From: a virus
Lineage: Duplodnaviria > Caudoviricetes
IMG/VR virus record: IMGVR_UViG_3300014204_000146
Coordinates: 26,592-90,591 of that record
Length of the DNA: 64,000 nucleotides
Direction: 5' to 3' (one strand)
Numbering within the stretch: position 1 is the stretch's first letter; every line of letters begins with the position of its first letter. The notes under the pieces are model-generated. The model did no database searches, was not told the DNA's origin, and was given only the letters and a program-made list of their open reading frames with translations. The position numbers and the translations under genes were made by a program. Positions 1 to 64,000 of this stretch are shown here, in pieces.

Positions 1-2
1 GC

Positions 3-473
3 AGCCGTCAGAAGAATACTCTCGGCTGGTTCTGGCATGATAAATGGAATCTCGATAAAAAAGATATTCCCGAAATAAATATATGTGCTGAGAATTTGAA
101 TAAAAATCCGATAGAGACCTTGGTACATGAGATGGTACATTATTCGTTGCATGTGGAGAAGGTTGATGACTGCAACGCGCAAGGCTACCACAATAAACAC
201 TTCAAAGCGCGAGCTGAATTGTACGGTTTAAACGTAGAAAAGAGCGGAAGACATGGATGGGCGTTTACTTCTATTTCTCCCAAGCTCGAAGACTTGTTAA
301 AAAAGATAGAAATAAATTATGAAACATTTAAGATGGTAAGAAACATTACCTCCACCACGGTCGCTCCTACAAAGATGAAGAAGTGGACTTGTGATTGTAC
401 AACTGTACGTTGCGCGACTGATTTAAAAGCTAAATGTAACTCTTGTGGAAAAGATTTTAACGAGGAAGAATAA
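3..473 (+). CDS. SprT-like zinc metalloprotease domain protein (5' partial)
   Basis: Frame open from window start; HEMVH (HExxH) followed by GYHNKHF; C-terminal CxC...CxxC. Confidence 0.75.
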   Translation, partial: SRQKNTLGWFWHDKWNLDKKDIPEINICAENLNKNPIETLVHEMVHYSLHVEKVDDCNAQGYHNKHFKARAELYGLNVEKSGRHGWAFTSISPKLEDLLKKIEINYETFKMVRNITSTTVAPTKMKKWTCDCTTVRCATDLKAKCNSCGKDFNEEE

Positions 474-623
474 ATGTTAAGACATTCTTTTAAATATCGA
501 AAGGCTAATTCTTGGATGGGAAGGTTCGGGGGTGGATGGCAATGGAAACTCGGAATTCAACAAGGTGGAAATAGTTTACTTATTAGTTTATTAATTTGTG
601 AAATTTATTTTTGGATTGAATAA
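474..623 (+). CDS. small hypothetical protein (49 aa)
   Basis: ATG directly after previous stop; fills the gap to the next gene; manual translation MLRHSFKYRK... Confidence 0.45.
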   Translation: MLRHSFKYRKANSWMGRFGGGWQWKLGIQQGGNSLLISLLICEIYFWIE

Positions 624-624
624 C

Positions 625-960
625 ATGAGCACATACGAAAAAGGATTACAATTAGCATGTCTCATTGCCGAATGGCTCAAGCCCATTGATAAGAGAGCTC
701 GTCCGACTAAAGGCAGTGGAAATAAAGGACAAGTAGCCGACGTACAAAATAAATATTTCATAATTGAGGCAAAGAATTGGGACGTTGGCAATATCATCAT
801 AGATAAAGGAATCTGGGATAAGTTATTGTCAGAGGTTCCGTCTTCATCTCAACGGTTGCCGATGCTTGTTCAGCAGAACGCACAGGGGGATATTGTAGTA
901 AGTATGAGGATTCAGGATATATTTTCAATTATTTATCAAGCATATCCAAAGGACGAATAA
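625..960 (+). CDS. Hjc-like PD-(D/E)xK Holliday junction resolvase/nuclease
   Basis: YEKG...GSG...ADV...IEAK pattern; start moved to MSTYEKG at 625. Confidence 0.65.
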   Translation: MSTYEKGLQLACLIAEWLKPIDKRARPTKGSGNKGQVADVQNKYFIIEAKNWDVGNIIIDKGIWDKLLSEVPSSSQRLPMLVQQNAQGDIVVSMRIQDIFSIIYQAYPKDE

Positions 961-961
961 A

Positions 962-1876
962 ATGAAAACATTTAAACCTATGTTATGTCCAAATGAGGTT
1001 GTTAAAATAGAAGATATGAAGTACCCATTGTTTGCGTCGTATAAACTGGATGGATGTCGTCTACTTTTCAAAGACGGACAAATGTACAGTCGTTCGCTCA
1101 AACAATTCCCAAATATTCAGCTCCGTTCTCGTTTTGAATCTCTGGCAAAATTAACAAAAGAAGAAAATATTATATTAGACGGAGAACTTTTAGCAAAATC
1201 GCTCACCTTTAATGAACTCAGCGGATTAACTCGACAACTTAATAAGGAGCTTCCGCCAGACTTATATTTTTATTGCTTTGATTTAATAAACGATAAAAAT
1301 TATGATGAAACATTTGAGTATCGAATTTTGAATTTAATAAGATTTCAGGATATATTAGAGAAAGAATCCAAATATATAAAAATAATCCCACAAAAAATTA
1401 TCAATAAATCAGAAGAAATTAATTCTTTATATGAAGAAGCCATGGAATGGGGCTGCGACGGGCTGATATTGCGCGCTCCTGAAGGAAGATATAAATTAGG
1501 CAGAGCAACAGTAAAAGAAGCATTGGCGTATAAATTGAAGCCATTCCAAACCTTTGATTCAACAATAATTGATATAATCCAAGCTACCGAAGTATTAGAA
1601 ACAGCAGAGAAAAAAATCAACGAGCTTGGGCGGAGTGTAACTTCTAAAAAAATAAGAGACCGAGTATTAATTGATAAAGCATCTGCGTTTGCTGTTATGT
1701 ATGAGGGAAAAGAATTAAAAGTAACAATTGCAGCGACTGACGAAGAAAAAGAAGAGATATGGAAGAATAGGAAATCATATATTGGACGTTGGATAGAATA
1801 TAAAGGAATGTTGGTCGGAGCAAAAGACTTACCACGTCATCCTACAACACTGAGGCTACGCCCAGACAAAGACTAA
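962..1876 (+). CDS. lig: ATP-dependent DNA ligase
   Basis: KLDG motif I, LDGEL, FDLI, DGLILR, YKLK. Confidence 0.92.
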   Translation: MKTFKPMLCPNEVVKIEDMKYPLFASYKLDGCRLLFKDGQMYSRSLKQFPNIQLRSRFESLAKLTKEENIILDGELLAKSLTFNELSGLTRQLNKELPPDLYFYCFDLINDKNYDETFEYRILNLIRFQDILEKESKYIKIIPQKIINKSEEINSLYEEAMEWGCDGLILRAPEGRYKLGRATVKEALAYKLKPFQTFDSTIIDIIQATEVLETAEKKINELGRSVTSKKIRDRVLIDKASAFAVMYEGKELKVTIAATDEEKEEIWKNRKSYIGRWIEYKGMLVGAKDLPRHPTTLRLRPDKD

Positions 1877-1877
1877 T

Positions 1878-2108
1878 ATGGATAAATTAACTGCACAAAT
1901 AAAACAACTTAATATTATTTATCGCAATATGACTGAGAATTATTCTATACTAAAAAAGACGTATAGAAATCATTCGTCTATCAAGCAGAAGTTCGTCCTA
2001 TCAGAAGAAATATTTTTACAGGGTTTGATGTTGATTCATGATAAAATAGAGGCAGCCGAAACCAAAAGAGAATTTACTCGTATTATAAAAGGAGCTAAAA
2101 ATGGGTAG
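1878..2108 (+). CDS. hypothetical protein
   Basis: Operon-packed ORF between ligase and recA. Confidence 0.6.
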   Translation: MDKLTAQIKQLNIIYRNMTENYSILKKTYRNHSSIKQKFVLSEEIFLQGLMLIHDKIEAAETKREFTRIIKGAKNG

Positions 2109-3192
2109 AACTAAAGGAGCTGTAGGAAAGAAAAATAAAAAACAAGATAAAGTTACTCAAGAGCTCTTATCCAAGGGAACAGATATAGTAAAAGAGTTTG
2201 ATGAATCAGCCTCGGTTCTTGTTGTTCCAACAAAACAGGTTGATGTGATTGGGACTATAACCTTAGACAAAGAAGCTTTAAAAAATCAACAAGAAAAACT
2301 TGCCATAGCCAAAAAAGTCATGAAGGATATTAACCTTCAATATAAAGACCCTACAATGGTCAAGATGGCTGTCGATGAACCTCTAAAAGAAAGTGTTTAT
2401 TTTGATATTCCAGACATTGATAAATTTTTTGATGGGGGAGCGGTAAGGGGAAATTATGTTATTTTTTGGGGCGGGGAAGGTGTAGGTAAGACTACCCTCG
2501 CGCTGCTTCAGATTGCCTGGGCGCAAAGGAATGGATTGGTCTGTGCTTATATTGATATGGAACATACGCTTGAAAAAGCAAGAATGACTGAATGTGGAGT
2601 GAATATTGACGACCTGCTTTTAATTGAAGGTTGCGACAATGCAGAACAAGCAATGGATATTACTATAAAACTATCTACAGAAAAAGCCGTTGATTTGATT
2701 ATAGTGGATTCCATTCAAGCAATGTCTCCAAAAGAAGAACAGTTTGAAGGTAAGAAATTAAATAAAACCCGGTCAATGGAAAAGAATGAAGTTGCTTCAT
2801 TGGCAGGAAAAATGGATAAATTTTTACGCAGAACTTCCGGTGCTGTTTATAAAGCCAAGATTGGCATATTCCTTATCGGACAGGTTAGAACTCAAGGCAT
2901 TGGGTCTTTCTATACGCATGATGGATTGAGCGGAGGTCATGCTCTAAAACATTGGTCTGTACTCACTGTATATCTTCGCAAAGGACAAAAAGACGACGCT
3001 CCGTATGAGGAGATAGAAATCGACGAAAAGGACGATAAAGGAAAGCCAAAAAAAGAAAAGAGATATTTAGGATTCAATTGTGTTATGAAAATTGACAAAA
3101 CCAAAAAATCAAAATCAATGCCAGAATTATCTGAGCTACAAATCCCGTTTTGGTTCGAATCAGGATTTTTTAAACCAGAGGAGAAAAAATGA
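2101..3192 (+). CDS. recA: RecA/UvsX-like recombinase
   Basis: Walker A GGEGVGKT, YIDMEH, Walker B IIVDS, IGQVR, SGGHALKH. Confidence 0.92.
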   Translation: MGRTKGAVGKKNKKQDKVTQELLSKGTDIVKEFDESASVLVVPTKQVDVIGTITLDKEALKNQQEKLAIAKKVMKDINLQYKDPTMVKMAVDEPLKESVYFDIPDIDKFFDGGAVRGNYVIFWGGEGVGKTTLALLQIAWAQRNGLVCAYIDMEHTLEKARMTECGVNIDDLLLIEGCDNAEQAMDITIKLSTEKAVDLIIVDSIQAMSPKEEQFEGKKLNKTRSMEKNEVASLAGKMDKFLRRTSGAVYKAKIGIFLIGQVRTQGIGSFYTHDGLSGGHALKHWSVLTVYLRKGQKDDAPYEEIEIDEKDDKGKPKKEKRYLGFNCVMKIDKTKKSKSMPELSELQIPFWFESGFFKPEEKK

Positions 3193-3259
3193 ACTATCTT
3201 ACTTTTTTATATTGGAATAATTTTTATTATCTAACTGCAATATCCTAATAGGAGAACCT

Positions 3260-6200
3260 GTGAAACTTTTAAATATCAGCAATGAAAATCGATTAATAAC
3301 TCTTTTTTGTCGAGAAGACAATGGAAAACAAGTAATCTATCCCATTGACTCTTATTTTCCTTATTTCTATAATTACGACGAAAGAGGACAGTTAATTGCT
3401 TACGATGGGAAGAGGGTCAAAAGAATTAATTGTAAGAATCCTTCTGATATTTACAAGATGAAAAAAGATGATAGTCCAGAATCAGATGTGATTTATTTTA
3501 AGAGATTCTTAATTGACCGCGTACCCGTAATTGAAAAGACGACAATCAAATATTTCTTTTTAGATACAGAAATGTTGACCAAAGAATTGCCAGACCCGCG
3601 CTTTCCTATACAGCCTGTGAGTTGTATGTCTATCTATAATTCTTTATATGAGAAGGTACAAACGTGGTACATATTGGACTATCCAGGAACACTCGAACAA
3701 CAAGAACGGCAGCTCTTCCAGGATGCGATTAAGTATATCAAAAGCGAAGCGCCCGACCTTATTCTAATATGGAACCGAGATTTCGATTATGACTATCTTT
3801 ATAATAGGTATGATAAACTTTTCAATCCTGATGTTGATACCAGTAATAAATATCACATGACAAGAAACGATTTTGCAACGGCTATAAGTCCTATTATGAG
3901 AAATCGGTCAGGACATCGGGAAGCGGAAACAATGTATCCTGCTGGAATAAGTATTGTTGATTATCTTGAGTGGTATAGGAAGGTTTATAAAACTCTCATG
4001 TCATATGCTTTAGACGATGTTGCTCAAGAAGAATTGGGAGAAGTATCTTGGGGGAAGACAGACTTCTCAGTATTGTCTCCAGATATAAAAGCAAAAAATA
4101 TAAATGATGTACTGAGGATGGCGAAAATAGAAAAGAAAAGACAGCTTATCCCTTATTATGACGAAACGAGACGAATGTCAAAAAGTGTTTGGGAAGACCT
4201 TCATTGGAACTGTTTAGATGAACAAACAGAAATTCTAACAAAAAACGGTTGGAGAAATAGACTTACAATATCTAAAACCGACGAAGTGTTGAGTTTCAAT
4301 TTATTTTCTAAAGAATATGAATATACTCCGATTATAGCAAAAATGGAAAGTTTTTATAAAGGAAACATGATTAATTATGAGCAAGGAAGAGTAAATTTCT
4401 GTGTTACTCCAAATCATAAATTTCCTATGATATTTACAAGAAATGAAGGAAAATATACAGGAACAGAAGAAATATGTTTTGAATATGCAAACTCTATTCC
4501 GACTCAAAGAAGAAGATTTATTTTGGGAAGTATGGGATATAAAGGAGGAAAGAATAATTATTTTAAAGATGAAGAAATTAAACTCTGTGCATGGATTATT
4601 ACAGAAGGACATTTTTTACCAGGAAGCACAAGAGAGTTTGGGGGAGGAATATACATATATCAATCAATTAAAAACGAAGAAAAACAAAATGAAATAGAAA
4701 AAATTTTAAAATCGTTAGATATTCCTTATAAGAAAAAAATTGATAGATTTTTTATTCCTTCTGCTTATGCCACAAAGTATAGAATATTATTAAACAATAA
4801 AAAACAAATTCCTGAATTATTTTTTGAATTGCCAAATCATCAAATGAAATTATTCTTATCTGAAGCTATAAAAGGAGATGGGCATAAAGATGAATTTAGT
4901 CCGTCGGCTTATATTTGTACTTCGGACAAAATTTTGGTTGAACAATATCAAAGATTAAGCGTCTTAGCTGGGTATAATGCGTATATTAGACAAGAAGATG
5001 CTACAGAATGTATGCACAAAAAGCTATTAAAACCCACAATTACATATTATGCTTGTATTTATATAGGAGATAATTATACTATCGAACACAGTCCAAAATG
5101 GAGAAAAGAACTTTTTTATAATGGAATTGTGTGGTGTATTCAAACAAGTTTTCAAAATTTTATCATTCGACGTGCTGGAAAAGTAATGGTCAGCGGTAAC
5201 TCAAAAATCATCGACCAGCTTATTTTGTCAGAAGCCAAACTTCAAAACATTGTTCTTCCTAAAAAGAAATATGGAATGGATATTCCAGAAGGAGATGCTG
5301 AAACATTCGAAGGAGCATATCGCAGAGCAGAACCAGGACGCTATAAATCCACAGAAGAATTGAAATTATGGAAAGTAGATTTGGCTTCAGCGTATCCTCA
5401 AGCTATAATAGATTTTTGTTTAGATACCAGCAATATTGCCAATGAAACAAATGCTTGTGGATTGGGAATAGCAATAAATGGCAATATTTTTCTTCAAAAT
5501 CCAAATGCTCTTTTGCCATCTGTAGCAAGAAAATTGTTGATTAGAAAGGCAGACTTAAAAAAACAATTAAGTTTAGTTGACCCAGAATCTAAAGAAGGAA
5601 AAGACCTTCAAACTAAATATGACGCTGCCAAGGGTCTTGTTAATTCTTTATTTGGAGTTACTGGATTAAAGATTTTTAGATTATTTGATATTAGAGTGGC
5701 AGGAGCCATTCCATTTCTTATTCGTGATGTACTGCATTATGTAGAAGACAATAATGGATTGAAAGTAGTTTATACAGACACTGACTCATTATTTATACTG
5801 TCAAAAGAAAATCCCACAGACAAATTAAATCTTCTGGTACAACAGTGGGTAAAAGAAAAATATGGAAAAGACAGTACCAATATCGAATTTGAATGTGAAG
5901 GCTACTTTGAAAAAATTCTTATTATCACCATGTGTAGATACAAGGGCTGGCTCAGAAAAATGAACGGTAAGTTAAAGGTAGAAATAAAAGGTATTGAATC
6001 GAAGAGGAAAGATTCTTCTACTTATATGAAAAAATTTCAAACAACGCTGATTGATAAGGTAGTAAATGAAGAGCCATATAATTCTACGCTTGCCTGGATT
6101 AAACAAGAAATGGAAGCAATAAAGAAACAGCCAATAGAAAATATTGCATTTCCTTGTAAGATTGCAGCCGGGAAGGAATATGTCAACGAACCTATATTTG

Positions 6201-6595
6201 TCCGCGCTCTTAAATATGCTCAAGAACTGGCTCCGCTATTTAAGAAATATTCAGGAGATGTATTTTTCTGGTTGTATGTAAAACCATTTGGAACTGAAAC
6301 TCGAATGGCTATGAGAACTCATAAGGGTGTTCGCGCTCAGGAAGAGATTAAAAAAGAAAAGGATGTTATAGCTTTTGATTTAGATAATAAACAACACGTA
6401 CCAGAAATAGATTGGGATAAGATGATTGAACGTAATATCCTCAATAAAGTAGAAAATATATTTGAAGCTTTACAGTGGGATATGACCAGTTTATTGCCTC
6501 AAACAATTTCTAAAAAAGAACTTAACAAAGCAATAAAAGAAATAACTCAGGAAGATATATTAGAAGAATTAAAAAGACGGGGAGTTGTAAAATGA
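3260..6595 (+). CDS. polB: family B DNA polymerase with 3'-5' exonuclease, interrupted by an intein
   Basis: ExoI LDTE, ExoII NRDFD; DLASAYP, KGLVNSLFG, YTDTDS. Confidence 0.95.
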   Translation: MKLLNISNENRLITLFCREDNGKQVIYPIDSYFPYFYNYDERGQLIAYDGKRVKRINCKNPSDIYKMKKDDSPESDVIYFKRFLIDRVPVIEKTTIKYFFLDTEMLTKELPDPRFPIQPVSCMSIYNSLYEKVQTWYILDYPGTLEQQERQLFQDAIKYIKSEAPDLILIWNRDFDYDYLYNRYDKLFNPDVDTSNKYHMTRNDFATAISPIMRNRSGHREAETMYPAGISIVDYLEWYRKVYKTLMSYALDDVAQEELGEVSWGKTDFSVLSPDIKAKNINDVLRMAKIEKKRQLIPYYDETRRMSKSVWEDLHWNCLDEQTEILTKNGWRNRLTISKTDEVLSFNLFSKEYEYTPIIAKMESFYKGNMINYEQGRVNFCVTPNHKFPMIFTRNEGKYTGTEEICFEYANSIPTQRRRFILGSMGYKGGKNNYFKDEEIKLCAWIITEGHFLPGSTREFGGGIYIYQSIKNEEKQNEIEKILKSLDIPYKKKIDRFFIPSAYATKYRILLNNKKQIPELFFELPNHQMKLFLSEAIKGDGHKDEFSPSAYICTSDKILVEQYQRLSVLAGYNAYIRQEDATECMHKKLLKPTITYYACIYIGDNYTIEHSPKWRKELFYNGIVWCIQTSFQNFIIRRAGKVMVSGNSKIIDQLILSEAKLQNIVLPKKKYGMDIPEGDAETFEGAYRRAEPGRYKSTEELKLWKVDLASAYPQAIIDFCLDTSNIANETNACGLGIAINGNIFLQNPNALLPSVARKLLIRKADLKKQLSLVDPESKEGKDLQTKYDAAKGLVNSLFGVTGLKIFRLFDIRVAGAIPFLIRDVLHYVEDNNGLKVVYTDTDSLFILSKENPTDKLNLLVQQWVKEKYGKDSTNIEFECEGYFEKILIITMCRYKGWLRKMNGKLKVEIKGIESKRKDSSTYMKKFQTTLIDKVVNEEPYNSTLAWIKQEMEAIKKQPIENIAFPCKIAAGKEYVNEPIFVRALKYAQELAPLFKKYSGDVFFWLYVKPFGTETRMAMRTHKGVRAQEEIKKEKDVIAFDLDNKQHVPEIDWDKMIERNILNKVENIFEALQWDMTSLLPQTISKKELNKAIKEITQEDILEELKRRGVVK
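4211..5200 (+). mobile_element. intein (330 aa) with LAGLIDADG-type homing endonuclease
   Basis: Starts CLDEQTEILTKNGW, block B VTPNHKF, LAGLIDADG-like LCAWIITEG and LSEAIKGDG, ends VMVSGN followed by Ser(+1). Confidence 0.92.
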
Positions 6596-7425
6596 ATATA
6601 GATTTATCTAAATTATCGACAGAAGAATTATTAAAATTAGCATCTTTAAAAGAAGATAAATTCGCGGAGGAAGTGTCGAAACAGACACGCCCTGTTTCCA
6701 ACGGGGAGAGTGAGGCGCAAGTCCTCAACTCCGCTCCAATTTTAATTCCAAAAATAAATAATTATTCTAATGATTTTGATTTATCTAAATTAATAATAAA
6801 AGAAATACCATATTCCGAGGCAAAGCAATATATTAGTAAAAATCATTATAGCGGTTGTTTAGGAAGTTCTATAAGGACTTCTATTGGATTTTTCAATAAT
6901 AATTTATTAGTTACAGCAGTAATTTATGGTTATCCAGTTGGGAGACGAGCAAGTAATTATTTATCACCAAATAAAATAGAAAATGCAGAATTGGTTAGAT
7001 TGTTTAGTCAAGACGGACTACCTAAAAATACAGAAAGTTATTGTATTAGTAAATCATTTAAATTTTTAAAAGAAAACTATTCTGAAATAAAATATTTAAT
7101 ATCTTATGCTGATGGTGCTCATGGACATGTGGGATATATTTATCAGGCAACAAATTGGAAATATATAGGGTCGTCGAATCCGGGGAATGGAACATTTATT
7201 TTAGATGGAAAAAATATTCATCCACGAACGCTTTATGCAAAACATGGGACCAGTGATAGAAATAAAATAAAAACCATATACGGAGAAAGAGTAATCATAA
7301 AACATACCGAAGCAAAATATATTTATATAATGTGTTTAGGAAATAAAAAAGAATGTAGAGAGTGGTATTCTAAATTTAAGCAATTACCATATCCTAAAGC
7401 ACTTAATGATACAATTGTAAAATAA
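6592..7425 (+). CDS. mom: Mom-family (GNAT-fold) DNA adenine modification protein
   Basis: KNHYSG, ELVRLF...PKNTES..IS, LISYADG.HGHVGYIYQATNW; ATGA overlap with the polB stop. Confidence 0.85.
   Translation: MNIDLSKLSTEELLKLASLKEDKFAEEVSKQTRPVSNGESEAQVLNSAPILIPKINNYSNDFDLSKLIIKEIPYSEAKQYISKNHYSGCLGSSIRTSIGFFNNNLLVTAVIYGYPVGRRASNYLSPNKIENAELVRLFSQDGLPKNTESYCISKSFKFLKENYSEIKYLISYADGAHGHVGYIYQATNWKYIGSSNPGNGTFILDGKNIHPRTLYAKHGTSDRNKIKTIYGERVIIKHTEAKYIYIMCLGNKKECREWYSKFKQLPYPKALNDTIVK
6601..6792 (+). repeat. 15-nt direct repeat GATTTATCTAAATTA flanking the tRNA-like element
   Basis: Identical copies at 6601-6615 and 6778-6792, both encoding DLSKL. Confidence 0.8.
6664..6738 (+). tRNA. non-canonical tRNA-Gly(TCC)-like element embedded in the mom CDS
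   Basis: 75 nt. Acceptor GCGGAG/CTCCGC + T73 + CCA; D arm GTGTC/GACAC; anticodon arm CCCTG/CGGGG with loop TT-TCC-AA; T arm TGAGG/CCTCA with loop CGCAAGT. Confidence 0.8.
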
Positions 7426-7441
7426 TAAATAGGAGAATATA

Positions 7442-8038
7442 ATGAAATTTAAATTATCACTTCCTCGTCTTGAAAAGGCGCTCGGTTTTAAACTTCGTAA
7501 AAATGTATTTGTTCTTTCATTTGATACCGCAACTACAACTGGCATTGTGAAAATGTTAACAGATGGAAAGACTGCATCTTTTGAAACATCTACTGTTAAA
7601 CTTCCAGATGTACCGGAAGATATAGAAGACAAGGCAGAAAAGTACGAAGAACGCTTGGATATGTTGTTGACTATCGTTCGTGATTTTAAAAAGACGCTGG
7701 ATATAAAAAAAGATTATACTATTTTGGTATTGGAAAATTCTTATGCAGGAAAGAATGTTTATGGTTATGGATTTTTAAAAGGATTCATGGGCTTATTGTA
7801 TGCAGAATTTTACGATGTAGTTGACCATGTAGATATTTTATTTGCTTCTCAGGCGAGAAAGGCAGCAGGATTTAAATCTTCCATTCCAAAAAAACATGGC
7901 ATGAAGCCGAGTGAGGCAAGGAAAAAAAGAAAGGCTGAAATCGTTGCTTGGGTATCTCAAATATTAGGAAAAGATATTGAAAATGATGATGAAGCAGATG
8001 CGTTAATCTTAGCTTTCGCCGGAGCGAAGGAGAAATAA
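7442..8038 (+). CDS. ruvC: RuvC-like Holliday junction resolvase
   Basis: LSFDTATTTG, LVLENSY, QARKAAG, DDEADAL acidic catalytic pattern. Confidence 0.8.
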   Translation: MKFKLSLPRLEKALGFKLRKNVFVLSFDTATTTGIVKMLTDGKTASFETSTVKLPDVPEDIEDKAEKYEERLDMLLTIVRDFKKTLDIKKDYTILVLENSYAGKNVYGYGFLKGFMGLLYAEFYDVVDHVDILFASQARKAAGFKSSIPKKHGMKPSEARKKRKAEIVAWVSQILGKDIENDDEADALILAFAGAKEK

Positions 8039-8204
8039 TGGAACATATACGTCCAGCACTGAGAGATAAATTTGGAAATACTATTTATCCTACAGGAAAT
8101 GAATGGATTCTTGCTTTTGCTTTGAATGGATGTGAGTGGGCGAGAAATATAGTACGGCAGCAAACGAGTACGGAGATAGAAGAAAATATTAGAAAGGAGA
8201 AACA

Positions 8205-8705
8205 ATGAAGATAATTGTCGTAGTGGGAAATATTGGTTCGGGAAAGAGTACCTATATTCGTAAATTACATACAGCATTTAAGAACGATACTCCTCCTTAT
8301 ATTGTTATTGCGCGAGATACGATTCGTTATATGATGGGTGGGGGAAATTATGTTTTTAATCCAACTTTAGAAGAAGTTGTATGGCAGTCTGAGATGTATA
8401 TGATTAGGAGATTTTTACAAAAAGGATGCAACATTATCGTTGACGAAGTTGGTATTAGCCGGGATATGAGAAAAAAATATATTCAATTGGCAAAAGAATT
8501 TAATTATGATATTGAAGCTCATGTTTTTCCTCGTTTAACGATGCAAGAAAGTGTTGACCGCAGAATGAACAATCCACATGAATGTCCAGACAGGGAGCTG
8601 TGGGAAGGAGTTTGGAAGAAGTTCGATAATCGATATCAAGAACCTACAGTAGAGGAAGGATTTGCTTTTATTAGATACATGACCAGAGAAGAGATAGGAG
8701 TATAA
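8205..8705 (+). CDS. P-loop kinase (polynucleotide kinase/AAA_33-like)
   Basis: VVGNIGSGKST, IARDTIR, IIVDE, RRMNN lid. Confidence 0.8.
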   Translation: MKIIVVVGNIGSGKSTYIRKLHTAFKNDTPPYIVIARDTIRYMMGGGNYVFNPTLEEVVWQSEMYMIRRFLQKGCNIIVDEVGISRDMRKKYIQLAKEFNYDIEAHVFPRLTMQESVDRRMNNPHECPDRELWEGVWKKFDNRYQEPTVEEGFAFIRYMTREEIGV

Positions 8706-8706
8706 G

Positions 8707-8925
8707 ATGAGATGTATCGTGTTAGAAAGTTTCACATTTGAGATTGCAGTTGGAGATATTGTTGAACCATTGGGTTATGTAGATAGGGATGGACTATGTT
8801 CGGCTGTGATTTATCATGATGGTAAATTTAAATTAATACCTCTCTGTCATTTAGAAAAAGTAGAAGAATATCCAAACCCAAAAATTATTCCACCCAACTA
8901 TGAAACTTTAGGAGGCAGTCAATGA
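8707..8925 (+). CDS. hypothetical protein
   Basis: Operon-packed ORF. Confidence 0.55.
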   Translation: MRCIVLESFTFEIAVGDIVEPLGYVDRDGLCSAVIYHDGKFKLIPLCHLEKVEEYPNPKIIPPNYETLGGSQ

Positions 8926-9167
8926 AATTTAGAGACCAAGAATTTAATGAAGTAAAAGTAATATCGGCATTTAATGAATTTGATTTGTCTCAAAAAATAT
9001 CAAATGTAGCAAATCAAAGAACTATTATAGATTTACAATTCGCTGTTAGCAAACAAATAATACCTGCTTATATGGATGAACAAACCCTAACGTATGTTTG
9101 AGAAACATCTCATTACGAATATTTTGCAATACTGTTGTTACAATAATAAAGAAAGGAGGAACAACGC

Positions 9168-9389
9168 ATGATTACAAGCTCAGGAGTAGAAAAGGACTAT
9201 AACGATATAGTCAGAGACGAAAAACAGGACGGTCTTGGAAAGCTTTTGTCTGTATTTCGACTGGTGTTGAAGTTGATGGTCAATATCAGAACGAATACTG
9301 CTTTGCCAGAATCTGAAAAGGCTCGCTTGTTCGAAGAAGCAAAAAAGAAACAAACGGAACAGAACACCAAGAAAGAAGTAGGAAAGTAA
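9168..9389 (+). CDS. hypothetical protein
   Basis: Strong RBS (AAGGAGG) upstream. Confidence 0.6.
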   Translation: MITSSGVEKDYNDIVRDEKQDGLGKLLSVFRLVLKLMVNIRTNTALPESEKARLFEEAKKKQTEQNTKKEVGK

Positions 9390-9466
9390 TATCGATAGAG
9401 GTAGAGCTTTAGTCTCTGCCTCCCAACTATGCGTTTTATAAACCAAGTTCCTAAAAGGAGCCGACC

Positions 9467-9754
9467 GTGAGAGTTGTTTACTGCGACCTTTGTGGTACGC
9501 CTATTCGTGGAAAAAAATACGTCCAGATTCTTTGTGAGTGTAACGAGAATCCACAAGATTCTGAAGTAAAGAACAGTCTTGTACAGAACAGTGAAGCAAA
9601 AGAAATCTGTGAAAAATGCAGAGAAATTCTTTTGAAGATATTTGAGCTGCGGTTTGTAGATGGTTGTAAATTGACAGAAGAATTACAAAGACTTTATAAT
9701 TTACCAGCTAAAAGAGAAGAACACAAAGCACATACAAAAGGAAAGAAAAAATGA
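9467..9754 (+). CDS. zinc-ribbon protein
   Basis: CDLC...CEKC; AGGAG RBS before GTG start. Confidence 0.65.
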   Translation: MRVVYCDLCGTPIRGKKYVQILCECNENPQDSEVKNSLVQNSEAKEICEKCREILLKIFELRFVDGCKLTEELQRLYNLPAKREEHKAHTKGKKK

Positions 9755-10734
9755 AAATAATGATAGCCTCAGATTTCCATATAGAAGAAAGTTCCTTCGG
9801 AGAAATAGATTTTATTTTTGAAGAACTTATTGCGTTAAAAGAAAAAGAGAATATTGATGAACTTTATTTACTGGGAGATATATTCGATAAAATTTATCCG
9901 AGCCCTTTGGAAATGGATTGTTTTGCTTCTTTCATCAAAAAAATAGATTTACCTACAACCATTGTCATTGCTAAAAGTCATGAATCAGAATCTGCGGTCA
10001 GTTCTGTATTAAACCATTTTGGTATTTTAAAAGACAATATAAAAACATATTTCGAATGGATAGAAGTAGAGCCACAGACAAATTATAAAATGGGATTGGG
10101 ACATTTTTGTATTAAAGAATCCTTATGCGGATTTAATGAAACGCGCAGCATTAAAGATTTTGTTGGATTGCGTTTGGTGGTTGCCGGACATCAACATGTT
10201 ATGCAGGTGGTTGGAGATTTCTTTTATCATATAGGGTCGGTAAGATATGTTAACTTTGATGAGGTAAGAGACAAATGTAAGTATGTGGGAATACTGACTT
10301 TAAGTAGTAGTATACGTGATTTCTCGTTAAAACCCCTAAAAACACCCTTTCCGATGGTGGACATATACTTTACTGTTTCCACTGAGAAGATGCAACAGTG
10401 GGTCTCCAGCAAAGAATTAGAAGGCAAAAACAAGGATAATGCCGAGTCTTTAGCTGTTTTGACCAAGAAGCTTGATAGAATACCACCTAACTCTAAGGTA
10501 CGTATAGTGTTAGGAGATTTTGAAGCCTATAAACAATGGCTCACAGTAACCGAGCATTACCGCGAACGATTCTTTAAGATGAAAGAATTGAAAAAATTCG
10601 AAATAAAACTTCAGAACATTCAGCCGGAAAAAAAGACTGCGATTCATCTGGAAAAAGACCTTGAGATATTTTTACAGAATCATCCAGCTCAAGAATCGAT
10701 TAAATCTATTTTGAGAGGAGTGGTAAAGAAATGA
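9751..10734 (+). CDS. SbcD/Mre11-like metallophosphoesterase nuclease
   Basis: SDFH, LLGDIFD, SHE, GHF, AGHQH, GS; adjacent to an SMC-like ATPase. Confidence 0.85.
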   Translation: MKIMIASDFHIEESSFGEIDFIFEELIALKEKENIDELYLLGDIFDKIYPSPLEMDCFASFIKKIDLPTTIVIAKSHESESAVSSVLNHFGILKDNIKTYFEWIEVEPQTNYKMGLGHFCIKESLCGFNETRSIKDFVGLRLVVAGHQHVMQVVGDFFYHIGSVRYVNFDEVRDKCKYVGILTLSSSIRDFSLKPLKTPFPMVDIYFTVSTEKMQQWVSSKELEGKNKDNAESLAVLTKKLDRIPPNSKVRIVLGDFEAYKQWLTVTEHYRERFFKMKELKKFEIKLQNIQPEKKTAIHLEKDLEIFLQNHPAQESIKSILRGVVKK

Positions 10735-10970
10735 AATGTAAAAATTGTAAATCAATGTGGAAAATAGAAACTGCTGGAGATGGATTTATTTGCGCTGGAA
10801 TCAATAAAAAACCATCGGTTCATCCTTTAGATAAAATAAGACTTTGTATCAAAGCAGAAAAATGCTACAGAGAGATGGAACTCACACAAAGAGAGGCTGG
10901 TTATATTTGTTCAGCACTTTCAATGTGTTCGGCTATGTTATCCAAACCAATATTAACGAGGATAAAATGA
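10731..10970 (+). CDS. Cys-rich hypothetical protein
   Basis: CKNC; overlaps both neighbours by 4 nt. Confidence 0.55.
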   Translation: MKCKNCKSMWKIETAGDGFICAGINKKPSVHPLDKIRLCIKAEKCYREMELTQREAGYICSALSMCSAMLSKPILTRIK

Positions 10971-12430
10971 GACTAATAAAATTAAAGTTGACCAATTATC
11001 AACTATTCGAAAACTTAGAACTGACGTTTGATAAGATAAATTTTCTTATTGGAAAAAATTTCGATGTAGAAGACCAGAAAAACATTGGTTCCAATGGGTC
11101 TGGTAAGACTTCAATCATTAATGCTATTCTTTTTGTATTGGGAATAGAAACAGGTATCAATCAGGCAGACCTTATTCATTTAGGTAAGAAAAATGCCGAA
11201 GTAGAACTCGAATTGGAGAAGGATGGAAAATCTTATCTCATTCGCCGTTCTATTCCTTCTTCTTTGTATCTTGCAGTAGATGGACAAGAAATAGAACTTA
11301 ACACCGCCACTCTCAAAGAAAAATATATCTTTGACCATATTTGTACCAAAGAATTATTTAAAGAGTTTCGTATGGTAGACACTAAGAAAGGTACGAATGT
11401 TCTTGATTGTGGAAGTGTGTCTTTAAGAAAAATGCTCATGAGCTGCTTGGAAGGGGAATTCAATACAATCAGAGCAAATCTTCAAGCAACTAAATTAGAC
11501 CGCGAGCGTTTTAATGTCAATAAGAAACTTTATACCTTTACTCTTTCTGAGAGACGGTTAGATTATTTGACTGGAGAAGAAAAGAAATTATTAGGCATAT
11601 TACCTCAAACAGAAAATATCTGTCAAGACCAAGCAAAGATTATCAATAATTTATCTGGTCAGATTTCTGCCAGAGAACAGATGATATATAATAAAAAGAA
11701 AGAACTTGTTGATTCGCTCAATGGCGGAATTTGCCCCGTTTTAAAGAAGTCCTGTGCTGAACTAAAAAAACCAATTAGCGAAGAAACAAAAAAACTTGTT
11801 GACCAAGATATTAATAAATGGACAAAAGAAATAGAAGAATTAAAAGAACAGAAACAAGTCGAAGAAGAACTTCAACAGCGCTATTCTGAGGATAAAGAAA
11901 TTATTCGTAAGAAAGGGAAGAAGTTAGAGACCTATATTATAAAACTGACTCAGGCATTTAAATTTGCTGAGTATAAATATACAGCTGCGGATGTCATGGA
12001 ATATTCAGAGGCAATTAAGCTATTCGATGAGTTTGCTGCTTATGAAATAAACAATTGGCTTCAATCATTGGAAGAAGTTATCAATACTCTCCTTCTCAAA
12101 GTGAATATCTCGGTGAAGTTTAGTCCTGACAAGCAATTTTTAAAAGTAACAAATAACGGACAAGAATTAAAATGGGAACTTTTATCAGGTGGACAGCAGA
12201 CCTTTCTCTCCATTGTCTTTAAGATGGCTATCATGCTTCAAAAAGAAATGTCTGGTATCATTCTTGCAGATGAAGGATATGGTAATTTAGATTTGGTTAA
12301 TTTAAAAAATCTTTTGGAAGTTATGAAAACCATACCTTTTCAGTTGATAGGCGTGTATCATAATATAGAAACAAATTTACCGGACGTAAAATTTATCACA
12401 GTAACCCGAAGAAATAATATTAGCCAATAA
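10967..12430 (+). CDS. SbcC/Rad50-like ABC ATPase
   Basis: GSNGSGKTS, coiled coil with central CPVLKKSC, LSGGQ signature, LADE; start moved to MRLIKLKL. Confidence 0.88.
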   Translation: MRLIKLKLTNYQLFENLELTFDKINFLIGKNFDVEDQKNIGSNGSGKTSIINAILFVLGIETGINQADLIHLGKKNAEVELELEKDGKSYLIRRSIPSSLYLAVDGQEIELNTATLKEKYIFDHICTKELFKEFRMVDTKKGTNVLDCGSVSLRKMLMSCLEGEFNTIRANLQATKLDRERFNVNKKLYTFTLSERRLDYLTGEEKKLLGILPQTENICQDQAKIINNLSGQISAREQMIYNKKKELVDSLNGGICPVLKKSCAELKKPISEETKKLVDQDINKWTKEIEELKEQKQVEEELQQRYSEDKEIIRKKGKKLETYIIKLTQAFKFAEYKYTAADVMEYSEAIKLFDEFAAYEINNWLQSLEEVINTLLLKVNISVKFSPDKQFLKVTNNGQELKWELLSGGQQTFLSIVFKMAIMLQKEMSGIILADEGYGNLDLVNLKNLLEVMKTIPFQLIGVYHNIETNLPDVKFITVTRRNNISQ

Positions 12431-12439
12431 GGAGGGCAA

Positions 12440-12631
12440 ATGTATATTCATCACTTAATTGATATACAATATAAAAATATAAAATTTTGTTTAGATTTTG
12501 ATAGTTTTTGGTTCTACGGAAAGTGGTTTAAACAACATATTATTCGCCGAGCTAATAAATCTTGGTATATTTGTGGAAATTTATTTAATCTAATGTGGTA
12601 TTTTACACCTGAATATTTACCAAAGGAGTAA
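12440..12631 (+). CDS. hypothetical protein
   Basis: AGGAGG RBS; operon-packed. Confidence 0.55.
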   Translation: MYIHHLIDIQYKNIKFCLDFDSFWFYGKWFKQHIIRRANKSWYICGNLFNLMWYFTPEYLPKE

Positions 12632-12633
12632 AC

Positions 12634-12807
12634 ATGGGAAAAATAAAGATATTCAAAACAATACTCAAAGACGAGTGTTGGGTATGTGGAGGAAAGAAAT
12701 GTCCAGCGTGTCATAATACTGGATATTGGGAAACGAGTATTTTCTATCATGTTTTTAAAGGCAAAGATGGAAAAGAATATTGTATTGATGGAGATTCAAT
12801 TAAATAA
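12634..12807 (+). CDS. small zinc-finger protein
   Basis: Manual translation contains CWVCGGKKCPACHNTG; AGGAG RBS. Confidence 0.6.
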   Translation: MGKIKIFKTILKDECWVCGGKKCPACHNTGYWETSIFYHVFKGKDGKEYCIDGDSIK

Positions 12808-12816
12808 GGAGGAATC

Positions 12817-13170
12817 ATGCAGTATAATCAGGTTATGGTCAGTGCTCGCGTAACAAAGGATATTGAAGTTAAGGATGTAGGACAAACACAGGTTGTTAAT
12901 TTATCGGTAGCAATAAATCGTAGCTACAAAGTCAAAGGCAAGAATGAACTTCAACAGGAAACTGTTTTTATTGAAATAGTAGCTTGGGGAAAACTTGCTC
13001 AAGACTGTGGTCATTTACTTGCGAAGGGTTCTGAAATTTTTGTTATTGGAAAACTCAAACAACAATCCTGGGAAGATAAGAATACTCATGAAAAAAAATC
13101 TAAGATTGTTATCGAAGCCAGCAAAATTATTCCTTTAGATGGTTCTGATACATCTACTGAAGAAGCATAA
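12817..13170 (+). CDS. ssb: single-stranded DNA-binding protein
   Basis: NQVMVSARVTKD, SVAINR, TVFIEIVAWGKLA, GKLKQQSWED. Confidence 0.92.
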   Translation: MQYNQVMVSARVTKDIEVKDVGQTQVVNLSVAINRSYKVKGKNELQQETVFIEIVAWGKLAQDCGHLLAKGSEIFVIGKLKQQSWEDKNTHEKKSKIVIEASKIIPLDGSDTSTEEA

Positions 13171-13230
13171 CAATGAGACAACAAAAAATGCCAAGGCGAT
13201 ATGAAAGACCTACTAAATATGGAGGAACAT

Positions 13231-13698
13231 ATGGCAATTAAAAATATAGTTACTAATATCAAAGAACTTCGCAAACCCTGCGCTCTTGTTGAAAAAGGAG
13301 AAGATATTAAATCCATCATCAAAGACCTCGAAGATACCTTAGAGAAGCATGGTGGATTTGGATTGGCTGCTAATCAAATTGGCATAAGCAAACAAATAGC
13401 CATTGTTCGTATTAAAGACCCAAAAACAGGACAGCTTCGTGCCAAAGAAGATTTGATTAATCCTAAAATAATAGAAAAAGGACAAAGAATAAAAGTATCT
13501 GAAGAATGTTTAAGTTTTCCTCATTTACCTCCTATTGAAGTAGATAGGCATGTTTTTATTCAAGTTGAAGATATGAGTAATAAACCTGTTATATTTGTGG
13601 GTATTGATTCTTGCGTTGTTGAACACGAAATACATCATCTTTGGGGTATTACTCTTTTGGATGATAAACATAAAGATGTTAATCGGAGGAAAAGATGA
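13231..13698 (+). CDS. def: peptide deformylase
   Basis: GFGLAANQIG, EECLS, HEIHH; GGAGG RBS before 13231. Confidence 0.9.
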   Translation: MAIKNIVTNIKELRKPCALVEKGEDIKSIIKDLEDTLEKHGGFGLAANQIGISKQIAIVRIKDPKTGQLRAKEDLINPKIIEKGQRIKVSEECLSFPHLPPIEVDRHVFIQVEDMSNKPVIFVGIDSCVVEHEIHHLWGITLLDDKHKDVNRRKR

Positions 13699-13889
13699 TA
13701 GGAATCTGGAAACAGAACCTAATCGGTAAAAAAATAAAACAAGGCAATCGTCTTCTAACTATAATCTCTTTAGATATGCGCCTGACAGGAAAGATAGATA
13801 TTGAATTAGAAGACGAAAATCATTTACGTTTTGTTTCTGTTGTTACGGCAGAGCAATTAACAATAATTACAAAGAAGGCAATAGAATGA
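13695..13889 (+). CDS. hypothetical protein
   Basis: Overlaps neighbours. Confidence 0.5.
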   Translation: MIGIWKQNLIGKKIKQGNRLLTIISLDMRLTGKIDIELEDENHLRFVSVVTAEQLTIITKKAIE

Positions 13890-14473
13890 ATACTTGGTAT
13901 ACTTCCGACCTCCACCTGGGACATGGCAATCTGATAAAATATTGCAAGCGTCCAGTATTACAGCCTATGGATTTATCGTTAAACGGAGATTGGATAAGTC
14001 CAGAACTTATTCGTGAGCGTACTGCTGAGATGGATAAAATAATTATTGATAGGTGGAATAGTAGGGTCAAAACCGGAGACCTTGTTATTCATGCCGGAGA
14101 TTTCTGTTTTAAAAATAGCACTGAGGCGATTGGTAGCCGTGGATTTGATTTTTATCGTTCTCAATTGAACGGAGATATTGTTTTTATTGAAGGTAATCAT
14201 GACGGGAAGAGAAATGATGTAAGAACTGTTATTCAAAACATGGTTATTAAAGCAGGTGGGGAATTCATCTATATAACTCATAATCCAAAATTTGTTCCTA
14301 TGAACAAATGGAAGATTAACCTCATAGGACATGTTCATAATGCTTGGAAATATCAGAAACGGTCAGATGGTTCGATTTTAATCAATGTTGGAGTGGATGT
14401 TAATAATTTCATGCCAAAATCTATAAATGAAATATTGAACGAGCTTGCTACGTGGAGAAAATACGGAAAATGA
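13886..14473 (+). CDS. calcineurin-like phosphoesterase
   Basis: SDLHLGH, HAGDF, GNHD, THNP, GHVH, NVGVD. Confidence 0.88.
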   Translation: MNTWYTSDLHLGHGNLIKYCKRPVLQPMDLSLNGDWISPELIRERTAEMDKIIIDRWNSRVKTGDLVIHAGDFCFKNSTEAIGSRGFDFYRSQLNGDIVFIEGNHDGKRNDVRTVIQNMVIKAGGEFIYITHNPKFVPMNKWKINLIGHVHNAWKYQKRSDGSILINVGVDVNNFMPKSINEILNELATWRKYGK

Positions 14474-14652
14474 CCTGGATTAAATTAATTATTTTATTCT
14501 TATTTTTATATTTTGTGGGAGTTCCTATATTTCTCACTATCGTGTTTTGTGGTACTGTTTATTGGAAAGACTTAAAGAAAATTTATAGTTTAATGTTTGG
14601 AGGAAACAATGAAAAGCGCTTTAATTCTGGGAGGCACGAAGGGAATCGGTAG
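14470..14652 (+). CDS. small membrane protein
   Basis: Hydrophobic N-terminal stretch. Confidence 0.45.
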   Translation: MTWIKLIILFLFLYFVGVPIFLTIVFCGTVYWKDLKKIYSLMFGGNNEKRFNSGRHEGNR

Positions 14653-15316
14653 GGCTATTTCTTTAGCATTAATAGAAAAAGATTATGATGTAACGGTCAT
14701 TTATGGACATGACCATAACGCTGCGAGAGAGTTATTTCTTAATACAATAAAAAAAGGAAATTTAAGAGCTGTTCAAGCAGACCTATCTACTGCCAACGGA
14801 TATAATAAATTTATCCTCGACCAAACTCAACGATGGGATTGTGTTGTTTTTAATGTTGGAATAACCGATAGCACTCCTTTTGGAGAAATATCCTACGATT
14901 TTATACATAAGGTTATGGATACTAATGTTATCCTTCCTTTCTTAGCATTACAACAAATTAGTAATCAAATCAATGACAATGGGAGAATTATTTTTATCAG
15001 TTCTATCCTGGGAATATATCCCCATGCCCGGTCTATTTTTTATGGAGTTTCGAAGGCTGCGATTAATGCTCTGGTTAAGAATATGGTTAAATATCTTTCG
15101 CGAGGAATAACTATCAATGCAATTGCTCCTGGATTCTGTGATACTGATTGGCATAATTCAAAATCTCCTGAAAGAATAGAATTTATTAAAAATAAAATAG
15201 CATTACATAGATTTGCCACTCCAGAAGAAGTCGCCAGTCTTTGTATGGAGGTAATAAACAATCAATATCTCAATGGACAGATATTAGAGATAAGTGGAGG
15301 ATATTCATATGAATAG
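14609..15316 (+). CDS. short-chain dehydrogenase/reductase (SDR)
   Basis: GGTKGIG, FISS, YGVSK, NAIAPG; GGAGG RBS. Confidence 0.92.
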   Translation: MKSALILGGTKGIGRAISLALIEKDYDVTVIYGHDHNAARELFLNTIKKGNLRAVQADLSTANGYNKFILDQTQRWDCVVFNVGITDSTPFGEISYDFIHKVMDTNVILPFLALQQISNQINDNGRIIFISSILGIYPHARSIFYGVSKAAINALVKNMVKYLSRGITINAIAPGFCDTDWHNSKSPERIEFIKNKIALHRFATPEEVASLCMEVINNQYLNGQILEISGGYSYE

Positions 15317-15827
15317 AAGTTGGATTGTAAACTTTGACCCAAAAACTCTTTTATTTTCGACTAAAGTAAAAGAAGCATGTAAATCGTGCAAGCGATATGG
15401 AAAGAAACCCAATTGTCCTCCCTATACTGAATCTATAGAATATTATCATAGATTGCTCTCTAAATATAAAAGAGCATTTTTAATAGTGCATCAAGAATCA
15501 ATCGAAGATAAAAACGATTGGGAAACTTTAGGCAGAGAATCTTCAAAGAGAATGGCAGAACACTTATCTGAATTAAGACAGCAATTAATTGATAAGGGAC
15601 ATTACTTTATTGTTTGTTTTGGTGCTGGAAGCTGTAAGAACTGCAAAAACTGTACAATTCCTTGTACACATCCAGACAAAGCATTTATGCCTGTAGAAGC
15701 GACCGGAGTCGATGTAGTAAAATTTTGTCAGGTTCTTTCTATAACATTAAAAGAGGAAGAGAAGATAAATATTACTTTTCCAGTCAAAGATACATTCTAT
15801 CGCATTGGGATGGTGATTTATGATTAA
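15309..15827 (+). CDS. DUF2284-like metal-binding protein
   Basis: CKSCKRYG..PNCPP, GAGSCKNCKNC..C.HP, PVEATGVDV. Confidence 0.8.
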   Translation: MNRSWIVNFDPKTLLFSTKVKEACKSCKRYGKKPNCPPYTESIEYYHRLLSKYKRAFLIVHQESIEDKNDWETLGRESSKRMAEHLSELRQQLIDKGHYFIVCFGAGSCKNCKNCTIPCTHPDKAFMPVEATGVDVVKFCQVLSITLKEEEKINITFPVKDTFYRIGMVIYD

Positions 15828-16293
15828 ATCTAAGAAATTCAATATTTTATTTACCAGTGGAGGATTTGATATACTTCATGCCGGGCATATTGCCAATCTC
15901 GAAGAAATAAAATCAAGGTGCAGCAAATTAATTGTAGGTGTATCTTCAGATGAGCTTTTGAAATCTTACAAATATACTCCTCCAATCGTCCCTTTAAAAC
16001 AGCGCATGAGAATGATTGCTGCTTTGAGATGCGTCGATACAGTAATGATACAAAAAGAATTTATGGATATTCAGATGTTTATTGAATCAAAGGCAGATAA
16101 ATTCGCGCTGTGGACTGGATGGAAAGACAATCCTAAAATACCAGAGTGGTATATAAAGAACGATAAAATGTTATGGATTCCTTACAATTATGGACTATCT
16201 TCTACTAAAATAAAAGAGCGCATCATTAAACAATCCTATAAAATAATCCGTTCGCAGTTACAGCGAGAACTTAAACAGGAGAACCAAAAATGA
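15820..16293 (+). CDS. TagD-like (glycerol-3-phosphate-type) cytidylyltransferase
   Basis: GGFDILHAGH, VGVSSDE, R...ALRCVD, GLSSTKIKERI. Confidence 0.85.
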   Translation: MIKSKKFNILFTSGGFDILHAGHIANLEEIKSRCSKLIVGVSSDELLKSYKYTPPIVPLKQRMRMIAALRCVDTVMIQKEFMDIQMFIESKADKFALWTGWKDNPKIPEWYIKNDKMLWIPYNYGLSSTKIKERIIKQSYKIIRSQLQRELKQENQK

Positions 16294-19200
16294 CGATAGT
16301 AGAGAAATTTAATTTTATTCAATCTATTTTACGAGAAGCTGGAGTAACATATTGGTTATTCTGTGGTGGATTATTGTTAGCTTATAGAGACCATCGGTTG
16401 CCAGAAGACGACATTGATTTTGGGTTGTTGATGACAGACTATGAAGCCACCAAAGCCATACTTTTAAAATATAAAGATAGATGGACTTTGTTTAATAGGC
16501 GCTCAAGAGAACTTACTATAAAATTAGAAGGAACTAAATTTGATTTTGTATTTCATGAAATCAATCAAGCAAAAAATCTAATTTATATGTATAGCTATAA
16601 ACAAAATCCATTTTGTAACATGAAATGGAATTATGAATGGAGAGCTATATTTCCTATTGATATATTTCTTCCCGTCAAAACAATGACATTCAATATATTT
16701 AATTCTACAGGACAAAATACAATATCTACTCCGGTGTTAGCGAAACCAGAAGAATACTTCGCTACAAATTATGAATGGAATTGGTATGTTCCTAAAGATG
16801 TAGGAAGTGCTTGTTGGACATATGACCTTAATCCGGCGAAAGATAAAAACTACAATCCTATAGCCGTTATCATGACTACTATAGCCAGGGATGAAATATT
16901 GTTAAAGGTACTTCCTTCTTATCTCCAGTATCCGGTTAAATTATATTTACTTGACCAAGGAACTCCAACCAAAGAAAAAGATAAATATTATACCGAACTT
17001 AGGAGCAAGGGGCATTTTATAGAATATGCCAACGATATAGGACTTTCGGCTGCAAGAAATTATCTCTTAGACCAAGTGGAAGAAGAATTTATTTTTATGA
17101 CTGAGGACGATATAGAACTAACCACCAATCCTTATAGTTTATTTCAAAAATTTTGGAATAATAATTTAGGAATTCTTGGTGGTTTATTAATTCGTAATGG
17201 GAAAGAGCAGCATTACGAATATGCGCTTGAATTAAAAGATAACATTCTTAATTATGTTATCTCAGACAAAATCGACCTTTGTTTAAATTTCTTCTTAGCA
17301 AAAAAGAAAGTATTCGATGATATTCGATATGACGAAAATTTGAAACTCTGCGAACACACAGACTGGTTCCTTCGTTTAAAAGAACTTAATAAATGGAAGG
17401 TTGATTATACCAGGAATCTTCAAGGAATTCATCATACTTTCAAACCACAAAACTATATGAACTATCGTGGAAGGGCAGAAGGTTTTGTTGAAGAATTCAA
17501 AAAGAAATGGGGAATTGTCGAAATAAACAAAAATAACGAACTCACCAAACAACAAAACAATTTAACCGTGTTCGTTCTGACTCACGACAACGAACCAAAC
17601 TACGAACTCTGTATGGAAGCTTTAAAAAATCAAGGTATAGAATTCAAACTGGATGTTATTAAGAATTTTCATCCAATGAGCGCTGCCTTTCAAGAAATGT
17701 TGAATCGCTGTTCTACTCCTTATTATGTCGAGGTAGACAGTGATATGATTTTGGAACCGGACGCTATAGAAAGATTATACAATGAAATTATCACTTCTGA
17801 CGAAAGAACAGCCATGATTTGTCATAAACTTCACGACGTTCATCTGGATAAATCTATCGATGGAATAAAAATATATAAATACGACATATTCAAAAATTAT
17901 CCCTATGAGAATGTCATGAGCTGTGAAATGGCTCAACTTGAAAAACTGGAAAAAGATGGATATAATTATATTAGGAATCCAGAAGTGATAGGAACTCATT
18001 GTCCTATTTGGACAAAAGGAACCATATTCGAGCGATACTTTAATTATATGGAAAAATTGAAAAAATTCAAATCTGATAAATATTCTTTTTTACTTAAAAA
18101 ATTGTTATCAACTTTTCTGAACGACCAAACAAAAAATAATCTATATGCGTTCTTAGGAGCTGTTAGTAGTTCCATCATACCAGAACTTAAAAACGAAGAA
18201 AAAGATTATACCATTCCTATATTAACCAAGTTCGAATTATTAGATAAAACATTTGATGATTTTGTTTTTGATTCTAAACAAATAAAACCCATTCTTCAAG
18301 TAGAACCAATACCAACTCCAATAGATAATCGTATCTTAGTTTTACAAATTGCCGGGATTCCATGTGCAAACAGACCTTACGACATTAACCGTTTGATAAA
18401 TGCTCATTCAACAAAATATAGGTCTCGACATATATTAGGAGGACAATATTCTAAAAAACATGCAGATATTCCTTATAGAGAATTTCCATTTGATTTATTG
18501 TTAACAGATGATAAAAAAGAAATTCTAAAACTTATTCAAGAAGCTAAAATCATTCATATTCATCATCGTATTGACAATTCTTTATTGCGAGAGATTCCCA
18601 AAAACAAAAAAATCATTTTTACGGTGTCTAATTTAGGTTCTTCTATTAAATTATATGACACACCAGAAAATGCAAACTATAACGAACATATTAAATCAAT
18701 CACTAACATTTTAACAGTAACTGACCAGCCCATGCAAAAATTAGCATATAACTATCTCACCACAAAAACACTACCTTTGGTCAAATTCCTTTTTGGTCAA
18801 GCATCAATGAAGAACAATCCCGAACCTATAATCGTTTTTGCTCCGACCAATAGACGTTTAGATGAAGCTACATCTAAAGGATATTATCGTGTATTGGGCG
18901 TTATTTATAAATTACAATTAGAAGGACTGAAATTCAAATTTGATTTGATTGAGGGAGTCCCTTATGAAGAAAATCTAAAAAGAAAACAAGTTGCTGATAT
19001 TATTATTGATGATGTTATCAATGAGAATTTTCACAATACGTCGATTGAAGGCGCTTGCTTTGGAGCTGCTGTTGTTACCAATTATCATGACGACAAATAT
19101 CCATTCATAAAAACTACCTTAAATCAATTAGAAGACACGCTTCATAAACTATTGACCAATCCAGAAGCACTGAAATCCGCCCAACAAGAAATGATTAACT

Positions 19201-19670
19201 GGTCGAACAATGTCTACACTCCAGAAAATATTCTTGCTCCATTTGAACATATTTATGATGAAGTTTTAAAAGAAACTCATCCAACTATAGAATCAAACAT
19301 GTCTACAAATTTAGTTCTACCTAAACAAGAAACCATTGTCGAACAAACGCATATCATGGAAGAATTGATTCAAACTCTTTCAGATATGAAAATATCTTAT
19401 TGGGTGCTAAACGAAACATGCTTAGAAATAGTAAAGACCGGAGCCTTGTCAGAAGGAACAGACCTTCACTTCGGAGTAAGAACGATGGAAGAAAAGAATA
19501 AACTGCTCGCCATTACAGATGCGAAAAACATAAAAACTTCCATTTCAATAGAACCAACACGAAAAACAAAATCATACGGGCTTTATGGAACAACGATTCA
19601 AGTACCTGTTCCTTTAGTGCGATATTTAGAAAATCTATATCTCAAACCATTCAACGAAATAATAAAATGA
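16290..19670 (+). CDS. multidomain LicD-like phosphotransferase / glycosyltransferase (GT-A, GT-A, GT-B) protein
   Basis: N-terminal WLFCGGLL..YRD...DDIDFG; GT2 with EDDI and KLCEH; second GT-A with VDSD; GT-B with FAPT...KQVADIIID...EGACFG; degenerate LicD-like C-terminus. Confidence 0.8.
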   Translation: MTIVEKFNFIQSILREAGVTYWLFCGGLLLAYRDHRLPEDDIDFGLLMTDYEATKAILLKYKDRWTLFNRRSRELTIKLEGTKFDFVFHEINQAKNLIYMYSYKQNPFCNMKWNYEWRAIFPIDIFLPVKTMTFNIFNSTGQNTISTPVLAKPEEYFATNYEWNWYVPKDVGSACWTYDLNPAKDKNYNPIAVIMTTIARDEILLKVLPSYLQYPVKLYLLDQGTPTKEKDKYYTELRSKGHFIEYANDIGLSAARNYLLDQVEEEFIFMTEDDIELTTNPYSLFQKFWNNNLGILGGLLIRNGKEQHYEYALELKDNILNYVISDKIDLCLNFFLAKKKVFDDIRYDENLKLCEHTDWFLRLKELNKWKVDYTRNLQGIHHTFKPQNYMNYRGRAEGFVEEFKKKWGIVEINKNNELTKQQNNLTVFVLTHDNEPNYELCMEALKNQGIEFKLDVIKNFHPMSAAFQEMLNRCSTPYYVEVDSDMILEPDAIERLYNEIITSDERTAMICHKLHDVHLDKSIDGIKIYKYDIFKNYPYENVMSCEMAQLEKLEKDGYNYIRNPEVIGTHCPIWTKGTIFERYFNYMEKLKKFKSDKYSFLLKKLLSTFLNDQTKNNLYAFLGAVSSSIIPELKNEEKDYTIPILTKFELLDKTFDDFVFDSKQIKPILQVEPIPTPIDNRILVLQIAGIPCANRPYDINRLINAHSTKYRSRHILGGQYSKKHADIPYREFPFDLLLTDDKKEILKLIQEAKIIHIHHRIDNSLLREIPKNKKIIFTVSNLGSSIKLYDTPENANYNEHIKSITNILTVTDQPMQKLAYNYLTTKTLPLVKFLFGQASMKNNPEPIIVFAPTNRRLDEATSKGYYRVLGVIYKLQLEGLKFKFDLIEGVPYEENLKRKQVADIIIDDVINENFHNTSIEGACFGAAVVTNYHDDKYPFIKTTLNQLEDTLHKLLTNPEALKSAQQEMINWSNNVYTPENILAPFEHIYDEVLKETHPTIESNMSTNLVLPKQETIVEQTHIMEELIQTLSDMKISYWVLNETCLEIVKTGALSEGTDLHFGVRTMEEKNKLLAITDAKNIKTSISIEPTRKTKSYGLYGTTIQVPVPLVRYLENLYLKPFNEIIK

Positions 19671-19727
19671 CTACCATAAAAGGCAATATTTAGGATTGTT
19701 GTAGACAACGAACAGAGGAGCAAAACA

Positions 19728-20459
19728 ATGAAAATAGCAATTCTAATCACTACATTTTTAAGAGATGACCTCCTTTATAATACTGTTAAAAAAGCAATCG
19801 AATATTCCAACGACGATTGTTTTATTTTAATAGGAGACCAGAATCCAACATGTATAAAAGCTAACTTTCTTGAAGAATTATCTGGAAAATTGGCATATTA
19901 TAGTCTTCCTTATGACTGTGGACTGTCTTATGCCAGGAATCGTCTTGTTGAGGTCGCCAAAACGTTGGAATGTGATTATATTTTGCTGATAGCAGATAGT
20001 TTACAACTTTGTAAACCGCTACCTCCAATAGAGCATGTTGAAAGACTGTTTAATCAATATCCTGATGTTGGAATTATTGGATTTTCTATCAACGGGAGAA
20101 AGCCACATCCGCGCAATATAGATTTAATTCCCGGAAAGTATTTTTATCAGTCTATTCCACAAAATTTACCTTATTGTGATATGGTATCTAATTTCTTTAT
20201 CGCAAAAATTCGATGTTTATTAGACAATCCTTGGGACGAAAATTTAAAGCTATGTGAACATGAGGACTTTTTCTGGAGACTTAAAACCAAGACACCCTGG
20301 AAAGTAATATTCAATAATACATATTCCTGCGATTATGTAAAAGACCGCTCTCCAGAATATAATGCAATGCGAGTGAGATTATATGGAGAATTCCAAGAAA
20401 TACTTAGAAAAAAATACAACATTTCTGAATGGTGGAGAAACCAAAGTGGGTTGTATTAA
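19728..20459 (+). CDS. family 2 glycosyltransferase
   Basis: ITTFLRDD, GDQ, GLSYARNRL, ADS, DENLKLCEHEDFFWRLK (paralog of the GT2 domain in 16290-19670). Confidence 0.85.
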   Translation: MKIAILITTFLRDDLLYNTVKKAIEYSNDDCFILIGDQNPTCIKANFLEELSGKLAYYSLPYDCGLSYARNRLVEVAKTLECDYILLIADSLQLCKPLPPIEHVERLFNQYPDVGIIGFSINGRKPHPRNIDLIPGKYFYQSIPQNLPYCDMVSNFFIAKIRCLLDNPWDENLKLCEHEDFFWRLKTKTPWKVIFNNTYSCDYVKDRSPEYNAMRVRLYGEFQEILRKKYNISEWWRNQSGLY

Positions 20460-20471
20460 TAAGGAGGACTT

Positions 20472-20903
20472 ATGTACATAGTTTTAACCGGAGTTTTATA
20501 TTTAAAATATACCGCAGGAAAATTCAATATTTTAATCAACGAAAACAAAGAAGTATTTAAAAAATACTTTGGAATTTACTTGTATCCCGGCTCTTTAAAT
20601 ATTAAAATATTAGAGCCAGAAAATTTAGCTCAGATACTCGACCAACAAATATTGAAGCCGTCCTTTGTCATTCCAAAATCTGAACTAATAAATATGCCGG
20701 AATATATTGGCAACGGACAAGCTTGGAAGTGCAAATTATCTTGTGATAAATTTCCCAAATATAAAGATTGCTGGCTCTTTCGTAGAGTAAATTCCAGGGT
20801 TAGGATAGGAACGTTTGAAATCGTAGCTGCTGAGGAATTCGTCAAACCGTTTGATTTAAAGGATGGAGACTCCATAACAATCGACATATATATTAATGAA
20901 TAA
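20472..20903 (+). CDS. ribK: CTP-dependent riboflavin kinase-like protein (archaeal RibK type)
   Basis: LYPGSLNIK, FEIVA...FDLKDGDSITI. Confidence 0.7.
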   Translation: MYIVLTGVLYLKYTAGKFNILINENKEVFKKYFGIYLYPGSLNIKILEPENLAQILDQQILKPSFVIPKSELINMPEYIGNGQAWKCKLSCDKFPKYKDCWLFRRVNSRVRIGTFEIVAAEEFVKPFDLKDGDSITIDIYINE

Positions 20904-21561
20904 ACCCAATCAAGCAATAATTATCGGTGGGGGCGCTTCTATCAAAGAAGGCATCTCTTTGGGCTTATGGGATATGCTTAAAGATAGATTTGTTATCAAT
21001 TGCAATCTATCCTTTCGGCATTTTTTGGGTACTTTTATGATTTGTGTTGATGGAGACGGATTTATAAAACGGACAGTTGAAATGCAAGCTCTACCGTTGA
21101 TTTTTGCTCTTGACACTCATCAAGGCATTGAATATCCTTCGAATACTATTCTTTTTAAAGAAAGTCTTATTTATCATGAAAGAGATAGTTTTACAAAAGG
21201 TATCTATATGCAATCCCTGGTGGGAATTCCGGCTATTGTAACTGCCATTCAATTGTTACAAGGAATCGGATATATTTTTTTATTGGGTTATGACTGGTCT
21301 AAATACACTACCGACACTCATTTCTATCAAGACGAACATCGTGGACAGGGATTTACTGACTATTATGAAAAGCACAATCCAGATAAACAACTCGTTCCAT
21401 TATTACAAGAAACAAATATCAAAATCTACAACGTATCTTTACAGTCAAACATTAATTGCTTCGAGAAAATTAGTTACCCAACAATGTTTAATATACTCGA
21501 TGATGTTAGGTATGACCAAAATGAACTAAGAAAATACATAAATAAACTTGCAAAAAACTGA
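20896..21561 (+). CDS. DUF115/Maf-like (MptE-like) protein
   Basis: IIIGGGASI, VINCN, IFLLGYD, THFY, IYNVS. Confidence 0.65.
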   Translation: MNKPNQAIIIGGGASIKEGISLGLWDMLKDRFVINCNLSFRHFLGTFMICVDGDGFIKRTVEMQALPLIFALDTHQGIEYPSNTILFKESLIYHERDSFTKGIYMQSLVGIPAIVTAIQLLQGIGYIFLLGYDWSKYTTDTHFYQDEHRGQGFTDYYEKHNPDKQLVPLLQETNIKIYNVSLQSNINCFEKISYPTMFNILDDVRYDQNELRKYINKLAKN

Positions 21562-21613
21562 TTTTTAGGGCATACTTACTATGTAGGACTGAAGTTAACG
21601 ATAAGGAGATGAA

Positions 21614-22135
21614 ATGTTCAAATATTGTTCAAAAACCTCACAACATGCCAAACTTCCCACCGCCTTTAATGTAAGCTCACAATCTTCTCATCCATATTTT
21701 AAATTATTCAGTCCTTTTTCTACTGAATTTTCAATTTCTATGCCTCAAAGCCCTTCAACCAGAGTTGATTCTGTTGAACGACTCTGGCAAGGTAGTAAAT
21801 GTAGGGATATTGGAACTCCTAATTGGTATGTTCTTACAGGAAGAATAGATTGGAAAAAAGGTACAATTCCTGAATATGGAATTTGGTTAGGAGACAGTAT
21901 CAGTACAGTAGATAAAGGAAAAGGAAGAAGAATTGTTTATATTCCTGCTTATATCGAATTTTGCAATCAAGTATTACTGCATCATCCCGAAATTTATGAT
22001 AGCGTTAAAATTATGGCACAAAGTTTAGAAATATTTTATCTCTATGATTTTGATTATTCTATAGATTATGATACTTCGGCTCCATTGTCTCATGCTAAAA
22101 TATTGGTTGATTATTTTAAACTGTTATTTAATTAA
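21614..22135 (+). CDS. hypothetical protein (possibly DUF6939-like)
   Basis: FSPF...SVERLWQGSK...Y.PAY pattern recalled from that family; unverified. Confidence 0.45.
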   Translation: MFKYCSKTSQHAKLPTAFNVSSQSSHPYFKLFSPFSTEFSISMPQSPSTRVDSVERLWQGSKCRDIGTPNWYVLTGRIDWKKGTIPEYGIWLGDSISTVDKGKGRRIVYIPAYIEFCNQVLLHHPEIYDSVKIMAQSLEIFYLYDFDYSIDYDTSAPLSHAKILVDYFKLLFN

Positions 22136-22145
22136 GGAGGATATA

Positions 22146-22379
22146 ATGAGTTGTTTAGCCGAACCGGAAGGATGGTATGAAAAAACACTATGGGAAAAAT
22201 TACTCGACATTGTAGCACATAGTATTTTATGGCTTGCAATTGTATGTATCGTAACTGCCTTGTTATTTGTCGGTATTATGTTTTTCATTGCAGACCCCAT
22301 AGCTGGCGCTGCTATAGGATGTGGATTGATTATTATCATAAGTATTGGATGGGCGTGGAGACGTGTAGGAGACTTTTAA
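22146..22379 (+). CDS. two-TM membrane protein
   Basis: AAGGAGG RBS; two hydrophobic helices. Confidence 0.6.
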   Translation: MSCLAEPEGWYEKTLWEKLLDIVAHSILWLAIVCIVTALLFVGIMFFIADPIAGAAIGCGLIIIISIGWAWRRVGDF

Positions 22380-23560
22380 TGGCAAAATTAATAATTGAAA
22401 TCTGTAAGATAGAAGAAATCAAGCCAATCGACAAAGCAGATAAAATCGAACTCGCCATAATCAAAGGATGGCAATGTATCGTTTCTAAAGGACAGTATGA
22501 AGCTGGAAATCTTGTTATCTATTGTCCTCCAGACTCCATCATTCCTCCTAATTTGATTGAAAAATATAAACTCGAATTTCTTAGAGACGACGGTCGAGTA
22601 AAAACTATTAAACTGCGCGGAGAGCGTAGCGAAGGATTGATTTTAGATATAGAGTGCTTATCTATTTCTCTTAAACATAAATTAGGAGACGATGTTTCTA
22701 AAGAACTTGGCATTGCGAAATGGGAGCCTCCAGAACGCCAAGGAGAGCCTAAACCAAAAGAAACCTTTCGCAGCATCTATGAGAATTATAAAGAAGGAAA
22801 GATGTCATTGCGCCGATTTTTAAGAAAAGAATTATCCTTGACTATTTCAACCATTCTTCCAAGCAAAAAGAATCGAAAAAATCCCGCTTTCAGAGAGTAT
22901 ACTGACATTGAAAATATCAAACATTATCCTGAGATTTTTGAAGAAGGAGAATCAATTGTTATCCAAGAAAAAATTCATGGAAGTAACAGCAGGGCTGGAT
23001 GGCTTCTTAAATATAAAGATAATTTGTGGGGCAAATTTATGTCTTTATTTTTTGGAGAATGGGAATTTGTCTACGGCAGCCACACAGTTCAAAAACATCC
23101 CCTATCCTGGAATAAAGGATGGTATAAAGAAGACTTTTGGTTAGAGATGGTACATAAATATGATTTAAAAAATAAAATCCCAAAAGGATATGTTGTCTAT
23201 TTCGAAGTTTATGGAGATAAAGTCCAAGACCTTACTTATGGACTTAAAAATGAACGCCGTATAGTCATATTTGATGTTATGAAAGACGGAACGTATTTAG
23301 ACTTTGACAAGATGATTGAATTTTGTCGATTGTCGGAACTGCCTATTGCTCCTATTCTGAATTATGGAGGAGGATATTCTAAATATATTATTGATGAACA
23401 TACTTTAGGTATGTCTTGTTTGTATTTAAAACAAATACGAGAAGGTTGCGTTGTTCGACCACTAAAAGAAACAATACACCAAAAAATAGGAAGAAAGATA
23501 TTGAAAAGTATATCAATAGATTATTTAACAAGAAAAGGGAATACTACGGAGTTTCATTAA
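22379..23560 (+). CDS. RNA ligase (Rnl2/DRB0094-like, with N-terminal OB domain)
   Basis: ADKIELA..KGWQCIVSKG..., QEKIHG motif I, FEVYG, IFDV, REGCVVR, KSIS. Confidence 0.88.
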   Translation: MAKLIIEICKIEEIKPIDKADKIELAIIKGWQCIVSKGQYEAGNLVIYCPPDSIIPPNLIEKYKLEFLRDDGRVKTIKLRGERSEGLILDIECLSISLKHKLGDDVSKELGIAKWEPPERQGEPKPKETFRSIYENYKEGKMSLRRFLRKELSLTISTILPSKKNRKNPAFREYTDIENIKHYPEIFEEGESIVIQEKIHGSNSRAGWLLKYKDNLWGKFMSLFFGEWEFVYGSHTVQKHPLSWNKGWYKEDFWLEMVHKYDLKNKIPKGYVVYFEVYGDKVQDLTYGLKNERRIVIFDVMKDGTYLDFDKMIEFCRLSELPIAPILNYGGGYSKYIIDEHTLGMSCLYLKQIREGCVVRPLKETIHQKIGRKILKSISIDYLTRKGNTTEFH

Positions 23561-23561
23561 T

Positions 23562-23753
23562 ATGAAAAATCTATCTATTGTATGGGCTGTTTTAGTGTGG
23601 TTTTCTGATTTTGCTCCAAGAGCCAATAAATCAATCTGGATAAGAAGGTGGGAATTTATAGGAAACTTAGTTGATAACGTACAATCTAAAAAACTATCAC
23701 CAAATCAAAAAAATTTTATTAAATTTTTAAAAACTAAAAGCGGATTAATATGA
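23562..23753 (+). CDS. hypothetical protein
   Basis: Operon-packed. Confidence 0.45.
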   Translation: MKNLSIVWAVLVWFSDFAPRANKSIWIRRWEFIGNLVDNVQSKKLSPNQKNFIKFLKTKSGLI

Positions 23754-24235
23754 AAATAATATTTCTCGATTTTGACGGAGTCTTAAACAGTGTCCGGTCG
23801 GCACATGCCTTTGGTGGCTATCCTTGGAATATTAACCCAGAAAGCATCAAACAATTCGACCCGATAGCATTAACTACTATTCGAAATTTCTGTAACGATT
23901 ATGATATTAAAATCGTGGTCTCTTCTACTTGGAGGAAATCTTTTTCTCCAGAAGATTTAGGAAAAGCTTTAGACCTTCCTATTATAGACAAAACTCCAGA
24001 CTTTCACATGTCCCGCAGCAGAGGCTTAGAAATACAATCTTGGTTTGTAAACAATCCAGGAGAATACGAATATGCCATCATAGATGACGATTCTGACATG
24101 CTCGAAACTCAGTTAACGCGATTTATTCAAACAGACCCATATGAAGGATTTGGATGGAAGAATTTGATGCAACTATATTCACTGTTTAATATTCCCTATA
24201 GAAAGCGACTCAATACTAAACAGAGGATAAAATGA
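23750..24235 (+). CDS. HAD-family phosphatase (RNA-repair-associated HAD_SAK type)
   Basis: FLDFDGVLN, VVSSTWR, R..EI..W, IIDDDSDM. Confidence 0.82.
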   Translation: MKIIFLDFDGVLNSVRSAHAFGGYPWNINPESIKQFDPIALTTIRNFCNDYDIKIVVSSTWRKSFSPEDLGKALDLPIIDKTPDFHMSRSRGLEIQSWFVNNPGEYEYAIIDDDSDMLETQLTRFIQTDPYEGFGWKNLMQLYSLFNIPYRKRLNTKQRIK

Positions 24236-24549
24236 AAAAACCATGTATCGATTGTTGCGGAACGGGTCTTATTTATGAATTATCCTATCACATACCACCA
24301 AAAACAAGCAAAATCCAACTACTATTTTCTAAGTGGTTTCCAAGATATTTTTCTTGTTATCAGTATCCAAGTCAAGAATCGTTTAAACGTGTTAGATGTC
24401 CAGAATGTTTTGGATTAGGTTATACTGAACTTGCAGCGTGTTTTGAATTATATAGTGATTGTTTTTATTGTCCTTCTGTATCTCACTGTAGAGATAAATA
24501 TTTATCAATAGAACAAAAACAACAAAAATTATTGAGGAACCAGACATGA
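24232..24549 (+). CDS. DnaJ-like zinc-finger protein
   Basis: CIDCCGTG...CPECFGLG. Confidence 0.55.
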   Translation: MKKPCIDCCGTGLIYELSYHIPPKTSKIQLLFSKWFPRYFSCYQYPSQESFKRVRCPECFGLGYTELAACFELYSDCFYCPSVSHCRDKYLSIEQKQQKLLRNQT

Positions 24550-24902
24550 AAATAGGTATTGTAGGGTCTCGAAGAAGAAATCTTCGCTGTGATTGGGCTA
24601 AAATTTATAGAGAATTTGAACAAATCTATCAGCCAGGAGATATGATAATCTCTGGCGGATGTTGGGCTGGTGGAGATAGATTTGCAGAAGAGATAGCTAA
24701 AAAACTTCAAATCCCAATTACTATCTATTATGCTGCCTGGTATAAATTAGGAAAACGGGCAGGGATGCTTCGTAATGGAACTATAGCAAAAGAATCTGAT
24801 ATTCTTATCGCATGTGTTGCTCTGGATAGAACTGGTGGGACTGAAGATACTATTAAAAAATTTAAACAATTTCATCCAGATGGAAAATTAATATTATGTT
24901 AA
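24546..24902 (+). CDS. SLOG-superfamily protein (DUF2493/YspA-like)
   Basis: IVGSR, ISGG..GGDRFAE, AGMLRN, GGTEDTI. Confidence 0.78.
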   Translation: MKIGIVGSRRRNLRCDWAKIYREFEQIYQPGDMIISGGCWAGGDRFAEEIAKKLQIPITIYYAAWYKLGKRAGMLRNGTIAKESDILIACVALDRTGGTEDTIKKFKQFHPDGKLILC

Positions 24903-25021
24903 CAATAATAAATTTTATGGTTATTCCTAATTACATATCTATACAACCAATGAATTGTTTAGAAGATTTCGAAAGAAATTTAAATTATTCATGAATTAAA
25001 AAAATGGAGAGGGGTCATAAA

Positions 25022-25378
25022 ATGAGCTATCTTACAGAATTCCAAGACGGAACAAAATTTAGGGGTGGAGATTTGATTGATAGCAAATGGAATAAACAAC
25101 CAAATAAACCTATTAAAAAGTTATCCTGTACTCTTTTTGGCATAACAAAAGAGCTCGAAGGATACCAGTCTTATAATTATTTAATGGAGAAAAAAACAAA
25201 AATCAAAAGCGGAGCTATTATTCAATCCAACATCCCAACCAGGATTTTTATCTTAGGAAAGAAAGATGAAAAAGTAGATATGTGGATTTTTGATTTAAAA
25301 ACAAAAAAAATAGAATTTGAAACCACAATACTTGGTATGGAATATCAAAACGCTCCGACGACCGGATGGAGAAGCTAA
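25022..25378 (+). CDS. hypothetical protein
   Basis: Last + strand gene; its stop abuts the converging virion operon. Confidence 0.6.
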   Translation: MSYLTEFQDGTKFRGGDLIDSKWNKQPNKPIKKLSCTLFGITKELEGYQSYNYLMEKKTKIKSGAIIQSNIPTRIFILGKKDEKVDMWIFDLKTKKIEFETTILGMEYQNAPTTGWRS

Positions 25379-25380
25379 TA

Positions 25381-25887
25381 TCAGTCAAATCCAATACACA
25401 GCTTCACTCGCAACTCAGTGTATACTGGGGGAACCTCTTCCCACCAAGTATCATCAATTTCTATTCCGGCAAATAAGGTTAGATTGTAAGATTTATTTTC
25501 TATATTGTCATCTATCGAAGCGTTATTCAATAAGAAAAATGAATTTATCTTTATAGCATCATTGTTGTCGGGAAATTTTTGTATACTATCAATCAAACTC
25601 TGAGCTCCTTCAAAAATAAAAATAGTAGAAATGAACGGAATTTTTTCGGCTGGAATTGAGTACATAGGAATTTCAAAAAAAGCAAAGTACTTATCCGTAA
25701 CTGAATAATCCATAATCTGCCATTCACTGACATATCTATTATCTTTCTTCATAGAGCCCATCGATGAACTCTTCATTTTTTTAATCAGTCGGGCTTGTTC
25801 TTCTTTTTTTTTGATTATATCATTTTCAGAAGTATCACTTTTAACAAAAATAGTTCTGATTTTATGCTTGTTATTTTCATATTGCAT
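25381..25887 (-). CDS. hypothetical virion/tail-associated protein
   Basis: End of structural operon; shares the N-terminal NKHKI motif with the two upstream genes. Confidence 0.55.
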   Translation of the reverse strand: MQYENNKHKIRTIFVKSDTSENDIIKKKEEQARLIKKMKSSSMGSMKKDNRYVSEWQIMDYSVTDKYFAFFEIPMYSIPAEKIPFISTIFIFEGAQSLIDSIQKFPDNNDAIKINSFFLLNNASIDDNIENKSYNLTLFAGIEIDDTWWEEVPPVYTELRVKLCIGFD

Positions 25888-26890
25888 GTTTTTTTACCTC
25901 TTTAAAAATATTAGAATTGGTTAGACTTAAAATAAGTTTCAATTTAACCGTCTTTTCTACAGTGTGATAAGTAGAATAAGGAGCGGATACGGGCTCGACT
26001 GTTTCGCTCAACAAATCTCCGCCGGAAGAATTGTCTTCATAAAGTTCTATAAAACTATCTCCTGTTAAATACTTTGTTACTAAAATTACAGGAGTCATGA
26101 CTGTTAAACTTCCAGACACAATCAAACGATATTTATTTTCTCCTATCTTTATAAAATATTTACTTTTACTCCCACTTCCAACAGAAACAATACTTAAGTC
26201 CATATCCATAAAATTGTCTGTTGAAAAAATTTTTTTATAAGTCCCTTGTAAATTCGATATATCCGTTCCGAATCTTAATTGTTTAGTAGGAGAAAATCGT
26301 TGATAAATCAGTTCTTGAATCATAGTAATAGGGCTTTTCCATCCTATAAAAGCTACATTAGAAAACTGCGGATAACCAGCAAAAACTTGATGTATTGGAT
26401 ATTTACAGACTCCTCCATGAGCCGGGCTCAATAGATAATAATTTCCTCCAAATAAACGAGGATATGGAAGTCCTCCTTCATAAATTAATTCGCTTCCGCG
26501 ATAAATCTGATAATTAAATGTAGTAAAGGTTCTGATAGTTGCATTTTCTTCTAAATTATAAAAAACATTCAAATCTCCGCTATCGACAACAATATCTGCC
26601 TTTATATAAGGCAACAAATCCTCTGATATATCTAAATCCACATATGTGGTATAGTTAACAATTTCTGGATATAATTCAGTAAAATTTACAATTATTTCTC
26701 CACCATAATCTAATCTATTTCCTCCAATCGCAAGAGACTGCCACGAAGTTTCGTAAATTTTATGGTTTAAGAAATAATTAGCAGGAACAATATCAGAAAA
26801 TTTATTGATAATACTTGATGTTTTATTTTCAATATTTTGAGACTTTTCCCACATTTGAGAGATTTTATGTTTATTTTGTAGATATTTCAT
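25877..26890 (-). CDS. hypothetical virion/tail-associated protein
   Basis: Operon position; N-terminal YLQNKHKISQMWE. Confidence 0.55.
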   Translation of the reverse strand: MKYLQNKHKISQMWEKSQNIENKTSSIINKFSDIVPANYFLNHKIYETSWQSLAIGGNRLDYGGEIIVNFTELYPEIVNYTTYVDLDISEDLLPYIKADIVVDSGDLNVFYNLEENATIRTFTTFNYQIYRGSELIYEGGLPYPRLFGGNYYLLSPAHGGVCKYPIHQVFAGYPQFSNVAFIGWKSPITMIQELIYQRFSPTKQLRFGTDISNLQGTYKKIFSTDNFMDMDLSIVSVGSGSKSKYFIKIGENKYRLIVSGSLTVMTPVILVTKYLTGDSFIELYEDNSSGGDLLSETVEPVSAPYSTYHTVEKTVKLKLILSLTNSNIFKEVKKHAI

Positions 26891-27314
26891 TATATTTTCT
26901 CCAATTATTAATCTTTAAATAAAAATTACCAGACAGGTCTCCTCCCGCAAAAGAAAAAACAGATACATAAACAAAAACATAAAACTCGTCATTTACTTTT
27001 CTAACAAAAGTATTTATAGCATTAATTACAGGAAGAATACCATAACTTTCTTTTGTAGGATTGAATACAACAATAAGCTGCAATTCGGAAGAATTCGACT
27101 CTTCCCAGTTTTCTAATTTAAAAATACCATAATAAGGAACAGCCATTGTTATGGTAATATTTTCTTCTATCAAATAAGCTTCTGTATATTCTTTATAATT
27201 TATACTTTTTATTTTAATATTTAAATTTGTTATCTTGTCTATATCAATATCGTTTTTTTGACATGCTTCCCACAAAGTACCAATTTTATTTTTTGTTGCT
27301 TCATAGTTTTTCAT
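26871..27314 (-). CDS. hypothetical virion/tail-associated protein
   Basis: Operon position; N-terminal YEATKNKIGTLWE. Confidence 0.55.
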   Translation of the reverse strand: MKNYEATKNKIGTLWEACQKNDIDIDKITNLNIKIKSINYKEYTEAYLIEENITITMAVPYYGIFKLENWEESNSSELQLIVVFNPTKESYGILPVINAINTFVRKVNDEFYVFVYVSVFSFAGGDLSGNFYLKINNWRKYNEISTK

Positions 27315-27316
27315 AA

Positions 27317-30300
27317 TTAATCCTCTGAGTCTTCTACATATTCTCCAGTAGACAAATCAAGCTTTCTATAATATCTTATTGAGTTATATGTATGAACCAC
27401 TGGTTCTTCTGGATAGCCATCGTCATTTAAAGGAACAACAGTACCGTCTTCCAGAGTAATTGAGGTTAATTTATCTATTTCTGTGGATGTCATTGTGTTA
27501 TCTAATGTCAAGACAACTTGCATAGCATTTGCACTTATGTTTATTCCTTTTATTCTCAAAGGAAATCCATTTTGATTGACATAGATATTAGGCTGAGTTG
27601 TATTAACTATATTTATAGAATTCAATAACTGCAATTCATAAAACATATAACCATCAAGTGTCAATTTTATGCTTGCAGAGGTTTTTGGATATACCAACCC
27701 TGTCGCAAGCGTATTGATATTCATGTCTGTAAGATTGTTCGTAATTCTCTCACCACACAATTTTCGATACTCTACAGCAGCGACCGCTTTTGCATAATTA
27801 ACATAATTATAACTATCGTTTCTTACACGATATAATCCATCTGTTTTATCTTCCCACCTTGCTATAGATTTATAAAATCCATTTTTACAAGAGACTTCTT
27901 TATACGGAGCTTGACCTATATAGTAATATCCTAACTCTCCATTACTATCTGCCAAATAACTGCGTTGAGAACCATATGTAGCTTTTGTTATTTTAAATAA
28001 ATCTCCAGTAGTCGAACTTAAACTTGTTCCAACATAGGCAAATGGAGTTTCTTCAGGAAGAACAAAGCCATATTTGGTTGTAGAAACAAACCAAAAATAT
28101 TCTTTCCCTGGTTCAAATTTAAATGTTCCGGCATTAACTTGCTCTGCTATATCTTCAAAAGATAATCCAAAATCAGGAGAAGGTTCCCATTCTACAGCGC
28201 CTCCATTATTAGCCGGAGGATTCTGTGTAACATTAATTCCCTCTACATAATATTCTCCCAAATCAATCATAACTCCTTTATAATCTTCATCTGACGCATC
28301 TGGAGTAGGATTGTATATTTCAATATCATCCAGCAATATATCATAAGGACTAATCTGAGAATTTAGAGATGTCAATGGCAAATTCTTAACCATTGCCTGT
28401 GTTTGAGAATCTTCTGTATCTTTACAGCTTACTTTTATTTTTTCTCCAGAACCCAAGCAATTTAATTGTTCTATTTTTCCACTGAAAATTTCCAGTCCCT
28501 GTAAATAAATAATGACAGAGTTTTTTGCCGTTATTTGTGAATATACTCCTGCCAAGGTATAATCCATATTGTCATGATTGCGAGTCAATTCAAATACAGC
28601 AGTATTGCGTTCATCAGCAAGCTGTGATACTTCGATTGATGACAATATTAAATCTCCGGCTGCCAAGGCAACTCCATCTAAAGTAATAGAAAAATCTTCT
28701 CTTTTAATAAGCACAGGAGTTGTATATGGACTTGTCAAAAATCTTAAATCAGACTGTATTTGACTAAACCCTTCTTTCAAGAACTGAAAATCAACATTAA
28801 TTTTGTATCCAAATATTATACTCAAATAAGACTTAAATGTTTTATAGTACTCTTTTAAAAAATCAAAAGAAGAATTTATTTTTCCATAAGAAGCCTCATC
28901 AATAACAAATAATTCTCCATGATATTCATCAGTTCCTATATACGTCGTACGATAATCTTCTCTATTAATAACATTTAACATCTGACTTGAGTCAGACAAG
29001 TCAAACTCAGTTTGGGAAGACAAATCAGACAAATCAAATTTAACTACTTTTCCAGCATCCAAAGCAATATATCCTTTTTCCGTAGAAAAATTGATTGCCA
29101 AATCCTTAGCTTTATTTTGAGTCAAAACTTGATTATTATATGTAGGAATCGCATCATCTATATTAACTTTAATAATCTTAGCGGGAGTAGTATCAGTAAC
29201 AATATATAACTGTCCGTTATGAATAAACTTTCCTTCATATTCTTTCACAAATCTAATATCTGAATTTAAATCAGTATGAATCAAACCACTAAACCAAACA
29301 TTCGAATCTAAATATGCAAATCGATGCATAGAAAACCAAACATTAGAAATTATTGTACGAGAAATATAATTTAAAAAACTAATACCAGAATAAATATTTT
29401 GAAGTCCTTTTGACAATATGAATTTAATATCTGAGGGAATATGTGCTTTCTTTCCAACAACTCTAAAAATAATATCTGACACTATGTTCTCTATATATTG
29501 ATTGTTTACAAAAAATGATAATGAGTCTATAGCTTGCGTATCAGTATTAAAAAATTTAATATTAGATGTCAAATGCTCTATACGAGTTGCATCTAACACA
29601 TATCGAATATCGGATTCGATATTAAACTGTCCAACAAACATCGAATACGCAGACAATGAACATTTCATCAATCGATATGTTACATATTCTGGTTCATAAT
29701 TCCACAAATCGACGGTATCAGAGGTCAAAGAATAATGATGCGTATGATGCATCATTCCTTGATTGTGATAACCGCCCTGACCCCAGGTTTCTATTTCTTC
29801 TCCTGTGTCTCCTGAAATTGTATGAGAATCAAATTCTCCTTTTGCATATATTCTTAATTCAGCAATAGCAAACCGCACACCATACCAATGTGTAGATTGT
29901 GTTTTTATCATATAATAACTATAACTATCATTATTTGCAATATCAAAAGTCTTAGTTTCTCCGGTTGTCCAAGTAAGACCAGTCTGAGTATCTAATACAG
30001 TCCAATTTGTTCCATCATTACTTCCCTCAAAATAAAAATCATACATCGTACTGCTATCTTTACATGTTAATTTATAGCGCTGTACTATTCGAGGAGCTGT
30101 TAATGACAAATAAAGAAACCTGACTGAATCTGCACCATTGTAAAATTTATCAGAATAATATGTAGACTCATTTTCGTCTATAGAATTACTTGCTGGATAT
30201 AATTCATCTGGATAATATCCACCATGAGCTGTAATTCCGGTAACTTGTGCCAGAGTCCCAGTATCTAATTGGTCTCCAGTAGTTGGAATGGTATTTCCTA

Positions 30301-31915
30301 TTTTTAAATATCTATCAGCATAAGCAGTAACATCTTCCCACCCTTTTGGAGCAGTTCCTGTATTTCTATATAAACAATGAGCATAGCCAGAAGGAGTAAT
30401 ATCACTACCTATTTTTTTGATAAAATTAAATGCCACGTTATCAACTTCCCAAGTATCGTGCGTTGACTCAGAACTAATTCCGATAACCGGATGTTTATGT
30501 ATTTTTGCAGTATTTCCGTTTCCTTGGTCAGAATCAATTCCTAAACTGGTATAAGGGTCTGTATAAAAACTATAGTTATGAGAATGAATTGAAGAAATTC
30601 CACTACCTAACGTACTTGTTCCTAAACGAATATAATACCCATCTAAATTTAACGACTCCCATCCAATAGGAACATCGGCTACATCTATCATTAAAATAGC
30701 TCCAAGCGGGAAAATATACTCATCAGTAAGACTGTTTTTATAAAATAATCTATATTTAGAATGACGAGGAACTACTTCAGAAGAATCTAAAGCTCCAGAA
30801 ACATAATGCTGATGGTCAATAAAAGTACTACATTCTTCATAATTATCGCCACAATTCCAATCATCACCAATAGACATATCTACATTCCCAGCAACACTAT
30901 GGTTGTGTTCAGTTGTTCCTCCAGTTTGCAAAGGAGTAGCATCAAATTTAATAAACCTTCCGTCATATGCTGTTTCTTCAGTCCATCCAATACCAGGATT
31001 GGTTGATTCATCATCCCAAAAAATACAAAGCCCTTCCGGGATTTTTATTCCTTTAAAATTAATAACAGAATCTATTGTTTTTTGTATTGTCTGAAAAAAT
31101 AAAATTATTGAATTTATCGTAGTTGAAAATGTCTCTATAGAAGATACACATTCATAACAGCCTATATCTGGAGCATCTCCTTCATAGTCTTCTATATATC
31201 CAGCAACCACAACTCCGGCATCTATACAGGGAGAATCGCTTTCTATTTCCGCAGAAGTAGCAGACACTAATTTTGGATTAGAAATTATATCACCAACTCC
31301 AGCACTAAATCCTAAAGTAGTGTTACCATAATAACAATTATATTGAGACGTAATAGAATCTGTTCCTCCATATTTCTCATATACTGTATTATTTCCCTTA
31401 AAAATACAATCCTTATGTTCTAATGTAATATTATAACCAGAAATTGCATGTTTACATCCCTGAATTGTAGACTTATAAATTTTTATATTAGCACTTTTAG
31501 CCGAATACCCTTGATAAAATGCTGCATAATTAGGATAATTGGAATTAGTTGAATATATTAATCCGCGAGCAAAAATAATAGACATAGAACCATCACTCCG
31601 AATTAAAGTATCAACCAATCCGACAACTATCGTTACGTCTAATACCGTAACCCCGCCAGCTTTAATTCTCCATAAATTTGTAGTTCCCGAAGTAGTAATT
31701 ATTACTTTGGTATAATCTTCAGAATAAGATTTAATAGTAATATTATAATAAATATCTGCCAGAGACGTTTCTGTATAGGTTCCATCTAAACAAATAACAA
31801 CATCTCCATTTGAAGTACAAGAAGAAATACCCTTTTTTATAGTTAGATATGGATTTTCTAAGCTACCGATTCCCGTAGTATCGTTTCCAGTTGGAGAAAT
31901 ATACCAATTTGCCAT
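27317..31915 (-). CDS. large multidomain tail/receptor-binding protein
   Basis: N-terminal YISPTGND...NPYLTI beta-helix; three collar-like W...GR(F/Y).....H.H repeats; F5/8-type discoidin (FYFEGSNDGTNWT.LD); tail-hub-like C-terminal part. Confidence 0.75.
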   Translation of the reverse strand: MANWYISPTGNDTTGIGSLENPYLTIKKGISSCTSNGDVVICLDGTYTETSLADIYYNITIKSYSEDYTKVIITTSGTTNLWRIKAGGVTVLDVTIVVGLVDTLIRSDGSMSIIFARGLIYSTNSNYPNYAAFYQGYSAKSANIKIYKSTIQGCKHAISGYNITLEHKDCIFKGNNTVYEKYGGTDSITSQYNCYYGNTTLGFSAGVGDIISNPKLVSATSAEIESDSPCIDAGVVVAGYIEDYEGDAPDIGCYECVSSIETFSTTINSIILFFQTIQKTIDSVINFKGIKIPEGLCIFWDDESTNPGIGWTEETAYDGRFIKFDATPLQTGGTTEHNHSVAGNVDMSIGDDWNCGDNYEECSTFIDHQHYVSGALDSSEVVPRHSKYRLFYKNSLTDEYIFPLGAILMIDVADVPIGWESLNLDGYYIRLGTSTLGSGISSIHSHNYSFYTDPYTSLGIDSDQGNGNTAKIHKHPVIGISSESTHDTWEVDNVAFNFIKKIGSDITPSGYAHCLYRNTGTAPKGWEDVTAYADRYLKIGNTIPTTGDQLDTGTLAQVTGITAHGGYYPDELYPASNSIDENESTYYSDKFYNGADSVRFLYLSLTAPRIVQRYKLTCKDSSTMYDFYFEGSNDGTNWTVLDTQTGLTWTTGETKTFDIANNDSYSYYMIKTQSTHWYGVRFAIAELRIYAKGEFDSHTISGDTGEEIETWGQGGYHNQGMMHHTHHYSLTSDTVDLWNYEPEYVTYRLMKCSLSAYSMFVGQFNIESDIRYVLDATRIEHLTSNIKFFNTDTQAIDSLSFFVNNQYIENIVSDIIFRVVGKKAHIPSDIKFILSKGLQNIYSGISFLNYISRTIISNVWFSMHRFAYLDSNVWFSGLIHTDLNSDIRFVKEYEGKFIHNGQLYIVTDTTPAKIIKVNIDDAIPTYNNQVLTQNKAKDLAINFSTEKGYIALDAGKVVKFDLSDLSSQTEFDLSDSSQMLNVINREDYRTTYIGTDEYHGELFVIDEASYGKINSSFDFLKEYYKTFKSYLSIIFGYKINVDFQFLKEGFSQIQSDLRFLTSPYTTPVLIKREDFSITLDGVALAAGDLILSSIEVSQLADERNTAVFELTRNHDNMDYTLAGVYSQITAKNSVIIYLQGLEIFSGKIEQLNCLGSGEKIKVSCKDTEDSQTQAMVKNLPLTSLNSQISPYDILLDDIEIYNPTPDASDEDYKGVMIDLGEYYVEGINVTQNPPANNGGAVEWEPSPDFGLSFEDIAEQVNAGTFKFEPGKEYFWFVSTTKYGFVLPEETPFAYVGTSLSSTTGDLFKITKATYGSQRSYLADSNGELGYYYIGQAPYKEVSCKNGFYKSIARWEDKTDGLYRVRNDSYNYVNYAKAVAAVEYRKLCGERITNNLTDMNINTLATGLVYPKTSASIKLTLDGYMFYELQLLNSINIVNTTQPNIYVNQNGFPLRIKGINISANAMQVVLTLDNTMTSTEIDKLTSITLEDGTVVPLNDDGYPEEPVVHTYNSIRYYRKLDLSTGEYVEDSED

Positions 31916-31916
31916 T

Positions 31917-32387
31917 TTAAGCTCCTACAACAAAATTACCATCTCTGTCTATTTGATAAATTATTTTATGATTGTTTCCAGCATTGTCATTCCACTGTAA
32001 TCCTAAAATAAAATAATTAAATACAACACCTTTTACTTGTGCTTGAGTAAAAACAACTCTGCGCCTTTTTGTATATATCAAACGAATATTATTTTTCGTA
32101 TCGAATTCGAATATTGGTTGTTTCTGCTGTTCCAAAAATAAATATTCCTGCAATGATTGATAACTACTAAAAATTAATCCATGTACCAAATCCACTATAA
32201 ATGCTTTGTTTTTCTTTCCATCATCTAAAATGAAATATTTTAAATCATTGAATCTCTGTTTCACTTCTTCAAAATGATTATCCATATTATCTTTTCCAAA
32301 TTGTGATAGATGGGTCTCATCTTTATATATTGCCAACCAAAAAAAACCAAATTCCTGCAAACATTTTTGTATTATATCGTTTTCCAT
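31917..32387 (-). CDS. hypothetical protein
   Basis: GAGG-like RBS before MENDIIQK. Confidence 0.6.
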   Translation of the reverse strand: MENDIIQKCLQEFGFFWLAIYKDETHLSQFGKDNMDNHFEEVKQRFNDLKYFILDDGKKNKAFIVDLVHGLIFSSYQSLQEYLFLEQQKQPIFEFDTKNNIRLIYTKRRRVVFTQAQVKGVVFNYFILGLQWNDNAGNNHKIIYQIDRDGNFVVGA

Positions 32388-32464
32388 TTGAATTCCCTCA
32401 ATAAAGTGGTTTAATATTGTATTATGTTCCCACAAAAAACATTGAATTGTCTATTCTTTATTTT

Positions 32465-32947
32465 TTACTGCTCGTCCCACTGAACCGTAAGAGTTTTTTG
32501 ATTTCCTGCTCCAGTAGGTGTAGAAATTGTCGAAGTTGTCTGAGCTACGATATATTTAGAATATCCAGCAGTAGTAAATTTAGTGGCAGTGCCTTCAGTA
32601 GACTCAATATCCAAAGCACTTCCTACAGAAGTTGGAATAGCCGAAACAGCAACAATCGAAGTAGTAACAACAGGAGTCGCGAAAGCTTGATTCGTTATTG
32701 CATTGATAACTTCTCCTGTTAACAATGTTCCTGCCGATTTCCAAATCTTCATATTACTCAGCTCTGTAAAAGAACCTCCTACCTTAACTCTAAAATACTT
32801 TTCATATGAATTTTCTCCAATCACGATAGGATAAGAAGAGGTATTCAGATTTGGAGCATCAGTACTTCCAAAATTAAGATTAGTTAAAGAATCAGTTACG
32901 CTTTCTCCAGCACCATTTGATTCGCTAAATGTAATTACTGCACTCAT
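32465..32947 (-). CDS. putative minor tail protein
   Basis: Ser/Thr-rich beta-strand sequence; operon position. Confidence 0.55.
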   Translation of the reverse strand: MSAVITFSESNGAGESVTDSLTNLNFGSTDAPNLNTSSYPIVIGENSYEKYFRVKVGGSFTELSNMKIWKSAGTLLTGEVINAITNQAFATPVVTTSIVAVSAIPTSVGSALDIESTEGTATKFTTAGYSKYIVAQTTSTISTPTGAGNQKTLTVQWDEQ

Positions 32948-32989
32948 AGTTATTTTCCTCCTTTTTCAATATTTTGTTCTATTATCTTT

Positions 32990-33568
32990 TTAACTTAATG
33001 TCCAAGATGTAAAATCATAAAACAATCCACTCAATAAAAAAACTTTTGTCAAAACTGAAGTAGTTGATAAATTAGATACTACCCAAATATCTCCATTAAA
33101 GTCTATATCTATTTTTTTTGCATTTTCTACCAACGTTCCAGATTTTGTTAAACTGATAGTAGTGATATAACTTAAATCAGATTTTTGAATTATTACAATC
33201 TTTGTTGGACTTCCAGCAATCAAAAAATAAATATAATTAGAATCGGCAACAATATCCACTACTTTCTCTGTTATACCAGCAGGAAGATTAATCCATGTAG
33301 CTGTACTTGTCGTTGTTTTATGAATCTGTTTTGCTAAATAAATATCGTCTTCCATGCCTACATATAGATAATCTCCAGAAATATATAAGGAGGTTATCTC
33401 ATCAACATCAAGTTCTATATCCACCAATTTTACATCGGGGGAGGAAGCTTCTACCTGATGAAGATGACAAAAATCACTTCTGCGCTTATAAGACAGCCAA
33501 AGATACGGGTCATCTAAACAAAGCGCTGTAATTTGTTTTTCTGGGCGATATTCGAATTTTGTATTCAT
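32990..33568 (-). CDS. putative minor tail protein (beta-propeller-like)
   Basis: Repeated xLxxDxxYLY/IY blades. Confidence 0.5.
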   Translation of the reverse strand: MNTKFEYRPEKQITALCLDDPYLWLSYKRRSDFCHLHQVEASSPDVKLVDIELDVDEITSLYISGDYLYVGMEDDIYLAKQIHKTTTSTATWINLPAGITEKVVDIVADSNYIYFLIAGSPTKIVIIQKSDLSYITTISLTKSGTLVENAKKIDIDFNGDIWVVSNLSTTSVLTKVFLLSGLFYDFTSWTLS

Positions 33569-33583
33569 ATTTTCCTTATAAAA

Positions 33584-34216
33584 TTAATTTGAACAATACT
33601 TTACAACAAAAACAGGAGATTCGCTTCCACCATATTGAAAACTTGCAGGAATAACTACCTTTAAGTTGCAATACAAAGTACCGGCAACAGACAGCGCTCC
33701 ATTTTCATCGTTCAAATATAAAAAATGACCGTCTTCACTTCCTGCCAAATTACTTCCTACCCAATCAGCTCCTGGAGTAGCAGCAGTAGTCGTTATACCT
33801 TTTATCCACGAATTATCGGCATTATCATCTCCAAGACATTTTAAATCAATAGAATCCATATCTTCATCATCCCAAACTTCCAAAACTGGTTCGCTGGCAG
33901 TCGCGCCATCAAAATAAAATCCTAATACATATCGTTTATCTTTATTCCCCATGTTGTGAATTTCTTTTAATAAGTTTGCAGAAACATCAGCAAGAAAATA
34001 TTTTGCCACCGTTACCGCAACCGTAGAAATTAAAGTTCCCGCTTGCGTTAGCTGTGTAGCCGATGGAATAACTTCTCCATCTTTTACAGTATCACTTCCA
34101 GCAGAAAAAATTAATGAATCGGTAGATAGCGCCATCAACGTCCAATCAATGCCAGATGACGGATAAGGAAAATCTTGTGTATCTGTGTTTACATATACAC
34201 TTAATTGTGTTGACAT
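33584..34216 (-). CDS. putative minor tail protein
   Basis: Operon position after the distal-tail-like gene. Confidence 0.55.
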   Translation of the reverse strand: MSTQLSVYVNTDTQDFPYPSSGIDWTLMALSTDSLIFSAGSDTVKDGEVIPSATQLTQAGTLISTVAVTVAKYFLADVSANLLKEIHNMGNKDKRYVLGFYFDGATASEPVLEVWDDEDMDSIDLKCLGDDNADNSWIKGITTTAATPGADWVGSNLAGSEDGHFLYLNDENGALSVAGTLYCNLKVVIPASFQYGGSESPVFVVKYCSN

Positions 34217-34291
34217 AAATTTATTCCTCCATTTATTTGCTTTCTATAAAATTCTATCCAATAAATCCTATTAAAAGTTGTTTTCATATTT

Positions 34292-34696
34292 TTACCAACA
34301 CCCGGCTCTAAAAATTATAGTACATTCTTGATAATCTGTTCTCAATCCTTCTGCATATTCTATTGCGCTTATTCTTTTTACATTATAAGTGTAGTAAGTA
34401 GACGCTGTTTTATTGATTGATAGTACATATGGTGTATTGAGCACAATTGATGATTCTAATGTATCAATCAGAGCTGTCAATGCTTCATAATTCGCAGCTA
34501 CCAATACAAATTTAATTGTCAAATCCCACGAATTCTCACCTGCATCACTGATAACAGAACCTTTTCCTCTTAAATTAGTATGTTCAACGAACAATTTAGA
34601 AGAATGAGGATAATTTGCTGACTGTACCAATGGAAATGTATATACTAACGTACTGCCATTGGAAGCATATAATCGAAAATAAACTGGTATACTCAT
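34292..34696 (-). CDS. distal tail protein-like
   Basis: Directly downstream of tape measure; 134 aa beta-rich. Confidence 0.5.
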   Translation of the reverse strand: MSIPVYFRLYASNGSTLVYTFPLVQSANYPHSSKLFVEHTNLRGKGSVISDAGENSWDLTIKFVLVAANYEALTALIDTLESSIVLNTPYVLSINKTASTYYTYNVKRISAIEYAEGLRTDYQECTIIFRAGCW

Positions 34697-34707
34697 GTTA
34701 TTTCTCC

Positions 34708-37317
34708 TTAATATTTCTCTATAATGTCTTCTACAGCTTTATACATAGGAGACCCAGGACTGGTCAGTCCTTTTTGAATTTCATTGTTCATTTCAGTTAC
34801 TGATTTTTTTAAATCTTCTGTTGTTTTTACCTCTCCAGATAAATTTACATCTATCTTACATTCAAGAGCTAAAGTACTTTTCTTTTCCTGTGTAGATTTA
34901 GAAGTGCTGCCATCAACACCGCTCAAAGAAGATATTTTTTTATTTTTAGATGATTCTGCACCACTTGTTGTACCTCCACTGATTGAATATTTACTTATTA
35001 ACGAAGTCAAAGAATCTAAACTGGAAGTATTTGTAGGCATAATCAAATTTCTCAGATAAGAATTATATTTATAAAATTCATTAGCTTGATAGGTTTTATA
35101 TGTATCAGCAAATTCTGTTTTAAATACTTCCAACGCATCTTTATCAAGACCTTTTATTCCTCCCCATCTTCCCTGTAAAGCTCCGGCAATATCTATAGCA
35201 GTACTCTCTCCATATTTCTGAGCAACTTCATATATTTTCATTGCATCAGAAGATATTTTATTCTGATTTAATTTTTCTTTAGAAATCGCCATCTCCATAT
35301 CTAACTTTCTTTTTAATTTATCACCTTCTTGGTCAATTAATCCAAGAGCATCATGAAGTCTCGCTTCTTGTTCTAATAGTGTTCTTTCAGATGCGCCTCT
35401 GATAGTTAACTTTTCCATTTCATTTTTAATTATTATTTCCGTCAATTTTATTTCCTCAGCCTTAGAAGCTTCACTGGCAGCTACTTCATCTTTTACCGCT
35501 TTAATGCCATCTAAACGAGCTTTGACTCTTTTATTTGTTTCAGCTCCTTGTTCTTTCTCTAATTCAATAAGTTCTTTTTGTTTTTTTTCGTAATCTGAAT
35601 ATAGTTTTTTTACCATCGGGTCTGATTTTAATAAATTACCCAAAAATCCACCGGCTTCTATCGGAGCAATATCATTGACCAATGACTGTATCTCATCTTC
35701 TAATTTTTCTCTTTTTGGCTGAAATTCTAATAATATTTCTCGTACTACCGACCGAGTAGTAAAAATTTTAAACGTCTCATCTAATTTCTTATTAGCAGCA
35801 TCTATATCTTTTGTATCTATAGAAATTAAAATAGAGGAACTATTTTTTAATTTTTCAATTGCTTTAGTAATTGTATCTAACATCTGATTATTCGCTGGAG
35901 TAGAAGCTGCCTTAGAATACGATTCTCTTAATTTTAACAATTCTTTTAAATTTACAATTTCTGATTTTCCTTTTTCTATTTCAGTAGATTGTTGAGCATA
36001 TTGTTTAGTCAATTCTGCTCGATATAAAGCATATTTATTTACTAAAGCTGCGAATCCAAGCACTAACGCATTAACAGCATCTATCTTAGCTTTAAACACG
36101 TCTGTGTTTGCTATAGCTGTAGTCAATAAATTCCACGAAGCTGTTAATTGTTTTTGTTTATAAGCAGTAGTTTCTGAAATAATTCCTAATGCTTTTTCTG
36201 CCTGTCCAGCAGAAGAAAGAGAAGCAATACGAGCTAATAATGCGTTGTTATAATTTTGCATCATAGCCAAAAACGAAGTCATCTGCCGTTTTGATGCTAT
36301 ACCTGTAGCAATATCTAATTTCTGTTTTTCTGTTAAAGTGCTCCACTTAGCAGCAACATCATCTAAAATATCTCCAGCATTTCTATAAGCACCAGTAACC
36401 TGATTTGTGGCTTTGCCAGTCGCATCCATATATATAGGAACTCTCGCAATCTGTTCAATTGTTTGCTTTCCAGTCGTCAAGATACGAGCATACATAAATT
36501 GCAAAGAGTTTCCTGCTTCACTTCCTGATTTCCTGGTTACTTCTATAATACCAGTAACATGACCAAGGAAAGAATCAATTGATATTCCTAACTGATTTGC
36601 TGTAGCCCCAGCTCTTTTTGTAGCATCTGCCAAATCTTGAGCCGTAACAGCGAACTGTCTTTCAACATTTATCCACTTATCAACTACGGATATACTATTC
36701 TCAACCGGAATAGCAAATCCTTCAACCGCAGCAGTCAAATTATCTACAGTTGTTTTTAAATCAGCCCCTAAAACATTTGCAGCTACCATTGCTATTCTGG
36801 TGAGTTGAATAGTTTCAGCCACTGTACGTCCTTGTTGTGCAAATATTTTTGCAGCTTCCATTGCTTCAGATGCAGAAGTTCCATAAGCTTGAGCTAAAGC
36901 AACTAAAGCAGTTTTCATATGAGTATATTCTTCGGCTGTTCCTTTTCCTACTATTTGAATATGAGCCAATGCTGTTTCCATTTCAATCAAAAATTTACCT
37001 TGGTCTTTAATCAAATTAAAAACCGCTTGCATAGCAGCGCGCATAGCCATCCAGACCGGAGCAACAATCAAGGCTCTTCGCATTGCTAAACCAAATTCAT
37101 TCATAACAGATTTTGATTTGGTTATTTTTCCATTAACAACATCAGAAGCCTGTCCAATAGTATTAAAATCCTGAACCGTAGCATCATGTCTCGCAGAATC
37201 CCATTTAATGCTGTTTAGAGAAGTATCTACCTTATCAATGTCAGAAGTAACTTTCTCTGCACCAACAGATTGATAGATAATATTTATAAGATTATTAAAA
37301 TTTGCCCCCAAAGCCAT
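34708..37317 (-). CDS. tail tape measure protein
   Basis: 869 aa helical, Ala-rich; AMRRAL..., FAVTAQDLADA, SGSEAGNSL TP901-like core. Confidence 0.9.
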   Translation of the reverse strand: MALGANFNNLINIIYQSVGAEKVTSDIDKVDTSLNSIKWDSARHDATVQDFNTIGQASDVVNGKITKSKSVMNEFGLAMRRALIVAPVWMAMRAAMQAVFNLIKDQGKFLIEMETALAHIQIVGKGTAEEYTHMKTALVALAQAYGTSASEAMEAAKIFAQQGRTVAETIQLTRIAMVAANVLGADLKTTVDNLTAAVEGFAIPVENSISVVDKWINVERQFAVTAQDLADATKRAGATANQLGISIDSFLGHVTGIIEVTRKSGSEAGNSLQFMYARILTTGKQTIEQIARVPIYMDATGKATNQVTGAYRNAGDILDDVAAKWSTLTEKQKLDIATGIASKRQMTSFLAMMQNYNNALLARIASLSSAGQAEKALGIISETTAYKQKQLTASWNLLTTAIANTDVFKAKIDAVNALVLGFAALVNKYALYRAELTKQYAQQSTEIEKGKSEIVNLKELLKLRESYSKAASTPANNQMLDTITKAIEKLKNSSSILISIDTKDIDAANKKLDETFKIFTTRSVVREILLEFQPKREKLEDEIQSLVNDIAPIEAGGFLGNLLKSDPMVKKLYSDYEKKQKELIELEKEQGAETNKRVKARLDGIKAVKDEVAASEASKAEEIKLTEIIIKNEMEKLTIRGASERTLLEQEARLHDALGLIDQEGDKLKRKLDMEMAISKEKLNQNKISSDAMKIYEVAQKYGESTAIDIAGALQGRWGGIKGLDKDALEVFKTEFADTYKTYQANEFYKYNSYLRNLIMPTNTSSLDSLTSLISKYSISGGTTSGAESSKNKKISSLSGVDGSTSKSTQEKKSTLALECKIDVNLSGEVKTTEDLKKSVTEMNNEIQKGLTSPGSPMYKAVEDIIEKY

Positions 37318-37326
37318 GATAGTCTC

Positions 37327-37668
37327 CTACGCTACTTTCTTTTTAGAAGAAGTACACATTAAATAAAGGTCTGGAGCTTTTTTATCTAAAGACTTGTTAG
37401 TCTTTTTAGGAGTAGATTCCTTCTTCCATTCCTTATAAGCGTCTTCATAAATAAAATCTGACAAAATTACCTTGTCTACTTCTTTCATTTCAATATCTAT
37501 CAATATATCGTTATAAAAATAAAGATAATGTAAATACAAACTTTGAAGTCTCGTAAAATCTATCGAATTTCTGAATAAACAAATACCGTTAATCTCTTTT
37601 GCTGCAATAAAGAGATTCATCGAATTTGTTCTTTTAGCAATCTGTCTAATCAATTCTTCAGCCTTCAT
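37327..37668 (-). CDS. tail assembly chaperone-like protein
   Basis: Between chaperone and tape measure; own ATG right after the upstream stop. Confidence 0.5.
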   Translation of the reverse strand: MKAEELIRQIAKRTNSMNLFIAAKEINGICLFRNSIDFTRLQSLYLHYLYFYNDILIDIEMKEVDKVILSDFIYEDAYKEWKKESTPKKTNKSLDKKAPDLYLMCTSSKKKVA

Positions 37669-37669
37669 A

Positions 37670-38320
37670 TTAAAAAGTATATTGGATAAGCATTGTTCTA
37701 TAAGCAGCTTCAGCAATAAGTTTCTCATCCAGACAATTTCTAAATTCTTCAAATGTTGGAAAAGCCTTTTTCCAATCATCTCCTATTTTTATGTCTAATA
37801 CTAAATAAGTCATTACTTGAGTAACATAATCAAATAATTTATTTTCAAGAGAATCAACCAATAAATTGCTCTTTTTAATAACCAATATTCGGATTTGTTC
37901 ATCACATGCTACAATATTATTTCTATAAGTCATCAATATCGCTTTGTCTATTTTTGAAGAAAGTGCTTCTCCTAATTTCATATTATAACTTTTCTTTTCT
38001 TGTTCGAGTTTAGAAATTTGTTCTTCTAATTCTTGAATATCTATTCCTCGTTCCTTGTATAACAATTTCCAATCTTTTTCAAGTAAGATATCTTTATCTT
38101 TAAAAAGTTGAGCAAACTTTCTACTTCGCAAATCATTCAGTTCTTCACGTTCTATTCCGGTTAAAAGACGAACGCGATATAAAGTATCATTGTGTTTGAA
38201 TTCTATCTTATTGTCTTTTATCATTTCTTCAAGCAAGCTCATATCATGGGAATTCATTAAATCTTGAAGCATCTTTTTCGCTTCTTCTTCTTTTAAAGGT
38301 TGTTTTATATTATTTTCCAT
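37670..38320 (-). CDS. tail assembly chaperone-like protein
   Basis: Position between tail tube and tape measure; coiled coil. Confidence 0.5.
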   Translation of the reverse strand: MENNIKQPLKEEEAKKMLQDLMNSHDMSLLEEMIKDNKIEFKHNDTLYRVRLLTGIEREELNDLRSRKFAQLFKDKDILLEKDWKLLYKERGIDIQELEEQISKLEQEKKSYNMKLGEALSSKIDKAILMTYRNNIVACDEQIRILVIKKSNLLVDSLENKLFDYVTQVMTYLVLDIKIGDDWKKAFPTFEEFRNCLDEKLIAEAAYRTMLIQYTF

Positions 38321-38321
38321 T

Positions 38322-38567
38322 TTATTGCTCCTTACTTTGTTTGGTTACGGAAAGATGAATAGCTTCTTTTCCAAGCCCATACGCTACCAATAATGATTTT
38401 AAATTTCTCGATTTTTCATACAAAAGTTCTTTTATTTGCTGCTTTAAAATATCTCTATCTGAAATTGTTTCAAAGCGCTTCATGGCTTCTCCAACGGTAG
38501 CAATAGAATGGTCTTTTAGGATTTGTTCCAGATGGTCTAAAGTTATATTCAAATTTTTGTTTTCCAT
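38322..38567 (-). CDS. hypothetical protein
   Basis: GAGGAG RBS. Confidence 0.6.
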   Translation of the reverse strand: MENKNLNITLDHLEQILKDHSIATVGEAMKRFETISDRDILKQQIKELLYEKSRNLKSLLVAYGLGKEAIHLSVTKQSKEQ

Positions 38568-38578
38568 ATTCTCCTCAC

Positions 38579-38629
38579 AAAAAAAGCAGACAAAAAGCCA
38601 TCGACTCAGTCAACGCTTCTAATCTGCTT
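38579..38629 (-). terminator. nested hairpin followed by U-run upstream of the 38567 gene
   Basis: Minus strand AAGCAGA...AAGC-GTTGAC-TGA-GTCGAT-G-GCTT...TCTGCTT then TTTT. Confidence 0.55.
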
Positions 38630-38682
38630 ATAAAATATATGAATAAATTATAGTTTTTCATTTTCCTCACCATACCAGTGTT

Positions 38683-38721
38683 AAAGGGAGAGCGCCAGGT
38701 TAGTTCCTGGGGCTCTCCTTT
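38683..38721 (-). terminator. GC-rich hairpin after the tail tube gene
   Basis: GGAGAGC-CCCAGG/CCTGG-C-GCTCTCC, 7 nt after the stop. Confidence 0.6.
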
Positions 38722-38727
38722 GATTCT

Positions 38728-39954
38728 TTATAAATCAGTTTCGTCTGTCGTAGCCAACCAATTATCAGATTCAAGAGTGTTGCTTTTTGTTTTAAAGTCT
38801 TCAATCTTATCTCCAGTATTCAAAGCAGTAGGAGACAAATCAGTAATTTTATATCCCATCGAAAATGTACTGTGGGTAGAGTCGGTAAATATTTTTACAA
38901 TCAAAGAAATATCAGAAGATAGATTCCGCGAATCTATAAGAGGATAAACAGAAGTATCTCTCAATATTTCTTCAATAGTGAAATCATCCATTGTATCGCC
39001 CAAAGTAACAGTAACAGTTTTTGATTTTACTGAAGTAGAAACTATTTCAGCATTTCCTATTTCTGAAAAATCTGCTCTATCGAATTTAATATCGATTCCA
39101 ACACTCTGAAGTCGATATATTTTCTGAGCAGAGCCAGAACCAACCTTTAAATAAATTTCAGTACAGTTGGCATATAAAGCTGCTGCATCTGAATCATTGT
39201 CCGTCCACAGTGTAGTATATGCTGTTGCTGTTGGGAAAAAAACCTTTATCGTATCAGCTGCCAAACAAGTTTTTACAGTAACCAATTTTGTAGAATTACT
39301 ATAGCTCCAAGTATCATTTCCTGCAAGAGCATCTTCTACAAGTTCTGTAGCAACTCCAGCTCGAACTCTCACAACCCTCAAAATATAATCTCCAGCAGCA
39401 TATAAAATCGGGTCAGGAGTACATGTAACTGTCTTATCTCCAGGAGAAGAAACCGTTGCAGTAACATATGAAAAATATTTTCCTACACCAGCAGCTTCAA
39501 TAATTTTATAATCTTCTCCAACCAAATCCCATGTTCTTTCAACAATAGCATCGGGATTAGCAATATTTATAGAAAATCCACTCACCCTCAATTTAGGGAA
39601 CCAAATAGTACCTCTGAATGTATTTGCTTCGTCAGTAAGATACGCAGTTATTTCAGAAAAAGAAGATTTCAAATCGTCTAAATCAACAATCGTACTCTCT
39701 CCTGAGCCGGGATTGTCCATTCCAGCTAATCGTCTAAAAAAACTTAAATTACCATATTCATACTGGGTAGCTTTATAAGCAAATGAAGGTCTATCTTTCT
39801 TAACCGCCATCTTTCCATCTCTACCCATTTCATACAGCTTGGTCTGATTTAATTTCTGGTCGCCAGATACATCCTGTAACCTATCAATCTGTTCAGGAAC
39901 AGCACTACCATTCCAAGGAAAAATACGCAACTTCGTTGCTTTTGAGTGAATCAT
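38728..39954 (-). CDS. major tail (tube) protein
   Basis: 408 aa with GGAGG RBS, between tail completion genes and chaperones; internal beta-rich insertion. Confidence 0.7.
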   Translation of the reverse strand: MIHSKATKLRIFPWNGSAVPEQIDRLQDVSGDQKLNQTKLYEMGRDGKMAVKKDRPSFAYKATQYEYGNLSFFRRLAGMDNPGSGESTIVDLDDLKSSFSEITAYLTDEANTFRGTIWFPKLRVSGFSINIANPDAIVERTWDLVGEDYKIIEAAGVGKYFSYVTATVSSPGDKTVTCTPDPILYAAGDYILRVVRVRAGVATELVEDALAGNDTWSYSNSTKLVTVKTCLAADTIKVFFPTATAYTTLWTDNDSDAAALYANCTEIYLKVGSGSAQKIYRLQSVGIDIKFDRADFSEIGNAEIVSTSVKSKTVTVTLGDTMDDFTIEEILRDTSVYPLIDSRNLSSDISLIVKIFTDSTHSTFSMGYKITDLSPTALNTGDKIEDFKTKSNTLESDNWLATTDETDL

Positions 39955-40040
39955 CGTTCAGTCCTCCTATGACTAATTAATGATATGTATATTTTTTCTC
40001 TTCTTAGAAAAAATATTATCTGTCTTTACAATGCCAAAAT

Positions 40041-40256
40041 TTAACCGTGATTAGCTTTACATGTTCCTTCTATTTTGGCAATTCTTTCTCCATGTATGTC
40101 TATCTTATTCTCTATCCTCAACAAAGTATCCTTTTGTTCTTTCTGATTTTTTTCTATATGAGCCATATCATTGAATTTTACTACCAACCAAATAGCAGCA
40201 TTAAATCCTGCGAGTATAAGAGTCGTTCCACTGAAAATAACCGACCAAAAATCCAT
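40041..40256 (-). CDS. holin/XhlA-like small membrane protein
   Basis: N-terminal TM helix plus coiled coil ending RIAKIEG. Confidence 0.5.
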   Translation of the reverse strand: MDFWSVIFSGTTLILAGFNAAIWLVVKFNDMAHIEKNQKEQKDTLLRIENKIDIHGERIAKIEGTCKANHG

Positions 40257-40275
40257 ATTAACTCCTCCTTATTGA

Positions 40276-40761
40276 TTACGACAATGCAACCAATACTTCT
40301 ACAGTAATCAAATGTCTATATTTGTCTATCTGAGACAAATTTGAAATTCCTTCAAGTTCTTTTTTGTTCTCAATGACCCTAACAATGTTTACTCTTCCGG
40401 CTTTTACTTTGGCAGCTGTGTATACTCCAGAAACTTGACTGACAGTGTATGTATAATAATCTATACCAGATTGAATGTTGGATAATAACCAATCTTTTAA
40501 ATCTATTCTTTGTCCATCATCAGAAGCAAAAATTCTAAATGCTATAAGGTGTTTTTTCTCAAATATCGAACTTCCCAATTCTAATCTTTTTTGATTAGAT
40601 TCTCTAATTTCATTAATCAAAATAACAGGAGTAACTCCATCATATACAGCAGCAAATGCTTGTTCTACTCTAATACCAGACCAATGGTCAGTTATAAGTT
40701 GTGCTGTAATAAAATCCTGATATGAAGCTTCAACTGACCTGGTTTCTCTATATGTTCCCAT
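40276..40761 (-). CDS. tail terminator/completion protein
   Basis: Canonical position and size. Confidence 0.5.
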   Translation of the reverse strand: MGTYRETRSVEASYQDFITAQLITDHWSGIRVEQAFAAVYDGVTPVILINEIRESNQKRLELGSSIFEKKHLIAFRIFASDDGQRIDLKDWLLSNIQSGIDYYTYTVSQVSGVYTAAKVKAGRVNIVRVIENKKELEGISNLSQIDKYRHLITVEVLVALS

Positions 40762-40762
40762 A

Positions 40763-41332
40763 TTATACCTTCTTTAATTTTTGAATTTCAGATTCTATAA
40801 ATCCTTTTATCTCAGTTTCAATAGTATTTACTAAAACAGAAGTTGAAATCGAAATATAATTTAATCCTTCAATTGGCTTAGTGGCTTTGAAAGTAAATTT
40901 TTTTCCATCAACATTTCCACCTTTGTCCCAGTTACCCTGTCTAAAAGACTTCGTATCAGGATTTGGAGTTCCCGGAGCAAAAATACCATATGGAACCAAA
41001 TTACCATGATAAGGAACATATCCTCCAGCATCTAAAACATTCCAATAAGGAGCATTAATATTCATCTCATCTATATTTCCAATTCCGAATATCACAGAAC
41101 TTGGCATACAATCTAACATATTATATTTGATACTATTTTCGAGAAGATGAGTTCCTAAATCTGGACGCTTTCTTCCAGCTGCAATTAATGTTACCATTTT
41201 TAAAACTGCTGCTTCAGACCAACTCTCCATCTTTTTAGTCATATCTATGTAAAACATCCGCATCATGTTCTTCATAAATAATTCTGCGTTCTTTACTCCT
41301 CTTCTATCAGTTGTAACTTTTATAGAAAACAT
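40763..41332 (-). CDS. HK97 gp10-like tail completion protein
   Basis: NAPYW..LD.G motif; position. Confidence 0.55.
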   Translation of the reverse strand: MFSIKVTTDRRGVKNAELFMKNMMRMFYIDMTKKMESWSEAAVLKMVTLIAAGRKRPDLGTHLLENSIKYNMLDCMPSSVIFGIGNIDEMNINAPYWNVLDAGGYVPYHGNLVPYGIFAPGTPNPDTKSFRQGNWDKGGNVDGKKFTFKATKPIEGLNYISISTSVLVNTIETEIKGFIESEIQKLKKV

Positions 41333-41333
41333 A

Positions 41334-41705
41334 TTATGCCCTTGTAGCAACTACAATGATATAATCCCTTTCCGTCCTAATCTGAAAGCCCTTGGATGCT
41401 GACTTATAAGTAATATATTCTACTTCGTCGATTAAAATTTTTCTTGCACATTCAAACAATCCTTTATAAATCTTTGGAGCAATTATTTTCTTACTTCCAG
41501 TAGGAATACTGCCGTAAAACTCATATGCTAAAGAACCGAATGAAGCATCGGATACTATCGCTTCTACTGGAATAACACTATTTAAAGTTTCTTGTGTATT
41601 TTTTTTATATGGGTCTAAAACTACAGCAGTTCCTGTATAAACAAAAATCTTTGTAAGTTCGCCTTGGTCTTTTAAGAATCTAAAGAGGTCTATTTTATTT
41701 TTCAT
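41334..41705 (-). CDS. head closure protein-like
   Basis: Canonical position and size. Confidence 0.5.
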   Translation of the reverse strand: MKNKIDLFRFLKDQGELTKIFVYTGTAVVLDPYKKNTQETLNSVIPVEAIVSDASFGSLAYEFYGSIPTGSKKIIAPKIYKGLFECARKILIDEVEYITYKSASKGFQIRTERDYIIVVATRA

Positions 41706-41708
41706 GTT

Positions 41709-42314
41709 TTACTCTTCGCTGGGTGTCCAGGCGTCCGGTGTGGATTCAAAAGGATGATAATCAAACACACCATATCTCGTTCTATAAGTTTCTACTATTC
41801 TCTTTATTCTGACTTCTTTTGATTCTTTCTCGGTAAAATTTATAGAAATATCTGGAGTGTGATAATTGGCTATTCCTCCATCAATCAAAATAGAAGCAAT
41901 CATGGCTATCATTCTTTGCTGTCGAACAGTAGTGGCTATTGCTCCATATAAAATTACATCTCCTGAGCCGATTAAAAAATCTCCATACTTGAATACACTG
42001 ATGTGGTACAATGACGATTTAATAAATCCTTCAAGTTCATCGTCAGAATACTTCTTATATGCAGAATAACGAAACTCAAGAACATCCCCAACTGCCAATG
42101 TTCCAGTTACAGTTACTTTGTTTGTATCAGTGCTAAAAGAATAATTTCCGCTCGTAAATAAAGTTCCATTCTTATAAACTAACAGTGTAGCGGAAGAAAT
42201 ATTTGCTTCAGATAAAGTAAATACTTTACTGGACAGATATTCATGTATTTCTGGTGCACATTTTACCAGATTGTCTTGTATCAAATCACGGACTAAAGGA
42301 ATTATAGTGGTCAT
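41709..42314 (-). CDS. head-tail adaptor-like protein
   Basis: I..VRDLIQD...YSDDEL..FI pattern; position after capsid. Confidence 0.55.
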   Translation of the reverse strand: MTTIIPLVRDLIQDNLVKCAPEIHEYLSSKVFTLSEANISSATLLVYKNGTLFTSGNYSFSTDTNKVTVTGTLAVGDVLEFRYSAYKKYSDDELEGFIKSSLYHISVFKYGDFLIGSGDVILYGAIATTVRQQRMIAMIASILIDGGIANYHTPDISINFTEKESKEVRIKRIVETYRTRYGVFDYHPFESTPDAWTPSEE

Positions 42315-42772
42315 TCTTTATCACCTTCTATAATAAAATTTCTTTTTCTATCTTGTTGCCTACAAAGAAGCACTTCTGCTCCTCGGTCTCCAGCAAATCT
42401 AAAACCTATTCCCAATAAAATTTTATAAGCTGCGCTGTTCTTGCGAATTTTTATATACCAATGTCTCCAGCCCTCTTCGTAAAAAAATCCAATCAGCAAC
42501 TTCCTTAGTGCCTGAGCATCTGCATACAAGAATTTAAGATATTTTCTATCCGATTTATCAGCCAACCCATAAGTAATAACAATTCCTTTGTTTTCATATT
42601 TATAACACCGCTCTCCGCGCCTTAATAGTTTTTCATAATATCTGAGGACTTTTATATCCTTTAAAAATAACCTATCTCTATCTTTAGTAATATAAAAAAT
42701 ATTATCATTATCCCTTAAATCAGTAGTCAATACATCATTTATGAAGTTTTGTTTAATCAGTCTTTGTATCAT
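42311..42772 (-). CDS. hypothetical protein (possibly GNAT-like)
   Basis: C-terminal IRKNSAAYKILLGIGFRF resembles GNAT motif B; weak. Confidence 0.45.
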   Translation of the reverse strand: MIQRLIKQNFINDVLTTDLRDNDNIFYITKDRDRLFLKDIKVLRYYEKLLRRGERCYKYENKGIVITYGLADKSDRKYLKFLYADAQALRKLLIGFFYEEGWRHWYIKIRKNSAAYKILLGIGFRFAGDRGAEVLLCRQQDRKRNFIIEGDKE

Positions 42773-42840
42773 TTTTATCCTTTCATTATATTTTTAATAA
42801 TTGGGACGGGGGATTTCTCCCCCATCTGTCTTATCTTTAA

Positions 42841-42960
42841 TTAAGTTTTTAAAATATTCTGTCCAATATTCTCAACTTTTAATTTTTGAGCGCAAGATAA
42901 ACATCTAACCGCTCTTCTCCCAATTTCAATTCCACACTCTACACAATAATATTTTTTCAT
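42841..42960 (-). pseudogene. truncated zinc-ribbon ORF, probable HNH homing endonuclease remnant
   Basis: MKKYYCVECGIEIGRRAVRCLSCAQK..., stops after 39 aa. Confidence 0.5.
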
Positions 42961-43009
42961 AGTATTTTTGGGAGGGGAATTGCTTCCCCTCTTTCTATGT
43001 TTTCAAACT

Positions 43010-44029
43010 TTAGTTAGCAACCTCAGATACCCACGAGCTTCCGCGATAGAACCCGGCAAGTCCGTATATATTTCTAACTGCTACTGCTATTGATTCAAAT
43101 CCAACCACACCTATAGCAGGAAGCCTGGTAGCTCCAACTGGCATAATTGCGGGAGTTTGAATTATAGCTCTATTTATCTGACCATCAATATTTCCACCTA
43201 AAATCTGAATAGGAGTCAACTTACGTCTCATAAACACGCCAGGTTTTCCCATTTCAGTATTCAGCGCAACAAGAATAGCTTTATTTGTATTTAAAAGCGG
43301 AACCTCTACTAACTGACCTACAGTTCTATCAGCAGTAGCATGACGAAATACAGTACCACTCACACGGATTATCTGAATGTTAAGGCTATCCAGAGCATCT
43401 TTCAGTGAATGATATTTATTCTCATCATAATCCCACAGCGCTATATCAGATTCTACTTGCGAACCGACAAGCAATACATAGTTATCGCCATAATCTTTAA
43501 CCGCGTCCCTCATTTCTAACAAATCAGGATAACGGAATTTAGTCTGCCCGGATTCAAGAAGCTGACGATGGGTAGCGTCGTTGATGATTGCAGCATCATG
43601 AACGAGAATAACTTTCTTAATTTCTTCTGCGTTCAAAGACCTATTAATCTGCACATTTTTGTTAGCCATAACATCATATTTCGCTTTCAGCAAATCAGTA
43701 AAAGCAACATAAAATTCCTGAGACATATTGTCAACGAACGTCGCCTGTACGGGAGTTGCCGGAGTAACCTGAATAGACTGAACTGCACCGGAAGCATCAA
43801 TATAAAATACTTTTTTGTCAGTCAGCAAAGCATCAAACGTATACGCATCTTCTCCAGCGTCTACAGTCTGAGGTTCGCAAAGAGCTTCAACCACTTTAGG
43901 ATAAGGACGGAGCGGGTCAAGAGGTTCGCCGATTATCCGGGCTACAGCAGCATAAATCTGACCTGTAGTCAACATAGCTTTAATTTCTTCAGTAGCTTTA
44001 ATCATTTCTTCTTTTGTTAATTTTGCCAT
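43010..44029 (-). CDS. major capsid protein (HK97 fold)
   Basis: 339 aa with GGAGG RBS, downstream of protease/scaffold; conserved high-expression codon style. Confidence 0.8.
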   Translation of the reverse strand: MAKLTKEEMIKATEEIKAMLTTGQIYAAVARIIGEPLDPLRPYPKVVEALCEPQTVDAGEDAYTFDALLTDKKVFYIDASGAVQSIQVTPATPVQATFVDNMSQEFYVAFTDLLKAKYDVMANKNVQINRSLNAEEIKKVILVHDAAIINDATHRQLLESGQTKFRYPDLLEMRDAVKDYGDNYVLLVGSQVESDIALWDYDENKYHSLKDALDSLNIQIIRVSGTVFRHATADRTVGQLVEVPLLNTNKAILVALNTEMGKPGVFMRRKLTPIQILGGNIDGQINRAIIQTPAIMPVGATRLPAIGVVGFESIAVAVRNIYGLAGFYRGSSWVSEVAN

Positions 44030-44085
44030 TTTTAATATCCTCCTATTAGAATATTGGCATTTAGCAGCCTTATCAGTTTGACTGC

Positions 44086-45816
44086 TTATTTCTTATCTAA
44101 ACTTTTTCTCTTCTCTTCTAATGTTGATGCAACTACTTTATCCAGAAAAGACTTTGGTTCTGATTCTTGTTCTTCTCCATCTGAATTTTCAGTAGATACA
44201 ATCATTTTCGAAGGTTTTACTTCTTTAGCTTTAAGTGTTTCTATCTCTTGCTTCGAAGAAGCAAGTTCTTTGTTCAGTTTTTCTACTTCTTTATCTTTTA
44301 TTGTAGAAGCAGAAACCGCTTGTTCATATTGTTCGCTTGTATACAATCTTTTTCCATCTAAAACCTGAACTGTTACCGACTTCCCAAATTCATTTTCGGT
44401 GGTAGAAACTATCTTCCCTTTTGTGGTTTCTACAGCAGAATAATCTTTATCACCTATATTTCTAACCAAAGTTTCAGTATAATCATAAACGGTGGTTAGT
44501 GTGCTTTTACTTGTTCCAGCTTTTGCAGCTTCAATTACCTTTTCATTGGTTTCTGTTTTAGCTTCAATAGGTTTATTTTTTTCTATTTCAGCTTTTACCA
44601 TAGCATCAAGTTGAACCTGCGTATATTTCAACATCTTACTTTCATTGGTACTATTAGATTCCGATTCTTCAACTTCTTCATGACCATCTTTAAAAGTCTT
44701 AACTGTTTTACATTCTGCTTTATATTGACTGTCAAGCGCTCCATCTTCTCCAACAGTTTCTATATTTTGACTGATATAATAAGTAACAACCTTAACTGGC
44801 TTTTCTTTATCACAAGGGCAATTAATAATATCAGCTTTAATTGGTTCTTCTGTTGGTTTGGTTTCTTTGTTTTCTACAGCCGGAACAGCTGGCGTAGAAG
44901 TATTTTTTAAATTCCACGCTATAATTGAAGTTTTAACATCTTCAATCTTAGCACCAATAAATTCCTTCGCAAACTTCATTTCTTCATCAGTTCCTTCTAC
45001 AAGTTTCAAACTTTCTTCGGTTACTTCATTTACTGTGCTGGCTTCTACTTTAGATAAAAATTCTACAAATTTCATTTTTTCTTTACCCTCCTCACATGTG
45101 CACACTGCACATTTTTTACATTTTAAATTATCCATATACTGTTCTGCATATATGATTTCTGGATTCAAATCTTCTACAAAAGTAGCGATATTTAACTTTT
45201 TATCTTTGTCTATTTCTGCCTGAGAAGCGAGTAAATTTAAAACTCTGGCTTTTGGACATGCCGGACGTTCCGTAAGTAACAATCCACACCCAGAACAGGT
45301 CATTTCTGTTACTTCATAAGTTCCGTCGCCAACACGCACCAATACGTCTTCTCCAGTAGCAGTGTATCGAAATAACTCAAACGAAACAAAAAGCTTTTTG
45401 TCTGAGAATAATTTTTTTACTTTTTCAAAATCTTCTTTAAATGCTTCTTTAAACAGACAACCATATACGACCATAAAATTATCTTCAATCTCTCCATCAA
45501 GAATAAATCCACAAATATGATGAGCTCCTAAGTGGTCAAAATTTATCTGATTTCCAGCAAAACTTTTCTGACCTCTTTTGGCAACTTCTTTTTTAACGCG
45601 AATTTTATTTCTATTTGGAACATCACATTCTGCATAAATAGTCTTAAAAAAAGCAAGACTTCTATTAGGATATTCAATTCCTTTTTTTTCAACCAGAGCA
45701 ATTAATTTCTTTTCTTCTTTGTCTCCGGCTTCTAAAAAAGTAGTAGAACTTCCTAAAGTATAATCTACCAATGCCTGTCCAAATAATTTATCATAGTCCA
45801 TAATAAAAGCCTCCAA
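44086..45816 (-). CDS. prohead protease-scaffold fusion
   Basis: N-terminal NRN...INFDH...VSFE protease-like domain; Glu/Lys-rich C-terminus. Confidence 0.7.
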   Translation of the reverse strand: MEAFIMDYDKLFGQALVDYTLGSSTTFLEAGDKEEKKLIALVEKKGIEYPNRSLAFFKTIYAECDVPNRNKIRVKKEVAKRGQKSFAGNQINFDHLGAHHICGFILDGEIEDNFMVVYGCLFKEAFKEDFEKVKKLFSDKKLFVSFELFRYTATGEDVLVRVGDGTYEVTEMTCSGCGLLLTERPACPKARVLNLLASQAEIDKDKKLNIATFVEDLNPEIIYAEQYMDNLKCKKCAVCTCEEGKEKMKFVEFLSKVEASTVNEVTEESLKLVEGTDEEMKFAKEFIGAKIEDVKTSIIAWNLKNTSTPAVPAVENKETKPTEEPIKADIINCPCDKEKPVKVVTYYISQNIETVGEDGALDSQYKAECKTVKTFKDGHEEVEESESNSTNESKMLKYTQVQLDAMVKAEIEKNKPIEAKTETNEKVIEAAKAGTSKSTLTTVYDYTETLVRNIGDKDYSAVETTKGKIVSTTENEFGKSVTVQVLDGKRLYTSEQYEQAVSASTIKDKEVEKLNKELASSKQEIETLKAKEVKPSKMIVSTENSDGEEQESEPKSFLDKVVASTLEEKRKSLDKK

Positions 45817-45818
45817 AA

Positions 45819-47582
45819 TTACTTATTCTTTCTTTTTCTATTGACAACAAACCATGCGGTTCTAAAACTAACAGCTTCTTTATTTTCTTTTCCTGCATTT
45901 CTTTTATATGTATCATTAAAAACTCTCATCCACAGTTGTTGTAATTTCTTACTTAGCTTTTTAACCGCCGGAGGCAAATCTATCAACGAATTATATGGCG
46001 CGGTTATTATTTCAGAAGCCTCAACATTTCCTTTACCTTCTTGATTTACGTTTAAACCGCAAGATGGACATTTCACACTTCCCATCGAGACTTCTGGTTC
46101 TGTTGCATAGTCAAAGGACTCATTACATCTTTCACAACGAACAGATGCTTTCATCTTATTTTTTTCATTGTTTTTTTCTTCCTGCTTTTTTGTTACTGGA
46201 ACTTTTTTAGATGGAACAGATGTCTTGCTATTTGGAATAACAGTTTCCGATTCCTCTCCCGGACGAGGAAATTGCTGCTGTACCTGAATAAGATGAGGAG
46301 CAAATAAATCTTCGTCTCCAGAATCCAATTCCTGCTTTCTTCTTTCCTTTTCAATCTTCGGGTCTAAACCCAATGCTTCTTGATATGTCTTTATAGAAGA
46401 AGCTCCATAAGCAAACGACTGTCTTATAGCATCGAGGATTGTTTGAATATTTAATTTTAAAGGAGTGTTGGTTACTAATATTTCATTATTTTTGCTAAAA
46501 TATTTTTTATGAGAGCCAATATTTTTTTCTATGATTATTTCAACAAGTTCGTGAATAATTGATTTGAAATCTCGAACACCTGCATTAACTCCGGCAATAT
46601 ATGGTTTGGGATTCAAAACTTCTTCTTTTCTACTATCTCCAACTCCCTGAACCACGCTAATGAAACCGAGAGAAGAAATTATTGCCCGTTCGCCAGTTTC
46701 TGTCAAATCCCTACTAAAAATATTTCTAATATCAGGAATTATATGTTGCAAATTTGTATCATATGGCGCAGCATACATTGGATTTTCTTTAGCATTGCTT
46801 TTATAGTCAGCCAACCAAGTTTTAAATCCAGAAACAAGTGGAGCCAAATCAGTGTCGTCATATGTAACTCCAGCGCGGGATTGTTCATTGTTTCCTTTTG
46901 TCAAAAACAATAAATAAGGTAACATCTTTTTTAAAACATCTTCTCCTTTTTCTTTCAATAAATCCAAACCAAGAAAATTTCTCAAAACACCTATCATAAC
47001 CAAATAAGGCACTGGATATTTAACATGCCAGCGAGAAAATGGTTTTTGAATAATCACTGTATTTTCATCTGTATCTTTTAGAGGAATTTCTTCATTCTTG
47101 TCAAGAAAATAAGAAAAATCTCCTAACTTTACAATAGCACTGTCTCCGCTCTTTACATAAACAGAAGCACCATCTACAAAATAAACTGTCTGAGGCAAAA
47201 GAATTCCTTCAACTTCTGTCCAATCAGTCGCCTGTAAAATACAAAGAGAAGAACCCTTCCATCTCTCAATAAAATATTCTTTCGATAAAGCGTTTATTCC
47301 TGTAGGAACCTTCCCCCTGTGATTCTTATTCAAAGAAGACAGCCATTTATTCAATACCCTATCTAACTCTTGATTCTTTGTCTCGATTTTATAAGTTGGT
47401 TCAGATGCAGAATCAATAGAAAAATTAAGGATAACATTTATCAATCCGGTAGTATCACTTGCAAGCATGTTCTTAATCGACTTGCAACGTGCGTGATATG
47501 TCGAAGGAACTTTAATATCTCCCCCAAGAGACATATAATTTAAAATTTGAAGCCAACTATTTATGTCGGTAAGTTCTGCCAT
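45819..47582 (-). CDS. portal protein with C-terminal Zn ribbon and ChaB-like domain
   Basis: Position after terL; CERC...CPSC then YNSLIDLPPAVKKL...WMRVFN...AW. Confidence 0.75.
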   Translation of the reverse strand: MAELTDINSWLQILNYMSLGGDIKVPSTYHARCKSIKNMLASDTTGLINVILNFSIDSASEPTYKIETKNQELDRVLNKWLSSLNKNHRGKVPTGINALSKEYFIERWKGSSLCILQATDWTEVEGILLPQTVYFVDGASVYVKSGDSAIVKLGDFSYFLDKNEEIPLKDTDENTVIIQKPFSRWHVKYPVPYLVMIGVLRNFLGLDLLKEKGEDVLKKMLPYLLFLTKGNNEQSRAGVTYDDTDLAPLVSGFKTWLADYKSNAKENPMYAAPYDTNLQHIIPDIRNIFSRDLTETGERAIISSLGFISVVQGVGDSRKEEVLNPKPYIAGVNAGVRDFKSIIHELVEIIIEKNIGSHKKYFSKNNEILVTNTPLKLNIQTILDAIRQSFAYGASSIKTYQEALGLDPKIEKERRKQELDSGDEDLFAPHLIQVQQQFPRPGEESETVIPNSKTSVPSKKVPVTKKQEEKNNEKNKMKASVRCERCNESFDYATEPEVSMGSVKCPSCGLNVNQEGKGNVEASEIITAPYNSLIDLPPAVKKLSKKLQQLWMRVFNDTYKRNAGKENKEAVSFRTAWFVVNRKRKNK

Positions 47583-47583
47583 T

Positions 47584-47826
47584 TTAAGCTCCGATTGGTA
47601 CGTTTATTTTATTTGTATAAAATTCTGTCCAATAAGTTCTATTCTTATTTGCTTTTAGATTGCAAATTTTACAAGTATATGTTTTTAAAGTTCTTCCATC
47701 CTTATAATTTGGATGATTAACTGGATTTTTTAAAAATACTTTCATAGCACAAGAAGCACAATGTCCAGATGTATTTCTTCTTGATATTTCTCTATAACAG
47801 ACATTACAAAATTTCTTTATGACCAT
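47584..47826 (-). pseudogene. truncated zinc-ribbon/NUMOD-like ORF, probable HNH endonuclease remnant
   Basis: CNVC...CASC...NHPNYKDG...CKIC with no HNH catalytic segment following. Confidence 0.5.
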
Positions 47827-49448
47827 ATGCCGAGAGAAGTCTTTTTTGGCTTGGCTTCTTTTGTTAAAAGTGGCATCTGTTCTGTTAACCACTCTAAAAT
47901 CGCGAAAACTTGCATACATTGTACTAAATGGTCTTCACCATTACGAGAATCAAACATCACTTTATTCTGACTAACGATTTGCAAATAATCAGAAAACTGT
48001 TCATCAAACTTTATAAAATTATCCGGTATAATAAATTGTTTATCAAAAAATAAAGTCCTTAATCTCTGAACTGCAAAAATCAATGTATGTTCTTCTTCTG
48101 GAATTGGCTTTCCATTTCCATCTACCGCGAGTTTCTTTGGGTCTTTTTCATCTTTCTTAAATCCAACAACAATGTTTTCATTAAAAGCACACCAAATAAC
48201 TCTCTTCAAAATTTTATCGTCAATAACCAAATCCAATTTTTCACTAAGCTGCCTATAAATTGGAGCCCCCATAATCGTAGCATCCACGGCAATAAAGTTT
48301 GCTCCAACTTTATTAAAAAGCCAAATCATCAATTCGGCGTTTTCTTTGTCGTCCAATTTCCAGGTCGTAATGTTATAAACAAGTTGGTAACGACCATTTA
48401 CTTTAAAAGTAATTCCTATTTCAGTAGCAGCAGCATTGCCTCCAATATCAGCATGAATATATGTTCTTTCTGCACTTTTATGAGAATCAACAATTAATTC
48501 ACTCTTAAATCGAGGATAATTTTCTTTCGTAATCTCAAAAGCTTTTATTGCTTTGTCCGTTTGATAATTTGCTCGGACACGCTCCATGTCGAACGCACCC
48601 TCAGCACCTTCTACCAATTCTGCTGAGACATTAACTTTATAACAAACCGTATTTGTTCCACCATATTGACGCTCTCTTTCTTCTCTTGTCGCAGCGTTCC
48701 AATATGGGCTCGCATATTGTGGCAATCTTAAAATTTGTTTTTGTTTTCGAGCGTCTTTCAAAATTTTTCCTAAAGGAGAGACTTTTGTTACTAACGGAAT
48801 TCCAACCAAAACTTCAGCACATCCTTTTTCTCCAATAGCATCAATCTTTTTATTAAAAGCTGCTTCTGTCTCTGCCTGAATTTCGTCCGTAAAATTAAAA
48901 TCTGTGTGATGCCCCCACCAGTTAGTTCCTGGGTCTTTGCCTTTTATTGTCTCGTTTATACCATAGAAAATATTACCATTCTTGGTTTCTATTTTATATT
49001 CTGGAGACCCTTTGATTGCTTCTTTATATTGTTTAAAAAAACTATGTGATGTAAAAAAACTTCTTATTACATCCATAACCTTAGACATATGTTTTTCGTC
49101 ATATGCAGAAAAGGTCATTTCTTTTCCAGAATAATAAACCATCTTTAAAATTATATTTCCAACTAAAGCAATAAATGTCTTGCCTAATTTACGGGCAAGA
49201 ATAATGTACTTCGTTCCAAGTTTGACTCGACGCTGAAAATTCTCAAAGTCATCCAATCTATCATCATCTTCTAACACACCATCAAGAGCGAGAAATGGTC
49301 TTTGATATGGACGAACTTTCAAACACTCTCCAGCCTCATCCCAATCTCGCATTGCTCCTTGGGGATATAAACTTTCGAGCATACATTTTGGATTATAAAA
49401 ACAAGAAATATAAAACAACTCCTCATCTGTAACGTTCTTTTTTATCAT
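47817..49448 (-). CDS. terL: terminase large subunit
   Basis: ARKLGKT Walker A, FTDEIQ Walker B, HADIGG RNase H-like Asp, DHLVQ. Confidence 0.85.
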   Translation of the reverse strand: MIKKNVTDEELFYISCFYNPKCMLESLYPQGAMRDWDEAGECLKVRPYQRPFLALDGVLEDDDRLDDFENFQRRVKLGTKYIILARKLGKTFIALVGNIILKMVYYSGKEMTFSAYDEKHMSKVMDVIRSFFTSHSFFKQYKEAIKGSPEYKIETKNGNIFYGINETIKGKDPGTNWWGHHTDFNFTDEIQAETEAAFNKKIDAIGEKGCAEVLVGIPLVTKVSPLGKILKDARKQKQILRLPQYASPYWNAATREERERQYGGTNTVCYKVNVSAELVEGAEGAFDMERVRANYQTDKAIKAFEITKENYPRFKSELIVDSHKSAERTYIHADIGGNAAATEIGITFKVNGRYQLVYNITTWKLDDKENAELMIWLFNKVGANFIAVDATIMGAPIYRQLSEKLDLVIDDKILKRVIWCAFNENIVVGFKKDEKDPKKLAVDGNGKPIPEEEHTLIFAVQRLRTLFFDKQFIIPDNFIKFDEQFSDYLQIVSQNKVMFDSRNGEDHLVQCMQVFAILEWLTEQMPLLTKEAKPKKTSLGIWS

Positions 49449-50200
49449 TATAGTTCAGGATTGTGAATTTCTATTTTAAATGATTTCAACATCCATTCCA
49501 ACAAATCCATTGTGATATTTAAATACCTACACGCTTGCGCGGGAGTAATTATACGATTACTCAAATCAGAAAAAATTTCTTTATTAAAAAGAAATCCTCC
49601 GGCAATATACCAGGGATGTTTTACGATTTCGTCTTTCTCTTTATCAATTCTTCTTCTTATAAGAGAAAACTCTAAACAATGAGGGCACTGAAAATCAAAA
49701 TTTGCCCGATTTTCTGCATCGTTAACATAAGCATGAAATCGCTGCATGATGTTGTTGTGAATCTTTACATAGTCGGCGAGTTCTTTATCTTCCTCTTGCT
49801 TGGTCATCCCCAACAATGCTTTGAGTTTTGCAATCTGGTCATTATTACTTCTCAAAGTGTCGAGGGTGTTATTGTGAATTATTGAACTTCCTCCATCAGA
49901 AGCTGTTTGATTGTCGTTAAGATATTTTTTTATCCTTAAATTGGTAATTTCTAAATATATCAAATCATAAAGAGTACGCCTATCCGAACTTGACTCTATT
50001 TCATACTCGGCAGTATATTGATTATAAATTGTCTTAGCAATATCCAATTCTTCAGGATTAACCTGCGAGGACAATTCTCCTTCAAGTTTTTTTTCTTCTA
50101 ATTTTTTTATAGCTGCAACTTCCAGTTCCTCCGGCGAAGCATTTTTATACTGCGTCAGATTTTTCATCTTGGAAATTATTTTTTCTATTTCAGGATTCAT
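49448..50200 (-). CDS. terminase small subunit-like protein
   Basis: Helical protein immediately upstream of terL; C-terminal CPHC and HTH-like segment. Confidence 0.5.
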   Translation of the reverse strand: MNPEIEKIISKMKNLTQYKNASPEELEVAAIKKLEEKKLEGELSSQVNPEELDIAKTIYNQYTAEYEIESSSDRRTLYDLIYLEITNLRIKKYLNDNQTASDGGSSIIHNNTLDTLRSNNDQIAKLKALLGMTKQEEDKELADYVKIHNNIMQRFHAYVNDAENRANFDFQCPHCLEFSLIRRRIDKEKDEIVKHPWYIAGGFLFNKEIFSDLSNRIITPAQACRYLNITMDLLEWMLKSFKIEIHNPEL

Positions 50201-50348
50201 TTACAATTTCCTTTCTTTCCCAATCAAACTCTACTTCCCAATTACACAAAATTATTGTAAAAAATTTTCCTTTCCTACTTCCTCCCCAACCCAAAGCAAT
50301 AAAATAATTATGATGTGGAACGAGCCTTGGACGAAAAGTTGTTTTCAT
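50190..50348 (-). CDS. small hypothetical protein (52 aa)
   Basis: Manual translation MKTTFRPRLV...; overlaps the start of the 50200 gene. Confidence 0.4.
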   Translation of the reverse strand: MKTTFRPRLVPHHNYFIALGWGGSRKGKFFTIILCNWEVEFDWERKEIVNES

Positions 50349-50404
50349 AAACACGACCAATGTAAAAAAATAAAATATGAACTATCTATAAAACAAAAAA
50401 GCCC

Positions 50405-51205
50405 AAGACAAAGAAACCTGGTCTCCGAAACTTTAGATTTCGATTTACCAGGTATCAATAGCTTGAGCTTTAGGTATTACTTGCGAGCTGCACCCGAATA
50501 CTCAGTAACAGCTCATTGCCCGATTCACGGGGTATCTAAAACAAAATGGTATCCGACAATAATTATACGCCGGAATAAATCGACAGCGGGTTCGCGGATT
50601 ACACGCGATAATCTTTCGTAGAACCGTCGCTGGTTCTCGTATTAGCGCCTATACGCTCCGCCAAATTTAAATAACCTTCTTCGAGCTTTCCGCTTACGCG
50701 CGGTAGAAATCAAAAAAGGATAAAATATCGGTCTAACAGTTGACTGAGTTTCGAAGTCTCAGTTGGTCTATTTCTGCCGACCCTAATGGCTACTCAGCTT
50801 ACCCTCCGTTGCAACGGGATAGACCAGGCTCACCTTTTGCGATTTTAAATAGGCGGTCTCTAACTCTTCCGGGAAAGGAAGATTAGACCGCTTTTGTTTT
50901 GATGCAGCAAACCCTTCTCGTCAACTAAAGCAGAGACGCGAGGCGACTCCTTATCAGTCGATAAGAAGAGAAGCGCTTAACATCCTCTCTCAGAATATCC
51001 ACCCGAAGTCGGTTTGAACCAAGGGTTTCTTTCCACAAACGATGTTTTTTTCCACATAAAAATCTCCCAGGTAAATAAATTTTAAAACAATAAGATTGGG
51101 ATATTTAGATGACCTCTTGTTTTTTACTTTGACAGCCGGATTTCTCAGGGCTGTTTCGCTTAATATGTGGTTAAGACCACAACCTTTGTCATATATCCCT
51201 ATACA
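50405..51205 (-). ncRNA. candidate large structured non-coding RNA (~800 nt)
   Basis: No credible ORF; many stem-loops and multibranch helices; sigma70 promoter at the 5' end; hairpin plus U-rich tract at the 3' end. Confidence 0.6.
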
Positions 51206-51210
51206 CTGTA

Positions 51211-51239
51211 AGTATGCCCGAAAATTGCTATTTTTGCAA
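51211..51239 (-). promoter_or_regulatory. sigma70-type promoter facing the ncRNA and virion operon
   Basis: TTGCAA-N17-CATACT on the minus strand. Confidence 0.65.
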
Positions 51240-51592
51240 GTTTATTTTTTTCTATAACATAAGTAATAATAACTACTTATAAAATCAGCATAAAATATAT
51301 TTAAAATATCCTTTAATTTGTTCCTGCGGAGCCCTGAATTTTAAGAAAAGAAAAAGAAAGAACCAAAGAAAAAGAAAAGAATTATATGTATCTATATGCT
51401 GTTTATATATAATATACTACTTCGTAGAACTCAAACCCTAAATAAACAGGGTTCGAGTTCGGCTTATTTATTTATGATTAACAGCAAAAACAAACCATTT
51501 ATCTTTATTATAACTCATTTATATTCAATTATTTATGCTTGATTTGTCTGACAGAATTAGACCCACCTACCCTCATTTCCAATTTATTTATA

Positions 51593-52034
51593 GTTAGATT
51601 CAAATCTAACATTATCTAAGTAGCTACATTGTAACATGTTGGGTTTAGTTAGATTCATTATCTTGTTTTAATGGTGGAAAAAAGTCAAGTTAGATTCTCA
51701 ATCTAACCTATTTAACTATTTTATTTTCAACATGTTAGATTTGTTAGATTCTCGATTAATTCATAAATAAATAATTTCGTTAAAGATAATACAATAAATC
51801 TATATAAATGCTTTAAATACAATGAGTTGGGTTTAGTTAGATTGTTCGATTTTAATTCATAAATAAATAATTTAATGCCCGAAACACCATTTCATAAATA
51901 AATTGGAAATCATTTTATAAATAAACAGATAAATAAATTATCATTTATTTATAAAACCAGGCAAATTTATGTTAGATTCAAATCTAACATTATCTAACTC
52001 ATTGCGAGACTAATCGGTTAGGTCTTGTTAGATT
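51593..52034. repeat. GTTAGATT repeat/palindrome array in AT-rich DNA (origin- or operator-like)
   Basis: 8 forward copies (51593, 51648, 51689, 51734, 51743, 51836, 51971, 52027) and 3 reverse AATCTAAC copies; interspersed ATAAATAAAT. Confidence 0.8.
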
Positions 52035-52648
52035 CTCGATTAATACAGTTAGCCAGTAATTTAAGCTAAAATAACCCAGATACATTATTTATAAGAGCTA
52101 CAGGCAGCAGGTTTCTCGGTCAGGCTCCCATAAACAAAGAATAAGACGTCCATAATGCTAAAAATAACCCTCCGGGAATATACAGAAAAGAAGGAAGATA
52201 AAATATAGATATAAAACAATGCAGGACAGGTGGATGATAGATATTTATTTATAAGATGACGAGCACGAAAAATATATCGTTGGAAAAACACCGTAGTAGT
52301 TCCGTGAAAAAACCCGGCGCGCTTGCTAAAAGTTACCTGCCGGGATAGGGTAAGTCTTTGTATTGTATAGGGTTATAAAAAAAAGAGGCTGTCTTCATTT
52401 CATAAATAAATAGCAATTTATTAGTATAATGGCAGGTGCGCAAAACGCGCCTTTCTTTTGGAAAGCATAACAAACTTTTTACAAGTTTAACATAAATTAA
52501 TTATACTCTGCTGTTCTCTTGTTTGTATGTATCCTGTCCGGCTTCCTTTCCCTTCGTTTATCCTTTTTCTTATTGTGTTATTATAGGCAAGAAAAAAGGC
52601 GCTGTCCTTGTGTATCTTGGAAGCGCCTTTCCCGGCTGTCTTGTGCTT

Positions 52649-52891
52649 TTACTTATGAAAGAAGTTTACTTGTACTTTCTCATACTTTCCTAAAATCGAA
52701 GTTTCCCCTTCAAACGTGGTTATGCGATGCCCGGATTTTAAAGTCTCTGTCCTTGTGGTTATGCGCTCCACGTTGTGAAAGTTGACAGTTAAAGAGCGGT
52801 AAGTGTCTTCTTTGTTAGCATACTCTAAAACGTTGGCTTCTTTTACTTTCCCCTTTCCATAGTCTTTGAGTGTTTTTATAGGTGTTTTCAT
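52649..52891 (-). CDS. early hypothetical protein
   Basis: AAAGGGGA RBS; promoter at 52942-52969. Confidence 0.6.
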   Translation of the reverse strand: MKTPIKTLKDYGKGKVKEANVLEYANKEDTYRSLTVNFHNVERITTRTETLKSGHRITTFEGETSILGKYEKVQVNFFHK

Positions 52892-52941
52892 TGTATCCCC
52901 TTTCTTTTGCCTGTTTATAATCCCATTCTCCTGTCAATTAA

Positions 52942-52969
52942 AGTATAGCATATTTTAAGCTTTTGTCAA
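52942..52969 (-). promoter_or_regulatory. sigma70 promoter
   Basis: TTGACA...TGCTATACT. Confidence 0.75.
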
Positions 52970-52980
52970 GTCAAAACAAC

Positions 52981-53014
52981 AAAAAAGCCGGGAAAGGGGA
53001 TTCCCGGCTTTTGT
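52981..53014 (-). terminator. intrinsic terminator (possibly bidirectional)
   Basis: AAAAGCCGGGAA/TTCCCGGCTTTT with flanking U-runs. Confidence 0.8.
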
Positions 53015-53040
53015 CCGCTATGCTGTAAAATAGCGCTCTG

Positions 53041-53553
53041 TTATACTTCGTTTTCTTTGTATCTTTCAAGGTATGGAGTGACAGCGGAAACGGCTTTCAA
53101 GTCCATGCTTTCAAAGGCTTCCAGCGCCTTTCCTATAACACAAGAAGCTTGACAGCGCGCGCTTTGTATAAAACTGGAATTATCCCTTTTGGCTGTCTCT
53201 TTGTCAAAGTCCGTAATTGTATCTTTTAATTTATCATACAGCGCTTTTACTTGTACAAAGTCTTTCCCCTCTTCACTGTCAAGCTTTGTTTCAAAGTCAA
53301 TTCTTTCTTGTACCTTGTCAAGAAAATCCTGTACTGTTGTAAAGTAAAATAATTCAAAAGTCTTGTCTCTTTCCCCGTTTTCCCAAGTATTGAGAATAGT
53401 TTTTTTCCCGCTTCCATAATCCGGCTGTTTTTCTGTATACGCATGAAACCCGGCGCGCTGGAGCGCTTTCGTTAAGAAAGACAAGCGCTTGTATTTTGTA
53501 CACTGTTTCCCGGCTTCGAGCATTTTCTTTAGTCTTTCAATACGTTTATTCAT
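53041..53553 (-). CDS. early hypothetical protein
   Basis: AAGGGGA RBS. Confidence 0.65.
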   Translation of the reverse strand: MNKRIERLKKMLEAGKQCTKYKRLSFLTKALQRAGFHAYTEKQPDYGSGKKTILNTWENGERDKTFELFYFTTVQDFLDKVQERIDFETKLDSEEGKDFVQVKALYDKLKDTITDFDKETAKRDNSSFIQSARCQASCVIGKALEAFESMDLKAVSAVTPYLERYKENEV

Positions 53554-53573
53554 GCTTTCCCCTTTCCTTTCTC

Positions 53574-53999
53574 TTATTGTGGAAAATCTACTTTTTCAAG
53601 ATGACTTTCAAGCGCGTTCGGCGCTGTATTAAGCAGCTGGAGACTTTCTTTTTGCAAAACATAGTCAATCAATTGTTTTTTGTCTTCTTCTGTTACTGTC
53701 AAGGCTGTCAAGGTTTTTTCACTGTACCGGGAAGCTTCTTTTATAAGTTTTTTTATCCCGGAAAAAACAAGGAAACTTTCTGTTGTGTATCCCAAAGGAA
53801 AGAAGCTGTCCGGCGCGCGTTTTGTTTGTGTTATTGGAGTAACAGAAAGATAAAATCCGCGCGCGCTTCTTTGTCCAGATAAATAAGAAAGTCCGCCTTC
53901 CGTGTAGTATACTTCGATTTTCAAAAACTTTGTCTCTTCTTCCGGCTGGCTGGCGCTTCTTGTAAGTTGTAACAGCTCAATAACCTTTCCGCGTTTCAT
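53574..53999 (-). CDS. early hypothetical protein
   Basis: AAGGGGA RBS. Confidence 0.65.
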   Translation of the reverse strand: MKRGKVIELLQLTRSASQPEEETKFLKIEVYYTEGGLSYLSGQRSARGFYLSVTPITQTKRAPDSFFPLGYTTESFLVFSGIKKLIKEASRYSEKTLTALTVTEEDKKQLIDYVLQKESLQLLNTAPNALESHLEKVDFPQ

Positions 54000-54021
54000 G
54001 TTTTCCCCTTTCTTTTGTGTT

Positions 54022-54297
54022 TCAGTTTATCCAGATAAATTTTCCGTAATACGGGAAAAAGTTACCGTCCCGGAAAATCTCAAAACGTAAGCTTTTATCT
54101 TTCGCGCTGTACAAAGTCAAAGAAGCCGGATTATACGCATTGCCTAAGTTGTGATACAAAACGGACAGTTTTTTGTAAGTTTTCGGACAGCTTGCAAGAG
54201 ACTTTTTGACTATTAGAAGCGCTTGTCTTTCTCTTCCGCTTGTCTCTGTTATTGTGACTTTGACTTCTTTGTTTTTATTGACTTTCACGCATAACAT
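54022..54297 (-). CDS. early hypothetical protein
   Basis: AAAGGGGA RBS. Confidence 0.55.
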   Translation of the reverse strand: MLCVKVNKNKEVKVTITETSGRERQALLIVKKSLASCPKTYKKLSVLYHNLGNAYNPASLTLYSAKDKSLRFEIFRDGNFFPYYGKFIWIN

Positions 54298-54415
54298 GTT
54301 ATTTTCCCTTTCTTTTAGATAAAAGCTGTCAAGTCTTTTTTGTAGTATACCGCATAGAAGAGGCTTTCCGGCTGCCTTCTTGAAAATAGTTGTTTTAAGA
54401 GCTTAAAAAGTTTTA

Positions 54416-54562
54416 TCATAGCATTTTACAAGCTTTGAGCGCGGAAAGCTCTGAAAGCTCTTTTAAGTCAATAAGCTTGAGCTTATACGCGCTTTCTAAG
54501 GTCAATTTCCCTTCGATTATAGAGCTTAAAACCGCTTGCTTTTGTAAGTCTTTTGTAAGCAT
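54416..54562 (-). CDS. small early protein (48 aa)
   Basis: Manual translation MLTKDLQKQAVL...; GAGG RBS; promoter at 54604-54632. Confidence 0.5.
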   Translation of the reverse strand: MLTKDLQKQAVLSSIIEGKLTLESAYKLKLIDLKELSELSALKACKML

Positions 54563-54599
54563 TTTACCCTCTTTTTTTGGTGTATCCTCTTTCCCTTAG

Positions 54600-54998
54600 T
54601 TATAGTATAGCATGAAAGGCGCGCCTTGTCAAGTTTATTTTCTTGTATATTTTAGTATCCTGAAAAAGCTCCACAATTGCAAGCGCTCCAGCTGTACCGG
54701 ATACACCAATAAACCCAAGTCTTTTAATTTTCTTTAAAGTTTTGGCTGTACTTTGTTTTTTACATAGTTTTAAACTGTCCTTTTGTACGTTATAAATTTT
54801 CTTTTTATTGACTTTTACCACGTACAAAAACGGCGCGCCAAAAAAGAAAGTCTCTGTCTTCTTTCTGTCCTTGTAAAAGTACAAGCGCGGAAAGCTTGAC
54901 AAAGAAGCGCTGTACTCTGTCCAGCTGTTACAGCCAAAAAAAGCCGTTTTGAGCTTGTTTTCTGTTATATTTTCTCTTGAATAATGATATAAAAGCAT
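54600..54998 (-). CDS. early protein, possibly ADP-ribosyltransferase-like
   Basis: LYHYS...RLYFY...E..F.G...Y pattern; start moved to MLLYHYS. Confidence 0.45.
   Translation of the reverse strand: MLLYHYSRENITENKLKTAFFGCNSWTEYSASLSSFPRLYFYKDRKKTETFFFGAPFLYVVKVNKKKIYNVQKDSLKLCKKQSTAKTLKKIKRLGFIGVSGTAGALAIVELFQDTKIYKKINLTRRAFHAIL
54604..54632 (-). promoter_or_regulatory. sigma70 promoter
   Basis: TTGACA-N17-TATACT with extended TG. Confidence 0.75.
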
Positions 54999-55014
54999 TA
55001 TACGCGCCTTTCTT

Positions 55015-55395
55015 TTATGCTGTCCAGCTTTCCAGAAAATAGAAGTATTTGCTTGAATAAATAGTACAGCCATTATACAAGGAAAGAAGCTTTTTTATAG
55101 CTTCTTTAAAAAGCTTTTTTTCGGTTTTATCAAAGCTCAAAGTTTTACGCATTTTTAAAGTCTCAATCTTATTTATACCGGAAAAAATAAAGGCGCTGTC
55201 CGTTTGTGTATCAATAAAGAAGAGCGCTTCTTGTTTGTATTGTATCCGTATTTTCTCAAAGTCCGCTTGTGTTAAGATAAAAGAGAAGTTGACTTGTTTT
55301 AAATAATCGTAAAAAAGCTGTCCGCTTCCGCTCTTCCAAAGTCCACGTATACTGCTTTTTTTCTCTTTTGTTTGTGGAATAAATACTTTTATCAT
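55015..55395 (-). CDS. early hypothetical protein
   Basis: GAAAGG RBS; promoter at 55421-55449. Confidence 0.6.
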   Translation of the reverse strand: MIKVFIPQTKEKKSSIRGLWKSGSGQLFYDYLKQVNFSFILTQADFEKIRIQYKQEALFFIDTQTDSAFIFSGINKIETLKMRKTLSFDKTEKKLFKEAIKKLLSLYNGCTIYSSKYFYFLESWTA

Positions 55396-55420
55396 TTTAA
55401 ACCTTTCTTTTGTCAATAGA

Positions 55421-55492
55421 AGTATACAGCATAAAGCGCCTTTTGTCAAGTTTTTTTATTTTCTTGACTATTTTCGGCGCTTGTGTTATACT
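55421..55492. promoter_or_regulatory. back-to-back divergent sigma70 promoters
   Basis: Minus strand TTGACA-N17-TATACT (55449-55421); plus strand TTGACT-N17-TATACT (55464-55492). Confidence 0.75.
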
Positions 55493-55756
55493 TAAAATGA
55501 AACCATGCTCTTTTGACTTGTGTTTTTTGTAAAGTTACACTTTCGAAAAAACTTTATAAAGTCCTTTCCGAAGTTTCAAAACTTAAAAAAAAACTTTAGA
55601 AAGTCTATGTAAAAGTTTTTAAGAAGTTGAGCAGGGGAGAGGCTCTTAAAAGTTTTTAAAGAAGAAAGAAGCTTCTACTATATGGACTTAAAAAATTCGC
55701 CAATGGAATTTTGACTTTCTATTATATAAGAACAACAAAATATTTTTGATATTTTC

Positions 55757-55784
55757 TTGACAAAATAAAATTTTGTGTTATACT
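55757..55784 (+). promoter_or_regulatory. sigma70 promoter
   Basis: TTGACA-N16-TATACT with extended TG, followed by AAGGAGG. Confidence 0.7.
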
Positions 55785-55804
55785 TAAAATGAAAGGAGGT
55801 TATT

Positions 55805-55945
55805 ATGACAGTAAAAGAGAAGGAAGAATATCTATTTAAAATTGTCAGGAGAGCTTTATCTTGGTGGGGTGTTAAAAAGTTAACAAAAGCGCAAGAGGCT
55901 CAATTGGCGGATTTAATAATGCTGGAATTGTTCGATATTAAATAA
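55805..55945 (+). CDS. small early protein (46 aa)
   Basis: AAAGGAGGT RBS; manual translation MTVKEKEEYLF... Confidence 0.6.
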   Translation: MTVKEKEEYLFKIVRRALSWWGVKKLTKAQEAQLADLIMLELFDIK

Positions 55946-56056
55946 AGTATCAAACAAAAATGCGCCGGGTATATGGTATGTGCTATGGAAATTATGGAAG
56001 TCTCTATATTATAAAAAACAAAGAGAGATTATTTATTCATTGAAGAAAGGTATATC

Positions 56057-56620
56057 ATGACTGAATTTTTAAAATACGGCTCATGGTACAAGGACAGCCA
56101 CGCGAAGCTCAAGACAAAATACGGCGCTGATATTCAGCTGATTGCCGGGCTGATTGCCTCTTGTTCTCCACAAACTCCGCTTCATAGGAATTTATTGGTT
56201 GCTGAAAGTATATATACTGATTTTAAAGCCTCCCCGGAAGCCTTCCTCAAGCTTTTAAAAAACAAAACAAAGTTTTATCGCAAATATGGGCTTTTTAAAC
56301 CGCATTATAATAACATCAAAAAGGTTGTTTTCTGTCAATATTTTCCGGGGCTTAAACTGTCCGGGAACAAAGTCAATAGTTTTTATCAGAATCTTATAGG
56401 CAATTACAATGCAGTTACGATTGACAGTTGGATGTGCCAATATTTTAAAATTGAAAATAACCATATTCCTAAAGCCATATATGAGAAGCTCGCGGAAGTC
56501 ATAAGAGCGAGCGCTAAAAAGTTGGAATTGTTTCCGGCTGAATTACAAGCTATAATATGGACGAAGACAAGAGCCGAAGCCGGGGAGCTTCCGCTTTCTT
56601 TCAGTGATTTATTAAACTAA
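56057..56620 (+). CDS. HhH-glycosylase-fold-like phage protein
   Basis: IASCSPQ, LSGNKVNSFYQNL.G...VTIDSW, ELQAIIW. Confidence 0.6.
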   Translation: MTEFLKYGSWYKDSHAKLKTKYGADIQLIAGLIASCSPQTPLHRNLLVAESIYTDFKASPEAFLKLLKNKTKFYRKYGLFKPHYNNIKKVVFCQYFPGLKLSGNKVNSFYQNLIGNYNAVTIDSWMCQYFKIENNHIPKAIYEKLAEVIRASAKKLELFPAELQAIIWTKTRAEAGELPLSFSDLLN

Positions 56621-56634
56621 AAGGAGCGTCTCCT

Positions 56635-56820
56635 ATGTATATCCGCGCCGTTATTGCTCAAGCTGGAGAAAAAATAAAAGCCATAAAGAAAGTAACCGGA
56701 AACAAAACCAGGGCAGTTTTACTTTTTCAAGGTAGTAAAATAATTGTAATGACCGCCGACCAGGGCAAAAACATTTTTTGCGATATACAGCGCGCAAATA
56801 TGTTTATGCGGAGGGTGTAA
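56635..56820 (+). CDS. hypothetical protein
   Basis: AAGGAG RBS. Confidence 0.55.
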   Translation: MYIRAVIAQAGEKIKAIKKVTGNKTRAVLLFQGSKIIVMTADQGKNIFCDIQRANMFMRRV

Positions 56821-56822
56821 AA

Positions 56823-57323
56823 ATGAAAATATATCCTATAATCCCCATAGTTGATTATGCTAATACAATTGCCGTAAGCGGAGACGAATCTATTAATAAG
56901 TTTTATAATAATATAAGACTTATTAATAAAAAAGATGAATTTAACGGCGTATGTTTCAATTACGCATTGAATAATTATAGTCTTGGGTCTTGTGAAGACA
57001 GCATTGATATTTTATTGCAAGATTATATTCCCATTGCTTTTGAAGATATTCAGTCGGGGGATATTGTTAGTTATCACAAGGACGAAGAAAAAGAAGATAT
57101 TTATACAAAAGGAAGTAATACAGTCCTGGATGAAGACGAAAAAGAGGTGCTGAGAATTACCGCGAATCATTTTGGGGTTGTGGTGGAGACCTCTCCAGAG
57201 CTGTACAATGTTAGAATAAAAAGTAAATGGGGCTGGAGCGGTGTATTTGAAGGTAAGATTTTTGAAGTATGTACCTCTTACGGGAGTAAAATTATTTTCT
57301 GGCGCAAGCTTGACAAAGTGTAA
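56823..57323 (+). CDS. papain/NlpC-like fold protein
   Basis: CFNYAL, GDIVSY, HFGVV, KSKWG. Confidence 0.55.
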   Translation: MKIYPIIPIVDYANTIAVSGDESINKFYNNIRLINKKDEFNGVCFNYALNNYSLGSCEDSIDILLQDYIPIAFEDIQSGDIVSYHKDEEKEDIYTKGSNTVLDEDEKEVLRITANHFGVVVETSPELYNVRIKSKWGWSGVFEGKIFEVCTSYGSKIIFWRKLDKV

Positions 57324-57338
57324 TTTATATGCTATACT
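57310..57338 (+). promoter_or_regulatory. sigma70 promoter
   Basis: TTGACA-N17-TATACT with extended TG. Confidence 0.75.
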
Positions 57339-57443
57339 TATAATAGAAGGCGTTGATGAATAGTTTAGTCAGCTATTACAAAACCAGAATAAAGCGAGAC
57401 TATAAACACAAACCTCTGGACTTCTACAAAAGAAAGGTATATC

Positions 57444-57767
57444 GTGAAAGAGCAAATTTTTACAGCTGAGACCGTACAAGAAAAAATCAAAGAGATAAAA
57501 GCCGGGTTGAATTTTCCATATATCGGAATATATGCCAGCGAATTGGGCGGGAAAGAGAATGTTTCAATAATGCTTTCGATTTCTCTGGACAGTCCAGAGA
57601 CTTGGGCGAATCAGATATTTGAAAACAGCCGTTTTGGAAGTTTTGATATATCAAACAATGGAGCGGTTGAAAACTTTACAGCTTGCGGATTTTCCAAAGT
57701 CCGAAAGTTTACCGGGAAGAGTATATCAGATATTATAAACAAACTGAACAAAATCAAAGGAGAATAA
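57444..57767 (+). CDS. hypothetical protein
   Basis: GAAAGG RBS. Confidence 0.6.
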   Translation: MKEQIFTAETVQEKIKEIKAGLNFPYIGIYASELGGKENVSIMLSISLDSPETWANQIFENSRFGSFDISNNGAVENFTACGFSKVRKFTGKSISDIINKLNKIKGE

Positions 57768-57771
57768 CATC

Positions 57772-58383
57772 ATGGAGACAAAAAAGAAAGTTATATATAG
57801 CGCAGATGATTTTGAGCTATCTTCTTCCGAGCCTGTACACAACACGGTAAGCGTAAAAAAGACAAAGGAAGGGTTTGAGGTACGATATTTATTGAATGAT
57901 GACTGCCCGGACAGCCCAAGAGAATGGGATAATCTTGGAAAAATGTTGTGCTTCCACAATAGATATACTTTGGGCGATAAACATGAAGGGCTGAATTCAG
58001 AAGATAAAAATTCTTGGGAAGAGTGGAAAGAATATTTGACAAAAGAATTACATGCGGTTATTATTCTTCCTCTCTATTTATATGACCATTCCGGGCTGTC
58101 CTTAAAGACTTTTAGACATGGACAACATGCTGGATGGGATTGTGGACAGGTCGGCTTCGCATATATCACAAAAGAGCAATTGAAAAAAGAGGGTTTGACA
58201 AAGAAAAAAGCCGAAGCAGTCTTGACTGCCGAGATTGAAACGTATGACCAATATATTCAGGGTGATGTTTATTGTTTGGCAAAGGATACATTTGACAAGG
58301 ACAAAAAACATCTTGACCATGATAAAGTTAGTGGATATTACGGATATGATGAAGCGCTCAAGGCACTTGAAACAGAAATATAA
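57772..58383 (+). CDS. conserved phage/mobile-element hypothetical protein
   Basis: SPREWDNLG, YLYDHSGL, WDCGQVG, E.YDQY..GDVY. Confidence 0.65.
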   Translation: METKKKVIYSADDFELSSSEPVHNTVSVKKTKEGFEVRYLLNDDCPDSPREWDNLGKMLCFHNRYTLGDKHEGLNSEDKNSWEEWKEYLTKELHAVIILPLYLYDHSGLSLKTFRHGQHAGWDCGQVGFAYITKEQLKKEGLTKKKAEAVLTAEIETYDQYIQGDVYCLAKDTFDKDKKHLDHDKVSGYYGYDEALKALETEI

Positions 58384-58392
58384 TTATTTTTC

Positions 58393-58421
58393 TTGACAAA
58401 CAGAGATTTTTATGCTATACT
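58393..58421 (+). promoter_or_regulatory. sigma70 promoter (near-identical to 60549-60577)
   Basis: TTGACAAACAGAGATTTTTATGCTATACT. Confidence 0.8.
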
Positions 58422-58438
58422 TTAAATAGGAGATTAAT

Positions 58439-58585
58439 ATGACTAAAGATAAATTCGGAAGGTTGTGGATAAAACCGAAAGACGAATTATGCCCGGAGTG
58501 CGGACAGCCGGACAATTGTGGAGACTGTAACCATAAGAAAATATCAAATGAAGAAGCTAAAGAATTAGGAGCAATTCCCGGATAA
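58439..58585 (+). CDS. small Cys-rich protein
   Basis: CPECGQPDNCGDC; AGGAG RBS. Confidence 0.55.
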   Translation: MTKDKFGRLWIKPKDELCPECGQPDNCGDCNHKKISNEEAKELGAIPG

Positions 58586-58600
58586 ATAAAGAGGTATAAA

Positions 58601-58792
58601 ATGAAAAAACCAGTAATGGATTTTAATATGAAAACAAAAGAAGAAGCTCGCCAAAAAGCTATTGAATGGCAAAGTTGGCAGAATGAACAAGCTTTTAGTT
58701 TATGTCAAGTAATTGCTTGGGAAAATTATTTTAGAATCATTGGCAAACGGTTTAATTTAATACGAGAGTTTAAAGAAAATTGTATTTTATAG
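58601..58792 (+). CDS. hypothetical protein
   Basis: GAGGT RBS. Confidence 0.6.
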   Translation: MKKPVMDFNMKTKEEARQKAIEWQSWQNEQAFSLCQVIAWENYFRIIGKRFNLIREFKENCIL

Positions 58793-58801
58793 GAGGGAGA
58801 T

Positions 58802-59140
58802 ATGCAGATTTTTAGACTCACAGAGGAAAATATTGACCAGAGTTTAATGACTAAGATTGAAAGTTTGTCTCCCGGCTGTCAATACGTTGTTTATAGATAT
58901 GAAACAGGCTTTTATGATGGGAATGGTGAGCTTATAGGAAAAACAAAAGAAGGGAAGTTTTTCTTTCAAGACATCGGGCATTGCTCTTGGTATTCTCCAG
59001 AGGATAATATTACAGAGAAAACTTTCAAGGAATGTTTTGATACGTTGGAGGAATTATTAATCAAGACTTCGGAAGGCTGGAAACGAGAGTTTTCTCGTAT
59101 TATTGAGAAAGTAAAAGAATTAGAGAGTTTGCAAAATTAA
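58802..59140 (+). CDS. hypothetical protein
   Basis: AGGAGG RBS. Confidence 0.6.
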   Translation: MQIFRLTEENIDQSLMTKIESLSPGCQYVVYRYETGFYDGNGELIGKTKEGKFFFQDIGHCSWYSPEDNITEKTFKECFDTLEELLIKTSEGWKREFSRIIEKVKELESLQN

Positions 59141-59150
59141 GGAGGATATA

Positions 59151-59615
59151 ATGTCACGCGGAAGACCGAAGGGAAGCAAAAACAAGAAAAAAATTGATAT
59201 AGTTGGAGAAGACCAGCAATTGCTCCCCGCTCCTACTTTGTTTTGTGGTACAACAAAACAATTAAAACAAGAGATACGAGCGCTTAAAAAGCTAAAACTG
59301 CAATGCCAGGCAGGAAGCCCGGAGCGTATCAAACTGCATAGGCAGTTACAGAGCTTGAAAAAACAGCTCCAGAGCGCTCCAGTTGCATCTTTACAGGAGC
59401 AATCGCAGCTTTCTATGCCTATAGAAAAACCAGTCAGAGAGCGCGAGGAAATTCATTTTGAAGCGCTCTCTGATGGTGTAACAGCTGGCTGTATATATGA
59501 AAACTATTGTCAGCGAGAGATTGCCCTGACCGGAATAAATAAAGCTTGTCAGAATCCGCTGCATTGTATAAACAAGCTCGCTGGAAAGTGTAAATTGATA
59601 GTCAAAGGAGTATAG
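59151..59615 (+). CDS. AT-hook-like DNA-binding protein with C-terminal Cys cluster
   Basis: N-terminal RGRPKGSKNKK; AAGGAGG RBS. Confidence 0.55.
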   Translation: MSRGRPKGSKNKKKIDIVGEDQQLLPAPTLFCGTTKQLKQEIRALKKLKLQCQAGSPERIKLHRQLQSLKKQLQSAPVASLQEQSQLSMPIEKPVREREEIHFEALSDGVTAGCIYENYCQREIALTGINKACQNPLHCINKLAGKCKLIVKGV

Positions 59616-59706
59616 GATATGAAAATTATAAATTATGATTATGGTTATATATTTGATTGCTGTATTCATGGCAAAATAATTGTTACTCATGAAAAAAATA
59701 CAAGAT

Positions 59707-59868
59707 ATGAAATATGCGGTTGATGTTCCAAATTCAGACGTTTCAGACCCGAACAATGTATGGTTGGCGGTTGAATATTTTAAAACGCGCAAAGAGGCAG
59801 TAAAATTTGCTCAAGAGAAATATGGAGCAGATAAAAATGGAAAAGTTTCTTTAGTAAGTTCGCTATAA
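59707..59868 (+). CDS. hypothetical protein
   Basis: Manual start choice at MKYAVDV. Confidence 0.45.
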   Translation: MKYAVDVPNSDVSDPNNVWLAVEYFKTRKEAVKFAQEKYGADKNGKVSLVSSL

Positions 59869-60034
59869 AAGAAAGGGTTACCTATGAATATTTTCGAGTT
59901 GGCTGGTATGGAGTTGCGCCGGGAAGGTAAAAAAGAATATAGTACCAATGACCTTTTGAAAAAAGCCGTTATCATTCGTAATTGGCTTATTCGTTGCCGT
60001 TCCCGGAGACAAGCAGCACAGACAAGGAAAAGAC

Positions 60035-60063
60035 TTGCGCTTGTAAAATAAATATGCTATACT
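60035..60063 (+). promoter_or_regulatory. sigma70 promoter
   Basis: TTGCGC-N17-TATACT with extended TG. Confidence 0.65.
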
Positions 60064-60285
60064 TTATATGTAAGACAATAAAACACAATCTAACAAAGGA
60101 GATTTTCATGCGTTAAATTCCCCGACAATAGCGAGCAGAAACCAGAGAACTCTCGCTCGCCTAAAGAAAGTTAACTCTGGATATTAAAGGAAAAGACAGG
60201 GCTGCGAAAAACTGCGCCTCAGCATGGCTTCAAGCGCCTAAGACTTGACCAGCCCTGTCAATTTTTAAAAAAGGAACCGTGTATT

Positions 60286-60552
60286 ATGAAAAAAAATTAT
60301 TATAAACAAAAAGAAAATGAAACCGTTGTTATATCTTGTATTGCAAAAAAAGTAAGAGATAGCGACATTTATTTGGGAAATTTTATCTATCAGGGTACAA
60401 TTGAACAATACACACAAAGAAAATCCTCAAATCCAGTAACTTGGTTTAATGTATATTTAGGCACAGATAAAAACTATCTTGACATTGAAGCAAATAAATT
60501 TGTAGATTCGATACTTCCGCTTATTGGGAAAAAAGTTAAACTATTTTCTTGA
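60286..60552 (+). CDS. hypothetical protein
   Basis: ORF after the structured intergenic region. Confidence 0.5.
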   Translation: MKKNYYKQKENETVVISCIAKKVRDSDIYLGNFIYQGTIEQYTQRKSSNPVTWFNVYLGTDKNYLDIEANKFVDSILPLIGKKVKLFS

Positions 60553-60577
60553 CAAACAGAGATTTTCATGCTATACT
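60549..60577 (+). promoter_or_regulatory. sigma70 promoter
   Basis: TTGACAAACAGAGATTTTCATGCTATACT. Confidence 0.8.
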
Positions 60578-60630
60578 TTAAGTAGAGGCTAAAGAGAAGT
60601 CAAACCGAAGTATAGCAAAAGGAGGCAGAA

Positions 60631-61578
60631 GTGGCTCATAACATTCTTAAAGACAAAATGGTGTGTGTTGGTACAGCCTGGCACGATGTAGGAACGCGAG
60701 TTGAGAAAGAAATGACCGCAGCCGAAGCCATAAGGCTGGCAAAGCTGGATTATCAGGTAATAAAAATGCCAATGTCCGCGCAGTCATCCGAAGGAAACAT
60801 AGAATCGGAATTTTTCGGGACAGTTAACACCGAAAACAAAGCAGTCCTGGGAATAGTAACAGACCGATACCAGATAATGCAGAACGTTGAAGCTTTCGGA
60901 TTTTTTGACAGTGTAGTAAAGACAGGAGAAGCTTTCTATCATTCAGCCGGGGCGCTTGGCAAGGGTGAACGCATCTGGATTTTGGCAAAGTTGCCTAAGA
61001 ATATCCTGGTATATAAGGATATAGATACCGTTGAGCAGTATTTGCTCTTGACCAATTCCCACGACGGAAGCTCCGCGCTTATGATGTATTTTACGCCTAT
61101 TCGCGTAGTATGTCAGAATACGCTGATTTTGTCTCTGGGAAACAAGTCAGAGGGCATTTCTATCAGGCATACTTTGAATATGCAGGACAAAGTAAACGAA
61201 GCTCGCCGGGCGCTTGGATTGGCAGTTGATTTTTATGCCAATTTTGAAGAGGTTGCCAAAAAGATGGTTGCCACGCCAATGGATACAGCAAAAGCCGGAA
61301 GATATTATGAGGGGCTTTTGAAAATCAACGAAGAAGACAAGACCAGCACCCAGAAGAAAAATACCTACGACGAATTGATACAGCTGTTTCATACCGGAAA
61401 AGGCAATGATGTTCCCGGCGTAAAAGATACGGTCTGGGCTGGTTACAACGCGGTAACAGAATATGCAGACTTCCACAAGACTGTTCGCGGTGATAACCGG
61501 GTACAATCAATTCTTTTCGGCAGCGGAGCAGAGTTAAAGCGCCGGGCATTTCAGGAAGCTATGGCAATCGCAAAATAG
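60631..61578 (+). CDS. DUF932-family phage/plasmid protein (TIGR03299-like)
   Basis: AWH..G, LGIVTDRYQIMQN.EAF.FFD, AGALGKGERIW, NSHDGS, PIRVVCQNTL, TVWAGYNAVTEY.D. Confidence 0.88.
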   Translation: MAHNILKDKMVCVGTAWHDVGTRVEKEMTAAEAIRLAKLDYQVIKMPMSAQSSEGNIESEFFGTVNTENKAVLGIVTDRYQIMQNVEAFGFFDSVVKTGEAFYHSAGALGKGERIWILAKLPKNILVYKDIDTVEQYLLLTNSHDGSSALMMYFTPIRVVCQNTLILSLGNKSEGISIRHTLNMQDKVNEARRALGLAVDFYANFEEVAKKMVATPMDTAKAGRYYEGLLKINEEDKTSTQKKNTYDELIQLFHTGKGNDVPGVKDTVWAGYNAVTEYADFHKTVRGDNRVQSILFGSGAELKRRAFQEAMAIAK

Positions 61579-61743
61579 ATGGGCGGTGAAGGCTGCGCTA
61601 TCCAGCAGTCAGAAACAATCCCGGAATATGGTTACTTACCGCAATAGTCCGGGTCTTAAAAAAGCCAGAGAGGGAAGCGCCGAGCGCAACGATATGGATA
61701 CGGAACGCTTCGGCGCATCCCTCGAATAAAAAAGGAAGGATAA

Positions 61744-62076
61744 ATGAATAATCATAAACAGGTTTTAAATATAGTTTTGGGCGGGCAGGAAGCTCCAGAT
61801 TTTGATGCTATCGGACGCTTGACTGCGATTGAATATCCGGGAGTATTTTTAAAACTTTTAGATATACAAAAGAAAGCTGCACGTCAAAAAGAGTTGATAG
61901 ACAAAATGAACTCTGAAGATGCCATGAACAAAGAATTGATTTTGATTATGAATACTCGGTTTGGTTATATACCAGCAATAAAAAGATATAGAGAATTGAC
62001 TGGACAGAGTTTGAAAGAAGGAAAAGAATATATTGATGCTTTATATCTTAAACATGGAATTTTAAGAAACATGTAA
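61744..62076 (+). CDS. protein with ribosomal L7/L12 C-terminal-like domain
   Basis: IPAIKRYRELTGQSLKEGKEYID. Confidence 0.65.
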   Translation: MNNHKQVLNIVLGGQEAPDFDAIGRLTAIEYPGVFLKLLDIQKKAARQKELIDKMNSEDAMNKELILIMNTRFGYIPAIKRYRELTGQSLKEGKEYIDALYLKHGILRNM

Positions 62077-62089
62077 CCAGGAGGTTATC

Positions 62090-62482
62090 GTGGAAAAGAA
62101 AGAACAGACTTTAAAACAGCAGATGGAGAATCAGCTCTACAAAATAGAGCTTGACTTGAAGTTATCGTTAGAAAAAGATACAGAGGCATATCAGAGAGCA
62201 ATGGAATCTATTTTGGCATTTCATTCAGTGTTGAACGCGCTTTTATTAGCGACAGAAACAGTGCCAGGACTCTGTTTCGCAAAAATGTCTGAGCTGAAGA
62301 ATATGGTGATTGATATTATTGCTCAGAATATGCAGAAGTATCAGTATCGGATAAAATATCGTACCACGAAGGACAATTTATACGATTGTTTTATTTGGGC
62401 TGGGAGTTTTTTCGGAGCTTCGGAAAAATTCAAAAAGTTTAGGACAGAGTGTCCAGCTGTAGAAATTGTCAAGATACAATAA
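62090..62482 (+). CDS. hypothetical protein
   Basis: AGGAGG RBS. Confidence 0.6.
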   Translation: MEKKEQTLKQQMENQLYKIELDLKLSLEKDTEAYQRAMESILAFHSVLNALLLATETVPGLCFAKMSELKNMVIDIIAQNMQKYQYRIKYRTTKDNLYDCFIWAGSFFGASEKFKKFRTECPAVEIVKIQ

Positions 62483-62617
62483 GAGAACGAAAATTACGGC
62501 TCGCAAAGTGTAAGTGCCAGAGCAATAGCTGTCAGGCAATGGCACACTAACACAAGCTATAAAAAGAAACCTTCAGCGCGACAGCTCTGGAAGGAGTTTC
62601 TTGCCTATAAATTTTAA

Positions 62618-62887
62618 ATGGAGGTTGATGTGAGCGCAGCAACGGAAGCCAAGAGAGAAGCATTAATACAGGTGCTTTGGAATATGATAGATAAAGAGTA
62701 TAATATCTGTCTTTATAATAAGAAGATGAAAGCTCTTGATGCTTTTGTAAGTGCTTGTAAGGTTGCAGACCTTCATTTGCAGCAGCTCATTAAAGCCAGT
62801 CCTCAAGATAAAAGTTTTTTTATCTCAACAGGACTGCGCTTAAAATGGCAGCTGGAAGAATCTTTTAAAATTAAAGCAGGAGTATAA
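62618..62887 (+). CDS. hypothetical protein
   Basis: Operon-packed before ruvB. Confidence 0.55.
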   Translation: MEVDVSAATEAKREALIQVLWNMIDKEYNICLYNKKMKALDAFVSACKVADLHLQQLIKASPQDKSFFISTGLRLKWQLEESFKIKAGV

Positions 62888-62888
62888 T

Positions 62889-63881
62889 ATGAGCTTTTGG
62901 AATAACATGTTTGATTTTTTAGGGATGGCTTCTATGATGACCGAAGAAAAGGTAGAAGAGAAAGCGCCTTTTTATTTGAAAGAAGTCATGCCTATTAAAT
63001 TTATTTATAGACCTCAGACTTGGGATGAGTATATCGGACAGGACAACGCAAAGGAGTGCGCAAAGTTAAAAATAAATCAAATTATAAACTATAAGCCAGT
63101 GCATATATTATTGTCCGGGAGAGCCGGGGGAGGGAAGACTTCTCTTGTTAATTTAATAGGAAAATATTTACAGTTTGATATTACATATCAGATTGGGGAG
63201 ACCTTCACACTTGACTCTTTAAGAGAGTTTTTAATTGCTAACGAAAGTGGAAAGCGACCGCGCATGTTGTTTATTGATGAAATTCATGGACTTAAAAAAG
63301 CAATAGCAGAATTTATGTATCCCATTCTCGAAGATTTTATCTTGCCTACTAATGGCAAGACTATCAGACCTTTTGTCATGGCAGGGACTACAACGGATAA
63401 ATACACCATGATTAAAAAATATAAACCTCTGGTAGACCGTATGGCTGCGGATATTCAGCTGGAGGATTATACTTATGCTGATATGGAGCAGATAATCCGA
63501 CAGTATAACCAGCAGATTTATAAAATAGAAGTCCCGGAAGCTACTTATTTTTTACTGGCTCAGAACGTGAGAAGAACGCCCAGGATTGCCATTTCATTTT
63601 TCGATGATTATGTGATGTGTAAAGATATTTTTAAAGTGTTAAAAATTCACCGAATCATCAAAGAAGGATTGACTGATATAGATATAAAAGTGCTGAGGTA
63701 TCTCGCGGAGACCGGAAAGGCTGCTGGAGAAGAGACCTTAGCAATCGTTGGAGGCGTGGAGCGAGCAAATTATCGGCTGATAGTAGAGCCTTATTTGATT
63801 GCTGAAGGATACCTGGCAAAAACTAATAAAGGGAGAATAATTTTAGAAAAAGGAAATAAACTATTGGAGGATTTAAAATGA
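62889..63881 (+). CDS. ruvB: RuvB-like Holliday junction branch-migration AAA+ ATPase
   Basis: RPQTWDEYIGQ, GRAGGGKT, LFIDEIH, GTTT, RTPRIA, GLTDIDIKVL, EPYLI..G....KGR winged helix. Confidence 0.88.
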   Translation: MSFWNNMFDFLGMASMMTEEKVEEKAPFYLKEVMPIKFIYRPQTWDEYIGQDNAKECAKLKINQIINYKPVHILLSGRAGGGKTSLVNLIGKYLQFDITYQIGETFTLDSLREFLIANESGKRPRMLFIDEIHGLKKAIAEFMYPILEDFILPTNGKTIRPFVMAGTTTDKYTMIKKYKPLVDRMAADIQLEDYTYADMEQIIRQYNQQIYKIEVPEATYFLLAQNVRRTPRIAISFFDDYVMCKDIFKVLKIHRIIKEGLTDIDIKVLRYLAETGKAAGEETLAIVGGVERANYRLIVEPYLIAEGYLAKTNKGRIILEKGNKLLEDLK

Positions 63882-64000
63882 AAAAATATGAATTGTTAAA
63901 GAATGATTTTATTGAAATTTTTGGTAGAAAGTTATATCGTATTAAAGCATTAATATCTTTTGATATTGTTGTAAAAGGAGAACTTGGTGGATATATCGAA
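63878..64000 (+). CDS. phage protein (3' partial) of the MKKYEL...LYRIKAL...GELGGYIE family
   Basis: Manual translation; family often carries downstream repeats. Confidence 0.65.
   Translation, partial: MKKYELLKNDFIEIFGRKLYRIKALISFDIVVKGELGGYIE

Follow-up and report, generated by a model that had tools for sequence, protein, structure and literature searches.

Mom of bacteriophage Mu transfers glycine from Gly-tRNA-Gly to adenine in double-stranded DNA, requires the terminal riboadenosine of the tRNA, and accepts every host tRNA-Gly isoacceptor (Silva et al. 2026, PMC13219725). Its use of Gly-tRNA-Gly, which had been invoked in an earlier reading of the present locus made from the letters of the DNA (the sequence-only reading), is thus published, and was also described in a 2023 preprint (bioRxiv 10.1101/2023.03.24.534169). 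Not until 2023-2026 was Mom, whose glycine transfer disguises DNA, shown to be the first enzyme to carry an amino acid over from a charged tRNA to DNA. Mu has no tRNA of its own and scavenges all three host isoacceptors. The Mu Mom papers of 2023 and 2026 make no connection to the RNA described here, and that of 2026 contains no mention of an embedded or phage-encoded tRNA-like RNA (PMC13219725). A tRNA-Gly-like locus within mom is not in itself new, having been published in 2011 as a 76-bp 'pseudo-tRNA' located in the first 150 bp of a mom homologue in ssrA genomic islands of Dehalococcoides (McMurdie et al. 2011, BMC Genomics, PMC3146451). No function was given for the pseudo-tRNA in that paper, and Mom was then believed to act 'via methylation' (PMC3146451).

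Non-proteinogenic tRNA-Gly of Staphylococcus has TGC or TGT in place of TTC in the T loop, which was rationalised as impaired interaction with EF-Tu and with ribosomes (Rietmeyer et al., PMC7826273). These tRNAs are the products of free-standing chromosomal genes, have U8 (s4U8), are detectable as tRNAs, and act outside the ribosome as glycyl donors for FemXAB. The FemXAB transferase has a GNAT fold. tRNA mimics are also known in mRNAs, namely the thrS operator, through which ThrRS represses its own message by means of a tRNA-Thr mimic, and the 3′ tRNA-like structures of plant viruses; these consist of part of a tRNA or of a pseudoknotted 3′ end and are located in untranslated regions.

The locus described here lies in a 64,000-nt stretch (the window) of a 90,591-bp phage genome with 34% GC and one other tRNA (Tyr), and all of its features are on the + strand. 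A family B DNA polymerase gene (polB, 3260-6595, 1111 aa; in the ORF list, Pfam DNA_pol_B E 2e-21), the product of which has an intein-like LAGLIDADG insertion (the match to Pfam LAGLIDADG_3 is weak), overlaps a 277-aa ORF at 6592-7425 such that the polB TGA stop and the ATG of the ORF share the sequence ATGA (6592-6595). A Shine-Dalgarno-like GGGGAG (6579-6584) is located 7 nt 5′ of this ATG. polB is directly 5′ of mom in relatives too, and AGAGGA occupies the Shine-Dalgarno position in 13 of them. The ORF is a genuine Mom gene, matching Pfam Mom PF25680 with an E value of 1e-42 and 146.6 bits (curated cut-off 27.1); the match starts only at residue 67 and covers residues 67-269, the catalytic GNAT-fold domain (6790-7398), which is predicted with a pLDDT of ~90. 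Foldseek analysis of the AF2 model returned Mu Mom on top (8bv8_A and 8bv8_B, E 4.7e-14), followed by GNATs, and Mu Mom (PDB 8bv8) was matched by the family profile from protein alignment A1 with an E value of 1e-33. R136 and S149 are invariant in alignment A1 and are the equivalents of the catalytic R111 and S124 of Mu Mom (aligned at ELNR and at the S124A position), placing the two proteins in the same enzyme family. A single-protein search for related loci gave one distant relative only, and an alignment-based scan was needed to find more.

The mom ORF reads through a 75-nt tRNA-Gly(UCC)-like cloverleaf at 6664-6738, corresponding to nucleotides 73-147 (codons 25-49) within Mom's N-terminal extension, where the element is translated in frame as AEEVSKQTRPVSNGESEAQVLNSAP. 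The arms of the element are the acceptor (6664-6670 / 6728-6734), D (6673-6688), anticodon (6690-6706) and T arms (6711-6727); the anticodon TCC (6697-6699) is a Ser codon in the ORF, and the discriminator U73 is followed by an encoded CCA (together 6735-6738, CCA at 6736-6738) located 687 nt before the ORF end. The cloverleaf is the minimum-free-energy structure of 6664-6738 (-33 kcal/mol, z -3.26; 2 of 200 shuffles were as good), also forms in a 261-nt context, and scores 97.7 bits with covariance model R1. A long-range leader-linker pairing in the 261-nt fold was set aside as AT-rich chance, since relatives whose linkers differ do not conserve it. No other 75-mer of the phage genome is as rich in GC as the element (61%, versus a mean of 34%, sd 6.6). 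The in-frame cloverleaf with its CCA, the TCC anticodon, G1:C72, C2:G71, G3:C70 and U73, all noted in the sequence-only reading, were found as described, as was the ATGA overlap of mom with polB. The stretch joining the element to the Mom domain has no in-frame ATG, GTG or TTG. With C35 and C36 also present, the window element has the complete set of G1:C72, C2:G71, G3:C70, C35, C36 and U73, which we take to be the bacterial GlyRS identity set, together with U33 and A37. The core departs from a canonical tRNA, having A8, C14, A18, C19 and C54-G55-C56 where U8, A14, G18G19 and T54-Psi55-C56 would be expected; the claimed loss of G18G19 is therefore correct, the D loop being without GG and the T loop beginning with CGC, and there is a G7.A66 mismatch. 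The check by tRNA finders proposed in that reading had a negative outcome: ARAGORN, at default settings or relaxed down to 70%, did not recognise the window element or any of its relatives as a tRNA, and Rfam gave no tRNA match at E <= 10 for any of them. This silence reflects the deformed core and not a missing fold.

Comparison of 19 distinct homologues, enlarged to 24 by five more distant members, showed that it is the RNA that is conserved. Each of the 19 elements is exactly 75 nt long, pairing holds for 99.5% of stem cells (versus 38-56% in slid controls), two-sided compensatory changes are found at 13 of the 20 stem pairs, and the score was reached by 0 of 500 shuffles; with the five distant members added, 17 of 20 pairs covary. 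G1:C72 and C2:G71 are present in 24/24 and C35, C36 and U73 are invariant, with the remaining stem pairs varying freely. The third acceptor pair is one of these (GC in 10 and AU in 7 of the 19), so that the proposed identity set is complete in the window but does not extend to 3:70 across the family. The anticodon is UCC in 18/19 and ACC in one, and the 3′ end is an invariant UCC followed by A in 18/19, with divergent ends in locus L100 (CCG) and in L002 (UCA). A8 and C14 are invariant, and the D-loop GG is kept in 3/19, one member, L100, having both this GG and a UUCGAGC T loop. Two proposed hallmarks hold for the window and not for the family: CGC in place of TPsiC is an exception to the UGC found in 15/19, and A51:U63 is one state of a variable pair (GC 9, AU 6, UA 3, GU 1), the T-stem pairs 49:65, 50:64 and 51:63 all being variable and so giving no uniform prediction for EF-Tu binding. 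The G7.A66 mismatch is invariant in the window's subfamily. The covariation argues that 6664-6738 is a true RNA gene under selective maintenance, with tRNA-Gly(UCC) as its origin, and that it was taken in frame into the 5′ portion of mom.

The opposite reading, in which the peptide is the conserved object and the cloverleaf a chance fold, draws on the motif FA.EVSKKT...ES.VQ..N.AP, which is recognisable in protein alignment A1, and is effectively refuted by the covariation and codon-identity results. Identity by codon position is flat in the element (0.785/0.759/0.752) compared with 0.82/0.84/0.64 in the Mom core, and its non-stem third positions are 0.87 identical versus 0.64 in the core. Compensatory changes alter the encoded residues, and those of the anticodon stem differ radically among homologues (RPVSNG, CGTSSS, YSDSIG in alignment A1). 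Residues 20-53 have a pLDDT < 50 in the AF2 model and are predicted to be disordered, and the reading frame of elements at the 3′ end of mom differs from that of the 5′-type. Due to this flat periodicity, the radical residue changes, the predicted disorder and the other frame in 3′-type elements, the encoded peptide is read as a passenger on a conserved RNA fold, in agreement with the expectation that cloverleaf and anticodon would be conserved among related mom genes and the peptide would not. The 24-codon leader (MNIDLSKLSTEELLKLASLKEDKF; 6592-6663) is conserved as a peptide, with codon-position identities of 0.80/0.98/0.78, a TCN-to-AGY serine switch and an AF2 helix at residues 10-19; the AT-rich linker from the element to the Mom domain (6739-6789) has an amino-acid identity of 0.20 and is predicted to be disordered. 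A direct repeat (77% over 35 nt, core GATTTATCTAAATTA) flanks the insert, with copies at 6596-6630 and 6773-6807 spaced 177 nt (59 codons) apart. The leader is probably a duplicate of the N-terminus of Mom itself, and an ATG at 6770, 3 nt 5′ of the downstream copy and out of frame by one base, is what a remnant of the ancestral mom start would look like.

Covariance-model matches lay exclusively at the borders of Mom-type genes, either 5′ or 3′ (~123 Mom loci), with element scores of 33-100 bits versus 24 bits or less for ordinary phage tRNAs. The window subfamily scores 86-100 bits, and Chloroflexi and 3′-type elements 33-51 bits. R1 and R2 also have matches at the mom 5′ edge in MAGs of Chloroflexi and SAR202, with E values for Chloroflexi MAGs of 1e-8 (L119), 5e-6 (L111) and 8e-10 (L113). 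Placement varies from codon 10 to codon 55, to a position fused behind polB, or to the mom 3′ end. One locus (L087) encodes a PolB-Mom fusion, and another (L003) has two tandem, divergent mom paralogues, each with an identical copy of the element. Mom subfamilies just 34-38% identical to each other share the element module, and elements of 67-73% GC are found in GC-rich genomes (L068, L077, L111, L119). Approximately 90% of the Mom loci examined are without such an element. Each genome has one copy, and no free-standing copy was found among the loci examined, all elements being inside or abutting the mom ORF; near a close Mom relative without the extension (P0020, L150) there were only ordinary Asp, Glu, Lys, Ser and Tyr tRNAs (15-24 bits). 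The module was found once on a DruA/DUF4338-family gene (L094), where an hhalign comparison of the Mom alignment with the DruA-like protein was confined to the tRNA-coded peptide; a literature search on DruA and Mom gave no relevant paper. On these matches, the family of tRNA-Gly-like RNAs occurs only against Mom-type genes, apart from this single case.

Compared with the Dehalococcoides pseudo-tRNA (anticodon DCC), the window element is likewise a complete cloverleaf, with UCC, in the 5′ coding region of mom. It differs in being 75 and not 76 nt long, in its 90-kb AT-rich phage carrier, in the coupling of mom to polB, in its 24-codon leader, in the G7.A66 mismatch invariant in its subfamily, and in its UGC/CGC T loop. 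The likeness to staphylococcal non-proteinogenic tRNA-Gly(UCC) pointed out in the sequence-only reading holds in part. The anticodon is UCC in both, Psi55 and G19 are lacking (the D loop of the window element is without GG), and the T loop, UGC/UGU in staphylococci, is mostly UGC in the element family but CGC in the window; the likeness falls away for the variable A51:U63. Unlike those tRNAs, the element has A8 and C14, sits inside an ORF and is missed by standard tools, its role as donor is putative, and nothing points to a shared origin of the two. As in the thrS operator and the plant-virus structures, a tRNA-shaped fold in a messenger is tied to a protein or synthetase that binds that tRNA; unlike these, the element is a complete four-arm cloverleaf, translated in frame, and its CCA is internal, in contrast to the CCA free at the RNA 3′ terminus by which viral 3′ tRNA-like structures are recognised. 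Mu scavenges its glycyl carriers from the host, whereas the window phage has the element inside mom itself.

The best-supported reading, which we give an even chance of being right, is that the element RNA would be a private glycyl donor dedicated to Mom. The polB-mom transcript would have two fates. Ribosomes starting at the coupled ATG (6592) would translate through the element and produce Mom with a disordered linker, whereas untranslated copies would fold, be cut by RNase P at 6664 and be trimmed at the 3′ end to the encoded CCA at 6738. Host GlyRS would charge the released RNA via the invariant G1:C72, C2:G71, U73, C35 and C36. Owing to its deformed core and elbow (A8 and C14, G18G19 missing, G55 for Psi55), the RNA would be poorly used in translation, and the glycyl-element would stay available to Mom for formation of N6-carbamoylmethyl-adenine in phage DNA. 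The fuller form of this proposal, in which one bifunctional mom message provides both codons 25-49 and a processed, GlyRS-charged tRNA-Gly unused by the ribosome, and competition between translation and excision sets the ratio of enzyme to donor, is tentative and rather doubtful. Several observations count against a donor. Excision would destroy the mom mRNA, leave polB without a stop in the PolB-Mom fusion and remove the mom stop in 3′-type loci. A private donor is not required, since Mu Mom uses all host tRNA-Gly isoacceptors and ~90% of Mom loci are without the element. The CCG and UCA 3′ ends and the lack of a free-standing copy among the loci examined also count against it, and RNase P or GlyRS might likewise be hindered by the loss of U8/A14 and the elbow.

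The main rival, which we regard as unlikely yet deserving of serious weight, is a cis-acting tRNA mimic that would stay in the mom mRNA, with no functional tRNA ever set free, and that would either bind Mom in autogenous repression or attract RNase P and so curb the lifetime of an mRNA for a potentially toxic enzyme. The mom gene of Mu is toxic, with translational control via mRNA structure and Com. A cis role fits an element that, in the loci examined, lies without exception within or next to the mom ORF, the separate copy kept by each of the tandem paralogues, and the cost of efficient excision in the PolB-Mom fusion. The variable placement makes a role dependent on the ribosome-binding site unlikely, the invariant C35, C36 and terminal CCA correspond to the needs of GlyRS and of an acyl donor, and Mom has been suggested to read mainly the 3′ acceptor end (PMC13219725). 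An ordinary decoding tRNA-Gly(UCC) that happens to overlap mom and adds to the supply for GGA/GGN codons in an AT-rich phage is improbable: the full cloverleaf with U33, UCC, A37 and CCA, the 34% GC genome with its single other tRNA, and the D-loop GG and UUCGAGC T loop of L100 speak for it, but ARAGORN and Rfam recognise neither the window element nor its relatives, most members are without U8, A14, G18G19 and Psi55, and the linkage to Mom is strict. Codon supply is not the common factor, because the element accompanies Mom in GC-rich genomes too. We hold as very improbable a selfish or mobile N-terminal cassette, spread by recombination and tolerated since it is in frame, with no function for Mom; the direct repeat flanking the insert, the identical modules on divergent paralogues, their sharing by Mom subfamilies of low identity and the occurrence on the DruA/DUF4338-family gene speak for it. 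Set against this are the single copy per genome and the restriction to Mom-type GNAT genes, and mobility alone leaves purifying selection on the tRNA-Gly identity positions and four stems unexplained. An attP or integration site was rejected in view of the whole cloverleaf with covarying stems, the lack of integrase context and the single copy.

A tRNA-Gly look-alike kept by selection, taken with the chemistry of Mom, suggests that some phages and islands carry an enzyme and the carrier of its co-substrate as one unit. If the dedicated-donor reading is true, the element would be a second natural tRNA specialised away from the ribosome, after the staphylococcal cell-wall tRNA-Gly, and a rare sequence serving as translated codons and a complete tRNA at once, and would explain how Mom competes with EF-Tu for Gly-tRNA. 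If the message is bifunctional, occasional transfer of the module to a DruA/DUF4338 gene would be a hint of Gly-tRNA dependence in this Druantia-related family as well. RNAs of this type are missed by tRNA finders and masked when ORFs are annotated.

A promoter and terminator scan around the element gave nothing over shuffle expectation, and a weak promoter-like TCGACA-16-TAGCAT is present at 6616-6643. Searching genome contigs with a degenerate DNA pattern gave 0 matches and no clue to the host. The sequencing sets with this sequence, none of them listed as RNA, are landfill and groundwater metagenome contigs, and one possible RNA run covers 6300-6379 only.

The mom gene is a single ORF of 277 aa (window 6592-7425) assigned to the Mom family by Pfam (PF25680, E 1e-42), with the domain beginning only from residue 67. 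A profile made from the Mom protein alignment (A1) hits the crystal structure of Mu Mom, 8bv8 (E 1e-33), the family-invariant R136 and S149 being the counterparts of R111 and S124, which were shown to be essential in Mu Mom; 8bv8 is also the best structural match of the AlphaFold model of the mom product, followed by other GNATs. The mom ATG shares ATGA (6592-6595) with the stop of the upstream family-B polymerase gene, polB, and GGGGAG lies 7 nt upstream of the mom ATG. PolB itself (3260-6595) has 1111 aa, compared with ~760-780 aa in most relatives, and its inserted block, which starts CLDEQTEIL and has a weak LAGLIDADG_3 match (residues 529-579), is likely an intein with a homing endonuclease; the 1086-aa PolB of homologous locus L101 seems to carry an intein too.

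In the N-terminal extension of mom, the minimum-free-energy structure of window 6664-6738 is a 75-nt cloverleaf (-33 kcal/mol, z -3.26), which is retained when folded in a 261-nt context. This element has the anticodon TCC (6697-6699), G1:C72, C2:G71, G3:C70, a G7.A66 mismatch, U73, an encoded CCA, the D loop CGAAACAG without GG, and the T loop CGCAAGT; the sequence-only reading had described the window sequence correctly throughout. Its GC content of 61% is the highest of any 75-mer in the 90,591-bp phage record (mean 34%, sd 6.6). In the 261-nt fold the leader (6595-6635) pairs with the linker (6757-6800), enclosing the cloverleaf (6621-6632, for instance, is 92% complementary to 6757-6768); relatives whose linkers differ do not keep this pairing, which may have arisen by chance in AT-rich sequence. 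By the usual tests the element is not a tRNA. ARAGORN called no tRNA anywhere in the window, and the relaxed search that had been suggested produced hundreds of false calls before it made one at the element, which was itself out of register. Rfam returned no tRNA match to the element at E <= 10, and the universal tRNA core is absent (A8 not U8, C14 not A14, no G18G19, G55 not Psi55). No canonical tRNA-Gly was found in the phage genome, the sole canonical tRNA of which is a tRNA-Tyr(GTA) outside the window (G000:C1:3784-3862).

A protein search identified 46 Mom homologues, about 19 of which share the N-terminal extension. Nineteen distinct element DNA sequences were collected, 9 via their proteins (imposing no RNA constraint) and 10 via degenerate DNA patterns. 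In those 10, the patterns predetermined part of the D arm, of the anticodon loop and of the T loop; stem covariation and the slid controls are unaffected by this. The 19 sequences are related (effective number 1.65-2.9); every one is exactly 75 nt long, and their alignment has no gaps. Standard pairs occupy 99.5% of 380 stem cells, compared with 38-56% when the 3' partners are slid; two-sided compensatory changes occur at 13 of 20 pairs (84 cells), and the covariation score was matched by 0/500 shuffles. Adding five more distant members gave covariation at 17/20 pairs, in an alignment that was fitted to the model and leans towards structure. The element is far beyond chance, and the cloverleaf that the sequence-only reading proposed to look for in related mom genes is kept, with covarying stems, in 19 distinct homologues.

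The same reading proposed testing whether the cloverleaf is conserved while the peptide is not, and the codon data indicate that it is. Pairwise identity by codon position is flat in the element (0.785/0.759/0.752), compared with 0.82/0.84/0.64 in the best-conserved Mom block, and third positions outside the stems are 0.87 identical. The anticodon stem is always paired (CCCUG/CGGGG, CCUUG/CGAGG, CGGAA/UUCCG, CUCCG/CGGAG, CUUGA/UCAAG), while the residues it encodes change radically (RPVSNG, CGTSSS, RLSSTK, YSDSIG, HSNSNR). The segment FA.EVSKKT...S..ES.VQ..N.AP can still be recognised in the protein alignment between Mom domains just 34-38% identical. AlphaFold pLDDT stays under 50 across residues 20-53; in the Mom domain it is about 90. 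The leader (MDLSKLSNEELLKL...) does look translated, with second codon positions 0.98 identical and a serine switch from TCN to AGY, and AGAGGA is conserved ahead of the mom ATG. On the codon-position, non-stem identity, pLDDT and leader data, the extension region is at once translated and constrained as RNA.

G1:C72 and C2:G71 are present in 24/24 elements, and G53:C61, C35, C36, A37, U73 and CC are invariant, positions which we take to be the bacterial GlyRS identity set plus the acceptor end. Pair 3:70 is G:C in 10 elements and A:U in 7; A51:U63, stressed in the sequence-only reading, is not conserved in the family. The anticodon is UCC in 18/19 and ACC in one; overall, ACC was seen in two elements (L095:1706-1780 and L002:2028-2103), and the L002 element has UCA at its end in place of CCA. 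In 18/19 the elbow is broken: sixteen elements combine the D loop CGAAA[AC]AG (one variant CAAAAAAG) with the T loop [UC]GC[AG]AG[UA], GG is present in the D loop of three, two of which have lost C56, and a canonical-looking elbow (UUCGAGC) occurs only in L100, which ends CCG.

About 123 Mom loci, taken from prokaryote genomes and viral contigs, were scanned with two covariance models (R1 and R2). Matches were confined to the edges of Mom-type genes, with elements scoring 33-100 bits and ordinary phage tRNAs 15-24 bits; about 90% of Mom loci, like Mu, have no element, and the phage genome has one element copy and one Mom. Elements lie at the 5' end in the window family, Chloroflexi and SAR202 MAGs (L111, L113, L119) and an Acidimicrobiia MAG (L118), and at the 3' end in L002, L068, L077, L137 and L142. 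In L002 and L077, for which ORFs were listed, the element is part of a C-terminal extension that follows the PYPK motif; its reading frame is a different one, and the stop of its ORF overlaps the next gene's start. The element family occurs in landfill, groundwater and sediment metagenomes. The same module accompanies a 55% identical Mom (P0006) labelled by NCBI as coming from a Candidatus Lokiarchaeia MAG, which is probably a binned phage contig because the module's U73 discriminator and encoded CCA look bacterial.

The leader and element are flanked by a 35-nt direct repeat (6596-6630 and 6773-6807; spacing 177 nt, or 59 codons) with the core GATTTATCTAAATTA (15/15 exact). At 6770, 3 nt ahead of the downstream copy, is an ATG shifted by one base from the Mom frame, and the native N-terminus of relatives (FDLKKLEIKEL) resembles the leader (DLSKLSNEEL). 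The repeat and the out-of-frame ATG look like the scar of an old insertion that would have duplicated the start of mom. Two tandem divergent mom paralogues (L003:412-1383 and L003:1504-2400) each open with a nucleotide-identical leader and tRNA-like module and finish with a shared EKREEDRQTEKQEEER tail, a pattern suggesting gene conversion or a recent exchange of the module; judged from such sequence patterns, the module is mobile. In L087:4180-7380 (- strand), polB has no stop before the element and reads on through it and Mom as a 1066-aa fusion ORF lacking the MDLSKL leader; this fusion could be genuine or the product of an assembly frameshift.

In line with the sequence-only reading, Gly-tRNA-Gly is the source of the glycine that Mu Mom places on adenine of dsDNA (PMC13219725; bioRxiv 10.1101/2023.03.24.534169); Mu Mom needs the terminal riboadenosine, works with each of the three E. 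coli isoacceptors and does not accept Gly-tRNA-Ala (PMC13219725, which makes no mention of tRNA-like, embedded or phage-encoded RNAs). As a sequence feature, the element is not the first of its kind: a conserved 76-bp tRNA-Gly-like 'pseudo-tRNA' (anticodon DCC) was published, with no function proposed, from a deep-sea fosmid and from Dehalococcoides ssrA islands, where it lies within the first 150 bp of the mom homologue (McMurdie et al. 2011, PMC3146451). [quoted passage not shown] Our literature search found no paper tying these three subjects together; the functional link between the element and tRNA-dependent DNA modification is unstated in the searchable literature and directly testable.

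We give about an even chance to the element being Mom's private glycyl donor, which RNase P would cut from the transcript and which, once trimmed and charged, would be poorly used by EF-Tu and the ribosome and used by Mom. This is favoured because the conserved positions, anticodon included, are the ones needed by GlyRS and by an acyl donor, the element's place along the message is free, its reading frame differs among lineages, its linkage to Mom-type genes is strict, and its elbow damage parallels that of the staphylococcal non-proteogenic species, the sole known tRNA-Gly class specialised for a transferase. The main difficulty is cost, as excision would destroy the mRNA of mom, or that of polB in L087. 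That cost, and the retention by every paralogue of its own copy, keep in play a tRNA mimic acting in cis, which we consider doubtful. It is unlikely that the element is an ordinary decoding tRNA or a purely selfish cassette, or that an explanation at the peptide level holds. The observation first made from sequence is confirmed, and the interpretation given with it is supported in part.

The element most similar to that of the window (L094:2574-2648) occupies codons 10-34 of a 262-aa ORF (L094:1890-2675, - strand) matching Pfam DruA/DUF4338 (E 2.9e-11) and, weakly, Mom (E 0.054, motif YKADNW). The module was not found in the other 119 of the 120 listed homologues of this protein. One homologue, P0065, has both Pfam labels, a hint that this Druantia-related family resembles Mom and may likewise depend on Gly-tRNA. 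In mom itself, no in-frame ATG, GTG or TTG was found between the element and the Mom domain.

What the first reader, a model, noticed from the sequence alone, without database searches (positions are those of the whole stretch)
50405..51239. Candidate ~800-nt structured RNA with its own promoter, directly upstream of the packaging genes
The region is ORF-free and visibly more GC-rich. It is bounded by a sigma70 promoter (51239-51211) and a terminal hairpin (50416-50453) with a U-rich tail. Helices seen include GAGCTG/CAGCTC (50485/50509), GACTGAG/CTCAGTT (50742/50758), GGTCTAT/ATAGACC (50765/50819, multibranch), GGCGGTCT/AGACCGCT (50852/50885), AAACCCTT/AAGGGTTT (50909/51021, multibranch), and a 5' three-way junction GGGATAT/ATATCCC (51098/51193) enclosing two hairpins. 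The size class matches large phage ncRNAs such as GOLLD or ROOL, but I could not match it to a known family. Its position also recalls packaging RNAs or a late-operon leader.
Basis: partly seen in the sequence, partly recalled or inferred. Interest (0 to 1): 0.72.

Follow-up and report, generated by a model that had tools for sequence, protein, structure and literature searches.

The report
New large structured phage RNA family
An ~815-nt non-coding RNA with its own promoter and terminator, at the head of a phage's structural genes, belongs to a previously undescribed family of large pseudoknotted phage RNAs whose folded core is kept by compensatory mutations in at least eleven uncultivated phages.

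Summary
Window 50386-51251 (minus strand) is an ORF-free island of 43-47% GC in a 90.6-kb, 34% GC phage genome. It starts at a sigma70-like box. That box sits in a 44-nt stretch repeated exactly elsewhere in the genome, there in front of a protein gene. It ends in a long composite hairpin plus U-tract. No Rfam 15 family matches, including GOLLD, ROOL and pRNA.

Ordinary similarity searches found nothing, but nhmmer and then a motif scan found ten homologues in metagenomic phage contigs. A 136-nt core aligns across all eleven sequences. Of its 32 base pairs in six helices, one of them a pseudoknot, 98% of cells pair and 19 pairs show double compensatory changes (0 of 500 shuffles reach this).

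Other members are 420-620 nt; this copy carries lineage-specific 5' and 3' domains supported only by strand-specific folding energy.

In every member the RNA lies between an ATCTAMC box array and same-strand structural genes. Those genes often start 14-33 nt after the terminator.

My best reading is a discrete structured RNA that also gates late-operon transcription (about 0.4). A trans-acting GOLLD/ROOL-like RNA is nearly as likely. Function is untested.

The parts
51208..51251 (-). 44-nt promoter box. It holds -35 TTGCAA (51239-51234) and -10 CATACT (51216-51211). The predicted start is near 51205.
   Evidence: It repeats exactly at genome 10903-10946, placed before a protein gene in the same orientation. 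Sigma70-like boxes sit at the same position in family members.
50392..51205 (-). Predicted transcript, about 815 nt, non-coding.
   Evidence: There is no ORF under any code. It is a GC island. Folding z is -4.6 on this strand. The ends are inferred, not mapped.
51098..51199 (-). 5' three-way junction, specific to this lineage.
   Evidence: The 5' domain folded on its own gives z -2.5. No homologue shares it.
50912..50975 (-). Long hairpin tipped by a GGAGUCGCC...GCGUCUC module.
   Evidence: Pairing probability in the fold is 0.94-1.0. The same module sits at hairpin tips in L060, L065, L069 and L070, either 5' or 3' of the core.
50853..50891 (-). Closing hairpin just 5' of the core. It is this copy's version of the family's closing helix.
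   Evidence: The family helix is 10 of 10 or 9 of 10 paired in 7 members scored by script, plus L068 read by eye, across five sequence versions.
50723..50858 (-). Conserved 136-nt core with helices H1-H6.
   Evidence: The covariance model scores 97.6 bits, E 1.5e-20. Of its cells 98.3% pair, and 19 of 32 pairs show changes on both sides.
50766..50824 (-). Pseudoknot helix H3 (50824-50819 with 50771-50766). It crosses H2 and H5.
   Evidence: Three of its six pairs show compensatory changes and 100% of cells pair.
50804..50818 (-). Hairpin H4 with the invariant, self-complementary loop UUGCAA.
   Evidence: Four of its five stem pairs covary, while the loop is identical in all 11 sequences.
50470..50722 (-). 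3' domain, specific to this lineage.
   Evidence: Folding z is -2.4 on the minus strand and -0.2 on the plus strand. No homologue shares it.
50386..50471 (-). Composite long-stem intrinsic terminator plus U-tract.
   Evidence: It folds at -32.3 kcal/mol, z -5.4. The stem base and U-tract are conserved in G005 and L027.
49448..50360 (-). Downstream genes on the same strand: a 56-aa ORF and a 250-aa terS-position protein.
   Evidence: ORF list and neighbouring-gene calls. No family hit for either.
47817..49448 (-). Large terminase (terL).
   Evidence: The AlphaFold model has pLDDT 87.9. Foldseek matches the D6E and T4 gp17 large terminases at E 2.6e-17.
51590..52045 (.). Upstream array of ATCTAMC / GTTAGAT boxes, origin- or operator-like.
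   Evidence: There are 12 boxes within 2.2 kb upstream, against 0.34 per kb in the rest of the genome. An array is present in all 6 members with enough flanking sequence.

Best explanation
Identity (confidence about 0.9). This is a genuine structured non-coding RNA made from the minus strand, running from a sigma70-like promoter near 51239 to a long-stem intrinsic terminator near 50392. It is the largest known member of a previously undescribed, modular family of phage RNAs of 420-815 nt. The family shares a 136-nt pseudoknotted core with three notable features. One is an internal loop GAAA opposite GAGUA, which resembles a sarcin-ricin (bulged-G) motif; that resemblance is my inference. Another is an invariant, self-complementary hairpin loop, UUGCAA. 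The third is a set of peripheral modules that sit in different places in different members.

Mechanism (inferred, confidence about 0.4). The RNA is the first transcription unit of the structural-gene block and acts as an RNA-level gate on it. Host RNA polymerase starts at a constitutive-type promoter, transcribes the folded RNA and by default stops at the strong terminator, releasing a discrete RNA. The structural genes begin 14-33 nt past the terminator in most members. To be expressed they need polymerase to read through, or the transcript to be processed at this hairpin. The folded RNA, or a factor bound to it, would control that step. HK022 put RNA, the 260-600-nt conAn2 RNA of conjugative plasmids and the lambda PR'-6S-tR' unit work in comparable ways.

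Shown here: the family, its structure, its synteny, and the promoter and terminator signals. Inferred: transcription itself, the RNA ends, and any gating. The single confidence number given for this explanation refers to the mechanism, not to the identity.
For: Non-coding and compositionally distinct:
- Stops of all three types lie in all six frames.
- The RNA is 0.43 GC against 0.31 in its flanks. The eight members with enough sequence show the same contrast: 0.36-0.43 against 0.28-0.32.

Structure:
- The core alignment has 11 distinct sequences. Its 32 pairs are 98.3% paired, against 79.3% in shuffles and 29-43% when partners are slid.
- 19 pairs change on both sides, and the covariation score is 0.605 against 0.21. 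No shuffle in 500 reaches this.
- The closing helix is kept in five sequence versions.
- The core stays recognisable in sequence across phages whose terL proteins are only 32-52% identical to this one.

Transcription unit:
- The 44-nt promoter box is duplicated exactly before a protein gene.
- The terminator folds at -32.3 kcal/mol, z -5.4.
- No phage single-subunit RNA polymerase was found, so host-type signals should apply.

Gate:
- The RNA points the same way as the structural genes and lies directly upstream of them in 11 of 11 members.
- The first ORF starts 14-33 nt after the terminator in L060, L062, L065, L067, L070 and this genome. By my reading of the printed flanks the same holds for L069 and L072. 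That leaves no room for a promoter.
- A conserved UUGAC-loop-GUCGA module sits in the terminator tip of several members.
- In this genome (window about 38560-38625) and in G004 the same module sits in an internal late-operon terminator, again followed at once by a ribosome-binding site.
- The RNA's promoter is identical to that of a gene in the replication-gene block. If the structural genes are to be delayed, the delay must come after initiation.
- There is precedent for large antitermination RNAs at operon heads: PMC8191782, PMC9378689.
Against: There is no transcript data, and the host is unknown.
- Long-stem terminators are what make a terminator resist conAn-type antitermination (PMC10325885). 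The long stems here may instead mean the RNA is built to end cleanly as a free molecule.
- No Q-like or NusG/LoaP-like protein was detected. The phage's proteins are mostly unrecognisable, so this carries little weight.
- The core model scores nothing in related genomes. By eye, G002, G004 and L008 carry core-less versions at this locus. The core therefore cannot be indispensable for late expression in the whole clade.
- This genome has a 185-nt spacer between the terminator and the terS-position gene, which could hide an unconventional late promoter.
- The core is more elaborate than known antitermination RNAs need to be.
Confidence: 0.4

Rival explanations
1. It is a free-standing, trans-acting 'ornate' RNA of the GOLLD/ROOL type. 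It is made as a discrete, stable molecule that acts away from its own transcript, possibly as a homo-oligomer held together by the invariant palindromic loop. Its place ahead of the structural genes only sets when it is made.
For: - The core is elaborate and conserved, with a pseudoknot, a sarcin-ricin-like loop and an invariant self-complementary UUGCAA loop above a stem that covaries.
- The long-stem terminator favours clean release (PMC10325885).
- Domains are gained, lost and expanded between lineages.
- GC enrichment is typical of stable RNAs.
- GOLLD and ROOL are large phage-associated RNAs that form RNA-only multimers (PMC12286853).
- One member has a tRNA gene immediately downstream, as is common for GOLLD and ROOL.
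Against: - Position and orientation at the head of the structural block are identical in 11 of 11 members, and genes start 14-33 nt after the terminator. A purely trans-acting gene does not need either feature.
- No GOLLD or ROOL model matches.
- Oligomerisation is conjecture.
Confidence: 0.35
2. It is a replication-linked RNA: a primer, or an origin-activating transcript in the manner of ColE1 RNA II or transcriptional activation of lambda ori, tied to the adjacent box array.
For: An ATCTAMC box array lies 0.4-1.5 kb upstream in all 6 members with enough flank. It holds 5-12 boxes, against 0.2-0.6 per kb elsewhere. AT-rich DNA and purine tracts lie between the array and the promoter.
Against: - The RNA is transcribed away from the array.
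- It ends in a canonical intrinsic terminator rather than in an RNA-DNA hybrid site.
- The array has not been shown to be an origin; it could be a set of operators.
- A pseudoknotted core with invariant loops is not a known feature of primer RNAs.
Confidence: 0.1
3. It is a packaging RNA like phi29 pRNA, working with the terminase or portal.
For: In this genome the RNA lies directly upstream of the terS-position gene and a fold-confirmed terL.
Against: - Adjacency to terL is not conserved: the distance is 4.9 kb in G005 and 8.3 kb in L027/G007. In several members the next genes are small structural proteins or a portal-like protein.
- No pRNA model matches.
- The DNA polymerase matches the standard B family (PF00136), with no sign of the protein-primed type.
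Confidence: 0.05

Closest known systems
GOLLD (RF01998) and ROOL (RF03087) large 'ornate' RNAs
   Same: They are large (about 600-800 nt), highly structured non-coding RNAs carried by phages and prophages, with function unknown. Their architecture is modular, and one member here sits next to a tRNA gene.
   Different: Neither Rfam model matches this copy at E<=10 or any of the ten members at E<=0.1. The core here (pseudoknot, GAAA/GAGUA loop, UUGCAA loop) is unrelated. Its position is fixed: after a box array and immediately before structural genes.
conAn2 antitermination RNA of Gram-positive conjugative plasmids (PMC8191782)
   Same: It is a large (260-600 nt), poorly conserved RNA at the very start of a long operon that contains intrinsic terminators.
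   Different: conAn2 follows the conAn1 gene and works with that protein; no such partner is known here. This RNA ends in its own long-stem terminator, the kind that resists conAn (PMC10325885). Activity is untested.
HK022 put RNA (PMC9378689) and the lambda PR'-6S RNA-tR' late unit with Q
   Same: Each has a promoter-proximal RNA or leader lying between a constitutive-type promoter and a terminator that shields downstream phage genes.
   Different: put is about 70 nt with two stem-loops, and the lambda 6S leader is about 200 nt and needs the Q protein. No Q homologue was found here. This RNA is 6-10 times larger and has a covarying pseudoknotted core.
phi29 pRNA (RF00044)
   Same: It is a phage-encoded structured RNA. 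In this one genome the RNA here is next to the packaging genes.
   Different: No model matches, the RNA here is much larger, and linkage to terL is not conserved across the family.

Membership tests
Structured RNA family (general criterion) | Base pairs are maintained by compensatory substitutions across homologues. | tested here: met
   Across 11 distinct sequences, 19 of 32 pairs change on both sides, 98.3% of cells pair, and 0 of 500 shuffles reach this. Slid controls pair at 29-43%.
GOLLD (RF01998) | Match to the family covariance model. | tested here: not met
   cmscan found no hit at the gathering score in the whole window, none at E<=10 in 50200-51500, and none at E<=0.1 in ten family members.
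GOLLD / ROOL | Frequent adjacency to tRNA genes in phage or prophage DNA. | tested here: inconclusive
   There is no tRNA in the 64-kb window. One of eleven members, L073, has a tRNA about 70 nt downstream.
ROOL (RF03087) | Match to the family covariance model. | tested here: not met
   The same searches gave no hit.
phi29-type pRNA (RF00044) | Match to the model and conserved linkage to the packaging motor genes. | tested here: not met
   No model hit. terL lies 4.9 kb away in G005 and 8.3 kb away in L027.
Processive antitermination RNAs (put, EAR, conAn2) | The RNA lies on the operon strand, between the promoter and the operon's terminators and genes. | tested here: met
   The order promoter, RNA, terminator, same-strand genes holds in 11 of 11 members.
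Processive antitermination RNAs (put, EAR, conAn2) | Read-through of downstream terminators depends on the RNA. | not testable with these tools
   This needs reporter fusions or in vitro transcription.
conAn system | A ConAn1 processivity protein is encoded just upstream of the RNA. | not tested
   Upstream of the RNA lie about 1.8 kb of non-coding DNA and small ORFs with no family hit. I ran no ConAn1 profile.
Lambda-type late unit (Q with PR'-tR') | A Q-family antiterminator gene is present. | tested here: not met
   PF06530 finds nothing in the genome at E<=0.1. This is weak evidence, because most proteins of this phage match no family.
Intrinsic terminator | A stable hairpin immediately followed by a U-tract. 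| tested here: met
   About 28 pairs, -32.3 kcal/mol, z -5.4, followed by U6GU4.
ColE1 RNA II-like primer | The RNA is transcribed toward the origin that it primes. | tested here: not met
   Transcription runs away from the only origin-like feature, the box array at 51590-52045. The origin itself is unmapped.

The most novel reading that the evidence does not exclude
This is a new class of modular, ornate phage RNA that is itself the switch for structural-gene expression. In this reading the pseudoknotted core and its terminator-embedded modules act on RNA polymerase, or recruit a phage factor, to control read-through or processing at long-stem terminators. The RNA may also self-associate through its invariant palindromic UUGCAA loop.
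Probability: 0.3. Interest if true: 0.9.

Novelty: new variant of a known kind. Interest (0 to 1): 0.8.

Why it matters
Very few large structured bacterial or phage RNAs are known: rRNA, RNase P, group I and II introns, OLE, GOLLD, ROOL, raiA and HEARO. Each new class has repaid study, most recently with RNA-only cages.

This is a covariation-supported new class of up to about 815 nt. It has a compact conserved core that is small enough for structural work. It also has a fixed genomic setting, between a box array and the structural genes, which makes a definite hypothesis testable: an RNA gate on late transcription. GOLLD and ROOL offer no such handle.

The clade it marks consists of 75-105-kb uncultivated phages whose proteins mostly match no known family. 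One relative was binned with Patescibacteria.

Tried and rejected
Known RNA families. Rfam 15 gave nothing at the gathering score or at E<=10 beyond chance hits to miRNA and sRNA models. There are no tRNA or tmRNA genes.

Protein coding.
- A hidden gene under an alternative genetic code is rejected, because all three stop types occur in all frames.
- An 11-codon mini-ORF (GTG...TAG) inside the core is rejected. L073 has TGA at codon 4, this copy has a 1-nt insertion, and the substitutions follow base pairs rather than codons (alignments).

Direct similarity searches that found nothing.
- blastn against 50,697 phage records.
- BLAST against six whole related IMG/VR genomes.
- blastn against the loci of related phages.
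- This scan's earlier notes.

Relatives and other collections.
- The nearest phage by terL (67% identity, L006) has a different gene order upstream and no match.
- Whole-genome checks of G002-G005 for an 800-nt GC island found none.
- The motif scan's hits L058, L059, L061, L064, L066, L071 and L074 do not match the model. L058 and L059 lie inside a protein gene.
- All five hits in GTDB genomes (L075-L079) also fail the model, so no bacterial or prophage copy was found.
- The core model finds nothing in G002, G003, G004, L006, L008, L009/L025 or L010.

Candidate partner proteins. NusG/LoaP-like, Q-like, single-subunit RNA polymerase and reverse transcriptase were all absent by Pfam search of the genome. 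For the RNA polymerase family the control genomes did not ring either, so that negative is weak.

Not attempted. A phyletic-profile search for a partner protein, because three genomes with the core against three without is too few.

Full report
**Setting.** The window is bases 26592-90591 of a 90,591-bp IMG/VR phage record that is estimated 90% complete. The phage encodes a B-family DNA polymerase, RecA, RuvB, ligases and a tape-measure protein. Most of its structural proteins match no Pfam or PHROG family. Genes from 25381 to 50200 run on the minus strand. The 543-aa protein at 47817-49448 is a large terminase. Its AlphaFold model has pLDDT 87.9, and Foldseek matches the D6E, T4 gp17, Sf6 and HK97 large terminases from E 2.6e-17. 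Several of its homologues carry inteins. The 250-aa protein at 49448-50200 is 'terS' by position only.

**The observation.**
- Between 50200 and 53041 there is almost no coding sequence.
- Within that gap, 50400-51200 stands out at 0.44-0.47 GC, against 0.30-0.35 on the gene side and 0.21-0.27 on the other side.
- All six frames carry TAA, TAG and TGA, so no stop reassignment opens a frame.
- The whole 835 nt folds to -257.9 kcal/mol on the minus strand (z -4.6). On the plus strand it folds to -218.8 (z -2.9).
- Split into domains, the minus strand gives z -2.3 for the 5' domain, -0.1 for the core, -2.4 for the 3' domain and -5.4 for the terminator. The plus strand stays near zero except at the terminator. 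The signal is modest but specific to one strand.
- The domain later proven by covariation has no energy signal at all, because it contains a pseudoknot.

**Promoter.**
- TTGCAA-17-CATACT (51239-51211) matches the sigma70 consensus at only 8 of 12 positions, and the scan did not list it.
- A 44-nt stretch that contains it (51208-51251) recurs exactly, inverted, at genome 10903-10946.
- There it overlaps the last codons of a weakly sigma-like gene (Sigma70_r2 and r4, E about 1e-3, below the curated cut-offs). It points into a 362-aa metallophosphatase-like gene that starts 23 nt downstream.
- That fixes the orientation of the box and shows it precedes a real gene.
- Family members have TTGACA-16-TATACT (L070) or TTGCGG-16-TATACT (L072) at the same place.

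**Terminator.**
- Positions 50471-50462 pair with 50407-50398, giving about 28 pairs. The stem folds at -32.3 kcal/mol, z -5.4, and is followed by U6GU4.
- The transcript is therefore predicted to run from about 51205 to about 50392.

**Known families.** Rfam 15 gives nothing at the gathering score over the window. At E<=10 over 50200-51500 it gives only chance hits to miRNA and sRNA models. There are no tRNAs.

**How the homologues were found.**
1. blastn against phage records, and against loci and whole genomes of relatives collected through terL, found nothing.
2. Relatives also lack an 800-nt GC island.
3. A weak BLAST hit at the terminator tail of G005 led me to inspect that locus, which shares the terminator base and U-tract.
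4. nhmmer then found a 65-nt block shared with G005 (E 0.0036) and L027. An alignment of the three showed further shared blocks.
5. A scan with three invariant words of the block returned only those two genomes in IMG/VR, plus two hits inside coding sequence.
6. The same scan returned ten true members in JGI metagenome contigs: L060, L062, L063, L065, L067, L068 (which is G005), L069, L070 (which is L027/G007), L072 and L073. It also returned five contigs that proved to be chance hits.
7. It returned no true member among GTDB species genomes.
8. None of the members matches any Rfam family. Only a tRNA next to the RNA in L073 was found.

**Structure of the core.**
- An alignment of the eleven distinct sequences and RNAalifold gave five nested helices. 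By eye I added a sixth, GUCUAU with AUAGAC, which crosses two of them.
- Over these 32 pairs, 98.3% of cells form standard pairs. Shuffles give 79.3%, and sliding the partners gives 29-43%.
- 19 pairs change on both sides, in 68 cells. The covariation score is 0.605 against 0.21. No shuffle in 500 reaches any of these measures.
- Helices H4, H5 and H6 have four of five, five of eight and five of five pairs with double changes. The pseudoknot H3 has three of six.
- In window coordinates:
  - H1 is 50840-50839 with 50790-50789.
  - H2 is 50834-50832 with 50798-50796, plus 50829-50827 with 50803-50801.
  - H3 is 50824-50819 with 50771-50766.
  - H4 is 50818-50814 with 50809-50804.
  - H5 is about 50781-50777 with 50731-50727.
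  - H6 is 50762-50758 with 50748-50744.
- A further ten-pair closing helix, just 5' of the core, is kept in five different sequence versions. It is 10 of 10 or 9 of 10 paired in the seven members scored by script, and L068 fits by eye.
- Three unpaired words are invariant: AAAGGUGAG, GAGUAG and the H4 loop UUGCAA.
- Between H1 and H2 the strands GAAA and GAGUA face each other. From general knowledge of RNA motifs this resembles a sarcin-ricin (bulged-G) loop; that is an inference.
- UUGCAA is self-complementary and invariant above a covarying stem. That pattern fits a kissing-loop contact or a protein site, and is again an inference.
- A covariance model of the core scores this copy at 97.6 bits (E 1.5e-20) and the others at 123-150 bits.

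**What is specific to this copy.**
- Other members are about 420-620 nt. This one is about 815 nt.
- Only the core region aligns by nhmmer.
- The 5' three-way junction (51199-51098, z -2.5 when folded alone) has no comparative support. Neither does the 3' domain (50722-50470).
- Some short modules do recur. A GGAGUCGCC...GCGUCUC hairpin tip lies 5' of the core here and in L065, but 3' of it in L060, L069 and L070.
- A UUGAC-loop-GUCGA hairpin, or a longer form of it, lies in the body of some members and in the terminator tip of others.
- Related genomes appear by eye to carry core-less versions built from some of these modules at the same locus: G002, G004 and L008.
- The family is therefore modular and fast-changing around a stable core.

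**Context.**
- In all six members with enough upstream sequence, an array of ATCTAMC boxes lies 0.4-1.5 kb upstream of the core. It holds 5-12 boxes, against 0.2-0.6 per kb elsewhere.
- In this genome that array is the one another note of this scan described at 51300-52080.
- Downstream, in all eleven members, same-strand ORFs follow.
- In L060, L062, L065, L067, L070 and this genome an ORF of at least 50 aa starts 14-33 nt after the terminator. The printed flanks of L069 and L072 show a ribosome-binding site and start codon at a similar distance.
- In L063, G005, L065 and L073 a second hairpin-plus-T-tract element intervenes.
- The downstream genes are structural. L063 has a portal-like protein 37% identical to the 587-aa protein of this window.
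- terL lies 4.9 kb away in G005 and 8.3 kb away in L027. Being next to the packaging genes is therefore peculiar to this genome.

**Mechanism.**
- The signals are of the host type, and no phage single-subunit RNA polymerase was detected, although that search has a weak control.
- Two facts point to control after initiation. First, the promoter here is identical to one serving a gene in the replication-gene block. Second, in most members the structural genes have no room for a promoter of their own.
- By default the transcript would end at the long hairpin. Expression of the structural genes would need read-through or processing there.
- The UUGAC-loop-GUCGA module also sits in an internal late-operon terminator, directly followed by a ribosome-binding site. 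This occurs both here (about 38560-38625, minus) and in G004. Terminators in this clade therefore carry a recognisable RNA tag.
- Large RNAs that make polymerase resistant to terminators at the head of long operons are known. conAn2 is 260-600 nt (PMC8191782), and the much smaller put RNA is another example (PMC9378689).
- Several points count against this reading:
  - Long stems are what make terminators resist conAn (PMC10325885).
  - No Q-like or NusG-like protein was found.
  - The core is missing from some relatives.
  - The core looks more elaborate than such a role requires.
- A trans-acting role of the GOLLD/ROOL kind (PMC12286853) is therefore almost as likely, and the two are not exclusive.
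- A replication role and a packaging role are less likely, for the reasons given under the rival explanations.

**Verdict.** This is the largest member of a new, covariation-supported family of large phage RNAs. Its function is open. A testable leading hypothesis is an RNA gate at the head of the structural operon.

Noticed in passing
window 38560-38625 (minus); also G004:C1 near 62302 (minus): A conserved hairpin module (GCGUUGACUGAGUCGAUGGCU) sits at the tip of a terminator-like hairpin inside the structural operon. A ribosome-binding site and a gene follow it directly. The same module occurs in the large RNAs of L063, L067, L072 and L073, and in G002 and L008. It could be a tag for regulated termination or for RNA processing.
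   Followed up: partly
genome 10258-10946 (outside the window; L002:844-1532): The 44-nt promoter repeat overlaps the last codons of a 222-aa protein with weak Sigma70 region 2 and region 4 hits (E about 1e-3, below the cut-offs). The exact duplication suggests that recombination copied this promoter to, or from, the RNA locus.
   Followed up: partly
window 51590-52045, and the equivalent regions of G005, L060, L070, L072 and L073: The array of GTTAGAT/ATCTAMC boxes is conserved in position upstream of the RNA across the family. In the other members a purine-rich tract lies between the array and the promoter. In this genome the tract (51340-51385) is on the opposite strand.
   Followed up: partly
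window 52942-52969 (minus) and 52649-52891: There is a near-consensus sigma70 promoter (TTGACA-16-TATACT with an upstream TG, 11 of 12). It lies directly after the strong terminator at 53012-52983 and heads an 80-aa ORF inside the otherwise non-coding 2.8-kb region.
   Followed up: no
L073:3077-3149: A tRNA gene (63 bits) lies about 70 nt downstream of the family RNA's terminator in one member. This recalls the tRNA neighbourhood of GOLLD and ROOL.
   Followed up: no
G005 59740-59840, and the L063, L065 and L073 regions downstream of the RNA: A second conserved hairpin (CCUGC...GCAGG followed by a T-tract) lies between the RNA's terminator and the first gene in four members. It may be a tandem terminator or a small separate element.
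   Followed up: no
G002 14100-14640; G004 81250-80980 (minus); L008 1790-2150: Related phages carry shorter structured-looking non-coding regions at the same locus. These share 5' modules and the closing-helix motif but lack the pseudoknotted core.
   Followed up: partly
terL homologues P0003, P0004, P0026, P0031, P0039, P0049, P0055: Several homologues of the large terminase are 870-930 aa and carry intein or LAGLIDADG domains. One relative's 89-kb contig is deposited as a Patescibacteria MAG, which may be a host clue or a binning error.
   Followed up: no
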